This document shows, piece after piece, positions 1 to 64,000 of a DNA stretch of 64,000 nt. Position numbers and translations under genes: made by a program. The notes under the pieces were generated by a model. That model was not told the origin of the DNA and searched no databases. It saw only the letters and a list, made by a program, of their open reading frames with translations. This DNA comes from a bacterium (GTDB lineage Bacteria > UBA8248): NCBI GenBank assembly GCA_965219955.1, contig OZ244799.1, positions 3,616,001 to 3,680,000 on the forward strand, in the 5' to 3' direction. Each line of letters starts with the position of its first letter. Position 1 is the stretch's first letter.

Positions 1-1221
1 CGAGAGGCGGACCTTTCCTCCGCCGGCCAGGAGGAATTCGCCAGGTGGCTGGTTCGTTCCGTCGCGGGCGTGAGCCCGGCCCTGGCGCGTGCGCTTGCGC
101 GCGCTTCGGGCGCAGATGAGGGCTGGACCGGGGCGGCGGATACGCTGATGAGCGTCGTCGAGAGCTATCAGAAGAAAGAATTCTCCCCCGCATGGTTGCT
201 GGGAGCGGACGGCGAACCCGAAAGCCTGAGCGCGGCCCGAATTCCCGGGGTGGATGCAGCCTCATACCGCGCGTTTGATTCCATGAACGAGGCGGCGGAT
301 GCGTTTTACGGACGGCTCGTGAAATGCTCCCGGCTTGATGAGCGGAAAAAAGGAGTCTCAAAGGCCCTCCGCCGCGCGGGGGAGCGGGTGCGCTCTTCCA
401 TCGAGGCGGTGCGGAGGGACCTGGCTTCCGCCGGGGAGGCGGAAGACGTGCTCAGGAAAGGGGAACTCCTGCTCGCGCATCTGGACGAGGTGGAGGAGAA
501 GGCGAGCGCCGTATCGGTTTCTTCGGAGAGCGGCCCTGTAGAGATCGCGCTCGACCCCAGGTTCACGCCCTCGGAGAACGCGCAGAAGTATTTCCGCCGC
601 TACAAGAAGCTCAAGCGCCGCGCCTCGACCGGGCTGGCGCGCTTACAGGAGATGGAGGAAGAGGAGAGATTCATCGGCGCGCTGGCGTTCGACCTGGAAT
701 CGGCGGAGGAGACGGAAGACCTCCTGGGCGTGGAAGAAGCGCTCGCCCAGGCGGGCTACGCCGGGCGCGGGCGGGAGAAAAAGGCAAAAGACGCGCGCAC
801 GAAGGGCAGGCAGGCGGCGCGCGCCAGGCCCTACAGGCGGTTCGTCTCCCCCGCGGGCTGGGAAGTGGTCGTCGGCAGGAACGCGATGGGCAACGACGAG
901 ATGCTGAAAAACGTGGGCCGGGCGAGCGACACCTGGCTTCACGCGCGCGGGGTTCCGGGCAGCCACGTTCTCCTGCGCCGCGCGGACGGGGAGCCTGCGG
1001 CGCCGGATGAGGAAACGCTCGCACAGGCGGCGGCGTTCGCGGCCTATTTCAGCCGGGGACGGACGGACTCCAAGCTCCAAGTCGCCTACCTTCCCTTTTC
1101 GCGCTTGAGAAAACCCAAGGGGCGGCGGCCCGGCCAGGTGCTGATCGGCGCGCACGAGACGGTCCTCGTCGACCCGGACACAGGGAAACGGCTCTGCGAG
1201 GAATGGGAGGAGGTCGGCTGA
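1..1221 (+). CDS. rqcH: NFACT/FbpA family ribosome quality-control protein (5' partial)
   Basis: Frame is open from base 1. Contains LDPRFTPSENAQKYFRRYKKLKR and the NFACT-R motifs VGRNAMGND, DTWLHARGVPGSHV, AAYFS. Confidence 0.9.
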   Translation, partial: READLSSAGQEEFARWLVRSVAGVSPALARALARASGADEGWTGAADTLMSVVESYQKKEFSPAWLLGADGEPESLSAARIPGVDAASYRAFDSMNEAADAFYGRLVKCSRLDERKKGVSKALRRAGERVRSSIEAVRRDLASAGEAEDVLRKGELLLAHLDEVEEKASAVSVSSESGPVEIALDPRFTPSENAQKYFRRYKKLKRRASTGLARLQEMEEEERFIGALAFDLESAEETEDLLGVEEALAQAGYAGRGREKKAKDARTKGRQAARARPYRRFVSPAGWEVVVGRNAMGNDEMLKNVGRASDTWLHARGVPGSHVLLRRADGEPAAPDEETLAQAAAFAAYFSRGRTDSKLQVAYLPFSRLRKPKGRRPGQVLIGAHETVLVDPDTGKRLCEEWEEVG

Positions 1222-1249
1222 GGAAGGTTATCGAATGTCCTTCCGGCCT

Positions 1250-1277
1250 GTAGGGGCGGTTCGCGAACCGCCCCTAC
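1250..1277. repeat. GTAG-type REP, perfect 28-bp palindrome GTAGGGGCGGTTCGCGAACCGCCCCTAC
   Basis: Exact self-reverse-complement; near-identical copy at 50709-50736. Confidence 0.85.
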
Positions 1278-1451
1278 GACTATTTGAACCATCCGTTTTG
1301 GCGTATAGGTTCCGTTCACCTATTGGTGCAGATACAACCCGGCTACAAAGAGGAGCAGAGTTGCGCATCTGACTCCTGGTCGATAGATTTACTTTTCGCT
1401 ACAGGTTCTGTTATTATACGTACGGTAAAGTTGCCTGTGGGGAGGAGCCAG

Positions 1452-1643
1452 ATGGACAATGAAACCAGGCAGGCGTTCAAAAAGATTCATGATCGGTTCG
1501 ATAGCTTGGAATCGAAAATGGATGAAGGGTTTGAAGAAGTGAAGAACATGATGGATCACGGGTTTAGCCAGTTACTCCCGGAAGAACAATGGCCACCGAG
1601 CGAACACGATCTCCAAAGGGCAGAAATTAGAAGGAAGCTATAA
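1452..1643 (+). CDS. Small hypothetical coiled-coil protein (63 aa)
   Basis: GGAGGAG RBS before ATG 1452; AT-richer segment; sequence DRFDSLESKMDEGFEEVK. Confidence 0.6.
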   Translation: MDNETRQAFKKIHDRFDSLESKMDEGFEEVKNMMDHGFSQLLPEEQWPPSEHDLQRAEIRRKL

Positions 1644-1700
1644 CGCCAAGAATTCTCAGTTTCTACGAGGCTTCTCCCAAGGAACTGTAATCTCAATGGC

Positions 1701-2120
1701 CTAATCCCCCTCCAGAATCCTCTTCAGGTTCGCCAGTTCCCGGATGTTCCGGAGCGTGCCGTCGCGGTGTTTGGCCTGGTTTTCGTATTCGTCGCACTCG
1801 ACGGTGTGGAGAACGTGGGTGCAGGGGCCTTCTTCCTCGAAGTAGTAGCTGATGATCATGACGGGCGTTTTCGAGTCGCCCTCGAAGTTGTGCCAGACGA
1901 TCTGTTTATACGGCTCCCATACCATCATCTCCGAGACGTGCTCGGCTCCGCTCGTGTAGACCTGGTGGAATCGGGTACCCACCCCGCTCTTCTTCTCGGA
2001 TATGATTTTCACGCTCTGGCTGAAATCCGCGATTTGCGGGTGGGTCTCCACGTGGCCGATGAAGTCGAAGACTTTCTCGGCGGGAGCGCGTATTTTCTCG
2101 ATGACAGCCACGGGAGGCAT
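1701..2120 (-). CDS. SRPBCC (START/polyketide cyclase-like) family protein
   Basis: IRAPAEKVFDFI...GVGTRF pattern; paralog at 56689-57111. Confidence 0.8.
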   Translation of the reverse strand: MPPVAVIEKIRAPAEKVFDFIGHVETHPQIADFSQSVKIISEKKSGVGTRFHQVYTSGAEHVSEMMVWEPYKQIVWHNFEGDSKTPVMIISYYFEEEGPCTHVLHTVECDEYENQAKHRDGTLRNIRELANLKRILEGD

Positions 2121-2132
2121 AAGCGTTCTCCT

Positions 2133-3296
2133 TTATATGAATTTCGCCAGGACCTGATTGGCCAGAAGGGTTCCCTTGTCGGACAGGCGAAGCCGGCCGT
2201 TTTCTCTCGCCACCAGGCCGGAATTCTCGAGTTCACGGAACAGTTCCCCGAACGCCTCTTCGGGGTCCGCGCCGCACTCTTGCGCGAGGCGCCCCAGCGA
2301 GACGCCCTCTTTCACCCGAAGGCCGAGCATCAGGGCCTCGCCGAGCGCTTTTTGGGGGTCGTCCACGCGCTCTTCGCCGACTGCGGGGTCGCCCGCGTTT
2401 TGCGCGTAGACGTCGGGCCTGGCGTGGTTCCACAGCCGCTCCCCGGCCATGAGGGAATGCGCGCCTGCGCCCAGGCCCAGGTAGTCTCCCCGCCGCCAGT
2501 AGTTCAGGTTGTGCCTGCACGCGAAGCCGGGCCTTGCGAAATTGCTGATCTCGTAACGCTCGTAGCCGGCTTGAGAGAGGGCCGAATCCCTGAGTTCCCA
2601 CATGCGGAGCGCCGTCTCCTCGTCGGGTAGGCCGTTCAACTCCCCCCGCGCCCGGCGCGCATGAAACGCCGTGCCCGGCTCGATGGTCAGCTCATAGGCG
2701 GAGAGATGCTCCGGCCCCAAATCGAGGGCGCGCTCGATGTCGCGCTCGGCCATGTCTATCGTCTGATACGGGATGCCGAACATGAGATCGAGCGAGACGT
2801 TGGTGAAGCCCGCCTCGCGCGCGGAGCGGAAGGCGCGTTCAGCGTCATCGCCCGTATGGACCCTGTCGAGCCTCTTGAGCGCTTTGTCGTCGAACGTCTG
2901 GACGCCGATGCTGATCCGGTTGACGCCCGCCTCGCGCAGCGCGCCGAAGCGCTCGGCCTCCGCCGCCCCGGGGTTCGCCTCCAGGGTGATCTCGCAATCC
3001 GGGCCTAGATCGAACGTCGCGGCGACGAGGTCCAGAATCCGCCTCGTTTCTTCCGCCGGGAACAGCGAGGGCGTTCCCCCGCCGAAGAATATCGTGCCGA
3101 CCTCCCGGCCTTCCAGGGAAAACGCCTCGGTGCGGCTTTTGATTTCCTCGGTCAGCGCGTCCGCATAGCGGCGCGCCCAGTCCTCTTCGGCATGGCCTTT
3201 TTCCAGCAGGGTGTCCAGGGCGTAGGAGTTGAAATCGCAATACCCGCACTTGGCGATGCAGAAGGGGATGTGGATGTAAAGCGATAGCGGTTTCAT
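2133..3296 (-). CDS. hemW: Radical SAM heme chaperone HemW
   Basis: LYIHIPFCIAKCGYCDFNS (CxxxCxxC), FFGGGTPS, YEISNF, HNLNYW, YLGLGAGA; start trimmed to MKPLSL. Confidence 0.92.
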   Translation of the reverse strand: MKPLSLYIHIPFCIAKCGYCDFNSYALDTLLEKGHAEEDWARRYADALTEEIKSRTEAFSLEGREVGTIFFGGGTPSLFPAEETRRILDLVAATFDLGPDCEITLEANPGAAEAERFGALREAGVNRISIGVQTFDDKALKRLDRVHTGDDAERAFRSAREAGFTNVSLDLMFGIPYQTIDMAERDIERALDLGPEHLSAYELTIEPGTAFHARRARGELNGLPDEETALRMWELRDSALSQAGYERYEISNFARPGFACRHNLNYWRRGDYLGLGAGAHSLMAGERLWNHARPDVYAQNAGDPAVGEERVDDPQKALGEALMLGLRVKEGVSLGRLAQECGADPEEAFGELFRELENSGLVARENGRLRLSDKGTLLANQVLAKFI

Positions 3297-3392
3297 GGCG
3301 TTTTCTTTTTGTCCGTGAAATAAAAGCCCCAAACCCTTTTTTCTATGATACCCTTCTTTTCCATCATTTTGGAAAGCCGAAGGGGAGCAGAG

Positions 3393-4955
<1,563 letters not shown>

Positions 4956-4992
4956 ATCATTACGAAGGACCTGAGGCGCAAGGAGAGATTTG

Positions 4993-5724
4993 ATGGACAG
5001 GGCGATTTGGGCGACGTGGTACGACCTGCCCGACGATGGGGCGAACGAATTTATTTCCTGGCTGCACGAGGTGCATCTGCCCGAGATGCTGGAACGCTCC
5101 GGCTACCTGTGGGCGGCGCACGTGGACAACGACAAGAGCGAAGAGCGAAAAGAGAACGTGAACCGGCGCCTCACGCACACCGACGACCCTTCCGTTCCGG
5201 CCGGCAACGGGTATCTGATGCTGTTCGGCGCGGAGAGCGTCCACACGTTTCTGGATCCCTCTCCCGTGCAGTTGGCCGAAGGCTGGGGGCCGGACGAGCG
5301 CGAGATGCTGGGGCTGCGCGGGGGTGTGCGCGAGTGCGTTTTCGTGGAGACGGGGCGTATCGACGGCCCCGAGATAGGGCAGCGCGCCCCGGGCATCACG
5401 CCGGGGCCCAGAATCCAGATGGGGAGCTTCAACAGCAACGCGCTTGAGAACGAGGAGGGCATGGGCGCATGGTACGTCCAGCTTCGCTTTCCGCGCATGC
5501 AGACCCTGGAGGGCTGCGTGGGCATGCGGAAGCTGGTTTCGGTTTGCGGCTGGGCCAAGCACGCCGTGCTCTATGAGTTCGATCTCAACACTTCCGTCGA
5601 GCATTATTTCCAGAAGGAACTGGAGAGCGAGGACTGGTCGCGGGAGATGGTGGGCAGCCTCGTGCATGCGCCCGGCTCGCCGAGCACCGGAAAGCGCATC
5701 TGGCCGCCGGTCGATTCGCCCTGA
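4993..5724 (+). CDS. Hypothetical protein, probably two DUF4286/EthD-like dimeric alpha-beta barrel repeats
   Basis: WYDLP...FISWLHEVHLPEM and a second repeat ENEEGMGAWY...RFPRM; AGGAG RBS. Confidence 0.65.
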   Translation: MDRAIWATWYDLPDDGANEFISWLHEVHLPEMLERSGYLWAAHVDNDKSEERKENVNRRLTHTDDPSVPAGNGYLMLFGAESVHTFLDPSPVQLAEGWGPDEREMLGLRGGVRECVFVETGRIDGPEIGQRAPGITPGPRIQMGSFNSNALENEEGMGAWYVQLRFPRMQTLEGCVGMRKLVSVCGWAKHAVLYEFDLNTSVEHYFQKELESEDWSREMVGSLVHAPGSPSTGKRIWPPVDSP

Positions 5725-5752
5725 GGGCGCAGCCCGGAATTCCCCGGCTTGA

Positions 5753-6312
5753 CCCCCCCCTCCTCAAGGGATAAAGGAACCCCCCTTATCGGGGCTGTTG
5801 AAAAAGTCCCTCGATGTGGGAAAACCACCGTCATTCCGGCGAAAGCCGGAATCCATTTTGTGATTTTTGCTTTCGTTTTCGCATTTGGCTCCGCCTCGCG
5901 GGAGGGAGTTGCGCGCCCGAATCCGGAACGGATGAGGCGGATATGTATGGCGGTGCCCGTATCTTCCCAGGGCGGGAGAGAGTACGGCCGGGCGAAAGGC
6001 CAAAGACAAAGGCGAAAATGGATTCCGGGCAATCCCTCCCTCCTCGGTCGGCATTGATTGCCGGAATGACGAACCAAAACCCTACCACCTCACCCTGAGT
6101 AGCGGCGAAGCCGCGTATCGAAGGGCGAGGCCCCGCACCCATCGGGGGACGTTCGTCCTTCCTCCTTCGATACGGCGCTGGCGTGCCTACTCAGGATGAG
6201 GAGGTTGGGGTGCTTGCGCGCCCGTCCCGAAATCGGCTTTTTCAACAACCCCGATAAGGGGGGATAGGGGGGTGATTTTATCCCCCGCCGAGGGGGACTT
6301 TTTCAATGGCCC
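5753..6312. mobile_element. Nested repeat mosaic 1: D-type hairpin halves > TIR element > REP-A pair + REP-B pair
   Basis: 26-bp inverted repeat 5781-5806/6237-6262 (1 mismatch); REP-A 5830-5855/6019-6070; REP-B 6088-6201. Confidence 0.85.
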
Positions 6313-6340
6313 CGTGGCGGATTCCTGAAGCCTTAAAATG

Positions 6341-6376
6341 AAACCGCCGGGGCCTCGCGTGAGACCCCGGCGGTTT
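6341..6376 (-). terminator. Rho-independent terminator of the tct operon
   Basis: AAACCGCCGGGG...CCCCGGCGGTTT stem just downstream of the tctC stop. Confidence 0.7.
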
Positions 6377-6388
6377 TGCCGATGAGGC

Positions 6389-7378
6389 CTATTTCTTCTT
6401 CACGCCGATGCTGGCGAAAATCTTCCCGAAACGATTGTATTCGTCCGCGAGGTCTTTTTTGAGCGCATCGCCGTAGAGCGGCGTGGGCACTTCGCCCATT
6501 TTGCTGATGAGCCTGCGGTAGGACTTGTTCTTCAGCAGCTTCTTGAAACCCTCCACGAGGAAGTCGACGCGGTCCTGCGGGATGCCCTTGGGCCCGATGT
6601 AGAAGCGTTTCGAAGCCAGTATGAAGTCCACCCCGTTCTCCTTCATGGTCGGAACTTTCGGGAACAATTTCACCCGCTTCTCCGAGCAGACGCCCAGGAT
6701 GTTCAACTGCCCGCGCTTGTAGCGTCCCAGTGTACCGCCCGTGGCGGGCAGCGCGCCCGCGCTGTCCACGTGGCCGCCGAGCATGGCGCGGAAGGCGGGG
6801 CCGCCGCCCTTGAAGGGAATGTGGTTCAGCTTGATGCCCGTGTCGGCCATGATCTTGAGGATCATGAGATGCCCTGTGCCGTAGATGCCCGAGGAGCCGT
6901 AGCTCACCTTGCCGGGGTTTTTCCTGGCCGCCGCGGCGAACTCCTTGAAATTCTTCCAGGGCTTCGACGCCGGGGAGACCATCATGTAGTCCGCCTTGTT
7001 GATCATGAAAATCGGCACGAAATCCTTGAGCGGGTCGTAACCCATGTTGCGCACGTGCGGGCCGATGGTGAGATGGGAGGCGGAGGCCAGCATGATGGTG
7101 TGGCCGTCGGGCTTCGCGCGCTTGAGCGCCGTCATCCCGATTTTTCCGCCGCCGCCCGGCATGAGCTGCACGATCATCGGCTGGCCGAAATAATCGTTGG
7201 CCACGCTCGCCACGGCGCGGGAGTTCATGTCGTGCGAACCGCCCGCGCCCAGGGCCACGATGACGCGGATGGGTTTCCAGGGAAACTTTCTGGCGGCCTC
7301 CGCAGGCGTCGCGCTCGCCACGAATACGAGTGCGAGCGCAAGCGCGAGTCCTGCCGGGAGCAATTTGGTGATTTTCAT
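6389..7378 (-). CDS. tctC: Tripartite tricarboxylate transporter substrate-binding protein (TctC/Bug)
   Basis: Signal peptide MKITKLLPAG...AEAA; FPWKPIRVIV, PGGGG, KPDGHTI, HIPFKGGG; AGGAG RBS. Confidence 0.92.
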   Translation of the reverse strand: MKITKLLPAGLALALALVFVASATPAEAARKFPWKPIRVIVALGAGGSHDMNSRAVASVANDYFGQPMIVQLMPGGGGKIGMTALKRAKPDGHTIMLASASHLTIGPHVRNMGYDPLKDFVPIFMINKADYMMVSPASKPWKNFKEFAAAARKNPGKVSYGSSGIYGTGHLMILKIMADTGIKLNHIPFKGGGPAFRAMLGGHVDSAGALPATGGTLGRYKRGQLNILGVCSEKRVKLFPKVPTMKENGVDFILASKRFYIGPKGIPQDRVDFLVEGFKKLLKNKSYRRLISKMGEVPTPLYGDALKKDLADEYNRFGKIFASIGVKKK

Positions 7379-7404
7379 GTCCGGTCTCCTTTGTGGGTGC
7401 GCAT

Positions 7405-8901
7405 CTATTCGCCCCCGGGCGTCGCCCAGGGCCGCTTCCAGATGCTCATGAAAAGAATCAGTGCGGCCAGAAGGATGAAGAACAGCGATATCGGGCGCGT
7501 GAAGAACACCGAGTAATCGCCTTGCGAGAGCAAGAGGGCCTGCTTGAAGGAGCGCTCCGCCATCGGCGTGATGATGTAGGCGATGACAAGGGGCGCGAGC
7601 GGGTAGTTCATCTTCCGGAGAAGGTAGCCGAACACGCCCGCGATGAGGGAGAGCTCCACGTCGCCCAGGTTGTTCTGGAAGATGTAGCCCCCCACCACGC
7701 AGAACATGATGATGCACGGTAGCAGCAGCGACTGCCGGATGGTGACCACCCAGGCGAATATGCCGGTGAGCAGCCAGCCCTGGACGAGCATGATGGGGTT
7801 TCCGATGAGGAGCAGGGTGAAGATGGCGTACATCGTCGTGGCGTTTTCTTCGAACAGCGACGGCCCGGGCCTTAAGCCCTGCGCGATGAACGCTCCCATC
7901 AGGATGGCCGCCGTCCCCCCGCCGGGGATTCCGAGCGTGAGGGTGGGGATCAAGTCCGCCCCCGCAACGGCGCTGTTGGCGGCTTCGGCCGCCGCCACGC
8001 CCTCATAGCTGCCTTTGCCGAATTCCTCCGGTTTTTTCGAAGCCCGCTTCGCCGCGCCGTAGCCGATGAAGGTGGCGATGGATGAACCCGTCCCCGGGAT
8101 CGCGCCGACGATGGTGCCGATGATCGAGGAGCGGAAGATCGTCCTGCCCGAGGCGGTGAATTCCTCCAGCTTGAGCGAGCGTCCGCCCCTTAGGTGTGAG
8201 GTCGGCGGTTTTTCGGCGAGTTGGGATATCTTCTTTTCCGCCTGGATGAGCACCTCGCTCACCGCGAACAGGCCGATGAGCAGGGGAACGAGGCCGATGC
8301 CGCCCTCGAGCGTGGGCAGACCGAAGGTAAACCGCTCCGCGCCCGAGATGGCGTCGAGCCCCACGAGGCCGAACATCAGTCCGATGAGGGCGGAGAGGAT
8401 GCCCTTCGATACCGATGCGCCCGTGACGCTCGATATGACGGTGAGGCCCATGACGAGCAGGCCGAAGAAATCCGCCGGCCCGAACTTGAGCGCCATCGCC
8501 GCGAGCGGGATGGCCGCGACAATGAGCGCGATGTCGCTGAACGTGTCGCCCAGGGTGGAGGAGTAGAGCGACATCTGGATCGCGCTTTTCGCCTCGCCCT
8601 TCTGGGCGAGAGGGTATCCGTCGAGACAGGTGGCCGCGGCCGGCGGCGTGCCGGGCGTGTTGACGAGGATCGCCGGAATCGAGCCGCCGAAAAGCGCGCC
8701 CTTGTGCACCCCCAAGAGGAAGGGAATCCCCAGCGTGGGCGCCATGAAGAAGGAAAACGGTACGAGAATCGCCGTCGCCATCACCCCCGTGAGGCCGGGA
8801 ATCGCGCCGACGGTGATGCCCGCGAAGACGCCGATAGCCACCATGCCCAGCGCCTCGAAGGTGAGCGCGATCGAGATGCCCTCCAGGATCTGTTCGATCA
8901 C
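7405..8901 (-). CDS. tctA: Tripartite tricarboxylate transporter permease TctA
   Basis: GAIPGLT, ILVNTPGTP, DGYPLA, LTLGIPG; GTG start overlaps the tctB stop. Confidence 0.93.
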   Translation of the reverse strand: MIEQILEGISIALTFEALGMVAIGVFAGITVGAIPGLTGVMATAILVPFSFFMAPTLGIPFLLGVHKGALFGGSIPAILVNTPGTPPAAATCLDGYPLAQKGEAKSAIQMSLYSSTLGDTFSDIALIVAAIPLAAMALKFGPADFFGLLVMGLTVISSVTGASVSKGILSALIGLMFGLVGLDAISGAERFTFGLPTLEGGIGLVPLLIGLFAVSEVLIQAEKKISQLAEKPPTSHLRGGRSLKLEEFTASGRTIFRSSIIGTIVGAIPGTGSSIATFIGYGAAKRASKKPEEFGKGSYEGVAAAEAANSAVAGADLIPTLTLGIPGGGTAAILMGAFIAQGLRPGPSLFEENATTMYAIFTLLLIGNPIMLVQGWLLTGIFAWVVTIRQSLLLPCIIMFCVVGGYIFQNNLGDVELSLIAGVFGYLLRKMNYPLAPLVIAYIITPMAERSFKQALLLSQGDYSVFFTRPISLFFILLAALILFMSIWKRPWATPGGE

Positions 8902-9374
8902 GGGAACAGGCTCCCCTCGGGCAGGACGACCTGGAAACTGAACCAGAAGAAATAGGTGAGGAACAGCGGGAACAGGATGGCGGCCGAGACGAGCAGGCGC
9001 CAGTCCCTGATGCCGAGCAGGTAGATAATGGCGGCCATGAAAAAGGGTGAGGTATAAGAGAACCCGAAGAGCTTGAGCGCCTGCACGTAGAGGAATGTGA
9101 GGGCGAGGACGGCGCAGACCCGGGTGAGCGAGCCCCTGGCGTCGTCCCATAACCGTTCGCCGGAAAAGTTCTTGAGCGCGGCGCCCATCATCAGCACACA
9201 GGTCACGGCGAAGAGCGCCATGGTGAATTGCGGGAAGAACTCGGGCCGCAGCACGGCGGGCGTGGACTCGTCGATGGGGATGGAGGAGACGATCTGGTAG
9301 GGGATGATATACGCGAATGCCGCAATGGTGAACACGAGAAAAGCGACGCCCGTTATCAGATCGGCCTTGCGCAT
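8898..9374 (-). CDS. tctB: Tripartite tricarboxylate transporter TctB
   Basis: About 4 TM segments, PEFFP motif, C-terminal FQVVLPEG; upstream of tctA. Confidence 0.88.
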   Translation of the reverse strand: MRKADLITGVAFLVFTIAAFAYIIPYQIVSSIPIDESTPAVLRPEFFPQFTMALFAVTCVLMMGAALKNFSGERLWDDARGSLTRVCAVLALTFLYVQALKLFGFSYTSPFFMAAIIYLLGIRDWRLLVSAAILFPLFLTYFFWFSFQVVLPEGSLFP

Positions 9375-9579
9375 ACCTGGTCCCGTTCTTCTTCACGCCG
9401 TAGGCGTTGGAGCCGCCCGGCGCTGCGGGCAGCCGCTCATGGATCGTTCACGTTCGAGCGGCGACCGCCTTCCGGTTGATTTTCTCTTTATGGGAAATAA
9501 TGTATCTTCATTGCTCGTTTCGCGCAATCAGGATGAGGGGGTCGGCTCCTTTTCGGCTTGCGCCTTTGAGGAGAGGGAT

Positions 9580-10020
9580 ATGTTCGAGACCACGCGCGGC
9601 GCCGTGGACGTGGGACTTTCCACGAGGAACATCGCCGCAATGAAGAAGTTCTACACCGAGGTTCTGGGCCTGGAAGAAGCGGCGGTTATCGACGTGCCGG
9701 GCGATTTCGTGCGCGCGGCGGGCTTCGCCAAAGGCGGCGTGAAGCTCCACGCCCTGAAGTCGGGCGAGGTTTTGATAAAGCTGCTCGAATTCCCCGAAAG
9801 CCCCGCCGCCGGGAGCGACCCGCTGGCCGATTCGGCCGCCGGGTTCCGCTACCTCACCTTCTGGGTGAAGGACATGGAGGCCGCCGTGGCGCACCTGCGC
9901 GATGCGGGCGTGGAGTTGTTGTCCGATATATTGTCCCGCGTGCCCGAGAGAAAGACGATATTCTTCAAGGACCCCGACGGCAACCTGCTCGAACTCAACT
10001 GGGTGGACCCGGCGGTTTGA
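9580..10020 (+). CDS. VOC/glyoxalase family protein
   Basis: FYTEVLGL, RYLTFWVKD, FFKDPDGNLLEL; GAGGAG RBS. Confidence 0.88.
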   Translation: MFETTRGAVDVGLSTRNIAAMKKFYTEVLGLEEAAVIDVPGDFVRAAGFAKGGVKLHALKSGEVLIKLLEFPESPAAGSDPLADSAAGFRYLTFWVKDMEAAVAHLRDAGVELLSDILSRVPERKTIFFKDPDGNLLELNWVDPAV

Positions 10021-10075
10021 GGTAAAGCGAATGCACAGGCTTTTTCAATCCATACCTGACAGGAGATAAGAAAAG

Positions 10076-10459
10076 ATGAAACTGACGTACGATCACATTC
10101 ATTGCGTTCACACCGACGTGGACGAGGCGGTAGGCTTTTACGTGAACGTATTCGGAGCGACCGAGACCAACCGCATCGACAGGGGCGGCGCGCCGCAGGT
10201 CTATCTCGACGTGCACGGGACGAGCGTCATCATCCGCGGCAAGCGCGACGGCGAGGAACTGGCGGCGGGGCCGGGCGGCTGGCCGCGCTACAGCATCGAT
10301 CACTACGCGTTCTGCGTGGAGGGCAAACTCGCCGATGCGGTCGCCGAGGTCCGCGCGAACGGCGGAAACGTCGTCGCCGAAGGCGAGGCGGACGAGCTCT
10401 GGTTCGCCTACGTGGAAGGCCCCGATGGCGTCGTCGTCGAACTGATGGAGATGAAGTAG
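10076..10459 (+). CDS. VOC/glyoxalase family protein
   Basis: YDHIH, IDHYAF, EGPDGVVVELME. Confidence 0.88.
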   Translation: MKLTYDHIHCVHTDVDEAVGFYVNVFGATETNRIDRGGAPQVYLDVHGTSVIIRGKRDGEELAAGPGGWPRYSIDHYAFCVEGKLADAVAEVRANGGNVVAEGEADELWFAYVEGPDGVVVELMEMK

Positions 10460-10490
10460 AAACGGCGGTGGGCCGGGGGGGCGGTCAAGC

Positions 10491-11150
10491 ATGTTCCAGA
10501 GAATCTTTTTCGCGGCCGTCGTCTCGGGCGTGATAGCGGGGCTTTTCGCCACCGCGGTCCAGTCGACCCGGGTCATCCCCCTGATATACGAAGCCGAAAA
10601 ATACGAGCAGCGAGAACCCGTCCCCCTCCCGCAAACCCATGAGGACCACCCGGAAGAGGGCGGGGATTCCTCGCGCCTGGCGCTCACCCTCGTCTCGAAC
10701 GTCGTCTCGGGCGTCGGATTCGCGCTCTTGCTCGTCGGTTGTTTCGCCCTGCGCGGGGATGTGGACTGGCGGCGGGGGATCCTCTGGGGCGTGGGCGGAT
10801 TCGTCGTCTTCTCTCTCGCGCCCGCCATCGGATTGCCGCCGGAACTCCCCGGCGTCGACGCGGCGCCTTTGCCCCACAGACAGCTCTGGTGGGTTCTCAC
10901 GGTCGTGTCTACGGCGGCGGGCCTGGCCCTTCTGGCCTTCAAGCCGGGAGTGCCCTTCAAGGCGCTGGGGGTCGTCCTCATCGTCTTGCCGCACGCAGTC
11001 GGCGCCCCCCATCCCGAAGCCGGCGGCGAACTGGTTCCCCGGGCGCTTCTCGAGAGGTTCATCCTCACGGCGCTCATGGCCTCGGCTGCCTTCTGGGTCG
11101 TCCTGGGCCTTTGCGCGGGGTATTTCTTCAGCCGCCTGAAGGGGGAATAA
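10491..11150 (+). CDS. cbtA: CbtA-family putative cobalt transporter subunit
   Basis: PLIYEAEKYE, LAPAIGLPPELPG, RQLWW, LPHAVGAP. Confidence 0.85.
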   Translation: MFQRIFFAAVVSGVIAGLFATAVQSTRVIPLIYEAEKYEQREPVPLPQTHEDHPEEGGDSSRLALTLVSNVVSGVGFALLLVGCFALRGDVDWRRGILWGVGGFVVFSLAPAIGLPPELPGVDAAPLPHRQLWWVLTVVSTAAGLALLAFKPGVPFKALGVVLIVLPHAVGAPHPEAGGELVPRALLERFILTALMASAAFWVVLGLCAGYFFSRLKGE

Positions 11151-11266
11151 TTCGATTTGAATGCCGGAGCGGCCGATAAATTCGGCCCCCTCCGCGGATT
11201 CCTCCCCGAGCGCCGAAACGCCCGGCGAGGAATCTTCGGAGAAGTCGCGACCGAAGCCGGGGCGTT

Positions 11267-11770
11267 TTAGGGAGGGGGTGCCTGGTTTTGTTTTTCGATG
11301 AGATGCCTGATGCCGGCGGACGCCTCGCGAATGCCGGCGGATGCCTCGCGAATGCCGGCGCCGATGTCCGCGAGCATTTCGCCTTGTTGTCTGAACGCCT
11401 CCCCTTGTTGCCGGAGCGCTTCTCTGGACTCCTCGCCCTGTTGCCGGAGCGCCTCGCCCTGTTGCCGGAGTGCTTCTCCCTGCTGTCTGAACGCCTCCCC
11501 TTGTTGCCGGAGTGCTTCTCTGGACTCCTCGCCCTGTTGCCGTAGCGCTTCTTCCTGGCGTTTGGAATCCTCTCTGAACGCCTCCCCCTGTTGCCTGATC
11601 ATTTCCTCCAGATTATCGAGGTGGCGGTTTCTTTCCACCGACGCCTCTCGCATCTGTATCAATCCGGCCCGGATGAAATAGCACTGCGCAAAGGCGGCGC
11701 ACATGATGGCCAGAGGCGTCAGGAATACGCCCAGCACTTCGAGGATGGTGACGTCGTTGGGGACGCCCAT
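11267..11770 (-). CDS. Membrane-anchored heptad-repeat coiled-coil protein (RQQGEAL/AGIREAS repeats)
   Basis: N-terminal hydrophobic segment followed by 21-bp and 33-bp tandem repeats in frame. Confidence 0.7.
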   Translation of the reverse strand: MGVPNDVTILEVLGVFLTPLAIMCAAFAQCYFIRAGLIQMREASVERNRHLDNLEEMIRQQGEAFREDSKRQEEALRQQGEESREALRQQGEAFRQQGEALRQQGEALRQQGEESREALRQQGEAFRQQGEMLADIGAGIREASAGIREASAGIRHLIEKQNQAPPP

Positions 11771-12032
11771 GGTTTCCCTGTCCTTTCCCCTCGTGTAAAT
11801 GACGGCGCCTGAATTGTAGAAGAAGCGCGAAGCGGCGGCAACCCCCTGGTCGCTTCGGTCCGGTCGTCTTCGCCGTTCGCCGCGACCTCCGGCGAAAAGC
11901 ATCTTTATGGATGACGGTAAATGGTAAATTTATGATATATCGTTATTTTGTGGGCTTTCTCCGGATACTTCTCATCGCACATATCGCGTTCTAAAGCCTT
12001 GTAAGTTTGATGGTTCGTTGGATTCCCATATT

Positions 12033-12049
12033 TTGGCACGATTATTGCT
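12033..12049 (+). promoter_or_regulatory. Sigma54 -24/-12 promoter TTGGCACGATTATTGCT
   Basis: GG at 12035-36 and GC at 12047-48, canonical spacing, within an AT-rich intergenic region about 60 bp before the next ORF. Confidence 0.8.
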
Positions 12050-12107
12050 TATAGTATAGGTAAAGCAGTTTCCTGAGTACCGCAGTATGAGGGAAAGGAG
12101 GCGCGAG

Positions 12108-12308
12108 ATGGAATTCATCAAGATGTACGTGGTGGCGGGTCTTCCGGTTTTATTCGTATTCGCCGCGATTTGGCGGTTCATGACCTCCAGCATCATCCAT
12201 CAGCCTCGGGCGAAAACAGCGGGGACGAATGACGCCAGGATAGCCCTGGTCGAAACGAAATTGCTGGACGCCATCGACCCACAATCGGAATTGCGGAAAG
12301 CCGCCTAG
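12108..12308 (+). CDS. Small single-TM hypothetical protein (66 aa)
   Basis: AAGGAGG RBS; hydrophobic N-terminus; ends ELRKAA. Confidence 0.65.
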   Translation: MEFIKMYVVAGLPVLFVFAAIWRFMTSSIIHQPRAKTAGTNDARIALVETKLLDAIDPQSELRKAA

Positions 12309-12345
12309 AAGCACGGCTCAGGAATTCGGGAAACGGAGAGAAACC

Positions 12346-12816
12346 ATGTATGAGCGAATACTGATTCCCCTGGACGGTTCTCAAGAGGCGGAAGCCGCCG
12401 CCCATGAGGTGGTTCACCTCTTGATGAATCCGGAGGTTGTTCATCTTCAATTGGTGGAAAACGGCGTCATGCAGTCGAGGCAACTGGAAGGCTACACGGT
12501 GTACGCCGATCAGATTCAGGATGCGCGCACGCGGTGCGGAGAGGAGTATCTGCAACCCTTGCGGCGAATGTTGGGAGACAAGGGTCTGCACGTGGAGACT
12601 TCCGTGACGAACGGCGACCCGCTCCATGAGGTGGCCGAGGCGGCGGAGAAACTGGACGCCGACCTCATTCTCCTGGGCGCCGGAGAGGGCGGATGGCTGA
12701 GACGGAGCCTCGGACTGGCGCGCATCGCCCCGCGTCTCGCGAAGAAAGTGAAAGCCCACGTCCTGCTGGTTCAGGGACTGATGAAACCGGAAGTGGCTCT
12801 TCAGAGAGCCGCATAG
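12346..12816 (+). CDS. Universal stress protein
   Basis: MYERILIPLDGS, GDP...ADLILLGA, HVLLV. Confidence 0.9.
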   Translation: MYERILIPLDGSQEAEAAAHEVVHLLMNPEVVHLQLVENGVMQSRQLEGYTVYADQIQDARTRCGEEYLQPLRRMLGDKGLHVETSVTNGDPLHEVAEAAEKLDADLILLGAGEGGWLRRSLGLARIAPRLAKKVKAHVLLVQGLMKPEVALQRAA

Positions 12817-12998
12817 AAAATCCTGCCGTGGCCCAACCACTGGGCCGCGCCCCACATACCTCCCCCTCGGCGGCCCGCGCCATCCGGCAAGGGGCCGCCG
12901 GGAGGGGAATCCTCACTTTACACCATTCGAGTCGTTCCGAAGCCAGGGCCCGGATGCTAGAATCTCGCCTCGTCCACGAATTGCGTAAGGAGTGAGGG

Positions 12999-13895
12999 GT
13001 GAGAATCGGAATCCTGTGTCGCGATGCCACCTTGCACGGCGTGCGGAGAATCTCCGAGTGCGCCAGGCGCAGAAAGCACCGGGTGCGCGTACTCGATCCG
13101 TATCGCTTCCTGCTGAAGCTCAGCGAGGGGGAGATATCGCTCGAATTCAGGGGGAAGCCCTTCCCGGGGGCGGACGTATATCTCCCGCGCCTGGGGGCGA
13201 ACATTTCCGAGCATTCCCTCGCGCTCATCCGCCACCTGGAAGCCTCAGGCGCGTTGGTCGTCAACAACTCGCGCGCGATCGAGACCGCGCGGGACAAGCT
13301 GCGCACGCTTCAGCTTCTGGCGCAGGAAGGACTTCCGGTGCCGAAGACGGCGTTCGCGCCCGATCCGGCGTATCTGCGCGCGGCGCTCGAGAGCGTGGGC
13401 GGCGCGCCGGTCGTCATGAAGCTGCCTCGCGGCACGCAGGGCAAGGGCGTCATGCGCGCCCACGATGTCGAAGAAGCGCAAGCCATCTCCGAGGTGATGT
13501 GGAACTTACAGCGAGACGCCATCGTCCAGGAATACGTCCAGGAAGCCAGGGAAGGGGATTTGCGCGTCATCGTCGTGGGCGGTGAAGTGGCGGCCGCCGT
13601 GAGAAGACGCGCCTCACGGGATGAGTTCCGCACGAACCTGCATCGCGGCGGTTCGGTCCGCAAAATCACACCGACCAGGCGCGCCTCTGAACTCGCGAAA
13701 AGCGCCGCAAAACTGTGCGGCCTGGAAATCGCGGGCGTGGATCTGCTGGAGACGAAAAGAGGGCCTTTGGTTCTGGAGGTGAACGCCGCGCCCGGTTTCG
13801 AGGGCGTGGAGCGCGCGGGCGGTCCCGAGGTTGCGCCCGTCATCCTCGACTACGTCGAGCGGCGTTACGAGGAGTGGAAGAAGAGAAAAACCTGA
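12999..13895 (+). CDS. rimK: RimK-family alpha-L-glutamate ligase (ATP-grasp)
   Basis: RDKLRTLQLL, GTQGKGV, FRTNLHRGG, LEVNAAPG. Confidence 0.85.
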   Translation: MRIGILCRDATLHGVRRISECARRRKHRVRVLDPYRFLLKLSEGEISLEFRGKPFPGADVYLPRLGANISEHSLALIRHLEASGALVVNNSRAIETARDKLRTLQLLAQEGLPVPKTAFAPDPAYLRAALESVGGAPVVMKLPRGTQGKGVMRAHDVEEAQAISEVMWNLQRDAIVQEYVQEAREGDLRVIVVGGEVAAAVRRRASRDEFRTNLHRGGSVRKITPTRRASELAKSAAKLCGLEIAGVDLLETKRGPLVLEVNAAPGFEGVERAGGPEVAPVILDYVERRYEEWKKRKT

Positions 13896-13968
13896 ATCGT
13901 TTGCCGGTCGTTTCGCCCCGGCCTATAATCCACAGCCGGTTTTCAAGAACTGATGAGGGAGACTCGAA

Positions 13969-15282
13969 TTGAGCGACATCGACGCCATATGCCTTGCGGC
14001 GAGGAACGCCGCGCTTGCACTCGCGCCCCTGGGCGATGGGGTGCGGAATCGCGTCCTGGCCGCCATGGCGGATGCGGTTGACGAAAACTCAGGAGCTATC
14101 CTCGAAGCGAACGCACGAGACGCCGCCGCGGCGGAGCCCCTCGTTGCGAGCGGGGAGATGTCCGAGCCTTTGCTGAGACGCCTGGAACTCAGCGAGCGCA
14201 AAGTCGCGCAGATGGCCGAAGGCGTGCGCGCGGTGGCCGCCCTGCCCGATCCGCTGGGCGTGGCGCGCATGGCGACGCTGCTCGATGAGGAGTTGACGCT
14301 CAGGCGGGTCACCTGTCCCTTGGGCGTGGTCGCCGCCGTGTTCGAATCGAGGCCCGACGCGCTCGTGCAGATCGCCTCGCTCTGCCTCAAATCCGGCAAC
14401 GCCGCCATCCTGAAAGGGGGGCGCGAGGCCGCGCACACGAACCGCCTGATGACCGGGCTTTTACGAGACGCGGCGTCATCGACGGGCGAGGTTCCCGCCG
14501 ACGCGCTGCAGCTCGTCGAGGCGCGCGAGGACGTGCAGGCGCTTTTATCGCGCGACGATGCGGTCGACCTGCTCATACCGCGCGGGAGCAACGAGTTCGT
14601 CCGCTACATCAAGGAGCACTCGAACATCCCGGTGCTCGGCCACGCGGACGGCATCTGTCATCTCTACGTGGACGAGGCGGCGGAGACGGAGATGGCCGTG
14701 CGACTCGCGTTCGACGCCAAGACGCAATACCCCGCCGTCTGCAACGCCATCGAGACGCTCCTGGTGCACGAGAAAAAAGCGGGCGAGTTCCTCCCGCGGG
14801 CCGCCGAGGCGATGGCGGAGAAGGGAGTCGCCATCCGGGGCTGCGACGCCACGCGGGCGATTCTAAAGAATGCGGGCGCGGCGACGGAGGAAGACTGGGA
14901 GACGGAGTATCTGGACTTGATCCTCTCCGTCCGGGTGGTGGAATCACTCGAAGAGGCCGTCGATCACATCAACCGCTACGGCTCGCGCCACACCGACGCC
15001 ATCGTGACTTCCGACGAGACGGCGGCGCGGACGTTTCTCTCCAGAGTCGACGCCGCCAGCGTCATGTGGAACGCGTCCACGCGGCTGGCGGACGGCTTCC
15101 GCTACGGCTTCGGCGCCGAGGTGGGGATCGCCACGGACAAGATTCACGCGCGCGGCCCCGTGGGCCTGGAAGGCCTGGTGACCTACAAGTACCAGCTCGA
15201 GGGAAACGGCCACCTCGTCTCCGACTACGAGGGAGCGGACGCGCGGGCGTTTCTCCACAGGCCGATTCCCTTAAACGAATAG
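13969..15282 (+). CDS. proA: Glutamate-5-semialdehyde dehydrogenase
   Basis: PLGVV..FESRP, LKSGNAAILKGG, CNAIETLLV, NASTRLADG, HARGPVGL. Confidence 0.95.
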   Translation: MSDIDAICLAARNAALALAPLGDGVRNRVLAAMADAVDENSGAILEANARDAAAAEPLVASGEMSEPLLRRLELSERKVAQMAEGVRAVAALPDPLGVARMATLLDEELTLRRVTCPLGVVAAVFESRPDALVQIASLCLKSGNAAILKGGREAAHTNRLMTGLLRDAASSTGEVPADALQLVEAREDVQALLSRDDAVDLLIPRGSNEFVRYIKEHSNIPVLGHADGICHLYVDEAAETEMAVRLAFDAKTQYPAVCNAIETLLVHEKKAGEFLPRAAEAMAEKGVAIRGCDATRAILKNAGAATEEDWETEYLDLILSVRVVESLEEAVDHINRYGSRHTDAIVTSDETAARTFLSRVDAASVMWNASTRLADGFRYGFGAEVGIATDKIHARGPVGLEGLVTYKYQLEGNGHLVSDYEGADARAFLHRPIPLNE

Positions 15283-15304
15283 AGCGCCCGGGACGCCTTG
15301 GAAC

Positions 15305-15628
15305 TTGGGCAAGTGGATCGTCTTCTCGTTCCTCGTCCTTGGCGGCGCGCTCGTCGTCTTTCTACTCATCTACCAAAACCCCCAGCAAGAAGAAGCTGTC
15401 GTTACCACCGGCGACGGTGCGGCGGTTTACGCGCAGACCTGCGCCGCCTGCCACGGGGAGCGCGGCGAGGGCAGGCGTGAACTGGGAAACCCCCTGCGCG
15501 GCCGCGCGCTCCCTCCCGCCTATATCAAAGAGGTCGTGAAGCAGGGGAAAAATAAAATGCCCGCCCTGCCCCGCATCCGGGGCGAGGCGCTCGAGAACGT
15601 GGCGAGGTACGTGAATCGCCTGCCCTGA
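15305..15628 (+). CDS. Monoheme cytochrome c
   Basis: N-terminal TM, CAACH, distal Met in KMPA. Confidence 0.85.
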   Translation: MGKWIVFSFLVLGGALVVFLLIYQNPQQEEAVVTTGDGAAVYAQTCAACHGERGEGRRELGNPLRGRALPPAYIKEVVKQGKNKMPALPRIRGEALENVARYVNRLP

Positions 15629-15676
15629 GTCTGATGGCCGGTCGTGAACCACGGCGATGATGATGCGTCGCCTTCG

Positions 15677-15987
15677 GAGTTGTTGAAAAACCCTTCCTCA
15701 AGTGGAAACGGCCTTTACCGAATTCGCCGCCCTTACAAGTAATACCTTCCTCATCCCGAACAGGCCCTGCAAACTGCGCGCGACTCTATCCTCATCCCGA
15801 GTAGGCGCGCTTGCGCGCCGTATCGAGGGACGGACATGCGCCCTTCGATACGCCGCCTTCGGCGGCTACTCAGGGTGAGGGAAAGAGGATTTGGCGGCCC
15901 TCGGCGGTTACTCGAGGTGATGTCGATTCGAGGCCATGTAAAACGAGGAGAACGCGCCCGTTCTAATGCCGGGTTTTCAAAAACCCC
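15677..15987. mobile_element. TIR element carrying a REP-B pair
   Basis: GAGTTGTTGAAAAACCC ... GGGTTTTCAAAAACCCC; REP-B pair 15790-15880; similar along its length to 43077-43309. Confidence 0.8.
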
Positions 15988-16017
15988 CTCTCCGTCCCCA
16001 GCCTCTTGCACCGGAGA

Positions 16018-16797
16018 TCATCCCTCGCTTCGCTCGGCGGTCCTCACCGCGAACGAGAAGCAGGCGCCGCTGAAGACGATCATGACGATGAGGGACATCC
16101 AGAGCCCCGGCAGGTTGGCCACGGCGTCCGGCGCGCTCAGGTAGAGCGTTCTCCTCAGGGCCGCCACGCCGTAGGTGAGCGGGTTCACCTGCATGACGAG
16201 GCCGATGAGCGGGTGCGCGCCCGCGACCGGGAACACCGCGCCCGAGAGCAGCCACAAGGGGATGAGCAGGAGGTTCATGATGGAGTGGAACCCCTGGGTG
16301 GATTCGATCCGCCAGGCGAGCAGAAGGCCGAGCGCGGTCAGCGCGAAGCCGATCAGGCCCATCACCAGCACCGAGGCGAGGGCGGCCTCCAGATTGAGCG
16401 GAACGCCCGCTAGGGGGGTGGCAGCGAGCAGGAGGACGCCTTGCAGCAGCGCGAGCGTCGTCCCGCCCAGCACCTGCCCCAGCACGATGGCCGAGCGCGG
16501 AACGGGCGCCGCGAGCACGCCCTGTAAGAAGCGCGCCTTTCTGTCGTCCACCACGGCGAAGGTGGAGAAGATCGCCGTGAAGAGCACCACCATGGCGATG
16601 ATGCCCGGGTAGAAGTATTCCAGATACCCCTCCCCCCCTCCGCCCGCGTAGCGGAAGTTTTTTCCGAAGCCGCTGCCCAGCAGCAGCCAGAACAGGACGG
16701 GCTGGCCGAACGCGCCGATGATGCGGCTGCGCTGGCGCACGAAGCGCACGATCTCGCGCTGCCAGATCGTTCCCGCGCAAAGCATATACGGCGTCAT
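16018..16797 (-). CDS. ABC-2 type transporter permease
   Basis: YFYPGI, LSGAVFP, VNPLTYGV. Confidence 0.9.
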   Translation of the reverse strand: MTPYMLCAGTIWQREIVRFVRQRSRIIGAFGQPVLFWLLLGSGFGKNFRYAGGGGEGYLEYFYPGIIAMVVLFTAIFSTFAVVDDRKARFLQGVLAAPVPRSAIVLGQVLGGTTLALLQGVLLLAATPLAGVPLNLEAALASVLVMGLIGFALTALGLLLAWRIESTQGFHSIMNLLLIPLWLLSGAVFPVAGAHPLIGLVMQVNPLTYGVAALRRTLYLSAPDAVANLPGLWMSLIVMIVFSGACFSFAVRTAERSEG

Positions 16798-17759
16798 GAT
16801 TTCCGCGCCTCGGGGAGGTCCGCATCCGCGTCGATGAAGCGTTTTCCCGTCTGGTTGATGAACACGTCCTCGAGCGTTGGCTTGCCGAGCGTGATGGAGC
16901 GCACCTCGCCGGGAAACGCCTCGGCGATCCTGGGGATGGCGGCGTGCGCGTCGCGCATCTCGGCGCGCAGGGAGCCGTCCACGCTCCTGACCTCACACGA
17001 GAACATCGCTTCCAGCTTCACGCGCAGGGATTCGGGGTCTCCCGCCTCGATGCTCAGCACCTCGCCGCCCACTTCCTTTTTGAGCGCGTCGGGCGCGCCG
17101 ATGGCGACGAGGTCCCCCTCGTGGATGACGCCCACCCGGTCCGCGTGGTCGGCCTCCCCGATGAAGTGCGTGGTGAGCACGACCGTGGTGTTCGTCTCGT
17201 TTCGCAGGCGACTGAGTTCGTTTCTGAAATCGATCCTGGCCCCGGGGTCGAGGCCCGTGCTGGGCTCGTCGAGGAACAATATCTCGGGCCGGGGCAGGAG
17301 CGCCTTGGCGAGTTCCACCCTGCGCTGAAGCCCCCCCGAGAGGGTCTCGACGTAATCCTTTTTCCTGTCGCTGATTCCGAATTGCGCGAGGAGCGCGTCG
17401 GCTGCGTTTCGCAGGGTGCTCCCGAGCATCCCGTGCAGCCTGCCGTGGTGGATCATGTTCTCGAACACGGTGAGCTTGGGGTCCAGGCCGGGTTGCTGGA
17501 AGACGACGCCGATTTTCTTTCGCACCGCATGGGGCGCGTCGCGCACCGAATGGCCGAAGACTTGCGCGTCGCCCGCGGTCGGGCGCATGAGGGTGGTGAT
17601 GATGCGGAAGAGAGTCGTCTTGCCGCCGCCGTTCGGACCCAGGAGCGCGAAGATCTCGCCCTCTGAAACCTCGAAGCGCACGTCCTTGAGTGCTGTGCGG
17701 CTCCCGTAGCGGTGGGTGACGCCTTGGACGTCCAGGGCGGGGCCGGGGTTCTGGTTCAA
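16794..17759 (-). CDS. ABC transporter ATP-binding protein (DrrA-like)
   Basis: GPNGGGKTT, LSGG, LDEPSTGLDP, PTLEDVF. Confidence 0.92.
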   Translation of the reverse strand: MNQNPGPALDVQGVTHRYGSRTALKDVRFEVSEGEIFALLGPNGGGKTTLFRIITTLMRPTAGDAQVFGHSVRDAPHAVRKKIGVVFQQPGLDPKLTVFENMIHHGRLHGMLGSTLRNAADALLAQFGISDRKKDYVETLSGGLQRRVELAKALLPRPEILFLDEPSTGLDPGARIDFRNELSRLRNETNTTVVLTTHFIGEADHADRVGVIHEGDLVAIGAPDALKKEVGGEVLSIEAGDPESLRVKLEAMFSCEVRSVDGSLRAEMRDAHAAIPRIAEAFPGEVRSITLGKPTLEDVFINQTGKRFIDADADLPEARKS

Positions 17760-17764
17760 TTCAA

Positions 17765-18133
17765 TCAGTCCCCATCATCTTCGGGTGAGAGTTTCCGGTT
17801 GAAAAAGTAATCCGCGTTCAGCCAGATGGCGCGGGAGTAGCGAAACGAGAATAGCGGAATCAGGATGCAAAGCCCACCCCAGACGATGAGGTGCGTCGTA
17901 AGACCCGGTGCGAAGTAGATTTCGGTGAGCAGATAGCCGCCCAGGCAGATGATGACCGTGATGGCGTAGTTGATGTAGATGGCGCCGACGAAATAGCCCT
18001 GCTCACGCTCGATGAGATAGCCGCAGCCCGGGCATCGCTCGTGCATGCGGAATGGCCCCGTGAAAAGGGGCTCGGGGCATCTCGGGCACATCAGGGCGCA
18101 CCCGCGCCTGAGGGCGCGCAGGAATTCTCTCAT
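17765..18133 (-). CDS. DUF983 family protein
   Basis: CPRC...CPGCG, EREQGYFVGA, two TM segments; ATG overlaps the upstream stop. Confidence 0.8.
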   Translation of the reverse strand: MREFLRALRRGCALMCPRCPEPLFTGPFRMHERCPGCGYLIEREQGYFVGAIYINYAITVIICLGGYLLTEIYFAPGLTTHLIVWGGLCILIPLFSFRYSRAIWLNADYFFNRKLSPEDDGD

Positions 18134-18555
18134 GCCCTCGGGTAGAACACGTAGAGGAGCAGATAGACCGCGACTCCGGTGAACGAGACATAGAGCCAGA
18201 TGGGGTACGTCCAGCGGGCGATGCGGCGGTGCCGCTCGAAATCCCCCCGCCACGCCCTGTAGAGGGTGATGACCGCCATGGGCGGCACCAGGACGGCCAG
18301 GACCGAATGCGTGATGAGAATGGTGAAATAGACCGGGCGAATCCAGCCCTCACCGGTGAAACCGACCGAGCCCACGTTGTAGTGGTAGACGAGGTAGGAG
18401 ATCAGGAACAGGGTGGAGACGATGAACGCGCTCACCATGCATCGCTTGTGAGCCTCCACGTTTTTCACGTAGATGCGCCTGACCCCCGCCATGAGGAGAA
18501 AAGCGCTGGTGGCGTTCAACAAGGCGTTCAGGGTGGGCAGATCTCGAAGCGACAT
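18130..18555 (-). CDS. DUF420 family membrane protein (CtaM/YozB-like)
   Basis: LPTLNALLN, HKRCM, HRRIARWTYPIWLYVS. Confidence 0.9.
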   Translation of the reverse strand: MSLRDLPTLNALLNATSAFLLMAGVRRIYVKNVEAHKRCMVSAFIVSTLFLISYLVYHYNVGSVGFTGEGWIRPVYFTILITHSVLAVLVPPMAVITLYRAWRGDFERHRRIARWTYPIWLYVSFTGVAVYLLLYVFYPRA

Positions 18556-18600
18556 GAATTTTTGGTTTTTTTGAAGAGTCTGGCGGCGGTCGGGAGCGGC

Positions 18601-18897
18601 CTAGAAATCCGGCAGCACCATCAGCACCACGAACACGCACAGCACGAGCGGTATCATGGCGATGAAGCCCAGAGCCAGCTTCTCGAACTTCAGGTGCATG
18701 AAGTAAAGCGCCACGAGCGCCGCCTTGGCAACGGCCATGATGACGAGGAGCGCGCCCTTCAGGAGTTGCGGATAGGCGGGGCTCGCCTCGGGTATGCCTG
18801 CCAGAACCTCGAGAATCGTGAGCGCCAGGAGCCACCAGAAGATGGCCATGTAGCTCACGTGATGGTCGTCGTGTTGCGCGTGGCTTTCGCTTGCCAT
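18601..18897 (-). CDS. Cytochrome c oxidase subunit IV family protein
   Basis: KAALVALYFMHLKFE; His-rich N-terminus. Confidence 0.88.
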   Translation of the reverse strand: MASESHAQHDDHHVSYMAIFWWLLALTILEVLAGIPEASPAYPQLLKGALLVIMAVAKAALVALYFMHLKFEKLALGFIAMIPLVLCVFVVLMVLPDF

Positions 18898-18953
18898 GAT
18901 GTATGTGCTCTCCCTCGAACGAACCGGGCGCGCCGGGGACGCGCCCGAGATGG

Positions 18954-19577
18954 TTACAGCAGATAGATGAACGTGAACACGAGAATCCAGACGAGGTCCA
19001 CGAAGTGCCAGTAGAGGCCCGCGATTTCCACCTCGTTCCAGTTCGTCGCCGAATAAACGCCCTTTTTGCCGCGCATCGCGATGACGGCCAGATAGATGAC
19101 GCCGCCGGTCACGTGCATGCCGTGGAAGCCCGTGATGATGTAGAAGGTGGTGCCGAAGAGGCTGTCGCCCCACTTGTTGGTGGCGAGGCCCAACCCCAGG
19201 TTGATCAGGTGGGTCCACTCGTAGGCCTGCAATGCCAGGAAGATAAGGCCGCCGCCTACGGTGAGCCACATGTACTTGACCAGCCCCTCCTGATCGCCTT
19301 TCTTGATGGCGTCCAGGCCCTTCACCATCGTCACGCTGCTGCATATGAGCAGGAACGTCATGAACGCGGTGAGCGAGATGCCCAGCACCTCGGTGGGGTT
19401 CGGCCAGTTCGCGCTGTTGCCCCGCATGATGGCGTAACCCGCCAGCAAGGTTCCGAACGACATGGCGTCGCCCGCCAGAAATACCCACATCCCCAGCTTG
19501 CCCCAGCTTTCGGGGGTAAGCGGGGTTTCTGCTGGTTCCACTCCGTGGGCGTGATCCACGGCGGCGGCTTCACTCAC
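18954..19577 (-). CDS. ctaE: Cytochrome c oxidase subunit III (second copy)
   Basis: KLGMWVFL, TGFHGMHV, GLYWHFVDLVW. Confidence 0.9.
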   Translation of the reverse strand: MSEAAAVDHAHGVEPAETPLTPESWGKLGMWVFLAGDAMSFGTLLAGYAIMRGNSANWPNPTEVLGISLTAFMTFLLICSSVTMVKGLDAIKKGDQEGLVKYMWLTVGGGLIFLALQAYEWTHLINLGLGLATNKWGDSLFGTTFYIITGFHGMHVTGGVIYLAVIAMRGKKGVYSATNWNEVEIAGLYWHFVDLVWILVFTFIYLL

Positions 19578-19592
19578 TTCGCCTTCTCCTTC

Positions 19593-19829
19593 TTAATCGG
19601 TAAAAATGCCTTTGTTCGCCGGCTCTCTTTTCGAACGCCGGGAATTGTATACGAAATAACCGCCCGTCACCGTGGCGATCACGAACGGCATGCTGATCAG
19701 GAAACCCATGCTCCAGAGAAAACCGGGCTCGCTGTCCACCCCGCACACCGCGCAGGCGAAGGCGTAATCCTGTGCGGACAGGACGAGCCCCAAAGCTGCG
19801 GCGATGAGAATGGCAACGACTGGTTTCAC
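19593..19829 (-). CDS. Small exported CxxC membrane protein in the cox operon
   Basis: AAGGAG RBS, GTG start, signal peptide then ACAVCG, one TM. Confidence 0.65.
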   Translation of the reverse strand: MKPVVAILIAAALGLVLSAQDYAFACAVCGVDSEPGFLWSMGFLISMPFVIATVTGGYFVYNSRRSKREPANKGIFTD

Positions 19830-19900
19830 CTGAATCTCCTTGAGGCGAGTATGCCACCCGCTCCGCGAAAGTGTCAACGTTTCAAGCCTTTCCTGCGCCG

Positions 19901-20605
19901 TCAGAGCAGGTAGACCAGGTAGAACAGAATCGGCCAAAGCCCCACTACGAGATGCCAGTACATCGCGCATGCGACCACCCCGTTGGGATTGCGGGCGGAG
20001 TATTTTCCCAGATGCGCGCGAACGAGAACGGCGACCAGCCAGACGACCGCGCTCAACACGTGAAACCCGTGCGTACCGATGATGGAGTAGAAGAGCGAGC
20101 CGTACACGTTCGCCGAGGCGGTGAGTCCGAAGCTGACCAGCCGCACCCATTCATATCCCTGGATGGCGAGGAATACGGCGCCCAGAACGCCCGTGATGGT
20201 GAGCAGGCGCGGCAGGGCCTTCGCGTCGCCTCTTTTGAGCGCAAGCTGCGCGCGAACCATCGTGTAGCTGCTCAGCAGCAGGAGGGCCGTGTTGACGGCG
20301 GTCACTTCCACGGGCAGGCGCGGCTGAAAGGGCGGCGGCCAGGGCTTCCCGCTGAAGCGGAAGACCAGGAAGGCCCCGATCAGGCCCGAGAAGAACATGA
20401 TTTCGGCCGCGATCAGGACCAGCATGGCGAGTTGGGTGTTTCCGAGCACGGGTTTTCCGGCGGGAGACGAACCCTGGGATTCGTCTCCTCCGCCATTTCC
20501 GTTGTCCCCGTTATCGTCGGGTGGTTCGGGCGGCGGCGGAGGGGGCGGCGCGTCTTCCCATCGCTCCGTGCTTTTTTTCGGCGGCGCTTCGAGTACCGGA
20601 TTCAA
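19901..20605 (-). CDS. ctaE: Cytochrome c oxidase subunit III (first copy)
   Basis: EIMFFSGL, NTALLLLSS, GTHGFHV, YWHLV; Pro-rich N-terminus. Confidence 0.88.
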   Translation of the reverse strand: MNPVLEAPPKKSTERWEDAPPPPPPPEPPDDNGDNGNGGGDESQGSSPAGKPVLGNTQLAMLVLIAAEIMFFSGLIGAFLVFRFSGKPWPPPFQPRLPVEVTAVNTALLLLSSYTMVRAQLALKRGDAKALPRLLTITGVLGAVFLAIQGYEWVRLVSFGLTASANVYGSLFYSIIGTHGFHVLSAVVWLVAVLVRAHLGKYSARNPNGVVACAMYWHLVVGLWPILFYLVYLL

Positions 20606-20620
20606 CGGATCTCCTCCCGC

Positions 20621-20743
20621 CTAGTTCTTGACGATGGCTACTGTCCACGCGAAGGCGGCCAGACATACGATGAAGAGAAACAGCAAAATCCCGGTAAGTC
20701 GGATCTTGTTCTTCTTTTGTGTCTTGTCCATCGCTTCGTTCAT
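20621..20743 (-). CDS. 40-aa single-TM microprotein
   Basis: ATGA overlap with the ctaB stop; MNEAMDKTQKKNKIRLTGILLFLFIVCLAAFAWTVAIVKN. Confidence 0.55.
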   Translation of the reverse strand: MNEAMDKTQKKNKIRLTGILLFLFIVCLAAFAWTVAIVKN

Positions 20744-21630
20744 CCGAAAATCATGGCCAGCAGCAGCGCCGGCAGATAAGTCAGCGAGTAGTAGAACAGA
20801 CGCCTCGCGGATACGGGGCCTTTTTCTCTGGCCATGTGGACGCCATAACCGAGATAGGCGAACCCCAGGATGATGGAGATCGTGAAATAAAGGGGACCCG
20901 CCATGCCGATGAGCGCCGGGGCCATGCCGGCGGGAATGAGCGCCAGGCAATAGGAGATGACCTGCCTGCCCGTGCTCGCGCCGCCGGGGTCCTCGACGGG
21001 CAGGAGCTTGATGTCCGCTCTCGCGAAGTCCTCGCGGTACATCACGGCGATCGCCAGCGCGTGGGGGATCTGCCAGAGGAACATGATGCAGAACACCACG
21101 AACGCCTCGATCGAGAGCGCGCCCGTGGCCGCCGCCCAGCCGATGACCGGCGGCATGGCGCCCGGAACCGCGCCCACCACACTGTTCAGCGATGTCGTGC
21201 GCTTGAGCGGCGTATACAGGAACAGGTAAAGCCCGCCGGTGGCCGCGATGAGAAGCGCGGTGAAGGGGTTCACGAGAACGGCCAGGTAGGCCACGCCGAG
21301 CAGCATGACGGCGGAGCCGAACAGGAGCGCGTCGAACTTCAGGAGGCGGCCGTCGGGCAGCGGGCGTTTTTGCGTGCGGATCATCCGGGCGTCGAGGTCT
21401 TCCTCGGACGCCTGGTTGAGCGCCAGCGCGCCGCCCGTCGCAAGGGCCGAGCCGATGAGCGTGTGGATGAGCAGGATAATATCGAGGCCTGCGCCCGAGG
21501 CGAGGTAGAAGCCCGCGGCGGTGACGACGAGCACCATCGGCAGAATGCGCGGTTTGGTGAGTTCCAGGTAGTCCACCGCTCTTCTTTTGGCGGCGTCGAG
21601 ATTGATCGCCTCTGTGCGAAGATTCGTCAT
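20740..21630 (-). CDS. ctaB: Heme O synthase (protoheme IX farnesyltransferase)
   Basis: ELTKPRI, DARMIRTQKRPLP, YTPLKR, WQIPH. Confidence 0.95.
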   Translation of the reverse strand: MTNLRTEAINLDAAKRRAVDYLELTKPRILPMVLVVTAAGFYLASGAGLDIILLIHTLIGSALATGGALALNQASEEDLDARMIRTQKRPLPDGRLLKFDALLFGSAVMLLGVAYLAVLVNPFTALLIAATGGLYLFLYTPLKRTTSLNSVVGAVPGAMPPVIGWAAATGALSIEAFVVFCIMFLWQIPHALAIAVMYREDFARADIKLLPVEDPGGASTGRQVISYCLALIPAGMAPALIGMAGPLYFTISIILGFAYLGYGVHMAREKGPVSARRLFYYSLTYLPALLLAMIFG

Positions 21631-22571
21631 GCGCGCGCGCCTCCCGCCGCAACGGGCGTTTCGGCGGCCTTGAAGGCGAAGGGGCCGTCTTTATTGAGAC
21701 GAAGGGCCACGACGAGTGAGGCCGCGAAGAGCATCGCGCCCACCACGACGTGGGCGGAAGTCATCACGATGATAAATCCGGGACTAAAGGCCTCGCCCAT
21801 GGCGGCGTATTTGCCGATCCACGAGGCGACGCCGAGCGCGAGCTGGACGAGCAGCAGGACCCACAGGAAGTTCGCCTCTCTGGCGAGGGCGCCCGCGTTC
21901 GGCAGCTTCAGTATCTTGTAAGAGAGCAGGATGACGTGGATGGTGCTCAGCGCCGCGAAGAGCAGATGGGCGTCGAGCCTGTTTCCGGTGTGGCGCAGCA
22001 CCGCGCCGAAGATGATCTGCGTGTAGAGCAGCAACACCGTGATGAGGCTCAGCCTGGCCAGCCGTCTGTCGTCAACGGTGTCTGTCTCCTCATGCCAGCC
22101 TCGGGAGGTGAACAGCGCCATGCTCACCATGAGGCCGAAGAAAACCTGCGCGACGCAGGCGTGGACGATGGCCAGGTTGAGCTTGATGAGCACCACCCGC
22201 ATGCCGCCGAGCACGCCCTGTAGAATCACCAGGCCGACAGCGAACGCACCCAGCCGGTGCATCCATTTGCGCTCATCGGTCTTCCAGACGGCGGCGGCCG
22301 TCAGGATGGTGAGAATCCCCACCAGCGAGCCGAGCAGGCGGTGTGAGTGTTCGATGAAAACGCCGCCCACCATCTTCGACCAGGGAAAGAGGAACATGTT
22401 GTAGCCGAACGTGGTGGGCCAGTCGGGAACGGCGAGACCCGAACCCGTGCTCGTCACCAGACCGCCGGCGAGGATGAGCACGACGGTGAAGACGCAGGTC
22501 AGCAGGGCGAAACGATGGGGCCAGCCCCCCCCTTTCACGGCGGGAAGGCCGGCACGGCGGTCAGATGCCAT
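21627..22571 (-). CDS. ctaA: Heme A synthase (COX15/CtaA)
   Basis: GLAVPDWP, IEHSHR, QGVLGG, conserved His residues. Confidence 0.92.
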   Translation of the reverse strand: MASDRRAGLPAVKGGGWPHRFALLTCVFTVVLILAGGLVTSTGSGLAVPDWPTTFGYNMFLFPWSKMVGGVFIEHSHRLLGSLVGILTILTAAAVWKTDERKWMHRLGAFAVGLVILQGVLGGMRVVLIKLNLAIVHACVAQVFFGLMVSMALFTSRGWHEETDTVDDRRLARLSLITVLLLYTQIIFGAVLRHTGNRLDAHLLFAALSTIHVILLSYKILKLPNAGALAREANFLWVLLLVQLALGVASWIGKYAAMGEAFSPGFIIVMTSAHVVVGAMLFAASLVVALRLNKDGPFAFKAAETPVAAGGARA

Positions 22572-22607
22572 GCGCGTTCTCTCCCGGGGTAGTTTGCGTC
22601 GGCGGCG

Positions 22608-24569
22608 CTAGTGTCCGGCTTCGGCGTACTTGGGGTCGATGGTTTCGGTCTGCGGCGCCCAGTCCGCTTCCTCGCCGGGGACGCTGTACTCATAGGGTCC
22701 GCGCCGGACCACCGGAAGCGTGGGGCCGAAGTTCCCGTGAGGCGCCGGCGTGGGCGCCACCCACTCGAGCGTGTTGGCGTCCCAGGGATTCTGGGGCGCG
22801 TCGGCGCCCAGCGGAGCCATGTTCTTCTCGAGATAGCGGTAGAGCCACACCGCAAGCGCGATGGCGACGACCGTGCCCGCGATGCGCGCGCCCGTCGAGG
22901 GCTCGGGCTCCATCATGCCCTCGAACATCACCGCCACGCTCTTGTAGCCGATGAAGCCGACCACGATGGCCGAGACCGCCTGGGTGAGCACGCGGAACCA
23001 CTTCGCGTTCCAGCGGAAGACGGTGGCGAAGAAGTTGAACACGAAGGGAATCTGCGAGAGCCCCAGCGCAAGCGCGGAGAGGGTGATCATCACGTTGATC
23101 GGCTGCATGCCCTGCAGGAATTCATACTGCATGGGGTTGTAGATGCGCCGCATGTGGCCGCCCACGCCCAGGATGTGCATCGGGAAGAACACCAGGTTGA
23201 AGAAGATGAACGTGAGCCAGAAGTGCACCTTGCCCAGCGCCTCGTCCATGGCCCTTCCGAACATTTTCGGGAACCAGTACTGTATGCCGCCGAAGAGCGC
23301 AAAGACGCTGCCGCCGAAGATGACGTAGTGGAAATGCGCCACGATGAAGTAGGTGTCGTGAATGTAGATGTCCACCACGTTCGACGCCATGAAGATGCCG
23401 CTCAGCCCGCCGATGACGAACAGGATGACGAACGCCAGGGCGTGGAGCATCGGCACGGTGAAGCGGATCGAGCCCCCCCACAGGGTGCCCAGCCAGTTGA
23501 AGGTCTTGATCGCCGATGGTATCGCGATGACGAGCGTCGTCATCATGAAGGCCGAGCCAAGGGCGGGGTTCATGCCGGACTGGAACATGTGGTGGCCCCA
23601 GACGATCCAGGACAGGAAGGCGATGGCGAGCATGGCGTACACCATGGCCCGGTAGCCGAAGATCGGTTTTCTGCAGAAGACAGGCAGCAACTCCGAGGCG
23701 ATGCCCATGCCCGGAAGGATGAGGATGTAGACCTCCGGGTGGCCGAAATACCAGAACAGATGCTGCCAGAGGAGGGGTTCGCCCCCCTTCGCGGGGTTGA
23801 AGAAGTTGGTCTCGAACACGCGGTCGAAGATCATCATCGCGCCCGCGGAGCCCAGAATAGGCAGGGCCAGCAGGCCCAGGATGGCGGTGACGAACAGGGA
23901 CCACACGACGAGCGGCACCCGGAACCAGGTCATGCCCTCGGTGCGCATGTTGATGAGCGTCGTGATGTAGTTGATCGAGCCCATGAGCGAGGAGAAACTC
24001 AGCACGAACAGGCTTAACGCCCATAACGTCTGCCCCATGAAGACGCCGGTGTATTCCGGTATGGTGGATAACGGCGCGTAGCCTGTCCAGCCGGCGGCGG
24101 CGTGTCCCCCCTCGACGAAGAATCCGGCGGTCATGATGACGGCGCCGAGTACGGCGACCCAGAACGAGAGCATGTTCAGCACCGGGAACGCCATGTCGCG
24201 CGCCCCGATCATCAGCGGGATGAGGAAGTTCCCGAAACAGCCCACCAGAATCGGCATCACGACGAGGAACACCATGATGGTCGCGTGCATCGTGACCGCC
24301 ATGTTGTAGAAGTTCGGCGTGACGTAGCCCTCGGGCATGCCCTCGCTCTCGTCCGATATCCACTCGAAGCCCCAGACCTGGGTCTCCGGCCAGGCGAGCT
24401 GCCAGCGGAAGATCAGGGCGAGAATTCCGCCGACGACCATCATGATGAGGCCGAGCCAGAGGAACTGCCTGGCGATCATCTTGTGGTCCAGCGAGAAGAC
24501 GTATGTGCTCCAGAACCCACCCTCGTGGTGGTCGTGAGCGCCGTGTGCGTCTGCCGTGGTTTCGCTCAT
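22608..24569 (-). CDS. ctaD: Cytochrome c oxidase subunit I (A1 type)
   Basis: DHKMI, MAFPVLN, WYFGHPEVY, WGHHMF, AHFHYV, MRRIY. Confidence 0.96.
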   Translation of the reverse strand: MSETTADAHGAHDHHEGGFWSTYVFSLDHKMIARQFLWLGLIMMVVGGILALIFRWQLAWPETQVWGFEWISDESEGMPEGYVTPNFYNMAVTMHATIMVFLVVMPILVGCFGNFLIPLMIGARDMAFPVLNMLSFWVAVLGAVIMTAGFFVEGGHAAAGWTGYAPLSTIPEYTGVFMGQTLWALSLFVLSFSSLMGSINYITTLINMRTEGMTWFRVPLVVWSLFVTAILGLLALPILGSAGAMMIFDRVFETNFFNPAKGGEPLLWQHLFWYFGHPEVYILILPGMGIASELLPVFCRKPIFGYRAMVYAMLAIAFLSWIVWGHHMFQSGMNPALGSAFMMTTLVIAIPSAIKTFNWLGTLWGGSIRFTVPMLHALAFVILFVIGGLSGIFMASNVVDIYIHDTYFIVAHFHYVIFGGSVFALFGGIQYWFPKMFGRAMDEALGKVHFWLTFIFFNLVFFPMHILGVGGHMRRIYNPMQYEFLQGMQPINVMITLSALALGLSQIPFVFNFFATVFRWNAKWFRVLTQAVSAIVVGFIGYKSVAVMFEGMMEPEPSTGARIAGTVVAIALAVWLYRYLEKNMAPLGADAPQNPWDANTLEWVAPTPAPHGNFGPTLPVVRRGPYEYSVPGEEADWAPQTETIDPKYAEAGH

Positions 24570-24669
24570 GGTTTCCTGCATCCCTCGTAAGTTTGGTTTA
24601 CCGGAGGAAAACTCCCGCCGACACGTTCAAAATATGAAAGAGGGCGCGCGCCCTCATGAATACGGCCGT

Positions 24670-25338
24670 TTATTTGTCTTTCTCCTCCCAGGCTTTCTTG
24701 CGCCACTTCGCGTAGTCCGCCTCGGAGTGGACAATCATCTCCCCGTTCATGCCCGAATGCCCGAAGCCGCAAAGCTCCGCGCAGGGGATTTCGTATTTGC
24801 CCACCTTGGTCGGCGTGAACCACAGCGGAATCGTGCGGCCGGGCACCACGTCCTGTTTCATGCGGGTCTGGGGAATGAAGAAGCTGTGGATGACGTCTGC
24901 TCCCTTGAGCGAGATGAGCACCTGCTTGTTCACGGGCACGTTCAACTGGTTGTCGAGGACCAGATCGTCCTTGGTGCCGAATTTCCCGTCGTCTCCGGGA
25001 TAGCGGACGATCCAGTTGAACTGCTTGCCGGTGACTTCGACGCGCACGTGGGGGTTCTGGGGTATCGCCAGTTTCAGCTTCGCCCAGGAGGTCTGCGTCA
25101 TCAGGACGAAGACGAGCAGGATGAAGGTGGGGATCACCGTCCAGAGTATTTCCAGCGTGTTGTTGCCGTGCGTGTATTTCGCCTTCACGCCCGGCTTGGC
25201 GCGGTACTTGATGATGAAATACGCCATGGCGACGGCGACGCCGATGAAGACGACCACCGTCAGGTAGTAGGACACATAGAAGAGAAAGTCGATTTCCTCT
25301 CCTTCGATGGAGATGTTCTCCGGGAGCCAACTCATCAT
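24670..25338 (-). CDS. ctaC: Cytochrome c oxidase subunit II (CuA, no fused heme c)
   Basis: LEILWT, DVIHSF, CAELCGFGHSGM; GGAGGA RBS before MMSW. Confidence 0.95.
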   Translation of the reverse strand: MMSWLPENISIEGEEIDFLFYVSYYLTVVVFIGVAVAMAYFIIKYRAKPGVKAKYTHGNNTLEILWTVIPTFILLVFVLMTQTSWAKLKLAIPQNPHVRVEVTGKQFNWIVRYPGDDGKFGTKDDLVLDNQLNVPVNKQVLISLKGADVIHSFFIPQTRMKQDVVPGRTIPLWFTPTKVGKYEIPCAELCGFGHSGMNGEMIVHSEADYAKWRKKAWEEKDK

Positions 25339-25634
25339 GATGAAGCGTATCCTCCGGGCCATGCCGCGACAGGGCGAAGCGCACAACCGCAACCCCCCGA
25401 AACCGCGAAAAAATGGATGGTTTCCTTTTAAACCGCAGAGGGAGTCTAAAGGATAAGCGAGAGAGTTTTCAAGCGCGCGCGGGAAAATAATTTGCATTAA
25501 GGGCAGGGCATTCTCGTCCCGGAAGAGATGATGTGCGCTGCGCACCCACCGCCCTGTTGACCTTGCTTCCCGGTGGGGGTAGTTTCCCCGTTTTGTTTGC
25601 AAGATGCGCGTCTTGCGGGCTATAAAGAAAGAGC

Positions 25635-25711
<77 letters not shown>

Positions 25712-25722
25712 TCCAATACGAG

Positions 25723-25753
25723 AAGGCCGGGGCCATGCGGCCCCGGCCTTTTT
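25723..25753 (+). terminator. Rho-independent terminator after the tRNA
   Basis: AAGGCCGGGGCC-ATGC-GGCCCCGGCCTTTTT. Confidence 0.85.
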
Positions 25754-26278
25754 AGTTGGGGGATATCTTCTACCTTTCCAAGCAGGTTTCAGCCCCCCTC
25801 AAAAATCCCGCCTTAATTCTTCCCGTGAAGCGCCGTTAAAATATCTCTATGTTCTCCATCGCTCCGGCGTGCGCCCCTTGCCGGCCTCGGGCCTCGCCCC
25901 CTCGTCCGCGCAAGGATTTTCACCAAATCCCCCCGGGAACCAGAAGCCGCTCCCCGGGAATTCCTCCACCGGCCAGCCCCTCGCGAGAGGGTTGTTTTTG
26001 CTGGAAATAACGCTATATGGAGGATTCCGGGGAAATGCTCCGTTTTTTTATGTTTTGCATTTTGTCGGGAAAAGGTTAGAATACGCCATATATTTGAAAC
26101 TGCATTGATATATGCGCCAATAAAAATTTCGCCCTGTGGAAGTTCCGCATTATCGTTACAAGGGAGGAATCTTTATCGGAGGATGCTCAATGTTTGCGGC
26201 GTGAGGCGAGGCTTGGGTCTCGCGTTCAGGATGTGCGGCATAATTGGGTTGTATCCTACACAATAAGGAGGCGCTTGT

Positions 26279-28252
26279 ATGAATGCGAAGATCTTCTGGC
26301 TGTTCGCCTTCGTCGTGCTCTATTGGGCCTACTGCATTTTCTGGGGCATCAAGTGCGCGAGGATGGCGAGAACGGCCGGCGACTACTTCATCGCGGGTCG
26401 CCAGCTATCCATGTGGGTGTTCGTTCTGGCGGCGACGGCGACGTCGTTTTCCGGGTGGACGTTCATGGGACACCCGGGACTCATCTATCGAGACGGGTTC
26501 CAGTACGCCTACGCATCTTTCTACACCATCACCATTCCCTTTACCGGGGTGATATTCCTGAAGCGCCAGTGGATGCTGGGCAAACGCTACGGATACGTCA
26601 CGCCCGGTGAAATGTTCGCCGACTATTTCCAGGGCGACGCCATCCGCATCCTCACGGTGATCGTGGCCATGTTGTTCTCGATTCCCTACCTCGGCGTTCA
26701 GCTCGGGGCTTCGGGCTTCTTGTTCAACGTGCTGACCGACGGCGCTTTCAGCGTCAACGTGGGCATGTGGCTGCTCTCGGCGGTCGTGCTCATCTACGTG
26801 GCAGCCGGGGGTCTGCGCGCCGTCGCCTACGTGGATACGCTCCAGTGCATTCTGCTCGCACTGGGCATCGTCATCACGGGCTTCATCGCGCTCAGCATCG
26901 CCGGTGGATGGGGCGCGCTGAACGAAGGCCTCGCCAAGCTGGCGGCCTCTCCGGTGGGCAAGTGGGGAACGACGAAGGGGTACGGCGGCGGCGACTACAA
27001 CGCCTACTTCGCCATCCCCGGCGTCATCCAGTTCACGGCCGGTCTGGGCAAGCAGACGCCCGTGGGCGGTCTGTGGACGGGCATCATGTGCCTGACCTAC
27101 ATGTTCGCGCTCATGGGGATTCAGTCCTCCCCGGCGTTCTCCATGTGGGCGTTCTCGAACAACAACCCGCGCCCCTTCGCGCCCCAGCAGGTCTGGGCGT
27201 CCTCGGCGGGCATCGGGTTCATCCTGTTCTTCTTCACCGCGTCCCAGGGAATGGGCGCGCACCTTCTCGGCGCGAACCCGGCGGTGACCAAGGCGGGGCT
27301 TGCGATATCGGACGTGCTGGCCGCGTCCATTGCGAAAAAGCCCGACTCGCTGGTGCCGTACTACTTCAACTACATTGCGGATGCGGCGCCGTGGCTGGTC
27401 GGACTACTGGCCGTCTGCGCCCTGGCCGCCATGCAGTCTACGGGTGCGGCGTACATGTCCACGGCGGGCGGCATGCTCACCCGCGATCTCTACAAGAGGT
27501 ATCTGAACCCCGGCGCCTCGCATGAAACCCAGAAGGTGGCGGGCCGGATAGGCGTTTTGATCATCGTGGTCTCTGCACTCCTTGTGGCGACGTTCTCGAG
27601 AGACGCGCTCGTGTTGCTTGGAGGACTCGCCGTCGCCTTCGGCTTCCAGATGTGGCCGGCGCTGGCGGCGGTGTGCTGGATGCCGAAAATCACGAGGCAA
27701 GGCGCCACGTGGGGCCTGGCGGCCGGTCTTTTGGCGGTCATCTTCACGGAGAACTTCGGCCTCACGATTCTCAAGGGAATCGGCATCGACGCCTGGGGCC
27801 GCTGGCCGTGGACGATTCACTCCGCCGGCTGGGGCATCATCTTCAACGTGGCGGTCTGCTGGATCGTCTCCGCGCAAACGCAGGACGCGGCGGCGGCGGC
27901 GCACCGGCAGAAGTACCACGATTTCCTGGCCGAGCACGCTTCGCTTTCGCCGGAGAAACAGGGCCTCGTCCCGATGGCGTGGGGCGTTACGCTGGCCTGG
28001 ATGTTCTTCGGCATCGGCCCGGGCGCCGTCATCGGCAACTGGATTTTCGGAGCCCCGAACGCCGGTTACGCAGGGTGGACTTTCGGCATACCCTCCATTT
28101 GGGCCTGGCAGATTCTCTTCTGGGCACTCGGCGTCGGCATGATGTGGCTGCTCGCCTACAAGATGGAGATGTCGACGGTGCCCGAGACGGAGATCGAGGC
28201 GCTCGTGGAGGACATCGGCGACGTGGCCGCGCAGCAGGCGGGATCGTCCTAG
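26279..28252 (+). CDS. Sodium:solute symporter family protein
   Basis: DYFIAGR, ATATSFSGWTFMGHPG, ALAAMQST, TRDLY; AAGGAGG RBS. Confidence 0.92.
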   Translation: MNAKIFWLFAFVVLYWAYCIFWGIKCARMARTAGDYFIAGRQLSMWVFVLAATATSFSGWTFMGHPGLIYRDGFQYAYASFYTITIPFTGVIFLKRQWMLGKRYGYVTPGEMFADYFQGDAIRILTVIVAMLFSIPYLGVQLGASGFLFNVLTDGAFSVNVGMWLLSAVVLIYVAAGGLRAVAYVDTLQCILLALGIVITGFIALSIAGGWGALNEGLAKLAASPVGKWGTTKGYGGGDYNAYFAIPGVIQFTAGLGKQTPVGGLWTGIMCLTYMFALMGIQSSPAFSMWAFSNNNPRPFAPQQVWASSAGIGFILFFFTASQGMGAHLLGANPAVTKAGLAISDVLAASIAKKPDSLVPYYFNYIADAAPWLVGLLAVCALAAMQSTGAAYMSTAGGMLTRDLYKRYLNPGASHETQKVAGRIGVLIIVVSALLVATFSRDALVLLGGLAVAFGFQMWPALAAVCWMPKITRQGATWGLAAGLLAVIFTENFGLTILKGIGIDAWGRWPWTIHSAGWGIIFNVAVCWIVSAQTQDAAAAAHRQKYHDFLAEHASLSPEKQGLVPMAWGVTLAWMFFGIGPGAVIGNWIFGAPNAGYAGWTFGIPSIWAWQILFWALGVGMMWLLAYKMEMSTVPETEIEALVEDIGDVAAQQAGSS

Positions 28253-28282
28253 ACGAGACCGCAATGATGTAGGTATCACCAT

Positions 28283-28321
28283 GCGGGGGAGGGGTATGTG
28301 TCCCTCCCCCGCGTTGTTTTT
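28283..28321 (+). terminator. Terminator-like hairpin after the SSS gene
   Basis: GCGGGGGAGGG...CCCTCCCCCGC followed by GTTGTTTTT. Confidence 0.65.
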
Positions 28322-28348
28322 CCGCCGCCCTGATGGCTGAGTGACGCC

Positions 28349-28582
28349 GTGGCTGAATTGTTCACCGCAAAGTATATGCTGCTATGGGTTCTCGCGCTGG
28401 GCGCAGCACTGTTCCTGCCCGTGCGCCAGCTCATCTGGGTGCTCTACGTCAGGCGGGCGGAGAGAGACGGCTCCGAAACCTCGGACGAGGAACGTCTCGC
28501 ACTCAAGAACCGCGCCGGAATAACGGCGATGCTGCTCTGCTTCGTTTTCTCCTATTTCTATATGAACCATCTTTTCAGGTAG
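28349..28582 (+). CDS. Small 2-TM hypothetical protein
   Basis: LFLPVRQLIWVLYVRRA; co-oriented between the SSS and TPR genes. Confidence 0.7.
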   Translation: MAELFTAKYMLLWVLALGAALFLPVRQLIWVLYVRRAERDGSETSDEERLALKNRAGITAMLLCFVFSYFYMNHLFR

Positions 28583-28587
28583 TCCTG

Positions 28588-29199
28588 ATGAATCCGCGCG
28601 TGCTCAAGCGCTTCATCAAGAACATGGCGATCCTCATTTTCGTCATGTTCTCCGCGTGGGCGCTGTGGGAGATGTATGCGAAAGAAGCGCCCGGGGATTA
28701 CGCCACCCGCGAGGGCGACATCCGGCTCACCGAGGGGAACTTCGATGAAGCGCTCGCGAGCTTCAACCAGGCGCTGCGTGAGCGGCCCAACCACCGGGGC
28801 GCGCTGATGGGCCGCGCGCTGGTGTTCATCAAGACGAAGAAATACGAGGAGGCTACTGCCGAACTCACCTACCTCATCGACTATCTCAGGAAAAACCTGG
28901 AGCCCGACGACCCGACGGGCGCAGGCGTCATGGCGGCGGCATACGCCAACCGGGGCATCGTCCACGACACGAAAGGCCGCTACAAGGAAGCGCTCGCCGA
29001 TTACATCGAAGCGCTCAGGACCGACGAGGGAGCGCTGGACGGGCCCGGGATCATCGACAAGGTGATCTACGGCACGCCGAACCCGTCCACGGTGCGCAAG
29101 CGTGCGATTTATCTAAAGGAGCAACTCGCCCTCCCGCCGGAAAAACGCCTGTTGCGCGTGCCGGAAATCGACGCGGCGCAGCGGATGCACAAACCCTGA
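28588..29199 (+). CDS. Membrane-anchored tetratricopeptide repeat protein
   Basis: N-terminal TM; TPR motifs EALASFNQAL, AYANRGIV...YKEALADY. Confidence 0.85.
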   Translation: MNPRVLKRFIKNMAILIFVMFSAWALWEMYAKEAPGDYATREGDIRLTEGNFDEALASFNQALRERPNHRGALMGRALVFIKTKKYEEATAELTYLIDYLRKNLEPDDPTGAGVMAAAYANRGIVHDTKGRYKEALADYIEALRTDEGALDGPGIIDKVIYGTPNPSTVRKRAIYLKEQLALPPEKRLLRVPEIDAAQRMHKP

Positions 29200-29242
29200 A
29201 GTCTATACGGAAACGATGTGGCGATTCAGCGGGCGTGACGCC

Positions 29243-29443
29243 TTAAAACCTCACGATGCCGAGCACGTCCTGGAACAGGACCAGAAAGAAGAACACCGCG
29301 GCGATGCAGCCGAAGAGCAGGTGGACGAAATCCGCCCCGCCGTCGGGGTTTTTCGTTCGGATGGCCTTGATGGCGATGAAGCCCGTGACGAACAGGAAGA
29401 TGAAGTTCACGGCTTGCTGGTTCTCGCCTGCGAAATCGAACAT
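29243..29443 (-). CDS. Small 2-TM hypothetical protein
   Basis: Two hydrophobic helices around NPDGGAD. Confidence 0.6.
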   Translation of the reverse strand: MFDFAGENQQAVNFIFLFVTGFIAIKAIRTKNPDGGADFVHLLFGCIAAVFFFLVLFQDVLGIVRF

Positions 29444-29474
29444 GACCAACCTCGGCTTGGAAGTTTAATCCACG

Positions 29475-29990
29475 CTATCTGTTGTAGCGGCCCGGCGCCA
29501 GGGACGTATCCTGGATTTTACGCTCCTTCGATATGGCCTTCATTTCTTTTTTCTCGAAGTAGGGCGGCAGGAAAGAGGTGCTCTCCCCGGCGGCGAGGTG
29601 ACTCAGCCAGACGATGCCGGTCATGATCGACACCATGAGGGTGGCGGTCACGATGAAGCGCTTGATGTCGGCGGGGAGTTTTTTGCCGTAATCCTTGTCG
29701 TAGCGGTGGTAGGCGGGGTCGTTCTCATCCAGTTCACCCTGTTTATCGAGGGCCAGTATCCGGTGCGCATGGCGGCGCGCCCAGAAGGGCACCTGATCGT
29801 GGAGCATATAGGCCATGAAGAGTTGATTGATGAGTTCTTCGGACATCTCCTCGCCGTGCCATTCGCTGTAGGCGAGTTGGAGGAACTGGAATTCCCCCAC
29901 CTGGAGCAGATTCGCCGCCTTGGCGACTTCGGCGCGCTGGGCGCTCTCCTCCCGATCGGGACGGATGAGCGTCTGGAAGAAAGTCACCAT
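29475..29990 (-). CDS. Hypothetical protein with one TM segment
   Basis: AANLLQVGEFQFLQLAY, VPFWARRHA; coding-like composition. Confidence 0.7.
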   Translation of the reverse strand: MVTFFQTLIRPDREESAQRAEVAKAANLLQVGEFQFLQLAYSEWHGEEMSEELINQLFMAYMLHDQVPFWARRHAHRILALDKQGELDENDPAYHRYDKDYGKKLPADIKRFIVTATLMVSIMTGIVWLSHLAAGESTSFLPPYFEKKEMKAISKERKIQDTSLAPGRYNR

Positions 29991-30347
29991 GTCGATTCCC
30001 CGACAGCTTGAGTTCCCGGCGGCATTTGCGTTGAAGACCGAAGATGCGCCGCCAGCCTAAGCCCTTTGCCGACCTGCGTCAATTTTGAGTCTGGAGGGGC
30101 ATTTTCGCACGGAAGAAACGAGACGGACAACCTCGCCCCCGCCGCCCTTTGTTCGAGGTATTCGTCCGGGCTCGCCGCGCCGGGGCGGGCGAATGGATTG
30201 GAGAATTTTCATTTTAAGCGGTGAAGGCTCTTGTGTTAGGATCATCTCATCGCACCATGCGCATTCGATCCATAGAGATTCTTTTTCATCCCGAGCGCCT
30301 CGCTTGCGAGCGGGGTCTTTCCGGCATTTTCCCAGGGAGGTAATTTG

Positions 30348-31316
30348 ATGAGACGCACATTTTTAAGCATCGTCCTCGCAGTTGGAGTCGTATTCACCTT
30401 CGCCGCCGCCGCTTCGGCGCAGTCGGTCACCATTCTCGGCGGCGGCCTCAAGGGCCAGCCCTATCAGTTCGCCGTTGGGTTGAGCAAAATCCTCAAATCG
30501 AAGGCGGGCGTCAGCGCCACGCCGCAATCGGCCAAGGGCATGGTGGCGCAGGCGCGCATCATCGCCAAGGGCCAGGCGCAGTTCGCCTGGGGCCTGGGCG
30601 GTCCTGTGGGCGCGTGGGCCTATAAGGGAGAGCGGCGCTTCAAGAAAGAAGGCCCCAAGAAGAACCTGCGCGCCGTTCTGGCGTATCCCTTCGGTCAGTT
30701 CCAGTGGCTGGCTCTGGCGGACTCAGGGGTGATGAACCTCAAAGACGTCAAGGGCAAGAAGGTATCGGTGGGCTCGGCCGCCAGCACGACGCAGACCTAT
30801 GCGCGCTACTTCCTGCCCGCGCATGGCCTCAAGAAAGGCCAGTACAAAGAGAGCACGCCCGGCTTCCGTGGCGGCTTCGGACAGTTGCGAAACGGCAACG
30901 TCGCCGCCCACCTCACGATGGGCATGGCGCCGATGGGCCTCGTGCAGGAGTTGGCGGCGCTCAAGAAAATCCGTCTGGTGGACATGGACGAAGCGGCCGT
31001 GAAGCACGTGGTCGCCACCTACGGCCCCGGCCTCACGCCGACCACCATCGCGCCGGGAACCTACGGCAAGAACCAGGTGAACAAAAAGCCGATCCGCACC
31101 ATCTTCATCAATTTCGGCTTTTCCACCAGCACCCACGTGAGCGCCGACACCGTCTACAAGGTGACGAAAACCCTGTTCGGCAACCTCAAGGAATTCTACG
31201 GCACGGCCAAGGCGGCGAAGAACGTCACGCTCGCCGGCGCCTGCCAGGGGCTTTCCTTCCCGCTGCATGACGGCGCCAAGCGCTACTACAAGGAAGTGGG
31301 CGCCAAGGGCTGCTAG
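30348..31316 (+). CDS. TAXI-family TRAP solute-binding protein
   Basis: Signal peptide; DVKGKKVSVG, VYKVTK, PLHDGAKRYYKE. Confidence 0.9.
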   Translation: MRRTFLSIVLAVGVVFTFAAAASAQSVTILGGGLKGQPYQFAVGLSKILKSKAGVSATPQSAKGMVAQARIIAKGQAQFAWGLGGPVGAWAYKGERRFKKEGPKKNLRAVLAYPFGQFQWLALADSGVMNLKDVKGKKVSVGSAASTTQTYARYFLPAHGLKKGQYKESTPGFRGGFGQLRNGNVAAHLTMGMAPMGLVQELAALKKIRLVDMDEAAVKHVVATYGPGLTPTTIAPGTYGKNQVNKKPIRTIFINFGFSTSTHVSADTVYKVTKTLFGNLKEFYGTAKAAKNVTLAGACQGLSFPLHDGAKRYYKEVGAKGC

Positions 31317-31417
31317 GGCGTTCTGCGCGTTCTGAAAATCAGGACCCCCCTCACGGAATCGAATCAATCCGCGAGGGGGGCGGATTCTTGGCCTCATTTC
31401 CGAGGATGTGAACCGCA

Positions 31418-33820
31418 TTGGACGCCTACCGCAGGCTAAACGCCAAAATCGTAACGGCGCTCGCGCTGGGTTTTTCCCTGTTCGAACTCTACACCGTGGG
31501 ATTCGGGATTCTCTCCCCGTTCGCCCAGCGCGCGACCATGCTCGCCTTCGCGAGCGTGCTGGTGTTCCTCACGAAGCCCATGCTGGACTGGCGAGAGCGA
31601 GAGGATATGACGCCCCCCGCCCGCGCGCTCGCGGTCGGGTGGGACGCGCTTTTCATCGGCCTGGCTTTGTATGCCTGCATCTACCTCGTGGTCGAGGAAG
31701 AAGCGCTGGCGGACAGAAGCGGGGCCGAGACGGGGCTCGACCTCATCGTCGCCGGGCTCGGCCCCGTCATGCTGCTCGAGATGGTGCGCCGCGCTGCGGG
31801 CATCCCGCTGTTCCTGGTGACGCTGTGCATCGTGGTCTACGCCTACCTGGGCGACGTGACGCTCATCTTCTTCTCGTGCGTTCTCATATTCGCGGGACTC
31901 AGGAGATACGCGGGTCTCAAGATCGCGGTGGGCTTCGCCGCTCTCGCCGCCTTGTTCCTGCTATGGCCCGGACGCGGCTTTCTGGACCCGGCCATCTATA
32001 CGTTCAAGGGGGAGGAGCACAGCCGGCTCGCGGCATATCTGTGGCTCACCTCCGAGGGCACGTTCGGAACCATCTCGGCCATCATGAGCGAGTTCATCTT
32101 CATCTTCATCCTGTTCTCCGCCCTTCTGGAAGCCACGGGCACCGGGCAGATACTCATCAACCTTGCCTTCGCGCTCACGGGCCGGTTCCGGGGCGGACCC
32201 GCCCAGGCGGCGGTCGTCGCCAGTTCGATGTTCGGCATGGTCTCGGGCTCCACGATGGCCAACGTGGTGAGCACGGGCACGTTCACGATACCGCTCATGA
32301 TCCGCACCGGGTTCTCCCGCCTGTTCGCGGGCGCGGTGGAGGCGGTGGCCTCGTGCGGCGGGCAAATCGTGCCGCCCATCATGGGCGCGAGCGTCTTCAT
32401 CATGTCCGAGATCATCGAAGTCCCCTACGTCTACCTGATGCTCTACGGGCTGGTTCCCGCCTTTCTGTATTACTTCAGCCTCTCGACGTCGATATATTTC
32501 GAAGCGCGCAGGCTCGGCCTGAAAAGGATGGACGCTTCGGAAATACCCGACGCCCGTGAGCAGGTGCAGCAGGGGGGCTACCTTCTGATCCCCGTGCTGA
32601 TCCTGCTGGCCAGCATCGTGAGCGGCGAGACGCCGGGCCTGGCGGGATACAAGGCGGTGGTCTCGCTCCTGGTGATGGTGGACATGGTGCGCTCGCTGAG
32701 ATTCATACGGGCGCGGTGGGGGAACCGGGGCGCCTGTCTGGCGGGCGCTCTGATCCTGGCGGCCATCTTCTTCGCTTTCGGACCGGTGAGCGCCTCCGGC
32801 TTTATCTCGCAGAGCATCGCCCTGCCTGTTTTGGGAGAAGTCCAACTCCACAGGCTGGCGTTGGTGCTGCTCGGCGTCTGCTTCGCGCTGGTACCGGGGT
32901 GGCGGGGGCTTCCCATCGTCTTTCCCGTCGCGTTGGGTCTGGCGCGCTGGAAGATACCCACCGAACTCGCGTGGGTCGGACAGATTCCCTACGTCGGGCT
33001 TTTGCTGCCAATCGCGCTGTGTTGCGTGGCGGTTTTTCTGATCGCGCTGCCCGTGTTCCGGGCGGGGGAGACGCCCGAGGCGAAAGCGAGCGCGCGTGAT
33101 CTGGGCGGCGCCGTTTTGAGGAGCCTGGAGGCGGGCGCGAAAAATTCTTTGGGGCTGGTCGCCGCCACGTCGGCCATCGGCCTCATCGTCGGCCTGTTGG
33201 TGCTCGCAGCGGTCGGCGTGCGCATATCGATCCTGGTGACGGAGATGGCGGCGACGTCCTTGTTCCTGGCGTTTTTCCTGGTGATGATCGCCTCGCTCGT
33301 CATGGGCATGGGGCTTCCGACCATCGCCGCCTATCTGCTTCTGGTCATCGTGGTGGCGCCCTCGGTCACGAGTCTGGGCGCGCCGCTGGTGGCCGCGCAC
33401 TTCTTCATCTTCTACTTCGGGGTCATCAGCTCCATCACGCCGCCGGTGGCGCTCGCCGCCTACGGCGCGTCGGGCATATCGGGCGCGAACCCGATGCAGA
33501 CGGGCTTCACCGCCTGCAGGCTGGCGGTCACCGCCTTCATCGTGCCCTACCTGTTCGTCTACTACCCCGAACTCCTTTTGCTCGAGGGGACGTTCTGGAC
33601 GGTGGCCTACCGCCTGGCCGTCAGTTGCGCAGGCATCGCGCTTCTCTCGATGGCGACGATGGGATTCGGCAGGGCGCCCATGACCAACGCGCTGCGGACC
33701 GTGATGACGGGCGCGTCGCTCCTCCTGTTCCTGGGGCCCGCGTGGCTGCACGTTCTGGGACTGGCCGCGGGAGGCGCGGTCCTGTTCCGGCAAAAGGCGG
33801 ATGGAGAGGGCGTTACCTGA
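31418..33820 (+). CDS. TRAP transporter fused 4TM/12TM permease (TAXI type)
   Basis: RGGPAQAAVVAS, GGQIVPPIMGA, GMGLPT, ITPPVALAAY. Confidence 0.92.
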   Translation: MDAYRRLNAKIVTALALGFSLFELYTVGFGILSPFAQRATMLAFASVLVFLTKPMLDWREREDMTPPARALAVGWDALFIGLALYACIYLVVEEEALADRSGAETGLDLIVAGLGPVMLLEMVRRAAGIPLFLVTLCIVVYAYLGDVTLIFFSCVLIFAGLRRYAGLKIAVGFAALAALFLLWPGRGFLDPAIYTFKGEEHSRLAAYLWLTSEGTFGTISAIMSEFIFIFILFSALLEATGTGQILINLAFALTGRFRGGPAQAAVVASSMFGMVSGSTMANVVSTGTFTIPLMIRTGFSRLFAGAVEAVASCGGQIVPPIMGASVFIMSEIIEVPYVYLMLYGLVPAFLYYFSLSTSIYFEARRLGLKRMDASEIPDAREQVQQGGYLLIPVLILLASIVSGETPGLAGYKAVVSLLVMVDMVRSLRFIRARWGNRGACLAGALILAAIFFAFGPVSASGFISQSIALPVLGEVQLHRLALVLLGVCFALVPGWRGLPIVFPVALGLARWKIPTELAWVGQIPYVGLLLPIALCCVAVFLIALPVFRAGETPEAKASARDLGGAVLRSLEAGAKNSLGLVAATSAIGLIVGLLVLAAVGVRISILVTEMAATSLFLAFFLVMIASLVMGMGLPTIAAYLLLVIVVAPSVTSLGAPLVAAHFFIFYFGVISSITPPVALAAYGASGISGANPMQTGFTACRLAVTAFIVPYLFVYYPELLLLEGTFWTVAYRLAVSCAGIALLSMATMGFGRAPMTNALRTVMTGASLLLFLGPAWLHVLGLAAGGAVLFRQKADGEGVT

Positions 33821-35429
33821 CGGTCTCTTTTTTCGCTTCCTCGACTTCCTGCGGGAAGAGCGCCGCGTGGGTTTCCTCGAAAAGATGTTTCCCGACGGCG
33901 AGTTGCATGGTGGCGGGCATGACCTTTTTGGCGAGTTTGATCATCTGCGTGGATTTGTCGCGGATGTCCCACTGGGCGTGAGGGTCTTCCCTGAGCCTCG
34001 ATACGTGGTAGAGCTCGCGCGCGTTCGAGGAGAACAGCACGCGGCGTTTGTGCGCGTTTGTGAGCACGTAGGGCGCGGCGGTCGGGGTTTGCGCGGCGAT
34101 CTTCTCGTACGCGGCGTTGGTTTCATCCACGGCGGCCTGAAACTCGAGTTCTGCGCCCGCTTCTGTGATTGACGAGGGCACCGTCACGCCCAGAGAGATG
34201 TCGTAGGGCTGGGTGTTCAGGGTGGACATGCGGTGGCGCTTGAGCTGCCCGAAACAGGCGGCGGAGAGCGTCACCTCGAACACGCAGCGCACGTTCTCGA
34301 ATTCGCGGAGCACGGCGTCGTGACCGCGCATGAGCCGGAAGGTGGAGGCGATGAAGCGCGCGCGCTCCTCCGCGCTCATCTCCCGGGCCGCCGCCTTGCA
34401 CCGCGACATCGTTTTCCCTGAGGATGAATGGAGGAGCGCCGCGGCGATGAGCGCGTCCGCGTCCGGGGTGACGTCGATGAGGGAGACGTCCTTCTCCGCG
34501 GCGATGGGCGGAACCGGCTCGGTCTCCTCGTCCACTCGCCCCAGGATGTCGGAGGCCGCCTCGCGCAGCGCCGCGCGGGTATGCATGTTGTATTCGGTGG
34601 GGTCGGTGTATTTCACGAGCGAGGGCGCGACGCCCTCGACGCATTCATACAGACGGCGCGCGTATTCCCTGATTTCCGCGAGAGGGTGCGAGGCGCAGCG
34701 GCAGATGACGTGCTCGAGGCTCCTCGCGCTGAGCGTCATGCCGATTTGCGATTCGGTGGCGAAAGAGACGATGTAGCGCGCGTCCTCCTTGGCCCAGCCC
34801 TCCAGCGTCTTGTGGTTTCTCTTCTTCGCGGCGAGTTCGGGGTTCTGGTCGAACACCCAGGGCCTCAGTTTTTCATACAGCGCGTGATAACAGGCGTTCT
34901 GGGCCTTTATCGTCCGCACGAACAGGCCCTTCATGCCCGCTGTTTCGATTTCCTCAGGAATCACGAAATCGTCTTCCAGCAGGATGTAGCGCTGGCTCTT
35001 CTCCGTGTAGGCGAGGAGCCTGAACTTCTGGATCTCCTCCACCGCGTAGCGGCTCACGCCGATGACGTCGATGTTGAAGCTCGCGTGCTCGGCCACGGAA
35101 CTGTGGCCATAGCCGAAGATGATGGTCTGGTTGCTCTTTCTCGCCTTTTCCACCTCTTCGCGCGCGATGGCGCGGAGTTCGTCGATGGGCCGCGGATCCC
35201 GGCTGATGCGCGCGTAGGACGCGCTGATGGGCTCGGGCGTCAGGTTGTCGCGTTCCAGGAAATCGGCGGCCCTGCGCTGGAGTTCCGCCGTCTGCGCGCG
35301 CAGTTCGGCCTCGCTCATGGCGTCGAGGCGGCTTTCCTCCCAGCCGCGGGCGGCGGGCTCGATGATCTCTTTTTTCATCTGGCGGAGAACGTCGACGTCG
35401 ACGTTGTGACCGGCGAGAACGATGCGCAT
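33813..35429 (-). CDS. thyX: FAD-dependent thymidylate synthase, tandem two-domain form
   Basis: GHSSVAEHA, EKSQRY, EDARY in domain 1; LKRHRMST and LREDPHAQW in domain 2. Confidence 0.88.
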   Translation of the reverse strand: MRIVLAGHNVDVDVLRQMKKEIIEPAARGWEESRLDAMSEAELRAQTAELQRRAADFLERDNLTPEPISASYARISRDPRPIDELRAIAREEVEKARKSNQTIIFGYGHSSVAEHASFNIDVIGVSRYAVEEIQKFRLLAYTEKSQRYILLEDDFVIPEEIETAGMKGLFVRTIKAQNACYHALYEKLRPWVFDQNPELAAKKRNHKTLEGWAKEDARYIVSFATESQIGMTLSARSLEHVICRCASHPLAEIREYARRLYECVEGVAPSLVKYTDPTEYNMHTRAALREAASDILGRVDEETEPVPPIAAEKDVSLIDVTPDADALIAAALLHSSSGKTMSRCKAAAREMSAEERARFIASTFRLMRGHDAVLREFENVRCVFEVTLSAACFGQLKRHRMSTLNTQPYDISLGVTVPSSITEAGAELEFQAAVDETNAAYEKIAAQTPTAAPYVLTNAHKRRVLFSSNARELYHVSRLREDPHAQWDIRDKSTQMIKLAKKVMPATMQLAVGKHLFEETHAALFPQEVEEAKKETVR

Positions 35430-35674
35430 GTGAAAGGCCGTTTCCCGAGCGGCGGGCGTTGCTTCCGGTTCATTGAATTTCTGGAAGCGCCATTATGAAC
35501 CTTGAGCCCCGAAAGAACAAGCGGCGAATTTCAGAGGGGCGACCACGCGGTGTTTGCTCGTGGGGCTTCACTCCTTAGTTGCGATTTTTCAAGGGTTTTG
35601 GGATGATATTTTTCTTTGCTGCCGCTGAAGAGCCGACGCGCAATGCGTGGCCCTTTTGAGAAAAGAGGAGATTC

Positions 35675-37009
35675 GTGAACTCTCTCATCGCCCGAGCCAT
35701 TTCCGTTCTCATCATTCTTGCATCTTTCGGCTTGAACATCGCGGCCTCCGAAGCCGGGCGTCCGCGCAAGCGGCCCCCGCCGCTGGTGTCCGTGGCGAAG
35801 GTGGTGGAGCGCCAGGTGAGAAACCGCCTCACCGCCGTGGGCAGCGTGGCGCCCTACCGCCGCTCGGTCGTAAGCAGCGAACTCGAAGGCCGGGTGCAGT
35901 CGGCCCCGATCAAAGTGGGCGATTTCGTCCGCGCGAACGAGACGGTGCTCGCCACGGTGGGGCGATCGGGTCTCCAGATTGATCTGCGCATCCTGCGGGC
36001 GGAACTGGAGAAGGCGCGCCAGGACCTTCTGCGCCTGGAGCGCGGAAAGCGTCCCGAGGAGATCGCGGCGCTCCAGGCCAAGGTTCGCGAGCGCGAAGCG
36101 CAGATGAGGAACAACGAACTCGAACTCAACCGCGCGCGGGATCTGTATGAGAAGAAAATTCTGGACAAGGCCAGCTTCGATCGCGCCGAGGCCGTCTACG
36201 AGGCCAGTTGGCAGTTGTTCGAGGAGGCCTCCCGCAACCTGGAGATAGCCAGACTCGGCCCCCGGAGGGAGGAGAAGGCCCGCGCCAAGGCGGAGGTGGA
36301 CAGGGTGCGGGCGCGCGTCGCCCGGGTGCGCGACGATCTCGCCAAGACGAAAATTCGCTCCCCGCTCACGGGTTTCATCACCCAGGAGTGGGTGGAGGTC
36401 GGCCAGTGGCTCACCAAGGGGGGCCGCGTGGCCGAAGTCATCGAACTCGACAAGGTGCTGGTGCAGGCCCCGATTGCGGAGCGGCGCATATCCCTGGTTC
36501 GGGTGGGCGATGAGGCGCGCGTCGTCATCGACGCCCTGGGGGGCCGGACGTTCAGGGGCCGGGTGCGCGGCGTCATCCCCAAGGCGGACCCCAAGAGCCG
36601 GACCTTCCCGGTGGAAGTGGAGATAGCGAACACCGAGTCCTACGACCTCAAGGCCGGCATGTTCGCCCGCCTGAGCCTCGAATACGGAAAGGCGGCCAAG
36701 GTGCTGTTGGTGCCCAAGGACGCCATGATCCTGAGAGCGCGTGGCGCATCGGTCTTCGTCTTCGAGAAAGGGCGCGTTCGCGAGGTTTCCTTCACACAGG
36801 GCAGAAGCGTGGATTCCTTCGTGGAGGTCACCGGCGGCGCGCTCGGGGCCGGTATGCAGGTGGTGGTGAAAGGGAACGAAAACCTGAGAGCCGGCATGCC
36901 CGTTCGCCTGCAGGGCCGGGGCGGCCGGCCCGGCGCGCGAGGACCCGGAGGCGCTCCCCGCAGAGGCGGGAAACCCACCGCCGCTTCCCGGCGCGGCGCC
37001 GGGGGGTGA
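35675..37009 (+). CDS. RND efflux periplasmic adaptor (MFP)
   Basis: SSELEGRV, long coiled coil, IRSPLTG, SRTFPV, LKAGMFAR. Confidence 0.92.
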   Translation: MNSLIARAISVLIILASFGLNIAASEAGRPRKRPPPLVSVAKVVERQVRNRLTAVGSVAPYRRSVVSSELEGRVQSAPIKVGDFVRANETVLATVGRSGLQIDLRILRAELEKARQDLLRLERGKRPEEIAALQAKVREREAQMRNNELELNRARDLYEKKILDKASFDRAEAVYEASWQLFEEASRNLEIARLGPRREEKARAKAEVDRVRARVARVRDDLAKTKIRSPLTGFITQEWVEVGQWLTKGGRVAEVIELDKVLVQAPIAERRISLVRVGDEARVVIDALGGRTFRGRVRGVIPKADPKSRTFPVEVEIANTESYDLKAGMFARLSLEYGKAAKVLLVPKDAMILRARGASVFVFEKGRVREVSFTQGRSVDSFVEVTGGALGAGMQVVVKGNENLRAGMPVRLQGRGGRPGARGPGGAPRRGGKPTAASRRGAGG

Positions 37010-37087
37010 AGCGCTCGCGTCTAACGCGGGTTCGCTATCCGGTGGCGCGTGAATCTCCGACCTTGTGATGGGTCCTCGGCGGTCCGA

Positions 37088-37705
37088 TCACGAGGTGGCT
37101 TCAATCAGGGCATCGTGGAATTTAGCGAAGCTATGCGATTTGTTTCGAGCGGGTTCCATGTGTTCGGCAATGGCTTGAGCCGCTTCGATTTTTCGTAACC
37201 CGGTTCTGAAGTACCCACCGTTATTCAAAATTCGTTCGAAGGCCTCCCAAGTACCACCGGAGATAGCGTCGGGATCGCGATATTTCGCCTGTTGCGGAAT
37301 GGTTTTTGATATTCCTGGATAAGCGCGACGGACGGCTTCCCAATCGCCGAAGTACCACGCTTCGAGTTCCTCGATGACGATGCGGTTGACCACTTGCCAG
37401 GTAAAACCGTCGGTTTGCGAGCGCGTGCTGAGGCCCGATGAATTCGCTATATCTTCGAGCTTTTGCTTGAGATCATGACAATCTTCATCGTCGCGGTCGA
37501 CCATAACGACTATTCGCCCGTTGGACGGCAACCAATGTCGATATCCACGAAGGCGGGCTTCCAGCTTTTTAAGTAAGTCGGATTTGCCTTGGAACACATG
37601 AATCTCAAATGTGTGTTCGTTTGAAAACAACTGTGGGAGCAGAATACGAAGAAACGCCTCTATAGATGGTTCTTCAACCAAAAACTCGATATGTTGCGCC
37701 GTCAT
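37088..37705 (-). CDS. DUF4276 family protein (TOPRIM-like putative nuclease)
   Basis: FLVEEPS, FQGKSDLLKKL, VDRDDED, IEELEAWYFGD, NKSHSF; lower GC than flanks. Confidence 0.85.
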   Translation of the reverse strand: MTAQHIEFLVEEPSIEAFLRILLPQLFSNEHTFEIHVFQGKSDLLKKLEARLRGYRHWLPSNGRIVVMVDRDDEDCHDLKQKLEDIANSSGLSTRSQTDGFTWQVVNRIVIEELEAWYFGDWEAVRRAYPGISKTIPQQAKYRDPDAISGGTWEAFERILNNGGYFRTGLRKIEAAQAIAEHMEPARNKSHSFAKFHDALIEATS

Positions 37706-37713
37706 TTGATGTA

Positions 37714-38946
37714 CTAAGTGAGCTTGCTGAGATTGGCGTCATGTTGCTTCAGTGGGTCTCCCACTCCGAAATACCCCTCCATCCACAAGTCCCCGAGCAG
37801 AGCGCCTTCTTTCATAAACTCTGGGACACCGCTCAGCTCGTCGGCGCGTCGCGTTTGGGTGTAGCCTTTTTCATCGCGCCACAGAACGCGCACTTCTTCG
37901 GCGCGCAGCGCGTCGAGAAAGAACGGCGAGTGCGTGGTAACCAGCAATTGCGCGTGCTCACAGGCCGCCCGGCATTCCTCGGCCAGTCCGGGAAGCAACC
38001 TTGGATGAAGAAAGTTCTCCGGTTCCTCGATGCCGATGAATGGCGGCGGTGTTGGATCGTATAGCAACACGAGATAGGCCAGCATCTTCAACGTGCCGTC
38101 GGAGGCGAAGCGAGCCAGCAGGGGTTGTTCGAACGGGGCGTCCTTGATTTGCAGCAGTAGTCGCCCGTCGGGCATGGGGTCGGCCAGGACTTTTTCGATG
38201 CGCGGCACGCGCTTGCGCAGCGCGTCGAAGATGCGGTCGAGTCGATCCCCGTGTTGCTCGCTCAAATACTGGATGACGTTGGCGAGATTATCGCCGGTCT
38301 TGCTCAACCGTTCCTGCGGTCCCGCTTCGGGCTGGCCGCGCGCGCTGTCGGCGGAGAGGTAGGATACGTACCAGCCCATGATGAAGTCGCGCAAAGCCGC
38401 CACGCGCGGATGATCCTGAAATTGTCCGAGCGCATTGACCGCCAATAGATCGGGAGAATTCAAGGGGATATCTTCTTTTTGGCCTTTGCTGTCAGGCATT
38501 GCGCCGCTGATTGCCTGACCTTGTCCCGCACGATATTCGAGAAAGCGAAACGGCGCCCCGTAACTGCCTCGCTTCCATCTAAGCCATTCATAGACGACTA
38601 CTGGTACGCCACCACGCTCATCGACAGATAAATGGTAGGTGATAAGCGGTTCCCGTGGTTTTTCACGATACTTGATTTCAATTGTCAAAGGTTCTTTTGC
38701 ACCACGAGTTTTTAGTTCCTTGGCCCGCCCCCGTCTGTCCCAGGCGCGCCGCAGGCCCGACTCGAAACACTCCGCGAGGAACGCGAACACGTCGAATACC
38801 GTGGACTTTCCGCTGCCGTTGGGACCCAGCAACGCTGTCATGGGTGTCAGTTTCTTGAACTCTACGTCGCGTAAAGCGCGGAAGTTCTGTACTTTCAGAT
38901 ATTCGATTCTCGGCGTCGCGGTCGTTTGTGAAGCGCTTCGATTCAT
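37714..38946 (-). CDS. AAA_21/ABC-type ATPase
   Basis: [38 protein letters not shown]. Confidence 0.92.
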
Positions 38947-39204
38947 CTCATCGTATCCACTGAATTCTCGCTATCCGAAAACGATGCTACAGCGCATCGC
39001 CCCGAGTCGTTTGGCGAGTTTTTCCGTACGGCGATTATGGCACGACGGACGGGATAATCAACCATCTTTCCGAGAGATAGCCCTTGTCACGTGGATGGGA
39101 TATGCTATCTTTTTCAGTTTTAGACCGGACATATAAGATAAGATAGATGAACACAGTTGCCTATATGAGCGAGTGAAAGAAAGGCCGCCGATGAAGGAGA
39201 GGGG

Positions 39205-42200
39205 ATGAATCTGCCCCGCGCGAGCGTCAAATACCCCGTCACGACCACCGTCGGCGTCATCCTGGCGGTGCTCTTCGGCGCCATCAGCCTCTACCGGATT
39301 CCGGTGCAGATGACGCCCACGGTCGACAGGCCCGTCATCACGGTGGAAACCGAATACAGCGGCGCCGCGCCGCTGGAGGTGGAAGAGGAGGTGACGAAGC
39401 CCAAAGAGGAGAAACTCACCTCGGTGGAGGGCCTCGACCGGATGACCTCGCGCAGCGAGGAGGGCAAGTCCCGCGTCTTTCTCGAATTCGACTGGGACGT
39501 GGACAAGGACGTGGCCCGGCTCGACGTCTCGGAGAAACTCGGTCTCGTGCGCGACCTGCCGGATGATTCGGACCGCTCCACCGTCAACGCGCTCAACTCG
39601 GATTCTGAAAGCCCCATCGCCTGGATAATCGTCGAAACCAAACTTCCCATCAACGATGTTCGTGTGGAGGGAGACGCCGTCATCCGGCCGAAGCTCGAGC
39701 GCGTGGAGGGCGTGGGCCAGGTCTGGATGTTCGGTGGGCGGGACAGGGAGGTGCGCGTTACGCTCGATTACACGGCCATGAGCGCGCGCGGCATCACGGT
39801 CTCCGCCTTGAGAGAGGCATTGCGGCGCGAGAACAAGAACACCAAGGCGGGCAGGATCGACGAGGGCAAGCGCCGCTACGCGGTGCGAACGGTGGGCAAC
39901 TTCACGCGCCTCGACCAGTTGCGCAACACCATCATTGCGCAAAACGGGAGCGGGGCCGTCTATCTGCGCGACGTGGCGAAGGTTTCCTTCGACTACGGCG
40001 ATCCCACCCGCTACATTCGCATCCGGCGCGTGCCCACTATGGCTTTCGGGGTTTTGCGAAAGACGGGCGCCAACACCATCGAGGTGATGGCGGGGGTCAA
40101 AAAGGCGATCGCCGAAGTCAACGAAACCTACGCAGGCCGCGGCATCAAACTCATACAGGTCTATGACGAGACTGACTACATCCACCAGTCACGCTCCCTG
40201 GTGATCAACAACATCTTCATAGGCGGCGCGCTGGCGATAGGCGTGTTGCTCCTGTTTTTGGGGAGTCTTTCGAGCGTCATGGTTATCGGCGTCGCCATCC
40301 CGGTCACCGTCGTCTCCACGTTCATCCTGATCTTCGTGCTGGATCGTTCCATCAACATCATTTCGCTTGCGGGCATGGCGTTCGCCGTCGGCATGGTGGT
40401 GGACAACTCCGTCGTCGTGCTGGAGAACATCTTCCGACACCGCGAGATGGGAAAGAGCAAGTGGGACGCCGCCGTGGACGGCGCGCAGGAGGTCTGGGGG
40501 GCGGTGCTGGCCTCCACGCTGACCACGCTGGCCGTCTTCGTTCCCGTGGTGTTCGTCCAGGACGAATCGGGCCAGCTCTTCCGCGACATCGCCATTGCCA
40601 TCAGCGTGGCGGTGGCGCTCTCCCTCGTGGTGTCGATCTCCGTCGTGCCCATGCTGAGTTCGCGCATCCTGAGCGATGCGGGGAAGATCTCTCCGCTGAC
40701 CCACTTTTTCCGCATCCTGGGGGTATACGCGCTGGGCAGGTTTTGCCGGCGGATTTACGTGGGCGTCCTGGCCTGGTTGCTGCGTGGGGTGGTGCGCCGC
40801 CTGTTCGTGGCCACGGGGATCACGGCGGGCGCCGTCGCCCTGGCGGTGATGTTCTTCCCGCCCATCGACTACCTGCCCAAGGGCAACCGCAACCTCATAT
40901 TCGCTTTCATGCGCACGCCGCCGGGTCTGAACCTCGACGAGATGGACAGGATCGTGCGAATTCTGGAGACGCGGCTCGACCGCGTGGAGGAAATCGACCG
41001 GTTTTTCGCCGTGGCGCGCGCGCAGAACCCCATCGTCGGCATGATCGCCAAGAAGGAATACTCCGATCTCGCTTCCATGCGGCGGCTCGTGCGCAAGTTG
41101 TTCGGAATGATGCAGGGCATACCGGGGGTGCGCGCGTTCGTCACCCAGGCGTCGTTGTTCAGGCGGCGGGGCTCGGGCTTCATCGGCGGGATCAACCTGC
41201 AGGTCGACATCACCGGAGACAGCCTGAGCGAGATTCAGCGTATCGCCGCTGACGTGGGCGCCAGGGCGCGCGGTCTCGACGGCGTGCGTTTCGTGAACTC
41301 AAGCTTCGATCTGGGAAATCCCGAGCTTCAGGTGCACGTGGACCGCCAGAAGGCGGCGGATTTCGGCCTGTCGGTGGCCGAGATCGGGAGCGTTGTGGAG
41401 ACGCTCGTGAACGGAACCAAGGCCGGCCTTTTCCGTGATCGCGGAGAGGAACTCGACATCATCCTGCGCGGGCCGCTTTCCGATTTCACCAGGACGCAGC
41501 GGATCGAGGAGATCAAGCTGCACACGCCGGAGGGTCAAGTCGTCTCGCTGGCGGACATCGCGCAGGTGCGCTCGGCGCTCGGGCCGACGAAAGTCGAGCA
41601 CATCGACCGCGACCGCTCCGTGTCGCTCACGGTCAACATCGGCGAGGAACTCCCGCTCCAGGACGCCATCGACAAGATGAAGCGGGAGGTCATCAACCCG
41701 ATGCGCCAGACGCTTCCGCTCGGCTATTCGGTGGACGTGAGCGGACGGGCGAAGGACCTGGAGCGAACCTGGGGGTCGCTCCAGTGGTCGCTGGTGCTCG
41801 CCGTCCTGATCACCTATCTGCTGATGGCGGCCCTGTTCGAGGCGTGGAGCTATCCGCTCATCATCATGTTCAGCGTGCCGTTCGCCGCCACGGGCGGCGT
41901 GCTGATGGTGAGCCTGATGAACTCGATAGAACCGTCGGTGAAGATGGACACGCTCACCATGCTGGGCTTCATCATCCTGACGGGCATCGTGGTGAACAAC
42001 GCGATCCTGCTCGTCCACCAGGCGCTGAACCATTTCCGCGCGGGCCTGCCCATGCGCGAGGCGATTCTCGAGAGCGCGCGCGACAGGATGCGCCCCATCT
42101 TCATGACGACCACGACGACCGTTCTCGGCATGCTGCCGCTGGTGCTCGCCTCCGGCGCGGGCAGCGAACTCTACCGGGGGCTGGGCTCGGCCGTCCTGGG

Positions 42201-42402
42201 CGGACTCGCCATGTCCACGCTCTTCACCCTGCTGCTGATACCGGTCGTCTTCTCGTTGTGGGTGGATTTCCTGGCGCTCATCCGGCCGGCCAGCTTCGCC
42301 GCTGCGGCCGCCGCGCCGAGCGGCGCAAGCGGCCCACCTTCTGAGCGCGTAAGGCCGAGGAAAGCGATCAACCTCATCGAACAAGAGGAAGAGGAAGCCT
42401 GA
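39205..42402 (+). CDS. RND efflux transporter permease (AcrB/AcrD/AcrF family)
   Basis: 1065 aa; GMVVDNSVVVLENI, ASTLTT, VNNAILLV, RMRPIFMT. Confidence 0.95.
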   Translation: MNLPRASVKYPVTTTVGVILAVLFGAISLYRIPVQMTPTVDRPVITVETEYSGAAPLEVEEEVTKPKEEKLTSVEGLDRMTSRSEEGKSRVFLEFDWDVDKDVARLDVSEKLGLVRDLPDDSDRSTVNALNSDSESPIAWIIVETKLPINDVRVEGDAVIRPKLERVEGVGQVWMFGGRDREVRVTLDYTAMSARGITVSALREALRRENKNTKAGRIDEGKRRYAVRTVGNFTRLDQLRNTIIAQNGSGAVYLRDVAKVSFDYGDPTRYIRIRRVPTMAFGVLRKTGANTIEVMAGVKKAIAEVNETYAGRGIKLIQVYDETDYIHQSRSLVINNIFIGGALAIGVLLLFLGSLSSVMVIGVAIPVTVVSTFILIFVLDRSINIISLAGMAFAVGMVVDNSVVVLENIFRHREMGKSKWDAAVDGAQEVWGAVLASTLTTLAVFVPVVFVQDESGQLFRDIAIAISVAVALSLVVSISVVPMLSSRILSDAGKISPLTHFFRILGVYALGRFCRRIYVGVLAWLLRGVVRRLFVATGITAGAVALAVMFFPPIDYLPKGNRNLIFAFMRTPPGLNLDEMDRIVRILETRLDRVEEIDRFFAVARAQNPIVGMIAKKEYSDLASMRRLVRKLFGMMQGIPGVRAFVTQASLFRRRGSGFIGGINLQVDITGDSLSEIQRIAADVGARARGLDGVRFVNSSFDLGNPELQVHVDRQKAADFGLSVAEIGSVVETLVNGTKAGLFRDRGEELDIILRGPLSDFTRTQRIEEIKLHTPEGQVVSLADIAQVRSALGPTKVEHIDRDRSVSLTVNIGEELPLQDAIDKMKREVINPMRQTLPLGYSVDVSGRAKDLERTWGSLQWSLVLAVLITYLLMAALFEAWSYPLIIMFSVPFAATGGVLMVSLMNSIEPSVKMDTLTMLGFIILTGIVVNNAILLVHQALNHFRAGLPMREAILESARDRMRPIFMTTTTTVLGMLPLVLASGAGSELYRGLGSAVLGGLAMSTLFTLLLIPVVFSLWVDFLALIRPASFAAAAAAPSGASGPPSERVRPRKAINLIEQEEEEA

Positions 42403-43368
42403 GGGGGGTTGTTGGAAAAGTCCTCGTCAGTCGGTGTTGCGGTTGTAGCAGGGACAACCCTTTGGGGTTGTCCTGCCCTCCGTGGTTGTCCTTTTGCAGG
42501 ATGGTTCGAATCAGGACAGGCACGGAGGCCTGTCCCTACGGGGCGGCGCCTCCCCGGTCGGTTCGATTGCCCCCTCATTTGTTGAAAACCAACCCCCCTA
42601 CCCCCCCTTGACGGGCTTGTTGAAAAACCTTCTCGACTGGAATTGACGAGGGGTTTCTTATGCGCCCGGATTCGGGTGTCGTTATCGAGACAACTGATGC
42701 GATTCGCCACGAAGTCGTCATTCCGGCGAAAGCCGGAATCCATTTTGACTTTTCAGCGGGCGGGGCGGCCACGGTCTTGTTGTCGCGCGGCGTCCGGATG
42801 CGGAATCCAGAAGATTCGCCTCTCGTTTTTGTGTTCGATTCTGTCCCTCGCTACCCGAGAATAAAGCCATCCGAAGGAGGAGGCGAAAAGGCAAAGGCGA
42901 AAATGGATTCCGGCTTTCGCCGGAATGACGGCCAAAACCCGAAATCGGGCGGAGGAGCAGGCGGTCACTTCCTCCTCGATAGGGTTTTTCAACACCCCCT
43001 TGACAGGGGGGTATAAAAAGGCGATGCGCCCCCACCGGGCTGAGGGGGTTTTGCTTTTTCTTGCCCCCCTGACAACGGGTTGTTGAAAAAGTCCTCCTTG
43101 GTCGGAATTGGCCTCTCCCTCATCCCGAGTAGGTCCTGTAAACCACGTCGAAACTCCATCCTCATCCCGAGTAGGCGCGCTTGCGCGCCGTATCGAGGGA
43201 GCGCCCTTCGATACGCCGCCTTCGGCGGCTACTCAGGGTGAGGCAGGTACTGTGGCCTGCAAAGCGAGGAGCACGCGTTTGTTCAAATGTCGGCTTTTTC
43301 AACAACCCCGACGGGGGTAGGGGGGGTTGGTTTTATCCCCTGAGGAGCGGGGCTATTTCAACAACCCT
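42403..43368. mobile_element. Nested repeat mosaic: outer TIR element > REP-C pair + D element > two inner TIR elements (REP-A and REP-B cargo)
   Basis: Outer ends GGGGTTGTTGGAAAAG / CTATTTCAACAACCC lie between two convergent stop codons; inner elements at about 42613-42997 and 43077-43309. Confidence 0.88.
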
Positions 43369-44166
43369 CTAACCGCCCGCTTCGGCCAGGAACGCATCCA
43401 CGGCCGCGTTCCACTCGGTATGGGAGCGGCGGTAGCTGTAGTGCCCCCCCTCTTCCAGAATGACGAGCTCAGAACCCGCTATCGCTTTCTGTAAGTCCTG
43501 CGCGAAATACGGCGGGGTCAAGGCGTCGTCCTTCGCGGCGATGATGAGCGCGGGCTTGTCGATCTTGTGAATCTCGGACGTCCTGTCGTGGCTGAGCGTC
43601 ATGTCGAGGCGCGCGGTGATGACCTCCACGGGCGCGATGGTGTCCTTCTGGCGCGCTTCGAGCTCCAGGAGGTTCTCGTACATGTTCACGAACTGCGTCC
43701 ACCCGCACGTCCAGAGCGAACTGAACTTGATGTATTCCTCGAGACCGTAGGCCTCGGCGATCTGCTTGCGCGAGGTCTGGAGGCGCGTCATGTAGGGGTC
43801 CGCCGTCGTCCATGTGTTGGTGAACACGCAGCAGCCTATCCGGTCGGGATAATCGAGTGCGAGATTCTGCAGTATGCACCCGCCCGTGGATGTGCCCGCC
43901 ACGTGGGCCTTCTCGATTCCCAGCGTGTCGAGCAGGGCGACCGCGTCCTGCGCGATGATGCCGGTGGAGTAGGCGTCCCTGGGCTTGTCGCTCTCTCCCG
44001 TGCCCCTGTGGTCGAAGGTGATGCAGCGGTAGCGATCCGAGAAATGGGGCATCTGGAAGTCCCAGGCGTCCAAAAGGCCCATGAGGCCGGGGATGAACAG
44101 GAACGCCTCCCCCTCTCCTTGCTCCGCGTAGTTGAGCTGGATATCACCGGCTTGAATGCGTGGCAT
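43369..44166 (-). CDS. Alpha/beta hydrolase (RutD-like)
   Basis: DHRGTGES, GTSTGG nucleophile elbow, AKDDALTP, GGH. Confidence 0.85.
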   Translation of the reverse strand: MPRIQAGDIQLNYAEQGEGEAFLFIPGLMGLLDAWDFQMPHFSDRYRCITFDHRGTGESDKPRDAYSTGIIAQDAVALLDTLGIEKAHVAGTSTGGCILQNLALDYPDRIGCCVFTNTWTTADPYMTRLQTSRKQIAEAYGLEEYIKFSSLWTCGWTQFVNMYENLLELEARQKDTIAPVEVITARLDMTLSHDRTSEIHKIDKPALIIAAKDDALTPPYFAQDLQKAIAGSELVILEEGGHYSYRRSHTEWNAAVDAFLAEAGG

Positions 44167-44183
44167 GATTTCTCCTTATCAGT

Positions 44184-45197
44184 TTATTCGTTCTCGTCGT
44201 TCAGGATTTCGGCCACCTCCACGCGGCGTCCCTCTTTCGCTGAGCGCACGCCCGCGCGGATGACGGCGAGAGAGGACACGGCGGCGTCGCCTTCCATCTC
44301 GGGAGGCGCGCCTCCGCGCACGGCGTCCGCGAATTCCTCGAGTTCTTCGGTGATGGTGTCGTTCTTATCGCACGCCACCGCCTGCGGCGCCTTCTCTCCC
44401 CGGTAGAGGACGCGCAGGCCGTCGAATAGCGTGTAGTAGGCCGTGGCCGTCTTCCCGTAGATGTTCATGAGGTAATACTCCGACGCCGAGGCGTAGCTCG
44501 CCGTCAGGTTCGAGATGGCGCCCGATTCGTGCTCCAGGATGAGGTTCGCCACGTCGGGGTTGTCGCCGGGCAGGACGAGTTGCGCCGTCCGGCCCGAGAC
44601 GGCGGCGACCGGCCCCATGAGGTAGGTCAGCACGTCGGCGTAGTGGATGCCGATCTGGAGCATGACGCCGCCCGGCATGGCGTCGGCCTGGTAGCGCCAG
44701 TGGCCGGGTTCGAACTGGCCCTCCCTGTCCCTGCTGATGTTGCACTCCGCCTGCACGAGCCTGCCGAACTCGCCCGCGTCTATCTTCTCCCTGATCCAGC
44801 GGAAGTGGTTCTCCCGCCGCCTCTGGTAGCCGATGGCGAGCACCACGCCGGCGTCTGCGCAGGCGCGGGTGAGCGCCTTGCCGTCCGCGACCGTGTGAGC
44901 GATGGGTTTGTCGAGAAAAACGTGCTTGCCCGCCTCGGCCGCCGCTTTCGTGGATTCGAGGTGCACGTGGTTCGGCGTGGTGTTGATGATGGCCTCGATA
45001 GAGTCGTCCGCCAGAATTTCCTCATAGCTGCCCGCCGGCTCGCAGCCGTATTTTTTGGCGAAGGCCGCGCGCTTGTCTTCGGAGCGCGTGAAGCAGGCGG
45101 CTATCTCGATCTTGTCGGTTCTGCCGATAGCATCCGCCAGAACGTCCGACCACCAGCCCATGCCGAGCGAGGCCACTCTCAGGGGTTTTGAACTCAT
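44184..45197 (-). CDS. Gfo/Idh/MocA oxidoreductase
   Basis: GMGWW, TPNHVH, HVFLDKP, GGVMLQIGIH. Confidence 0.9.
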   Translation of the reverse strand: MSSKPLRVASLGMGWWSDVLADAIGRTDKIEIAACFTRSEDKRAAFAKKYGCEPAGSYEEILADDSIEAIINTTPNHVHLESTKAAAEAGKHVFLDKPIAHTVADGKALTRACADAGVVLAIGYQRRRENHFRWIREKIDAGEFGRLVQAECNISRDREGQFEPGHWRYQADAMPGGVMLQIGIHYADVLTYLMGPVAAVSGRTAQLVLPGDNPDVANLILEHESGAISNLTASYASASEYYLMNIYGKTATAYYTLFDGLRVLYRGEKAPQAVACDKNDTITEELEEFADAVRGGAPPEMEGDAAVSSLAVIRAGVRSAKEGRRVEVAEILNDENE

Positions 45198-45288
45198 TGT
45201 CGGTATGGCTCCTTCATATACGAAGACTGGAAAAACGAATCATGTTTTTGGGGTTTCCTGAAAATCCGCCCGAAGCGATGCCGTGAAA

Positions 45289-45726
45289 TCAGAAAGAAGC
45301 GCCCACGGCCTCCACGGCCACGCGCGCGATGGCCTCGTCCTGCTCCCAGTCGCCCCCGCTCACGCCGATGCCGCCCAGGCACTCGCCCTCGTAGAGAATC
45401 GGGAACCCGCCCTCCATCGCCGTCCACCGCTCGGGGCCGGCGGCGAGGGCCAGGCCCAGCGCGTGGGCGGTGTCCAGATGCTGGGCCTGCGCGCCCTGCG
45501 TGGTGGTGGGCCGCTTGTTCGAGGCCGAACAGACCGCCTTGGTGGTGGATGAGTGGACGGTGTGGAAGCGCCCGCCGTCCATGCGCTCGAGCAGGACGAG
45601 GTGTCCGCCCGCATCGGCGATGGCCACGGTGACGGGGATGCCGAACTCCTCCGCCTTGGCGATGGCGGCGGCCATCATCTGCTTGGCCCCCTTGGTGGTG
45701 AGTCGATGGGTCCGGGCGAATGGCAT
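45289..45726 (-). CDS. GlcG/HbpS-family heme-binding protein
   Basis: VAIADAGG, RMDG, GGFPI, GGIGVSGG...QDEAIA. Confidence 0.9.
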   Translation of the reverse strand: MPFARTHRLTTKGAKQMMAAAIAKAEEFGIPVTVAIADAGGHLVLLERMDGGRFHTVHSSTTKAVCSASNKRPTTTQGAQAQHLDTAHALGLALAAGPERWTAMEGGFPILYEGECLGGIGVSGGDWEQDEAIARVAVEAVGASF

Positions 45727-45857
45727 GAGTCGGTCTCCTATGAATTCCGTGAAGCGGTCGAATTTTCTTCTCTTTTAGCAATTCATCCCCCTTTTGTCGA
45801 TGATTCGGGTCTTGCGCGCGGGTTTGTTGCAAAAGCTGATTTCGTGATTCGGCGTAT

Positions 45858-46214
45858 GTAGCCGACCGGAGAGGTAAGATACATCTCTCCTCCCTTGAGT
45901 GGGCTGTTGAAAAACCCCTCTCCGCCTCATCTTGAGTAGCGGCCCCTCGACTTCGCTCGGGACAGGCTCCGCCGTTCCCCGACACCCCTCATCCTGAGTA
46001 GGCGCGTAAGCGCCGTATCGAAGGTCAAACGCGATTGATGAATGAGCGTTTGCTCTCGTCCCGGCGCGAGCCCCTCGCCCTTCGATACGCCGCCTTCGGC
46101 GGCTACTCAGGGTGAGGAAAGAGTCGTTGGCGGTTTGCGGGGGTCGCAGACGGGGCTTATTCAACAACCCACTCAAGGGGGGAGTGATTGTTCCCACTCT
46201 CGCCGGCCGGCTAC
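45858..46214. mobile_element. Nested repeat mosaic: GTAG-ended IR > E-type halves > TIR element > REP-B pair
   Basis: IRs 45858-45873/46197-46214 and 45892-45914/46157-46179; REP-B 45987-46117. Confidence 0.82.
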
Positions 46215-46381
46215 GACCCTCAAAAGAGGAGTCGTTTCATAAGCGTATGTCGATGGAGAATTCCACTCGCTGTTTTTGGGGCATTTTTTTAACGGCCTCA
46301 CGTCCGCCCCGCCCTTGCGACGGAGCAGAGCCTCCTCCATCATGCGCGCGGCTCAGTGTTTTCAAGATAGAGGGGAACCCG

Positions 46382-47155
46382 GTGTCAGGCCTCGTTTCGT
46401 TCATCGAAGAGACCGCGCGCAAGGCGGGCGCGCGCGCGGTGGAGTTGTCCGGCTGCGTGGAGGCCGAACCCAAGGGGCGGAGCATCGTCTCGCGCGCCGA
46501 CAGGGAGGCCGAGGGCGTCATCATCGAGGCGATTCGGGGGGCGTATCCAGGCGACCCCATACTCGCGGAAGAAAGCGGCGTGAGCGGCTCAGGCGATATC
46601 GGCCCGGATACCCGCTGGTGGGCGATAGACCCCATCGACGGCACGGGGCCTTATCTCAAGGGACTCCCCTTCTGGGCTGTCTCCATTGCGTGTCTCAGAG
46701 GCTCTCGCGTGGAAGCGGGCGTCGTTCACATGCCCGCGATGGGGGAGACCTTCACCGCATCGGCTTCAGGCCCCGCGATGAGAAACGGCGCGCCGCTGCC
46801 GCAAGTCGATCAGAGGGCTCCCAACGCGCATGATTATCTCTTCATTCCGTGCGGTGTGGTGGCGGGCCTCTCTCATCGCTATCCGGGGCGCTTTCTCGCG
46901 CTGGCCTCCGCCGCCTGCCATATCTGCCTGACGGCGGCGGGTTCGGCCTTCGGTACGCTGATGGAGCCGATACGCGCGTATGACTTCGCCGCAGCCGCCC
47001 TCGTCTACGAGCGCGCGGGCGGAAGGGTGCGCTACCTTTCGGGAGCGGAGATCGACTACGCCGCTTTGGCCGCCGGCCGCCGGGCGCCCGAGCCCGTCCT
47101 CGCAGCACCCGCGGCGCAAATCGACTGGCTGAAAGAAAGAGTATTTTGGGAGTAG
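46382..47155 (+). CDS. Inositol monophosphatase family protein
   Basis: ADREAE, ILAEE, WAIDPIDGT, YDFAAA. Confidence 0.88.
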   Translation: MSGLVSFIEETARKAGARAVELSGCVEAEPKGRSIVSRADREAEGVIIEAIRGAYPGDPILAEESGVSGSGDIGPDTRWWAIDPIDGTGPYLKGLPFWAVSIACLRGSRVEAGVVHMPAMGETFTASASGPAMRNGAPLPQVDQRAPNAHDYLFIPCGVVAGLSHRYPGRFLALASAACHICLTAAGSAFGTLMEPIRAYDFAAAALVYERAGGRVRYLSGAEIDYAALAAGRRAPEPVLAAPAAQIDWLKERVFWE

Positions 47156-47164
47156 TGTGGGGGG

Positions 47165-47496
47165 AGGACACACAGGCCCTCCCCTGCGACAGCGGCGCGT
47201 TCTCGCCGTAGGGACAGGTCGCGACCTTGGGCCGTTCACAATAACGGCCCACTACAGGGGTTGTTTCCCCAAAAAACCTGGAGTATCCACCGTCATTCCG
47301 GCGAAAGCCGGAATCCATTTGCGGATACGGGTGTATGAACGACGGCGTTTCATTTCCCGCTGATGCGCGAGAATCCTGATAAAAGGCAAAAGGCGTAAAG
47401 TGGATTCCGGGCAATCCCTCCCTCCTCGGTCGGCATTGATTGCCGGAATGACGGCGGTGGTCAATTCCGAGTGAGAAGGACTTTTTCAACAACCCT
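47165..47496. repeat. Repeat mosaic: degenerate REP-C units, REP-A pair with loop module, TIR right end
   Basis: REP-A 47292-47317/47401-47452; GGACTTTTTCAACAACCC near 47479. Confidence 0.8.
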
Positions 47497-47507
47497 TTAC
47501 GCCAGGC

Positions 47508-48311
47508 CTACATCCACATGCCCGCGCGCTGCATCATCTGGTCGAGCTGGAAGCTCACGCGGTCCGCGCACTCGAACGGCGTCGTGTGGCCAGCACCTTC
47601 GACCAACTCGATGACGGAGTCGCCCAGCCCCTCGTGCAGGGCGGTCATCTGCGCGTGCGGCACCAGCGCGTCGCCCGTGCCGCCGAACACCAAGCAGGGA
47701 ACGGCGATTTCGCCCAGGCGCGGCGTCAGTTCCTCGCGTCTCCTGAGCGCGTCGATGAGCAAGGCGATGGAATCGGGAACCTGGGAGAGCACGACCTTCT
47801 GCGTGGCCTCGATTTCGAGCGGATGGGAGGCGATGTAGTCGGGCGCGAACAGGCTCTCGAGAAAATGCCCGGCGAAGCCCGCCATCCCCTCGTCGATGAC
47901 GGTCTGCATGTGCTGCAGCCGCACCTTTTTTCCCTCTTCGGTATCCGCTGTCGCCCGTGTGCTGATGAACCCGCACGCGCGCACCTTGAGCGGGTGGCGG
48001 AGCACCATCTCGAGCAGGATGTATCCGCCGAGCGAAAAGCCCGCCACGGCGGCGGCGCCAATATCGAGCGCGCCCAGGAACGCCGCCATGTCGTCCGCCA
48101 TCATCGCGACCGTGATTTGTCCGCCCGTGTGCGGCGTCCGCCCCATGCCGCGCAGGTCGGGGACCAGGACGCGGTAGCTTCTTTGCAGGGCTTCCACCTG
48201 CGGCGCCCAGATGGTGTGATCCAGCGAAAAGCCGTGCAGGAGCAGGAGCGGCGGCCCGCTCCCCGATTCCTGGTAGGCGATATCGATTCCGTTTGCGGAT
48301 ACGGTTTTCAT
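47508..48311 (-). CDS. Alpha/beta hydrolase (PcaD-like)
   Basis: LLHGF, DLRGMG, GFSLGG, GAGH. Confidence 0.88.
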   Translation of the reverse strand: MKTVSANGIDIAYQESGSGPPLLLLHGFSLDHTIWAPQVEALQRSYRVLVPDLRGMGRTPHTGGQITVAMMADDMAAFLGALDIGAAAVAGFSLGGYILLEMVLRHPLKVRACGFISTRATADTEEGKKVRLQHMQTVIDEGMAGFAGHFLESLFAPDYIASHPLEIEATQKVVLSQVPDSIALLIDALRRREELTPRLGEIAVPCLVFGGTGDALVPHAQMTALHEGLGDSVIELVEGAGHTTPFECADRVSFQLDQMMQRAGMWM

Positions 48312-48452
48312 GGCGCGCTCCCATCGTGTCTGAACCGGCTCAAGACGCCGAGTTGTCTTTAGAGGCCCCGATTCTAGCACACGAGCAGAGACGCCGGAAC
48401 GCCGGGAGGGAAGGAGGCTTAAGGCGGGTTGGCTCTCAGGCCTGCTGGTTTC

Positions 48453-49622
48453 TCACTCCGCCCAATCCACCACAGGCAGTGACATCAGGGAGAATTCACC
48501 GAGGGCGAGTTCGATCTCCTCGCGCACCCAGGCGTCTCTTTCGACTTCGAGCCTGGCCTCCAGGGCGAAGCGCGGGCGCTCCTCGCGCACTCTTTTGCCG
48601 ACCCGGGCGAGCGCCCAGGCGGCGTGGCCGCGGGCCAGGGGTTCGCGGTGCTCCAGCGCGCGGGCGAGATGCGAGATGCTCTCGGCGCCTCCCGTGTTGC
48701 CGATGGCGACGATGACGTTCCTCAAAAACCCCCCGTAGCGCGCGCGCATGACGGGCGTGCCGCGAAACGCCTTCTGGAACTGCCGCTCGTCCATCGCGGC
48801 GAACTCGTGCAACTGCGGATCCAGCGCCGCCGGGCGGGGGTCGAACCGCGGCTCGCGCGCATGGGGCGCGTCGTCGTTCCAGGGGCACACCTCCTGGCAG
48901 ATGTCGCACCCGAAAATGTGCGCGCCCACCGGAGCGCGGAGCTCTCGGGGTATCGGGCCTCTGAGTTCGATGGTGAGATAGGAGATGCAGCGCCGGGCGT
49001 CCACCACGCCGGGCGCGACGATGGCGTTCGTCGGACAATCGTCGATGCACCGGGTGCACGTGCCGCAGTGCTCCTCATAAAAGGGCGTGTCCGGCTCCAG
49101 CGCCCTGTTCAGGAGAAGACACCCCAGGAAGAAATAACTCCCAAGCCGACGTGAGAGCAGGAGCGAGTTCTTCCCTTTCCAGCCGAGGCCCGCGAGGACG
49201 GCCAGGTCGCGCTCGAGCAGGGGGCCGGTATCCACGTAGCTTCTGCCCTCGACGCCGGGGTCGAGTTCTTTCAGATCGCGCAGGACGCGGATGAGCCTTT
49301 TCTTCATGAACTTGTGGTAGTCCCCGCCGTGGGCGTAGCGCGCGATTTTGCCTTGGCCTTCCGCGTGGGGCGTCTCGTGCTCGGGCTTGTACTGCATGGC
49401 GACGACCAGGACGGCGCGCGTCTCCGGCCAGAGGCGGCGCAAATCCCCGCGCACGTAGGGGTTTCTGCTCAGGTAGCTCATCTCGCCCGCGTAGCCTCGT
49501 TCGATCCACTCAAGGTACCGTCCGTGCGCCTCGCCCAGGCCGGGCGGGGCGACGGCGGCCAGATCGAAGCCGTGTGAGAGCGCGCATTCCTTGGCGGCGC
49601 TGGTGAGTTCGCCCGCGCTCAT
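48453..49622 (-). CDS. queG: Epoxyqueuosine reductase
   Basis: IARYAHGGDYH, VDTGPLLER, CGTCTRCIDDCP, CISYLTIE, GCDICQEVCPWN, C-terminal HEAT repeats. Confidence 0.95.
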   Translation of the reverse strand: MSAGELTSAAKECALSHGFDLAAVAPPGLGEAHGRYLEWIERGYAGEMSYLSRNPYVRGDLRRLWPETRAVLVVAMQYKPEHETPHAEGQGKIARYAHGGDYHKFMKKRLIRVLRDLKELDPGVEGRSYVDTGPLLERDLAVLAGLGWKGKNSLLLSRRLGSYFFLGCLLLNRALEPDTPFYEEHCGTCTRCIDDCPTNAIVAPGVVDARRCISYLTIELRGPIPRELRAPVGAHIFGCDICQEVCPWNDDAPHAREPRFDPRPAALDPQLHEFAAMDERQFQKAFRGTPVMRARYGGFLRNVIVAIGNTGGAESISHLARALEHREPLARGHAAWALARVGKRVREERPRFALEARLEVERDAWVREEIELALGEFSLMSLPVVDWAE

Positions 49623-49872
49623 TCGGCTCTCTCCCGTCTGCGCGGGGTCTGCGCCAAGGTCTTCAGGATGCGCGTTCGGGCGGGCGTCGGCCATCTCTTC
49701 TCCAGGTGATTTCGGATAAGTCTCGTGAACCACCGATCTTGGCGGGCGGGCGGCTCCGTGTCAACAATTGCGCCGAGAAGAGTTTTTTTGTTATCCATGC
49801 GGGAGATTTGGTGGTATGTAATGGTTCGTTTTCGTTCCAGGCGTTTCATCGCCCGCAAAAGGAAAAACCGAG

Positions 49873-50580
49873 TTGAACGGCAAGACGAAAATCCTGTGGA
49901 CGGCGGGGTTGTGCCTGCTGGCGGCGGCGCTGCTCGCCTACCTCTTCCGGGGGCAGATAGACGACGCCTGGGCGTACCTGGTGAAGCTCCAGGACGAGAA
50001 AGAGAGGTTCAGGGACTGGATTTATTCCTACGGCGCCTGGGGTCCGGTCGTGTTCGTCGGCGTGCAGGTGCTCCAGGTGGTTTTCTCCCCCATACCGGGG
50101 GAGTTGACGGGATTTCTGGGCGGCTACGTCTACGGCGCGCTCACGGCGACGATCCTGAGCACCATCGGCCTGACGATAGGCAGTTTTCTCGCGTTCTGCA
50201 TCGGGCGAAGGCTGGGCCGCCCCTTCGTGGAAAAACTCATCCCGCCCAAAATTCTCGATAAATTCGATTTCCTCATCACGAACAGGGGCGCTTTTCTCGC
50301 CTTTATCTTCTTCTCGATTCCCGGCTTTCCCAAGGACTACATGTGCTACCTGCTGGGCCTGAGCCCGCTGGGGACCCTGACGTTCGTGATCGTCGCCTTT
50401 CTGGGCAGAATCCCCGGCACCATCATGCTGGGGGTCCAGGGAGCCGGGATGTACGAGGAGCAATACGGGATGGTGGTCGCGCTTCTCATCGTCGCTGTCG
50501 TGGCCGGGGCGGCGGCCGTCTACTTCCAGGAGTCTTTGAGAGAATGGCTCAAGGAAAAGGCCGGCCGGGGTGAGACGTAA
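49873..50580 (+). CDS. TVP38/TMEM64 (DedA/VTT) membrane protein
   Basis: QVVFSPIPGE, IPGFPKD, GRIPG. Confidence 0.88.
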   Translation: MNGKTKILWTAGLCLLAAALLAYLFRGQIDDAWAYLVKLQDEKERFRDWIYSYGAWGPVVFVGVQVLQVVFSPIPGELTGFLGGYVYGALTATILSTIGLTIGSFLAFCIGRRLGRPFVEKLIPPKILDKFDFLITNRGAFLAFIFFSIPGFPKDYMCYLLGLSPLGTLTFVIVAFLGRIPGTIMLGVQGAGMYEEQYGMVVALLIVAVVAGAAAVYFQESLREWLKEKAGRGET

Positions 50581-50589
50581 GGCGCATCG

Positions 50590-50998
50590 AGAACGGCCAC
50601 GGGGGGCCGCCCCTGCGTGTCCCGTGCTTTTCGAATCGAACCCGCAGGGACAGGCCCCTGCGCCTGTCCTTATGGGCTTTTTCAACAGCCCCCTTGAAGA
50701 AGGAACCTGTAGGGGCGGTTCGCGAACCGCCCCTGCGCCACCTCTATTCACAGATCATCGTCATTCCGGCGAAAGCCGGAATCCATTTGCGGGTGCGCGT
50801 GAATGAGCGGGGCCGTTTCAATCCCCGCCGATGCGCAGGAACCCTAAAGAAAGGCAAAAGGCGTAAAATGGATTCCGGCTTTCGCCGGAATGACGGCCCT
50901 GGGGACAGGCCTCCGTACCTGCCCTGACGAGGGACAACCACGGAGGGTTGTCCCTACAACCGCCAATCTTCCTTTATCGGACTTTTTCAACAACCCCC
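50590..50998. repeat. Repeat mosaic: two TIR right ends, GTAG palindrome, REP-A pair, REP-C units
   Basis: TTTTTCAACAGCCCC near 50678 and TTTTTCAACAACCCC near 50983; REP-A 50760-50894; palindrome 50709-50736. Confidence 0.8.
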
Positions 50999-51029
50999 AT
51001 TGCCGTGGTTCGGCAACAATCCCTGCTTT

Positions 51030-51914
51030 TTATGACACGCCCAGATAGAGCAGAAGCAGGGGTATGATGACAAGGCTCAGCGCCGTGCCCGTGAACACGA
51101 TGGAGGCGGCCAGGGAACCTTCCTCGCTGTAGCGTTCGGCGAAAATGTAGTTCAATACGGCGGGCGGGCTGCACGACATCAGGAAGAGCGAAGCGCGGAA
51201 CGCGCCCGTGAGCGCAAAGGCTTCACACAGCACCCAGGCGAGCGCGAACCCGAGCCCGAACCGGAGCGCCGCCACGAAGAGGCTTACACGGAAATCAGAC
51301 GCCCGGATGGAGCGGAGCCTGTAGCCCAGCGTGAAGAGCTCCACCGGGAACATGCCGCGCCCGGTCAGGTGCGAGAAGCGCAGGATGAATTTGGGCACGG
51401 GGATCGCCGCCATCGCCACGGCGATGCCCGCAATCGCCGCGTAGAGGGCGGGCATCTTGAGCGGCTCCCTGACGTCGGCGCGCCCGCCGTATGCCATGAT
51501 CCCCAGCGTGAAGGAGATGAACACGTTCGGTATGGAGAGCAGCACCGTCTGGGCGAGGCCCTCCTCGCCGAAGGCCAGAAGCGCCAGGGGATAGGGCAGC
51601 GAGACGGAGTTCATGAGCATCACGCTGGGCACGAAGGAGCGATGCGTCATGCCCGTCGCGCGCTTGATGGCCCAGGCGACCAGGCCCGGGATGACCTGTA
51701 TGAGCGTGGAGAAGACGCCCGCCTTGATCAACTCATCCCACATGATGTGCTGGCGCGCGAGTGCGTCGAACATCACGGCGGGGGCGAGCAGGAACAGGAC
51801 GAGCTCGGCCAGGACCCTGGGGTCGAACTTTTTCCACCGGCCGTAGAGGAAGCCGATGCCGATCACCGCCATGACCGGGAAGACGATGTTCAAAAGCGGC
51901 GTAATGTTGGACAT
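51030..51914 (-). CDS. AEC (auxin efflux carrier) family transporter
   Basis: About 10 TM segments; NSVSLPYPL, PALYA, SPPAV. Confidence 0.88.
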   Translation of the reverse strand: MSNITPLLNIVFPVMAVIGIGFLYGRWKKFDPRVLAELVLFLLAPAVMFDALARQHIMWDELIKAGVFSTLIQVIPGLVAWAIKRATGMTHRSFVPSVMLMNSVSLPYPLALLAFGEEGLAQTVLLSIPNVFISFTLGIMAYGGRADVREPLKMPALYAAIAGIAVAMAAIPVPKFILRFSHLTGRGMFPVELFTLGYRLRSIRASDFRVSLFVAALRFGLGFALAWVLCEAFALTGAFRASLFLMSCSPPAVLNYIFAERYSEEGSLAASIVFTGTALSLVIIPLLLLYLGVS

Positions 51915-52075
51915 ACGCTTCGGGAGAATCCTCTTTGTTGCGCAAAAGAGGCAGAGTATACATACCGCCCCTTCGGGTGGCCACCCCTTTCAGGCGGCTG
52001 CCCCGGTGGGGCGACCGCTCCGCCGGGCGGGCGCGAGAGGCGAGACGCGCTTGCGGATGAACATCCTCGCTGGCG

Positions 52076-52539
52076 GGGGTTGTTGAAAAAGTCTCCCTCC
52101 TCAGGGGATAAGGGCAACCCCCCCTACCCCCCCTTGTCAGGGGGGCAAGAAAAAACAAAAGCCCCTCAACCGGCGGCGGACGTCGCCTTTTCATACCCCT
52201 CCCCCGACAAGGGGGCGTTCTTTTTTTACCCCCCTGCCAAGGGGGGGGTAGGGGGGGTTGGTTTTCGAGGCGAGAACCTGCGCCTCCGCCCGGTTTCGGG
52301 TTTTGGCTGTCATTCCGGTGGAGGAGCCGACCGCAGAGGGGTGCGATGATTTTGTAGGGACAGGCCTCCGTGCCTGTCCTGCTCTCCGTGGTTCTCCTTC
52401 GTCAGGACAGGCACGGAGGCCTGTCCCTACGGTAAACAATTCGATGTTCGGGATGCCCTCCCTTCCTCGGGAGGACTTTTAGGGCAGCCCCGACAAGGGG
52501 GGAGTGATTCCTCTCTCCTCGGGGTTTTTCAACAGCCCC
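52076..52539. mobile_element. TIR element carrying an intact D element and a REP-C pair
   Basis: GGGGTTGTTGAAAAAG ... GTTTTTCAACAGCCCC; D 52095-52265; REP-C 52354-52430. Confidence 0.85.
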
Positions 52540-52684
52540 TTGCTGGCGTCTTTCTCCTTTGCGGGGGCGCGTCGCTTGCGCCTGGAAGAATTTGCGCACG
52601 GGCGCGGGGACGCGGTAGCCTGCGAATGCGTTCTCATACGAGTCGTGTTCTCGTTTTCTTGATTTCCGGGAGGGGTTCTGAAAG

Positions 52685-53122
52685 ATGCCGAAAATGGATC
52701 ACATCGGTTACGCCGTGAGCAATCTGGATGAGAAGAAGAGCGTGATGGAGGATTTGCTGGGCTTCCGTTTTCAGGAGAGAAGGGTCTATGAGCGGCCCGG
52801 CAACACCGCCCGGCTCGATTTCTACGAGGCCGAAGGCGCGGTGATGGAGCTCGTGGAGATGAGCGACCCCGAGGCGCCGCTGAACCGGTTCATCGCCGCG
52901 CGCGGCGAGGGTCTGCACCACGTCTGTTTCGTCGTCGAGGATTTGAGGGCCACGATGGCCGAATGGGAAGCCAAGGGAGTCGAGTTCGTCCTCGCGCCCA
53001 CCTACGGGTCTCGCGGCGGGGTCATCACCTTCACGAACGCGGCCACCACGGGCGGCCTCGCGGTGGAGCTGGTGCAGTACATCCCCGAGGGGGAGGAGGT
53101 TCCCAACTGGGCGCAGAAGTAG
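52685..53122 (+). CDS. VOC family protein, methylmalonyl-CoA epimerase-like
   Basis: DHIGYAV, MELVE, RGEGLHHVCF, GGLAVELVQ. Confidence 0.85.
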   Translation: MPKMDHIGYAVSNLDEKKSVMEDLLGFRFQERRVYERPGNTARLDFYEAEGAVMELVEMSDPEAPLNRFIAARGEGLHHVCFVVEDLRATMAEWEAKGVEFVLAPTYGSRGGVITFTNAATTGGLAVELVQYIPEGEEVPNWAQK

Positions 53123-53309
53123 GGAAGCGCGTTTCAGGAATATGCACCGACGCCCGGCGCGCCGTGCAAGTCGATTCGAAGGCGGGTGCGGGATGCAGTA
53201 ATTCCGTGGGGCGGCAGGGAAGGTGTTCTTCGTTTTTTCCTGCTCCCGGATGATGGCGGGGGTTTTCTTGAATAAATGGTTAAGCTTCACCGAAAGCCAC
53301 GTTTTCCAC

Positions 53310-53338
53310 TTGACAAGTCAGGTTCAATCCCCCACTAT
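53310..53338 (+). promoter_or_regulatory. Putative sigma70 promoter (TTGACA-17 bp-CACTAT)
   Basis: Perfect -35 box, weak -10 box; a long stem begins about 8 nt downstream. Confidence 0.5.
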
Positions 53339-53345
53339 TTTACCC

Positions 53346-53650
53346 GGCATACAATCCATGTGTGGTCGATCTCACGGGCTGCCCGCTGAATACAAGACGA
53401 CTCTTCCCGAGAGTTGAAATAGGCGGGAACCAACTTTTCTTCCAAAACGTGGATTGTATGCCAACCAGCCCGGACTTCGTCCTTAGGCTTGAGTGAATCA
53501 ATCCGCGAGTGGAAGTGAGAGGATCGTATGGGTCAAGCGGCTTCATGATGAATTCAATTATCTAAAAAATGAAAAAAGCGGCTTAGGCAAACCAATATAC
53601 AGAATACGGATTGGTATCGTCAAATATTGATTGACTGTTCAATTAAGAAC
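53346..53650 (+). ncRNA. Candidate structured non-coding RNA, family unknown
   Basis: 16-bp closing stem 53346-53361/53447-53462, inner stems and several further hairpins; no credible ORF. Confidence 0.45.
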
Positions 53651-53900
53651 GGGGAGGAGGCGCAGAAGAGCCGATCGATCGGGCGTCGGCCGTGAATGAG
53701 GAAAGGGCATTTTCGGCACCGGAGTGAGAAAGGGAAAGTGGCGCGTGTCGTTTCACCGGTGTTCTTTCCGGAGGTCCTGTATTCTTGCGAACCGCCCCAT
53801 GCAGGCGATGAAGTTTTGTGGTTCAGGGGGCGGATGCGACGGCGATGGCGGGGCGAGTTTCAGGGGCGCGTTCGGAACGCACGGGAGAAGATGGAGAATT

Positions 53901-54181
53901 GGGGGTTACTCATTTGCCGTTTGACCTCATGGAGTCGCACTCATTTCTTGTCAGATTGAATCCTTCGACAGGGAATGTAAAGCGAATGAGTAACCCCCTT
54001 CCTGTTTCGGCATCCAGCCGGTGGAAAGCGGAAGTGAGTTGAAAAGAGGAATTCGAAACCTGCGGGAGGGGTGAAGAAATTGGGGGTTACTCATTTGCTG
54101 CTCAACCTCGTGGAGTAGTCAGTACCATTCTCTGTTCGAGTTGGGTCCTCTGGCAGGGAATGGGAAAAATGAGTAACCCCC
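53901..54181. repeat. Two tandem ~100-bp MITE-like units with 14-bp TIR GGGGGTTACTCATT
   Basis: Units 53901-53998 and 54082-54181; identical TIRs and related interiors. Confidence 0.8.
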
Positions 54182-54462
54182 TCCTTCTTCTTTCGGCGAT
54201 TCGCCCCCGAGAGCAGGTTCAAGTTTGAGAAACGCTCACTTCGGCTATCCCGGGTCTTGGGAAGCATCCAGGCTATAGCCTCATCTTCTTTCTGATTGCA
54301 AGTTTCGATGTTAACCGCTTTCGTGGCGATCGGCAAGAAATTTATTGTTGTTTTTGCTCGACCTGAACGATGCGCCGGAATCCGCAGGGGTTTCAGGCGG
54401 ATTGCTGTGCGTTATGGTTTATCGGGTGGTGGGCGGTTCAAGAGGACGAATGCGCCCACTCT

Positions 54463-54651
54463 TCATCCGATGGGCGCTACGCCCAAATCCCTGCAAATCT
54501 TTTTGCATAGGAAATTACTTATTTCGGTGTGCCGGGGAATGGTGGAATACTTATTAAGCGCAGGATTATGCCACAAGGTATGTTTTTTGCCTTATCTAAG
54601 CTCTTCGCATCCGTTCTCGGAGAGATGTTTCAATAGTTCCCGTCGCTTCAT
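54463..54651 (-). pseudogene. hicA: HicA-family toxin with premature TAA at codon 20
   Basis: MKRRELLKHLSENGCEELR*GKKHTLWHNP...TIPRHTEI...KKICRDLG; stop at 54592-54594; ATGA overlap with hicB. Confidence 0.88.
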
Positions 54652-54857
54652 ATGGTGATCAGTTCTCTTTCGAAATTTTCCCCTGGCGATTTGGCGGGAT
54701 CGATTTCCAGCATTTCCCGGAGGGAGATTGTGAGGGAATCCAGCAGTTCCTCTCTCGATGTCTCCTGGCAGTTGACTCCGGGAACCTCTTCAATCCATCC
54801 GATCCACCACTGCCCGTCTCTGCCGATAGTGGCCGTATACGTGGTTTTTTTCTTCAT
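54648..54857 (-). CDS. hicB: HicB-family antitoxin (short form)
   Basis: YTATI..DGQWWIGWIEEVPGVNCQETSREELL. Confidence 0.88.
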   Translation of the reverse strand: MKKKTTYTATIGRDGQWWIGWIEEVPGVNCQETSREELLDSLTISLREMLEIDPAKSPGENFERELITI

Positions 54858-55012
54858 GGCGATTCTCCCCGAGAATTCAACGCCGATACGAAGCCGACCG
54901 AACAATAGCGCCTGAATCCGCCGCCGCTTGGCGGGATGAAATCTCTCTTTGCTTATCAAAAGAAAGGGGAACCTCATAGGAGAGATTTATGGGAAAGAGC
55001 GCTCTCGCCCCT

Positions 55013-56020
55013 CTATGACGCCCCGTCATCCCCGCTGAAAAACGCGGCGATCTTCCCCAGCGACGCAGGGATGTCCACGTCCCACTGGCGGTTCGAGCCG
55101 CCGCCGGTGTGAGGCAGCAGGACGGCGCCCGGCAGCCCGATGAGCGGGCTGTCGGCGGGCAGGGGCTCATAGCGGTAGACGTCGAGCCCCGCCATGGCGA
55201 TTTCGCCCGCTCTGAGGGCTGCCGCGAGCGCCGCCTCATCGACGAGCGCGCCTCTTCCCACGTTGATGAGGGTGGCGCTCTTCTTCATGCGCGCGAGCTC
55301 AGCGGCGCCTATCATCCCCTCGCTCTCTTCTGTGTGCGGGAGGACGAGCACGAGATAGTCGACGCGCTCGAGCAGGTCGTCGAATGGCAGATACGCGGCC
55401 CGGTACTCCGCCTCGACATCCGGCGCGTGCCGCGTTCGCTGGTAGTAGAAGATCTCCATGTCGAAGGCCAGGCACCGCTTGGCGATGTCCATCCCGATGT
55501 CGCCCAGGCCGATGATCCCGGCGCTCTTGCCGAAAAGCTCCGCAACCCCCTCGATCTCCGGCCAGTTGGGCCGGATGTTCCACTGGCTGGTGGCGACGGG
55601 TTCCAGCCCCATCTCGCGGTAGACGCCCGCCTCGACCGCCTTCTGGCCCGGAATCGTCTTGCGCTCGCAGCAGAGCATGAGGGTCAGCGCCTGCTCGGCC
55701 ACCGTGGCGTTTCGCATGAGCGACTGCGTGCCGACGGGGATCCCGCGCTCGCGCGCCGCGGCCGCGTCGATGTTCTTGCAGTTCAGCCCGTGTTTCTGGA
55801 TGTATCTGAGCTTGCCCGCCGCCTGGATGACCGAAGCCGGGAGCGCCGCCTTGTAGCAGAGGACCGCCTCGGCCTCGGGCGCGAGGGCCAGAAGAGCGTC
55901 TTCATCTGCGCTGTCGGGTGCCGTGATCTCGAAGGGCGCCGCGGCTGCGTTCGCCTTGACCCGGCTCAGAAAACGGCCCGACGCCCCGTCGGTGACGAGC
56001 AGGCGTATTTTGTCGCTCAT
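55013..56020 (-). CDS. D-2-hydroxyacid dehydrogenase family protein
   Basis: GIIGLGDIG, INVGRGALVDE, GLDVY..EP, LPHTGG. Confidence 0.9.
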   Translation of the reverse strand: MSDKIRLLVTDGASGRFLSRVKANAAAAPFEITAPDSADEDALLALAPEAEAVLCYKAALPASVIQAAGKLRYIQKHGLNCKNIDAAAARERGIPVGTQSLMRNATVAEQALTLMLCCERKTIPGQKAVEAGVYREMGLEPVATSQWNIRPNWPEIEGVAELFGKSAGIIGLGDIGMDIAKRCLAFDMEIFYYQRTRHAPDVEAEYRAAYLPFDDLLERVDYLVLVLPHTEESEGMIGAAELARMKKSATLINVGRGALVDEAALAAALRAGEIAMAGLDVYRYEPLPADSPLIGLPGAVLLPHTGGGSNRQWDVDIPASLGKIAAFFSGDDGAS

Positions 56021-56070
56021 GCTTTCTCCTTGCGCGGTATGTCAAACGATAGATTCAAGCGTGGTTTTCT

Positions 56071-56511
56071 CTAGCGTTGATATTTAATGAACGGGGTGAG
56101 CGTTGCCACCCGATCATAGAGCACCCGGGCCGTCTCGTTGAAGTCCTGCGTGAGCCAGTAAACCGACGGCGCCCCCCTGCTGTCGGCCGCCTCGTAAACC
56201 GCTTCGATCAGGGCGCGGCCTACGCCCGCGCCGCGAAAGGCGGGATCGGTGTAGAGGTCCTGGAGATAGCACACGTCCTCGATCCGCCAGTTGTGCGGGT
56301 GGAAAATGTAATGGACCAGGCCCGCCGCCTGCCCGTCCTTGAGCGCGATCAGTCCGTTCTGCTGCTCGCGGGCCGGATCCGACAGGCGGGCGAAGGTGGT
56401 CCGGTAGACCTCTTCGGGTACGCCGGACTCGTAGAACTCCAGGTAGGCGGTCCACAGGCGGCGCCAGTCGGATTCGTCGCCGGCGGTCATGGGGCGAATG
56501 GTCAGCGTCAT
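56071..56511 (-). CDS. GNAT family N-acetyltransferase
   Basis: CYLQDLY, RGAGVGRALI, VYWLTQDFNETAR. Confidence 0.9.
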   Translation of the reverse strand: MTLTIRPMTAGDESDWRRLWTAYLEFYESGVPEEVYRTTFARLSDPAREQQNGLIALKDGQAAGLVHYIFHPHNWRIEDVCYLQDLYTDPAFRGAGVGRALIEAVYEAADSRGAPSVYWLTQDFNETARVLYDRVATLTPFIKYQR

Positions 56512-56625
56512 GAAAACCTCTCGTGCTGGTTCGGAATGTGCGGCAGGGAATTGTACGTTTCGGACTGCGCCAGTCAAGCGCCCGGACTTTCAGGCTCTTC
56601 CGCCCCGCGGCTGCGATAGAGGCGG

Positions 56626-56692
56626 TAGCAGGGACAGGCCGCGGCCCCGGACGGGCACGGGGCCTTTGGGACAGCCCCGAGAACGTCCCTAC
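56626..56692. repeat. Degenerate REP-C (GTAG...CTAC) unit
   Basis: GTAGCAGGGACAGGC...GTCCCTAC; the end overlaps the stop codon of the upstream gene. Confidence 0.6.
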
Positions 56693-57111
56693 GGACTCTC
56701 CACCAGCTTTTTCAGGTTCGCCAGTTCCACGATGTTCTCTTCCGTACCGCCCCGGTGCAGGGTCTGGTCCTCGTAAGCCTCGTTGTCCACGGTGTGCAGA
56801 ACGTGGGTGACGCCGCCCACCTGCTCGAAGCGGTAGGTGATGACCTGCGCGGGCTTCTCGCTCCCGCCGACGTAGTTCTCCCAGACGATTTTCGAGTGTG
56901 GCTCCCAGACGGTGATCACCGAGTCGCACTCGGGCCTGTCGTGAAAGACCTGGTGGAACCGGGTGCCCGCTCCCTGGTGGCCTCCGGGTGAGGTGATCGT
57001 CACCTCCTTGGAGAAGGGCGCTATCTGCGGGTGGGTCTCCACGTTGCCGACGAACGCGAAGACTTGATCGACGGGAGCGCGGACCTGTTCCAGGACGACG
57101 ACTTGCGGCAT
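56689..57111 (-). CDS. SRPBCC family protein, paralog of 1701-2120
   Basis: Shared VETHPQIA, GTRFHQV, VWEP, THVLHTV, ELANLK. Confidence 0.82.
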   Translation of the reverse strand: MPQVVVLEQVRAPVDQVFAFVGNVETHPQIAPFSKEVTITSPGGHQGAGTRFHQVFHDRPECDSVITVWEPHSKIVWENYVGGSEKPAQVITYRFEQVGGVTHVLHTVDNEAYEDQTLHRGGTEENIVELANLKKLVESP

Positions 57112-57167
57112 CGGTTCTTACCTCCATGTGCTGACCGGCCCGCGTTTCAGACGGGCCGGGGCTTCGC

Positions 57168-58082
57168 TTAACCCGGAATGACGGTTTCCTGGCCCATCCG
57201 GCTCGTCGGGCGCCAGCGCAGGGCGCGCCCCTCGGCCCAGTTCAGTATCTGGTTCACCATGATGACCAGGATCATGAGCAGGAAGATGATCAGGATGAGG
57301 CCCGTGGTGTAGTACTCGTTGTTGTAGCGCTGGAGCAAGTAGCCGAGCCCCTTGTCGGCGATGATGTATTCGCCGACGATCGCGCCCACCATGCCGAACG
57401 GGATGCTGATCTTGAGGCCGTTGAAGATCCACGGCGAGGCGGAGGGAATCACGATCTTGCGCAGGATGGCGAGCTTGCTTCCGCCCAGGACGCGCGAGAC
57501 GTTGATGAGGTCCCGGCTCACGCCGCGGATGCCCGCAAAGGTGCTCACGAAAGTCAGGAAGAACACGATGGTCATCACCAGGATGATCTTGGGCTGCCGC
57601 TCGATGCCGAACCACGCGATGAACAAGGGCGCGTACGCGATGCGCGGAACCCCGTTGAAAGCCATGATGAACGGCTCGATGACCAGGGCCACGACCTCGA
57701 TTTCCGCCAGCAGGAAGCCGAAGAGGATCCCGGCCAGGGCGCCGAGGAGATAGCCCCAGAAGGTGTTTTCCACCGTGTAGGAGAAATGAACCCACAAGGA
57801 GCCGTCCGGGTTGGCCGGGTCCGAGATCTCGAAGAAAGACGTCACGAGCAGGCTCGGGCTGGAGATGGTGCGGTGGTCGATGAGACGGCCCGAAACGGCT
57901 TCCCACAGCACGATCATGATCACGCCGAAGATAACGCGCAGGGCCGCCACGCGCACCCAGCGGAGTTCCTCGGCGTTCTTCACCCGCCACCACAGCAGGC
58001 GCAGCCCCGTTACTTCCGGAGGGAGGAGGAGGTCCAGTTCCTCGGGCGGTGCGGATTTGATTTCGTCGGTCTGTGCCATCAC
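57168..58082 (-). CDS. ABC transporter permease (SsuC/TauC-like)
   Basis: [17 protein letters not shown]-like loop, GAIVGEY...GLG. Confidence 0.9.
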
Positions 58083-58858
58083 ATCACCTTTGCCACTTCG
58101 TCTCGGAGTTCTTCCCAGAGCTTGTCGTAGATCTCGCGGTAGGCCTGCGAGTCATGGATATGGTAGACGTCGCGCGGGCGGGGGATCGTCACGGGGGTGA
58201 CGCTCTTGATGGTTCCGGGCCGGCCCGTCATCACGACCACCCTATCGGCCAGCGTGATGGCTTCGGCCAGGTCGTGCGTGATGAAGACGATGGTCTTGCG
58301 CTCCTCGCGCCAGAGCTCGAGCAGCTGGTTCTGGAGCGTCAGGCGGGTCTGGGCGTCCAGGGGGCCGAAGGGTTCATCCATCAGGATGACGCGTGGGTCG
58401 CATATCAGGGTGCGGATGATGTTCACGCGCTGGCGCATGCCGCCTGAGAGTTCATGGGGGTAGTGGTTCTCGAAGCCCGAGAGGCCCACCTTGTCGATCA
58501 GGGCCTGCACGCGCTCGGCGACGCCGTTCGAGACGGACACCCCGCGGAACTCCAGGGGGAGCAGCACGTTCTTGCGCAGGGTCCGCCAGGGAAGCAGGTT
58601 GTCCTGCTGGGTCACGTAGCCGATCTCGGGGTTCAGCCCGCTGGTGCGCTCTCCCCGGAAATGCACCTGCCCGCTGCTGGGGGGGAAGAGCCCGGCCAGG
58701 ATGTTCAGCAGGGTGCTCTTGCCGCACCCGCTCGGCCCCACGATGGTCACGAACTCCCCCTCGCCCACGTCGAGGTTCACGTCGGACATCGCGTGGACGA
58801 TGGTCCCCCGCGAGAGGAACCGCTTGCCGACCTGCCGGATGGACAAAGACGCCGTCAC
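58079..58858 (-). CDS. ABC transporter ATP-binding protein (SsuB/TauB-like)
   Basis: [30 protein letters not shown]. Confidence 0.93.
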
Positions 58859-58907
58859 GTAATCATGCTCCCTGAACTCCTCCGGCCGGAGCGTTCACGC
58901 CCCGGCG

Positions 58908-59182
58908 GTGCTGTTGAAGAATCCTGCAATGGCGAGCAAAAACACACCTTCCTTTAGTTTTTTCACTCCCCCCTGGAGGGGGAGTCAGTGAGCTAAGGGC
59001 GCAAGCCCGCAAGCGAACTGGTGGGGGGATAATTCGGAATGACAATAAAACGCATTTCCCCCCCACCGAGTCAGCCTTCACCTGTCGGTTCGGCTTCCTC
59101 GACTCCCCCTCCAGGGGGGAGTGAACATCAAAAGCGTTCGCTCAACCAAAATCGCTCCACAGGACTTATCCAACAGCCCCCC
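58908..59182. mobile_element. Degenerate TIR element carrying an intact E element
   Basis: GCTGTTGAAGAA ... TTATCCAACAGCCCC; E element TCACTCCCCCCTGGAGGGGGAGTC...GACTCCCCCTCCAGGGGGGAGTGA at 58962-59125, inside an operon. Confidence 0.8.
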
Positions 59183-59223
59183 TCACGAGAGGGAGGCTGC
59201 ACAGAATCTACAGAAAATCCCGC

Positions 59224-60246
59224 CTACTTCAAAAACTCGTCCGTCCACACGTCGCTGCGCTTGACGCTCTTCAGGTTCTTGAGCTTGCCGCCGCTCTTCA
59301 TGATGTTGAACGTGGTCTGGACGGCCTCGTCGGTCATCTTGCCGGTCGGGTTGACCGCGCCCTTCACCGTGGCGACCGAGATGCGAAGCGCCTCGGGCGT
59401 GACGCGCGTGCCGAAGAACGGCGTCATGTCCTTGGTGAGCTGCTCGACGGAGGTCTTCTGGATGTAGTTCTGGGACTTCATGACCGCCCGCGCCATCCGC
59501 TTCACGAGGCCGGGGCGCTCCTTTATGAGCTTGGGCGTGGTCATGACGGCCGTCATCATGAACTCCTTGATGGCCTTGTCCTCGCCGGCCGCCCAGTTCA
59601 CGAACCACATGCCGAGCCCCTCGCTGAGCATGCGCTCGGGGTGGGGCGTGGAGATGGTGAAGATGTCGATCTTGCGGTTCTTGAAGGCCGGCAGCATGGT
59701 GCCGCCGCCGCCCACGGCGAGGATGCGCACGTCCGCGGGAACCTTCATCCCCGCGCGGCCCAGCAGGTTGCGGGCGAGCACGTCGGTGAGGGCGCCCGGC
59801 CGCGTCACGCCTACCTTCAAGCCCTTCGCGCGTTTGACCTTCTCCATGAGCGGCATGCCGTCCTTGATGCCCGCCTTCTTGGCGGCGTCCTTGTGGATGA
59901 CCATGCCGATGATGTTGCGCCTGAGCAGGTCCACGAAGCCGATGGCCCGCTTGCCGGAGTTGAGCGCGTTCAGCTGGTAGGTGCCGGGGCTGGCGGTGAA
60001 CTCCGCCTTGCCCGCCAGGACGGCCGTCAGGTGCGGTCCGCCGCCCGCGGTGGCCTTCACGTCCAGGGTGAGGCCCTCTTCCTTGAAGAATCCTTTTATC
60101 CTTCCCACGTAGATCGGGAAGAAGCTCAGGCTGTCCACCGGCTGGGTGAGGATGACCTTGTCGGCGGCGGGCGCGGCGCCCGTGAGCGTGAGCGAAAGCG
60201 CGAGAGCGCCGATTACCGGGAGAATTCGTGTCCATTTACGCCACAT
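59224..60246 (-). CDS. ABC transporter substrate-binding protein (SsuA/NMT1-like)
   Basis: Signal peptide; KGFFKEEGL, GVTRPGALT; upstream of the ATPase and permease. Confidence 0.88.
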   Translation of the reverse strand: MWRKWTRILPVIGALALSLTLTGAAPAADKVILTQPVDSLSFFPIYVGRIKGFFKEEGLTLDVKATAGGGPHLTAVLAGKAEFTASPGTYQLNALNSGKRAIGFVDLLRRNIIGMVIHKDAAKKAGIKDGMPLMEKVKRAKGLKVGVTRPGALTDVLARNLLGRAGMKVPADVRILAVGGGGTMLPAFKNRKIDIFTISTPHPERMLSEGLGMWFVNWAAGEDKAIKEFMMTAVMTTPKLIKERPGLVKRMARAVMKSQNYIQKTSVEQLTKDMTPFFGTRVTPEALRISVATVKGAVNPTGKMTDEAVQTTFNIMKSGGKLKNLKSVKRSDVWTDEFLK

Positions 60247-60477
60247 GAAATTGCTCCTTTTACGAATTGGAGGATTGGTTCCAGGGACGTTCGCGTCCCT
60301 GCAATACAGGTCGTCTGAATCTGTTTTGTGGGGAGTTTATAGCATGGCCGATTCCCGACCGCAATTCAGAACGCGCCCCCGCGATCTTGCGCCGGGACGG
60401 CGGTTTGGCGCGACCGATGGAGGAGCGTTTGCGCCTTTTGCAGGGGACAATCCCTCCTCAGGATTGTCCACGCATAC

Positions 60478-60840
60478 GGGGTTGTTGAAAATACCTTTCT
60501 CAAGGAGATCCATCGAAAACTCCCTTGAGGGGAGAGAATCCCGATCATCGAATTGTTCACCGTAGGGACAGGCCTCTGTGCCTGTCCTAACGAAGGACAA
60601 CCACGGAGGGTTGTCCCTACAAAACCATCACGAAGGTTTTTCAACAACCCCCTCAAGGGGGAGTGAATACCCTCTCTCCTCGCTTGGAATAAAGGTCGTC
60701 ATTCCGGCGAAAGCCGGAATCCATTCTAAAGCAGAATGATGATACCCCGGCTTTTCATCTCATCGTCGTTGGAGGGAATCATTCAGAAAATAAAAGACAA
60801 AAGCGAAACCAAATGGATTCCGGCTCAAGGCCGGAATGAC
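60478..60840. mobile_element. TIR element with REP-C pair, then an E half and a REP-A pair
   Basis: GGGGTTGTTGAAAAT ... TTTTTCAACAACCCC-CTCAAGGGGGAGTGA; REP-C 60562-60620; REP-A 60698-60840. Confidence 0.82.
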
Positions 60841-60897
60841 GGCAATCGGCAATCCCGGCGAGGGAGCCGGGCGCGAAGGACGCCGGAGACCCCCCCC

Positions 60898-62256
60898 TCA
60901 CGCCTTCTTGAAGCGCCGGCCGTACATCGTGCGCCCGTAGAAGTTGAACCACTTCCTGGCTTCGGTGTCGCGGAACGGGTAGTCCGCGCCCATCTGCCTC
61001 GCCGCGGCGAGGCCCGTGACGAAGCAGGTCTCCTGGCTGTTGATGAGCGTGTGGGCGCCGCAGTGCCAGGTCCGCCGCCTCCCCTGCGCGAAGCGGAACA
61101 TGGGCATGAGCAGGGCCACGTGGCGCACGTCGTGCACGATGTGCTGGAACCACCACCGCTTGACGATCTTCGCCTCGTCGATAGGGCTGACGGGGTTGTA
61201 CGTCACCAGGCACGGCTTGTCGGAGCGCTTCGCCCAGGGCTGCTGGTTGTGCATGATGTAGGTGATCTCGTAGTTGTCGGGCCGCGCGCCGTACTGCTCG
61301 ATGTGGTTGCTGCGGGTTTCGAGCGCGCGGACGCCGCTCACCGGCAGCACCGAGGCGTCCGAATGGACGACCGTGTGGTTGTGCAGTTCGCTCTCGTAGC
61401 GGATCGAGGAGAGGAGCCAGCTCTCGAAGCGGGTCGGCGCGTCCAGCATCATCAGCGTCTGGTTCGCGTTGCAGGCGAAGACGACGTCGTCGAACGTCTC
61501 AGCCTCACCCTCCTCATCCTCCACGACGACCTCGGCTGCGCCCCGGCGCACCTTCCGCACCGGCCGGCTAAGATAGATCTTCTCCCGGAAATCCGCCGAG
61601 AGCGCCTCGTAGATGCGCCGCGTGCCGCGCTCCCAGGTCTGCATCGGCGTGGCGGATTCGATGTCGAAGAACTCCAGGTACCGCGAGAACAGGGACGCGG
61701 GCATGTCGAACACGTTCGTCGCCATCAGGAAGTTCACGAACATGGGCTTGAGTATCTTGTACCTGAAATCGCCGGAAAACCCGCCCAGGTTCAGAACCGC
61801 GCCCATGCTGACGTAGTTGAACGGGTTGAGCGCCGCCAGGAGTCTCGAGCGCGAGCGGCTGAGCGCGCCGAACCACTTGAGGCGTCTTAAGACTTTCTGG
61901 AACTTCTCGATTTCAGGCTGAAGCTGCCTGCGGATGTCCGAATCGAAATCGTGCGCGTAGACGCCGCCGCGGTACTTCACGCTGTAGCTGAAGCGGGTGT
62001 CGAGCAGCTCGATTCCGTAGCTTTGCATGAGCAGGAGGATGTGGTGGTACACCTTCGGGATGCAGGCGGTGACGGAGATGTCGAAGGGGATGGAGGAGCC
62101 GTCTTCCTGGGGCATGTCGGCGGTGACGGCGTTGCCGCCCACCTGGGCCTGCGCCTCGTACACGCGGAAATCGAACCGCTCGGGATGGCGGTTCAGCGCC
62201 CAGGCCGCCCCCAGGCCCGAAACCCCCGCACCGATGATGGCGACTCTTCTCGGCAT
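60898..62256 (-). CDS. FAD/NAD-binding oxidoreductase (amine oxidase-like)
   Basis: VAIIGAGVSGLGAAW Rossmann motif, EAQAQVGG, TWHCGAH. Confidence 0.82.
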   Translation of the reverse strand: MPRRVAIIGAGVSGLGAAWALNRHPERFDFRVYEAQAQVGGNAVTADMPQEDGSSIPFDISVTACIPKVYHHILLLMQSYGIELLDTRFSYSVKYRGGVYAHDFDSDIRRQLQPEIEKFQKVLRRLKWFGALSRSRSRLLAALNPFNYVSMGAVLNLGGFSGDFRYKILKPMFVNFLMATNVFDMPASLFSRYLEFFDIESATPMQTWERGTRRIYEALSADFREKIYLSRPVRKVRRGAAEVVVEDEEGEAETFDDVVFACNANQTLMMLDAPTRFESWLLSSIRYESELHNHTVVHSDASVLPVSGVRALETRSNHIEQYGARPDNYEITYIMHNQQPWAKRSDKPCLVTYNPVSPIDEAKIVKRWWFQHIVHDVRHVALLMPMFRFAQGRRRTWHCGAHTLINSQETCFVTGLAAARQMGADYPFRDTEARKWFNFYGRTMYGRRFKKA

Positions 62257-62350
62257 GGCCCCCGCTCGCTGGTAGGGAAGAAAGATGGGGATAAGGATAA
62301 ACGTGAATGGGTGAGGAGGGAAGTGGGTCAAACGCGATTGACCCTGACAA

Positions 62351-62568
62351 GGGTCTGTTGAAAAAGCCCTAGGAGAGGGGAATCACTCCCCCCTTGAGGG
62401 GGAGTCGAAGAGGCCGAGCGTTTTTTGCGAAGGCCGATTCGGTGGGGGGTGAAATGTGTTTATCGCCATCCGAATTATCCCCCCCACCAGTTCGCTTGCG
62501 GGCTTGCGCCCTTAGCTCACTGTCTGGCTTTCCCCTCGGGAAGCCAGACCCTCAAGGGGGGAGTGATT
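62351..62568. repeat. TIR left end plus E element (inverted copy of 58962-59125) with an extra hairpin module
   Basis: Shared core CCCCCCACCAGTTCGCTTGCGGGCTTGCGCCCTTAGCTCACTG; extra hairpin 62522-62549. Confidence 0.82.
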
Positions 62569-62907
62569 CAGAACCCTCGTTCCTCGTTCGGGGGCTGATC
62601 GCAAACATCAAATATATTCACGCCTTTTAGATAAAATCCCGTGAATGAGGGGCATATTTCGGGGTCTATTCACGGGAAATCGATGTTTTGGCGTGAATGG
62701 GATGGTTCTTGTAATCCAACGCCGCCCGCCGCCGGACCATCCCCGCGTTTCGCGAGAAGGGGGTGTGGAAGATCGGGGAGGGGGAGTCGATCAGGGAGTG
62801 ACCTCTGCGTGGGGTGCGCCGTCTTCCTGTGGCATATCGGCGAAGCCGAACCTTCCTGCAACCCACAACGGAAAGCAGATAAGGAAAATACAACTGGGGA
62901 GCGTTGC

Positions 62908-63114
62908 TTAATAGATTTTCCCGGACGCCACCTCTTTTTCGATGAAAGCATCCAACGGCGCCGTGCTTTTCAGCTTCAGGCATTCGCGCAGGATGCCGAA
63001 TTGCGCCGGGCCGACCATGATGTCAAGCCCTTGCGGAATCCCGCCGAAGACCTTCTCCCATTCTTCCGTTATCTCCAGTTCCTCACGAGCTTGTTCTACG
63101 GTCAAAGGTATCAT
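62908..63114 (-). CDS. Small hypothetical protein (68 aa)
   Basis: GGAGGGAG RBS; MIPLTVEQAREELE...; ATGA overlap with the upstream fragment. Confidence 0.6.
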   Translation of the reverse strand: MIPLTVEQAREELEITEEWEKVFGGIPQGLDIMVGPAQFGILRECLKLKSTAPLDAFIEKEVASGKIY

Positions 63115-63237
63115 GGGGCTCCCTCCGCAATATCGCGCAGCACGCGAATCGTCGCCTTGTTCATTTCGGGCAGCATCTTCTCCACGACGCGGCGCGCGAA
63201 TGCGCCCGTCCCCGTCGCCGAGACGACGTCGGCATTT
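63111..63237 (-). pseudogene. 3' remnant of an unknown gene
   Basis: Start-less frame NADVVSATGTGAFARRVVEKMLPEMNKATIRVLRDIAEGAP*, with the stop coupled to the next ATG. Confidence 0.4.
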
Positions 63238-63334
63238 TAGCTGATCGACGCCTGCCCGCAATATAGGGCGCGAAGACAAGCCTTGCCTACCCTCTCACTA
63301 TCTCCACCTCATGCTCCCCCTCCGAGTCCGGCCA

Positions 63335-63580
63335 TCAATTAGACGTGCGGCGGAGAACCAGGGCCTCGACGACCTCGGCCGCCTCTGGTGTCTCTTCCGC
63401 CGAATAGGGCGGGTCTCCGTGCCGTCCATCCCACTCATGCTTCCCCGTGTTCAGGCATATCTTCGCTATGGATATCCGCCCAGGCGTCAGGTCGTCGTAG
63501 CCGTTTTCGTAGCCGTTCACCACGACGCGCAGGCCGGCGGGATATTCCTGAAGCAGTTCGACCAACTCACCGACCAACAT
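63335..63580 (-). CDS. Small hypothetical protein (81 aa)
   Basis: GAGGAG RBS; MLVGELVELLQEYP...VVVNGYENGYDD. Confidence 0.7.
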   Translation of the reverse strand: MLVGELVELLQEYPAGLRVVVNGYENGYDDLTPGRISIAKICLNTGKHEWDGRHGDPPYSAEETPEAAEVVEALVLRRTSN

Positions 63581-63591
63581 CTACGCTCTCC

Positions 63592-63690
63592 TCACATCGG
63601 GAATCCCAACGTCTTCAGGTTCCCGGCGATGGCGGCGTCCAGCCTCACGCCCTCTTTCTGCCGCTCGCGCCATGGTTCCTTCGTCTCGGT
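63592..63690 (-). pseudogene. hsdM: C-terminal remnant of type I R-M methyltransferase HsdM
   Basis: WRERQKEGVRLDAAIAGNLKTLGF matches the HsdM C-terminal pattern as I recall it (LDAAIxxNLKxLG); no start codon. Confidence 0.6.
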
Positions 63691-63947
63691 TGTCAGGCGT
63701 CATCGGTGGATATGTCATTTGCCGCAGGGCAGTTTACAAACCGGGGCGACCCTTGTCATCCGGTAAATTCGGTGAGCCGAAAGCGGTATTGCTCGCTGAG
63801 TCTGGTTGTATTCGTTCGAACAGGAAAAAGGGAGCAGATAACATGAGCTTGAGGGTTTCTGATCATTTTACCCCGCGCAGGCAGAGGCTATGGATCTTGC
63901 GCGAATATGAAACCATGAGTCAATCGGCAAGATTCTCGCTCATTGGC

Positions 63948-64000
63948 CGGCAACCCCTCCCTCCTCAGTCGGAATTAACCCCCCAACCCCCCTTGTCGGC
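63948..64000. repeat. Start of another repeat mosaic (loop-module variant + D hairpin)
   Basis: CCCTCCCTCCTCAGTCGGAATT followed by AACCCCCCAACCCCCCTTGTC. Confidence 0.65.

Follow-up and report, generated by a model that had tools for sequence, protein, structure and literature searches.

A 966-bp repeat block occupies positions 42403-43368 of the window, that is, of the whole 64,000-nt stretch of DNA that was analysed, and runs exactly from stop to stop between two convergent genes. The left gene (39205-42402, plus strand), taken from the ORF list, encodes an AcrB/RND-type efflux transporter (Pfam ACR_tran, 756.8 bits), and its TGA stop ends at 42402. On the right lies an alpha/beta hydrolase gene (43369-44166, minus strand; Pfam Abhydrolase_1, 109.8 bits) with its stop at 43369-43371. 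None of the four ORFs of the block region, including those of the inner element MITE 1 described below, had a Pfam match. In a whole-window Rfam scan no match in this region reached the gathering score, and at E <= 1 only two chance-level matches appeared between 42300 and 43450. An earlier note on this DNA had described nested repeats here; the observation is confirmed, and its interpretation is supported in part.

The block is built on an outer MITE of ~342 bp, whose left inverted end (GGGTTGTTGGAAAAGTCC, 42406-42423, plus strand) pairs with the right one (43350-43367, minus strand; GGGCTATTTCAACAACCC on the plus strand) over 18 nt with 83% complementarity. These are the stop-to-stop terminal repeats that had been reported as a third pair between the convergent genes. 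The outer element carries a REP-C module, a cluster of GTAG-tagged palindromes (42445-42541; 90-278 genome copies), and a D module with two C-run/G-run hairpins. It is interrupted twice, at 42613-42999 and 43077-43309, each time by an inner element that occupies the loop of one of these hairpins. All three elements share the ends GGGN-YTGTTGAAAAA, which over ~15-19 nt they have in common with an autonomous IS of the same genome. With at most 2 mismatches allowed, the window has 20 sites of the motif GTTGTTGAAAAAG compared to 0.68 expected, and 20 sites were reached in 0 of 100 shuffles.

The D module is split into three parts on the plus strand. Its left part (42577-42612), delimited from the sequence and from alignment to relative G011 and to a copy at 52 kb, consists of a degenerate end TTTGTTGAAAACC, C-runs and a left TTGAC at 42608-42612. 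The middle part (43000-43076; 93% identical to positions 199-287 of the empty form) holds the right TTGAC (43000-43004), the G-run of hairpin 1, a spacer and the C-run and loop of hairpin 2, and the right part (43310-43349; 95% to positions 287-342) the hairpin 2 loop and G-run remnant followed by GGGGGTAGGGGGGGTTGG. The copy at 52 kb, on which the earlier note had based its reconstruction of D, belongs to a second same-ended element in opposite orientation with an uninterrupted D (52076-52536, minus strand; ends 52079-52091, plus, and 52524-52536, minus). When 42560-43372 is aligned with 52070-52275 in reverse complement, the two segments appear as large gaps, and D is indeed restored by their removal. 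The reference D copy has one more hairpin, and the two D copies are not identical.

Both inner elements are bounded by inverted ends and sit at the hairpin apices, as had been proposed. MITE 1 (387 bp, plus strand) ends in GGGCTTGTTGAAAAA and TTTTTCAACACCCCC; the inverted repeat around it, 42599-42636 with 42976-43013, extends over 38 nt with 79% complementarity. It holds a head-to-head REP-A dimer (42716-42930), the REP-A pair of the earlier note, made of inverted hairpins at 42716-42753 and 42893-42930 (38 nt, 92% complementary) with a 139-nt spacer between them. MITE 2 (233 bp, plus strand; ends GGGTTGTTGAAAAAG and CTTTTTCAACAACCCC) is a single-copy mosaic, and its inverted ends at 43077-43091 and 43294-43308 are 100% complementary over 15 nt. 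Inside it lies a REP-B module with sharp family boundaries (43160-43243; 100-235 genome copies), which turned out to be one long imperfect palindrome of ~84 nt rather than a pair of units. TTGAC flanks MITE 1 on both sides, where the earlier note had read a duplicated CCTTGAC of ambiguous length. For MITE 2 the duplication is degenerate, with GACAA(C) on the left and GAC on the right. No clean 5-bp duplication of the outer MITE emerged from comparing the filled locus with four empty ones, and the last codons of the left gene differ as well.

These composites with internal hairpin modules recur as units. Four full-length copies of MITE 1 are present at four loci of the genome (~85-86% identity; 90% over part), the three others at non-hairpin sites and without exact duplications. 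Two partial loci retain a left end and arm only or a right arm and end only, and an "empty" MITE 1, with its arms joined without the REP-A dimer, was not found in the genome. Several copies of the outer element are present both in this genome and in G011. For MITE 2 the genome contains no second full-length copy, and its alignment end-points cluster at element positions 80-84 and 165-170, the limits of REP-B.

Related genomes provided the empty sites. In G011, whose flanks are 94-95% identical, the same locus contains the outer MITE with both ends and an uninterrupted D reading ...CCCCCCC TTGTCA GGGGGG TATAAAAAGG...CCCCCC TGACAA GGGGGGGG..., and both inner elements are missing. The differences between the two genomes are bounded exactly by the inverted ends, with the 5-bp direct repeat at the first site. 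In four further same-genus genomes (G012, G002, G008 and G010) the whole block is missing, and the genes abut with overlapping stops (..GAGGA CTAA CCGCC..). Since the MITE 1 paralogues are only 85-86% identical, compared to 94-95% for the flanks of the two genomes, either the donor copy is not in the genome, or the allele was recombined in, or G011 lost the insertions. Across 12 same-genus genomes, the motif was counted 386 times in this genome and 0 to 262 times in the relatives. The four motif-free genomes gave no match to the transposase described below either, and the fragmented genomes G003 and G005, with ~200 motif copies each, also gave none. Two genomes of another family encode a transposase that is 64% identical: in G018 the motif directly adjoins both transposase copies, and in G020 a distance of ~800 bp separates one motif site from a transposase fragment.

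The earlier note had guessed at IS1182- or IS5-type ends, and the partner is an IS1182-family IS with the same ends. This autonomous element lies outside the window, is 1508 bp long, has four genome copies and ends in GGGGCTGTTGAAAAACCCC and GGGCTTTTTCAACAGGCCC. Its one ORF encodes a 481-aa transposase that scores 346.8 bits against the NCBIfam IS1182 model NF033551 (cut-off 270) and contains the Pfam domains DUF772 and DDE_Tnp_1_6. IS1182-family elements, like this one, measure ~1.3-1.95 kb and have one ORF flanked by terminal inverted repeats. The genome also contains another IS1182-family IS, whose ends are unrelated to these. Altogether, the genome contains ~600 exact ends and ~300 end pairs, and adjacent inward-facing pairs mostly span 150-500 bp. 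The sequence TTGTTGAAAAA has 331 exact sites where 0.33 would be expected from base composition, and with up to one mismatch the end motif has 893 sites, compared to 53 for the reversed motif. The elements of the block are non-autonomous and a matching transposase is available, as the earlier note had supposed; their mobilisation in trans is what the shared ends suggest.

Target duplications of 5 bp were found genome-wide. Exact repeats of 5 bp, placed at a fixed offset, flank 71 of 586 end combinations and 1 of 171 unrelated pairings, a 20-fold enrichment; the other 515 combinations are without an exact duplication. The fixed-offset test replaced a strict flank pattern that was too rigid and had given, for neighbouring pairs, 4 direct, 2 inverted and 18 different flanks. 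Among full-length IS copies in related genomes, 22 of 38 have the 5-bp duplication, and one of the duplicated copies, at the non-hairpin site ATGAT, fixes the element boundary. Of the 71 duplications, 44 are TTGAG/CTCAA, TTGTC/GACAA or TTGAC/GTCAA. Throughout the genome, insertions are strongly concentrated at hairpin apices: C-run-loop-G-run precedes 221 of 1268 ends, compared to 39 of 20000 random positions, and the printed flanks place IS copies in such loops in 37 of 38 cases in the relatives and in 4 of 4 here. At the C-run anchor of the D end (n = 283), an intact hairpin follows at 116 sites, an inverted end at 39 and neither at 128. Intact hairpins also lie close to the ends, with 161 of 193 H and 82 of 114 D hairpins within 300 nt of one (random positions: 12.5%). 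Tail-to-head junctions of two ends with a spacer of 4-5 nt occur 11 times.

Whether these sites are read as a structure, as the earlier note had proposed, is less certain, since the C-run and G-run stems confound sequence with structure and 27 of the 71 duplication-verified insertions lie off the preferred loops. It is an evenly balanced possibility that the transposase reads the sequence CCCC-TTGWS-GGGG, similar to a junction of its own ends, and does not read an extruded hairpin. The preferred stems are all C-runs and G-runs, the loops are three related 5-mers, and the element tips are GGGG and CCCC, so that the target mimics an end-to-end junction. Half-sites with only the C-run or only the G-run are common (28 of the 71 duplicated sites), and a stem of at least 4 pairs is present at only 3 of the 27 off-loop insertions; the remaining 24 show that a hairpin is not required. 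Against this, IS1272 of the same family hits stem-loops of unrelated sequence, according to the excerpts of the articles cited below. Both loop orientations are used, which fits a symmetric structure, but a palindromic sequence would give the same picture.

The inner palindromes belong to other repeat systems. REP-A reads CGTC ATTCCGGC GAAA GCCGGAAT CCA and has the features of CGTC-1 REPs, namely the CGTC tag, a stem of 8 bp that opens with AT, a loop of 4 nt, a CCA tail and head-to-head dimers; it is also close to the NTS consensus. The genome contains 102 such dimers, joined to about six kinds of flanking arms in many combinations. At all 7 same-genus loci, a small single-domain GIY-YIG ORF (104 aa; PF01541, 55.9 bits) has REP-A on either side; this gene, for a predicted Ssn-like GIY-YIG nuclease, is the cognate gene of REP-A. 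The idea that the GIY-YIG gene is a new kind of REP enzyme was dropped, as a 2025 article had already described the Ssn family together with the motifs that flank it (PMC11893778).

REP-C reads GTAGGGACAGGC...GCCTGTCCCTAC and consists of clustered, GTAG-tagged short palindromes; the tag and inverted-pair criterion for a REP was taken from the available part of PMC3733652. In G006 (L075) and G008 (L077) the same REP-C composite as in the block flanks a Y1 (RAYT-like) gene on both sides, and the encoded proteins pass the Pfam cut-off and score 65 and 76.6 bits in NCBIfam, below the cut-off of 80. By tag, arrangement and gene neighbourhood, REP-C is a true REP, predicted to be of RAYT type in the relatives. 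In this genome, searches with PF01797, with NF047646 and with four RAYT-like proteins of relatives (outside their REP-like middle) gave 0 matches. The REPIN label of the earlier note does not fit, given that three genome searches found no RAYT and that REP-A is CGTC-1/NTS-like and lies beside a GIY-YIG gene. Between 43 and 56% of REP-A, REP-B and REP-C copies fall within innermost end pairs, which together cover 2.0% of the genome, and for 78-90% an end is no more than 300 nt away, compared to 12.6% of random positions.

We give almost no credence to an artefact in which the assembly collapsed repeats or joined them into a chimera, although the region consists entirely of multi-copy repeats. 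Exact contigs of run X16 bridge 42569-42736, 43217-43342, 41900-42479 and 43314-43900, and thereby four of the six junctions; in four short-contig runs, no exact contig bridges 42999/43000 or 43076/43077 and none spans the full region. Contigs of X1, from another study, join the gene to the outer end with 2 differences and match the low-copy arm of MITE 1 exactly, and the separate assembly of G011 shows this outer element at the corresponding locus. X2 contigs depart from the reference just after 42407 and before 43356, which may reflect another allele. Many joints in these contigs stem from paralogous repeats and are uninformative here, and stretches without an exact contig do not count as evidence. 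As far as short contigs can show, the block is not an assembly collapse. A mosaic assembled by recombination among dispersed repeats, like a BIME cluster and without transposition of end-bounded units, is very improbable as well. In its favour, all parts of the block have further copies elsewhere, the arms and modules are combined in many ways, and some IS copies in the relatives have loops that are inverted instead of direct at their two sides, which recombination between copies would give. Yet the differences to G011 end exactly at the inverted ends with a 5-bp direct repeat at the first site, the duplications exceed the control 20-fold, and the genome has an intact transposase gene with these ends.

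A more serious alternative concerns the inner palindromes only. They may not be cargo at all: their own machinery, the GIY-YIG protein for REP-A and a RAYT for REP-C, could have put them into existing MITEs, to which we assign somewhat less than an even chance. REP-A has 115 copies in G007, a relative without these ends or the transposase; it must therefore spread by another route and may have entered the MITEs later. The flanking of the GIY-YIG gene by REP-A at all seven loci and of RAYT-like genes by REP-C in relatives points the same way, as do the sharp boundaries of REP-B amid the otherwise unique DNA of MITE 2, the roughly six arm kinds of the REP-A dimers in their many combinations and the 25 of 102 dimers without any end within 160 nt. 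On the other side, no RAYT was found in this genome, and still its REP-C count is the highest, with 290 copies compared to at most 163 in the other genomes searched. MITE 1 with its dimer at four loci would require four independent insertions at the same internal position, and inward-facing ends lie within 160 nt on both sides of 32 of the 102 dimers, compared to 24 of 5000 random positions. Independent insertion would be compatible with the nesting of the MITEs themselves; their interiors would then be merely tolerated or preferred sites.

Taken together, we consider it likely that the block consists of MITEs with the ends of one resident IS1182-family IS, nested by way of preferred C/G-run hairpin loops. 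The 481-aa DDE transposase would bind ends of the form GGGN-CTGTTGAAAAA and integrate by a 5-bp staggered cut; it strongly favours the loops of hairpins composed of a C-run, TTGAG, TTGTC(A) or TTGAC(A), and a G-run. Such hairpins are carried by MITEs of the same family, as their D and H modules. With element tips of the form GGGG...CCCC, each insertion rebuilds C4-N5-G4 at both junctions, and self-carried targets and rebuilt motifs would lead to nested and tandem arrays confined to intergenic DNA. At this locus, an outer MITE of ~342 bp with its ends, REP-C and D would have landed at the overlapping stops of the convergent genes, and two more MITEs would later have entered the two hairpin loops of D. 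D is an internal module of a same-ended MITE rather than another repeat family, and the insertions are self-insertions. Of the four nesting levels in the earlier note only two levels of transposition can be demonstrated, the rest being internal modules, and its reciprocal multi-family nesting gives way to a family that inserts into itself; no case of the reverse relation was found.

The palindromes of other repeat systems lie inside many of these MITEs and would be copied whenever the composite moves. On this basis we tentatively propose, with little confidence, that IS1182-type MITEs are a vehicle that carries its own landing pads and co-amplifies two hairpin repeats of unrelated mechanism, RAYT-type REPs and Ssn/CGTC hairpins. 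If true, this would explain the genus-highest REP-C count of 290 without a RAYT being found, and would offer a spread route for CGTC REPs, which according to a 2013 report have no dedicated transposase.

Targeting of hairpins or palindromes by IS1182-family members is already documented for IS1272. According to the parts of two articles drawn on here (PMC5678879, PMC4923244), IS1272/TnSha1 of staphylococci, with a transposase of the same family, likewise insert into inverted-repeat or hairpin DNA, and both articles cite Siguier et al. 2015 for some IS1182 members targeting palindromes. IS1272 deletes all or part of the stem-loop without a duplication, whereas the insertions described here leave the stem in place and duplicate the 5-nt loop, which corresponds to the "loop only" pathway drawn as a possibility by the IS1272 authors. 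Its targets are unrelated sequences, in contrast to the uniform C/G-run stems here, and these excerpts report no MITE swarm, compared to hundreds of ends in this genome. The ISMac2-related MITEs of Methanosarcina acetivorans (160 bp long and in 14 copies, with ends of 26 bp and a repeat of 4 bp; PMC3852290) are also short, non-coding and equipped with the ends of an IS1182-family IS; the MITEs described here have far more copies, a 5-bp duplication, a preference for hairpin loops and modular interiors. Detection pipelines, as the same article mentions, routinely have to deal with prokaryotic elements that are nested "as Russian dolls". For IS1397 and ISKpn1 (IS3) and IS621 (IS110), a dispersed palindromic repeat is the landing site as well (PMC3184786, in the part available), but these elements use other transposase families and chemistry and target host REPs instead of the hairpins of their own derivatives. 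A literature search, with most subscription journals and ISfinder outside its scope, found neither this element nor self-nesting bacterial IS1182 MITEs described.

REPIN-RAYT systems resemble REP-C in the GTAG tag, the clusters and the composite beside a Y1 gene in relatives; the difference is that no RAYT was found here and that DDE-type MITEs contain about half of the REP-C copies. The BIMEs of enterobacteria are mosaic intergenic clusters of several kinds of short palindromic motifs, whereas the units here are bounded by transposon ends, show target duplications and can be assigned an identified transposase. With CGTC-1 REPs (PMC3733652, partly consulted), REP-A shares the tag, the 8-bp AT stem, the 4-nt loop, the CCA tail and the dimers, and with the dRS3-NTS/Ssn system of Neisseria (PMC11893778, likewise) the near-NTS consensus and a position on both sides of a small GIY-YIG gene. 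In contrast to both systems, about three quarters of the dimers here have a DDE-type end within 160 nt. As given in the excerpt of PMC3733652, every CGTC-1 dimer of Halothiobacillus neapolitanus is enclosed in a palindrome of the form GGGaaGCTT-GAAAaACC...GGTaTTTCgAAGC-gCCC. The likeness of the present ends to this palindrome, judged by eye only, hints that similar ends bracket CGTC dimers in other organisms.

The genome offers a countable natural example of how a bacterial transposon can reach hundreds of copies with little damage, as it appears to aim at the hairpins of its own non-coding derivatives. With regard to the family, the locus widens the hairpin habit of IS1182 elements from deleting the stem-loop without duplication, as in IS1272, to keeping the stem and duplicating the loop. 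Three repeat systems, DDE MITEs, RAYT-type REPs and Ssn-type hairpins, are interleaved in one sponge-associated lineage, and its close relatives with none, some or all three of them form a natural comparison set for the spread and persistence of repeats.

The block at 42403-43368 fills the gap between the stop codons of two genes, one for an AcrB-type transporter (39205-42402, + strand) and the other for an alpha/beta hydrolase (43369-44166, - strand), and contains three nested pairs of inverted ends. The outer pair (42406-42423 with 43350-43367) encloses two inner pairs, which bound MITE 1 (42613-42628 with 42982-42999) and MITE 2 (43077-43091 with 43294-43308; 15 nt with perfect complementarity). 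The four nesting levels described in an earlier note on this DNA are wrong or overstated. Alignment of the region to the reverse complement of 52070-52275, which includes an uninterrupted copy of the hairpin module D, opened two long gaps at the two segments that the note had proposed as insertions. At the MITE 1 site the loop TTGAC is present on either side (42608-42612 and 43000-43004), and at the MITE 2 site the right side retains only GAC of the expected GACAA. All pieces of the intergenic block recur in the genome, 2 to about 295 times each. More ends of the same family are found in the window at 5794-6249, 45903-46168, 50677-50994 and 60481-60648, several of them as inward-facing pairs, indicating other MITEs of the family. 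Contigs of one sequencing run (X16) are exact across 41900-42479, 42569-42736, 43217-43342 and 43314-43900, and a run from another study matches 42618-42732 exactly and bridges gene and outer end with 2 differences; in the runs compared, no contig crosses the whole block. The public runs that contain the stretch are annotated as metagenomes of sponge, marine or coral origin.

Using 41200-44400 as query against 20 related genomes, we recovered the locus in 12 of 12 same-genus genomes. The block is not present at the locus in G012, G002, G008 and G010, where the genes abut with overlapping stops (..GAGGA CTAA CCGCC..); compared with these four genomes, the entire block has therefore been inserted. 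The relative G011, with flanks 94-95% identical to those of the genome under study (G000), has the outer left end, the palindromic module REP-C and D without interruption, and the outer right end closes D immediately 5' of CTAA. When this 342-bp 'empty' form was compared with the genome, the window copy aligned in three separate pieces (1-209, 199-287 and 287-342 of the query), so that MITE 1 and MITE 2 are both insertions relative to G011. Together with the inverted ends and the gapped D alignment, the empty site bears out the earlier observation of a nested repeat block. Hairpin 1, empty in G011, has a predicted stability of -11.5 kcal/mol as single-stranded DNA (46-nt piece), and none of 200 shuffles was as stable. 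The nearest paralogues of MITE 1 are 85-90% identical, compared to the 94-95% flank identity of the empty/filled genome pair. Contigs of a marine metagenome run (X2) match both flanking genes with 3 and 7 differences, diverge from the reference just after 42407 and just before 43356 and continue for 117 and 68 more letters; they may represent a different filling of the same site in another population.

The abundance of the end motif is far beyond chance, with 20 occurrences in the window (0.68 expected), 331 exact matches of the 11-mer TTGTTGAAAAA in the 4.28-Mb genome (0.33 expected) and 272 additional matches of CTGTTGAAAAA. Exactly 1508 bp separate the outer borders of four inward-facing end pairs, which align over their full length and share a single 481-aa ORF. 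Both NCBIfam (IS1182 family, 346.8 bits, cut-off 270) and Pfam (DUF772 and DDE_Tnp_1_6) classify this ORF as an IS1182-family transposase. The ends of this IS, GGGGCTGTTGAAAAACCCC and GGGCCTGTTGAAAAAGCCC, have their first 15-19 nt in common with the short elements, in support of the earlier proposal of non-autonomous elements with an IS1182-type partner. The genome also has five identical copies of another IS of the IS1182 family, with a 468-aa ORF (G000:C1:182254-183570 and four others, L005-L009); its ends (CAGCCTGTCGG.../...CCGACAGGCTG) are unrelated to those of the MITE swarm, and its duplication is 4-bp YTAR. The sequence CCCGGATATTTCACCGACAAATGG... borders copies of this second IS in G000 and also follows CTAA in G011 (G011:C9, L062) instead of the hydrolase gene, with the contig ending soon thereafter; there seems to be another insertion at this CTAA.

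The motif GGGYTGTTGAAAAA has 386 copies in G000 and 262, 243, 209, 192, 142, 77, 40 and 33 in eight same-genus genomes. Neither the motif nor the transposase was found in the four other same-genus genomes (G001, G007, G009, G010), and eight genomes outside the genus have 0-2 motif copies each. Complete motif-bearing genomes contain 28, 16 and 9 transposase copies, and three others contain fragments or pseudogenes; the gene was not found in two fragmented assemblies, each with about 200 motifs. A homologue with 64% identity occurs in two genomes of another family: in G018, the motif immediately adjoins both copies, and G020 has one motif site at a distance of about 800 bp from a fragment of the transposase gene. 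Neither genome has a motif swarm. Motif-free same-genus genomes measure 3.0-3.7 Mb, those with at least 142 copies 3.7-4.6 Mb, a comparison that serves as a pointer only, as the genomes are related and the sizes rounded.

With the element boundary placed four bases outside YTGTTGAAAAA, an exact 5-bp direct repeat flanks 71 of 586 end combinations 80-1700 bp apart, and 1 of 171 controls (unrelated ends 20 kb away); the duplication, noted earlier at MITE 1, is lacking in exact form at most end pairs. For the outer element, comparison of the filled with the empty loci yielded no unambiguous 5-bp repeat. The 71 comprise 24 CTCAA/TTGAG, 17 GACAA/TTGTC, 3 GTCAA/TTGAC and 27 other sequences. In an independent set of 38 full-length IS copies from related MAGs, 22 have an exact 5-bp duplication, and inspection of the printed flanks placed 37 in a C-run/G-run loop. 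The sole exception, with ATGAT on either side, lies in AT-rich DNA and thereby fixes the element boundary unambiguously. A half-hairpin of the C-run/loop/G-run class precedes 221 of 1268 loosely defined ends in the genome, compared to 39 of 20000 random positions. The hairpin apex as a target, as first noticed at D, is upheld by both data sets.

Intact C5+/loop/G5+ hairpins number 417 genome-wide, mainly with the loops TCAA (98), TTGA (95), TTGTCA (53) and TGACAA (43); the reverse order, G-run then C-run, occurs 46 times and without a dominant loop. Next to the C-run anchor of D ends (283 sites) we found an intact hairpin in 116 cases, an inverted end in 39 and neither in 128. Stems of at least 4 pairs were found at 27 of 44 preferred and 3 of 27 non-preferred duplications, compared to 2% of random positions. 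Insertion thus favours a hairpin but does not depend on one, and the targets are compatible with recognition of structure and of sequence alike. Insertions also recur at a third kind of site that is not a C/G hairpin, in which GGTCG.GTTTGA(T/C)(T/C) comes after TCATC or TGATC (right flanks at, e.g., G000:C1:197793, 1165587 and 2030949); it is probably the element called 'E' in the earlier note.

Palindrome targeting by some IS1182-family members was reportedly described by Siguier et al. in 2015, as cited in both papers on IS1272. These papers describe IS1272, of the same family, as inserting at stem-loops of varied sequence and removing them without duplication; a pathway in which the loop is duplicated was drawn as another theoretical option (PMC5678879, PMC4923244). 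Insertion into REPs is noted for IS1397 and IS621 (PMC3184786), and PMC3852290 mentions MITEs derived from IS1182 as well as prokaryotic elements nested in 'Russian doll' fashion. Our literature searches turned up no account of this element, nor of any swarm of IS1182 MITEs inserted into one another.

The MITEs carry the palindromic modules REP-A (MITE 1), REP-B (MITE 2) and REP-C (outer MITE), with 284, 135 and 290 genome copies. Innermost end pairs, 2.0% of the genome, contain 43-56% of the copies, and 78-90% have an end no more than 300 nt away (12.6% at random). The complete MITE 2 occurs only once in the genome; MITE 1 including its REP-A dimer has four full-length copies at four loci, showing that composites are copied as units, as the idea of composite cargo had implied. 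At least REP-A also spreads independently, with 115 copies in G007, which lacks such ends and such a transposase, so that only the first half of the 'REPIN cargo' claim, that modules ride in MITEs, holds. The label 'REPIN' itself does not fit. REP-A matches the published CGTC-1 REPs in its CGTC tag, its 8-bp stem beginning AT, its loop of 4 nt, its CCA tail and its arrangement in head-to-head dimers (PMC3733652), and it also matches the Neisseria NTS consensus (PMC11893778). The former paper places all CGTC-1 dimers of Halothiobacillus neapolitanus within palindromes GGGaaGCTT-GAAAaACC ... GGTaTTTCgAAGC-gCCC, which resemble the MITE ends by eye only. A 104-aa single-domain GIY-YIG gene (PF01541, 55.9 bits; G000:C1:2883477-2883788, L080:1501-1812) has REP-A on both sides, a layout seen at 7 of 7 same-genus loci and equal to the NTS-ssn-NTS arrangement in PMC11893778. 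The gene is found in 6 of 8 same-genus genomes with at least 110 REP-A copies (G000 included) and in 0 of 5 with at most 65; G011 has a RAYT-like gene at its position. REP-A dimers fall into two size classes (about 135-145 and about 205-215 bp). Their flanking arms, of about six kinds, are paired left and right in many ways, as though dimers had swapped halves consisting of end, arm and hairpin.

REP-C carries a GTAG tag, and in G006 and G008 its composite lies on either side of RAYT-like Y1 genes. RAYT was not found in G000 using PF01797, NF047646 and four relatives' proteins as queries. REP-C is most abundant there (290 copies, at most 163 in the other genomes searched), a count that the G000-derived search pattern may favour slightly. 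RAYT-like proteins of G006, G012 and G008 (L075, L076, L077) contain an in-frame REP-C-like stretch (..GTGPRACPD..GQPRG..) mid-protein; because this stretch is translated, relatives' proteins match many REP-C sites in G000, and it probably explains their scores below the NCBIfam cut-off.

D had been taken for a separate repeat family. In G011 and G000 it forms the right-hand part of an element that the MITE ends enclose, and the reference D lies inside such an element in opposite orientation (52076-52536), which identifies D as a module of the same MITE family and not a free-standing repeat. The second hairpin class, H (CACTCCCCCC TTGA GGGGGAGTG), lies within a unit of about 75 nt with 193 intact copies genome-wide and no family in Rfam. 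This unit, ..AATCACTCCCCCC TTGA GGGGGAGTCGAAGAG..GGGCGTAAGCCC..CGATTCGGTGGGGGGTATAAT, bears the commonest target hairpin (e.g. flanks of L001-L004). Within 300 nt of an end lie 161 of 193 H and 82 of 114 D hairpins (12.5% of random positions), and inward-facing ends bracket 82 H and 37 D hairpins (2.1% at random). Since the element tips are GGGG/CCCC, every insertion into C-run/N5/G-run creates C4-N5-G4 at its two junctions; 44 H-type hairpins are located at junctions of this kind, and 11 tail-to-head end pairs are only 4-5 nt apart. As the family carries its own target hairpins and its junctions rebuild C4-N5-G4, the nesting, earlier read as reciprocal between several repeat families, is that of one family targeting itself.
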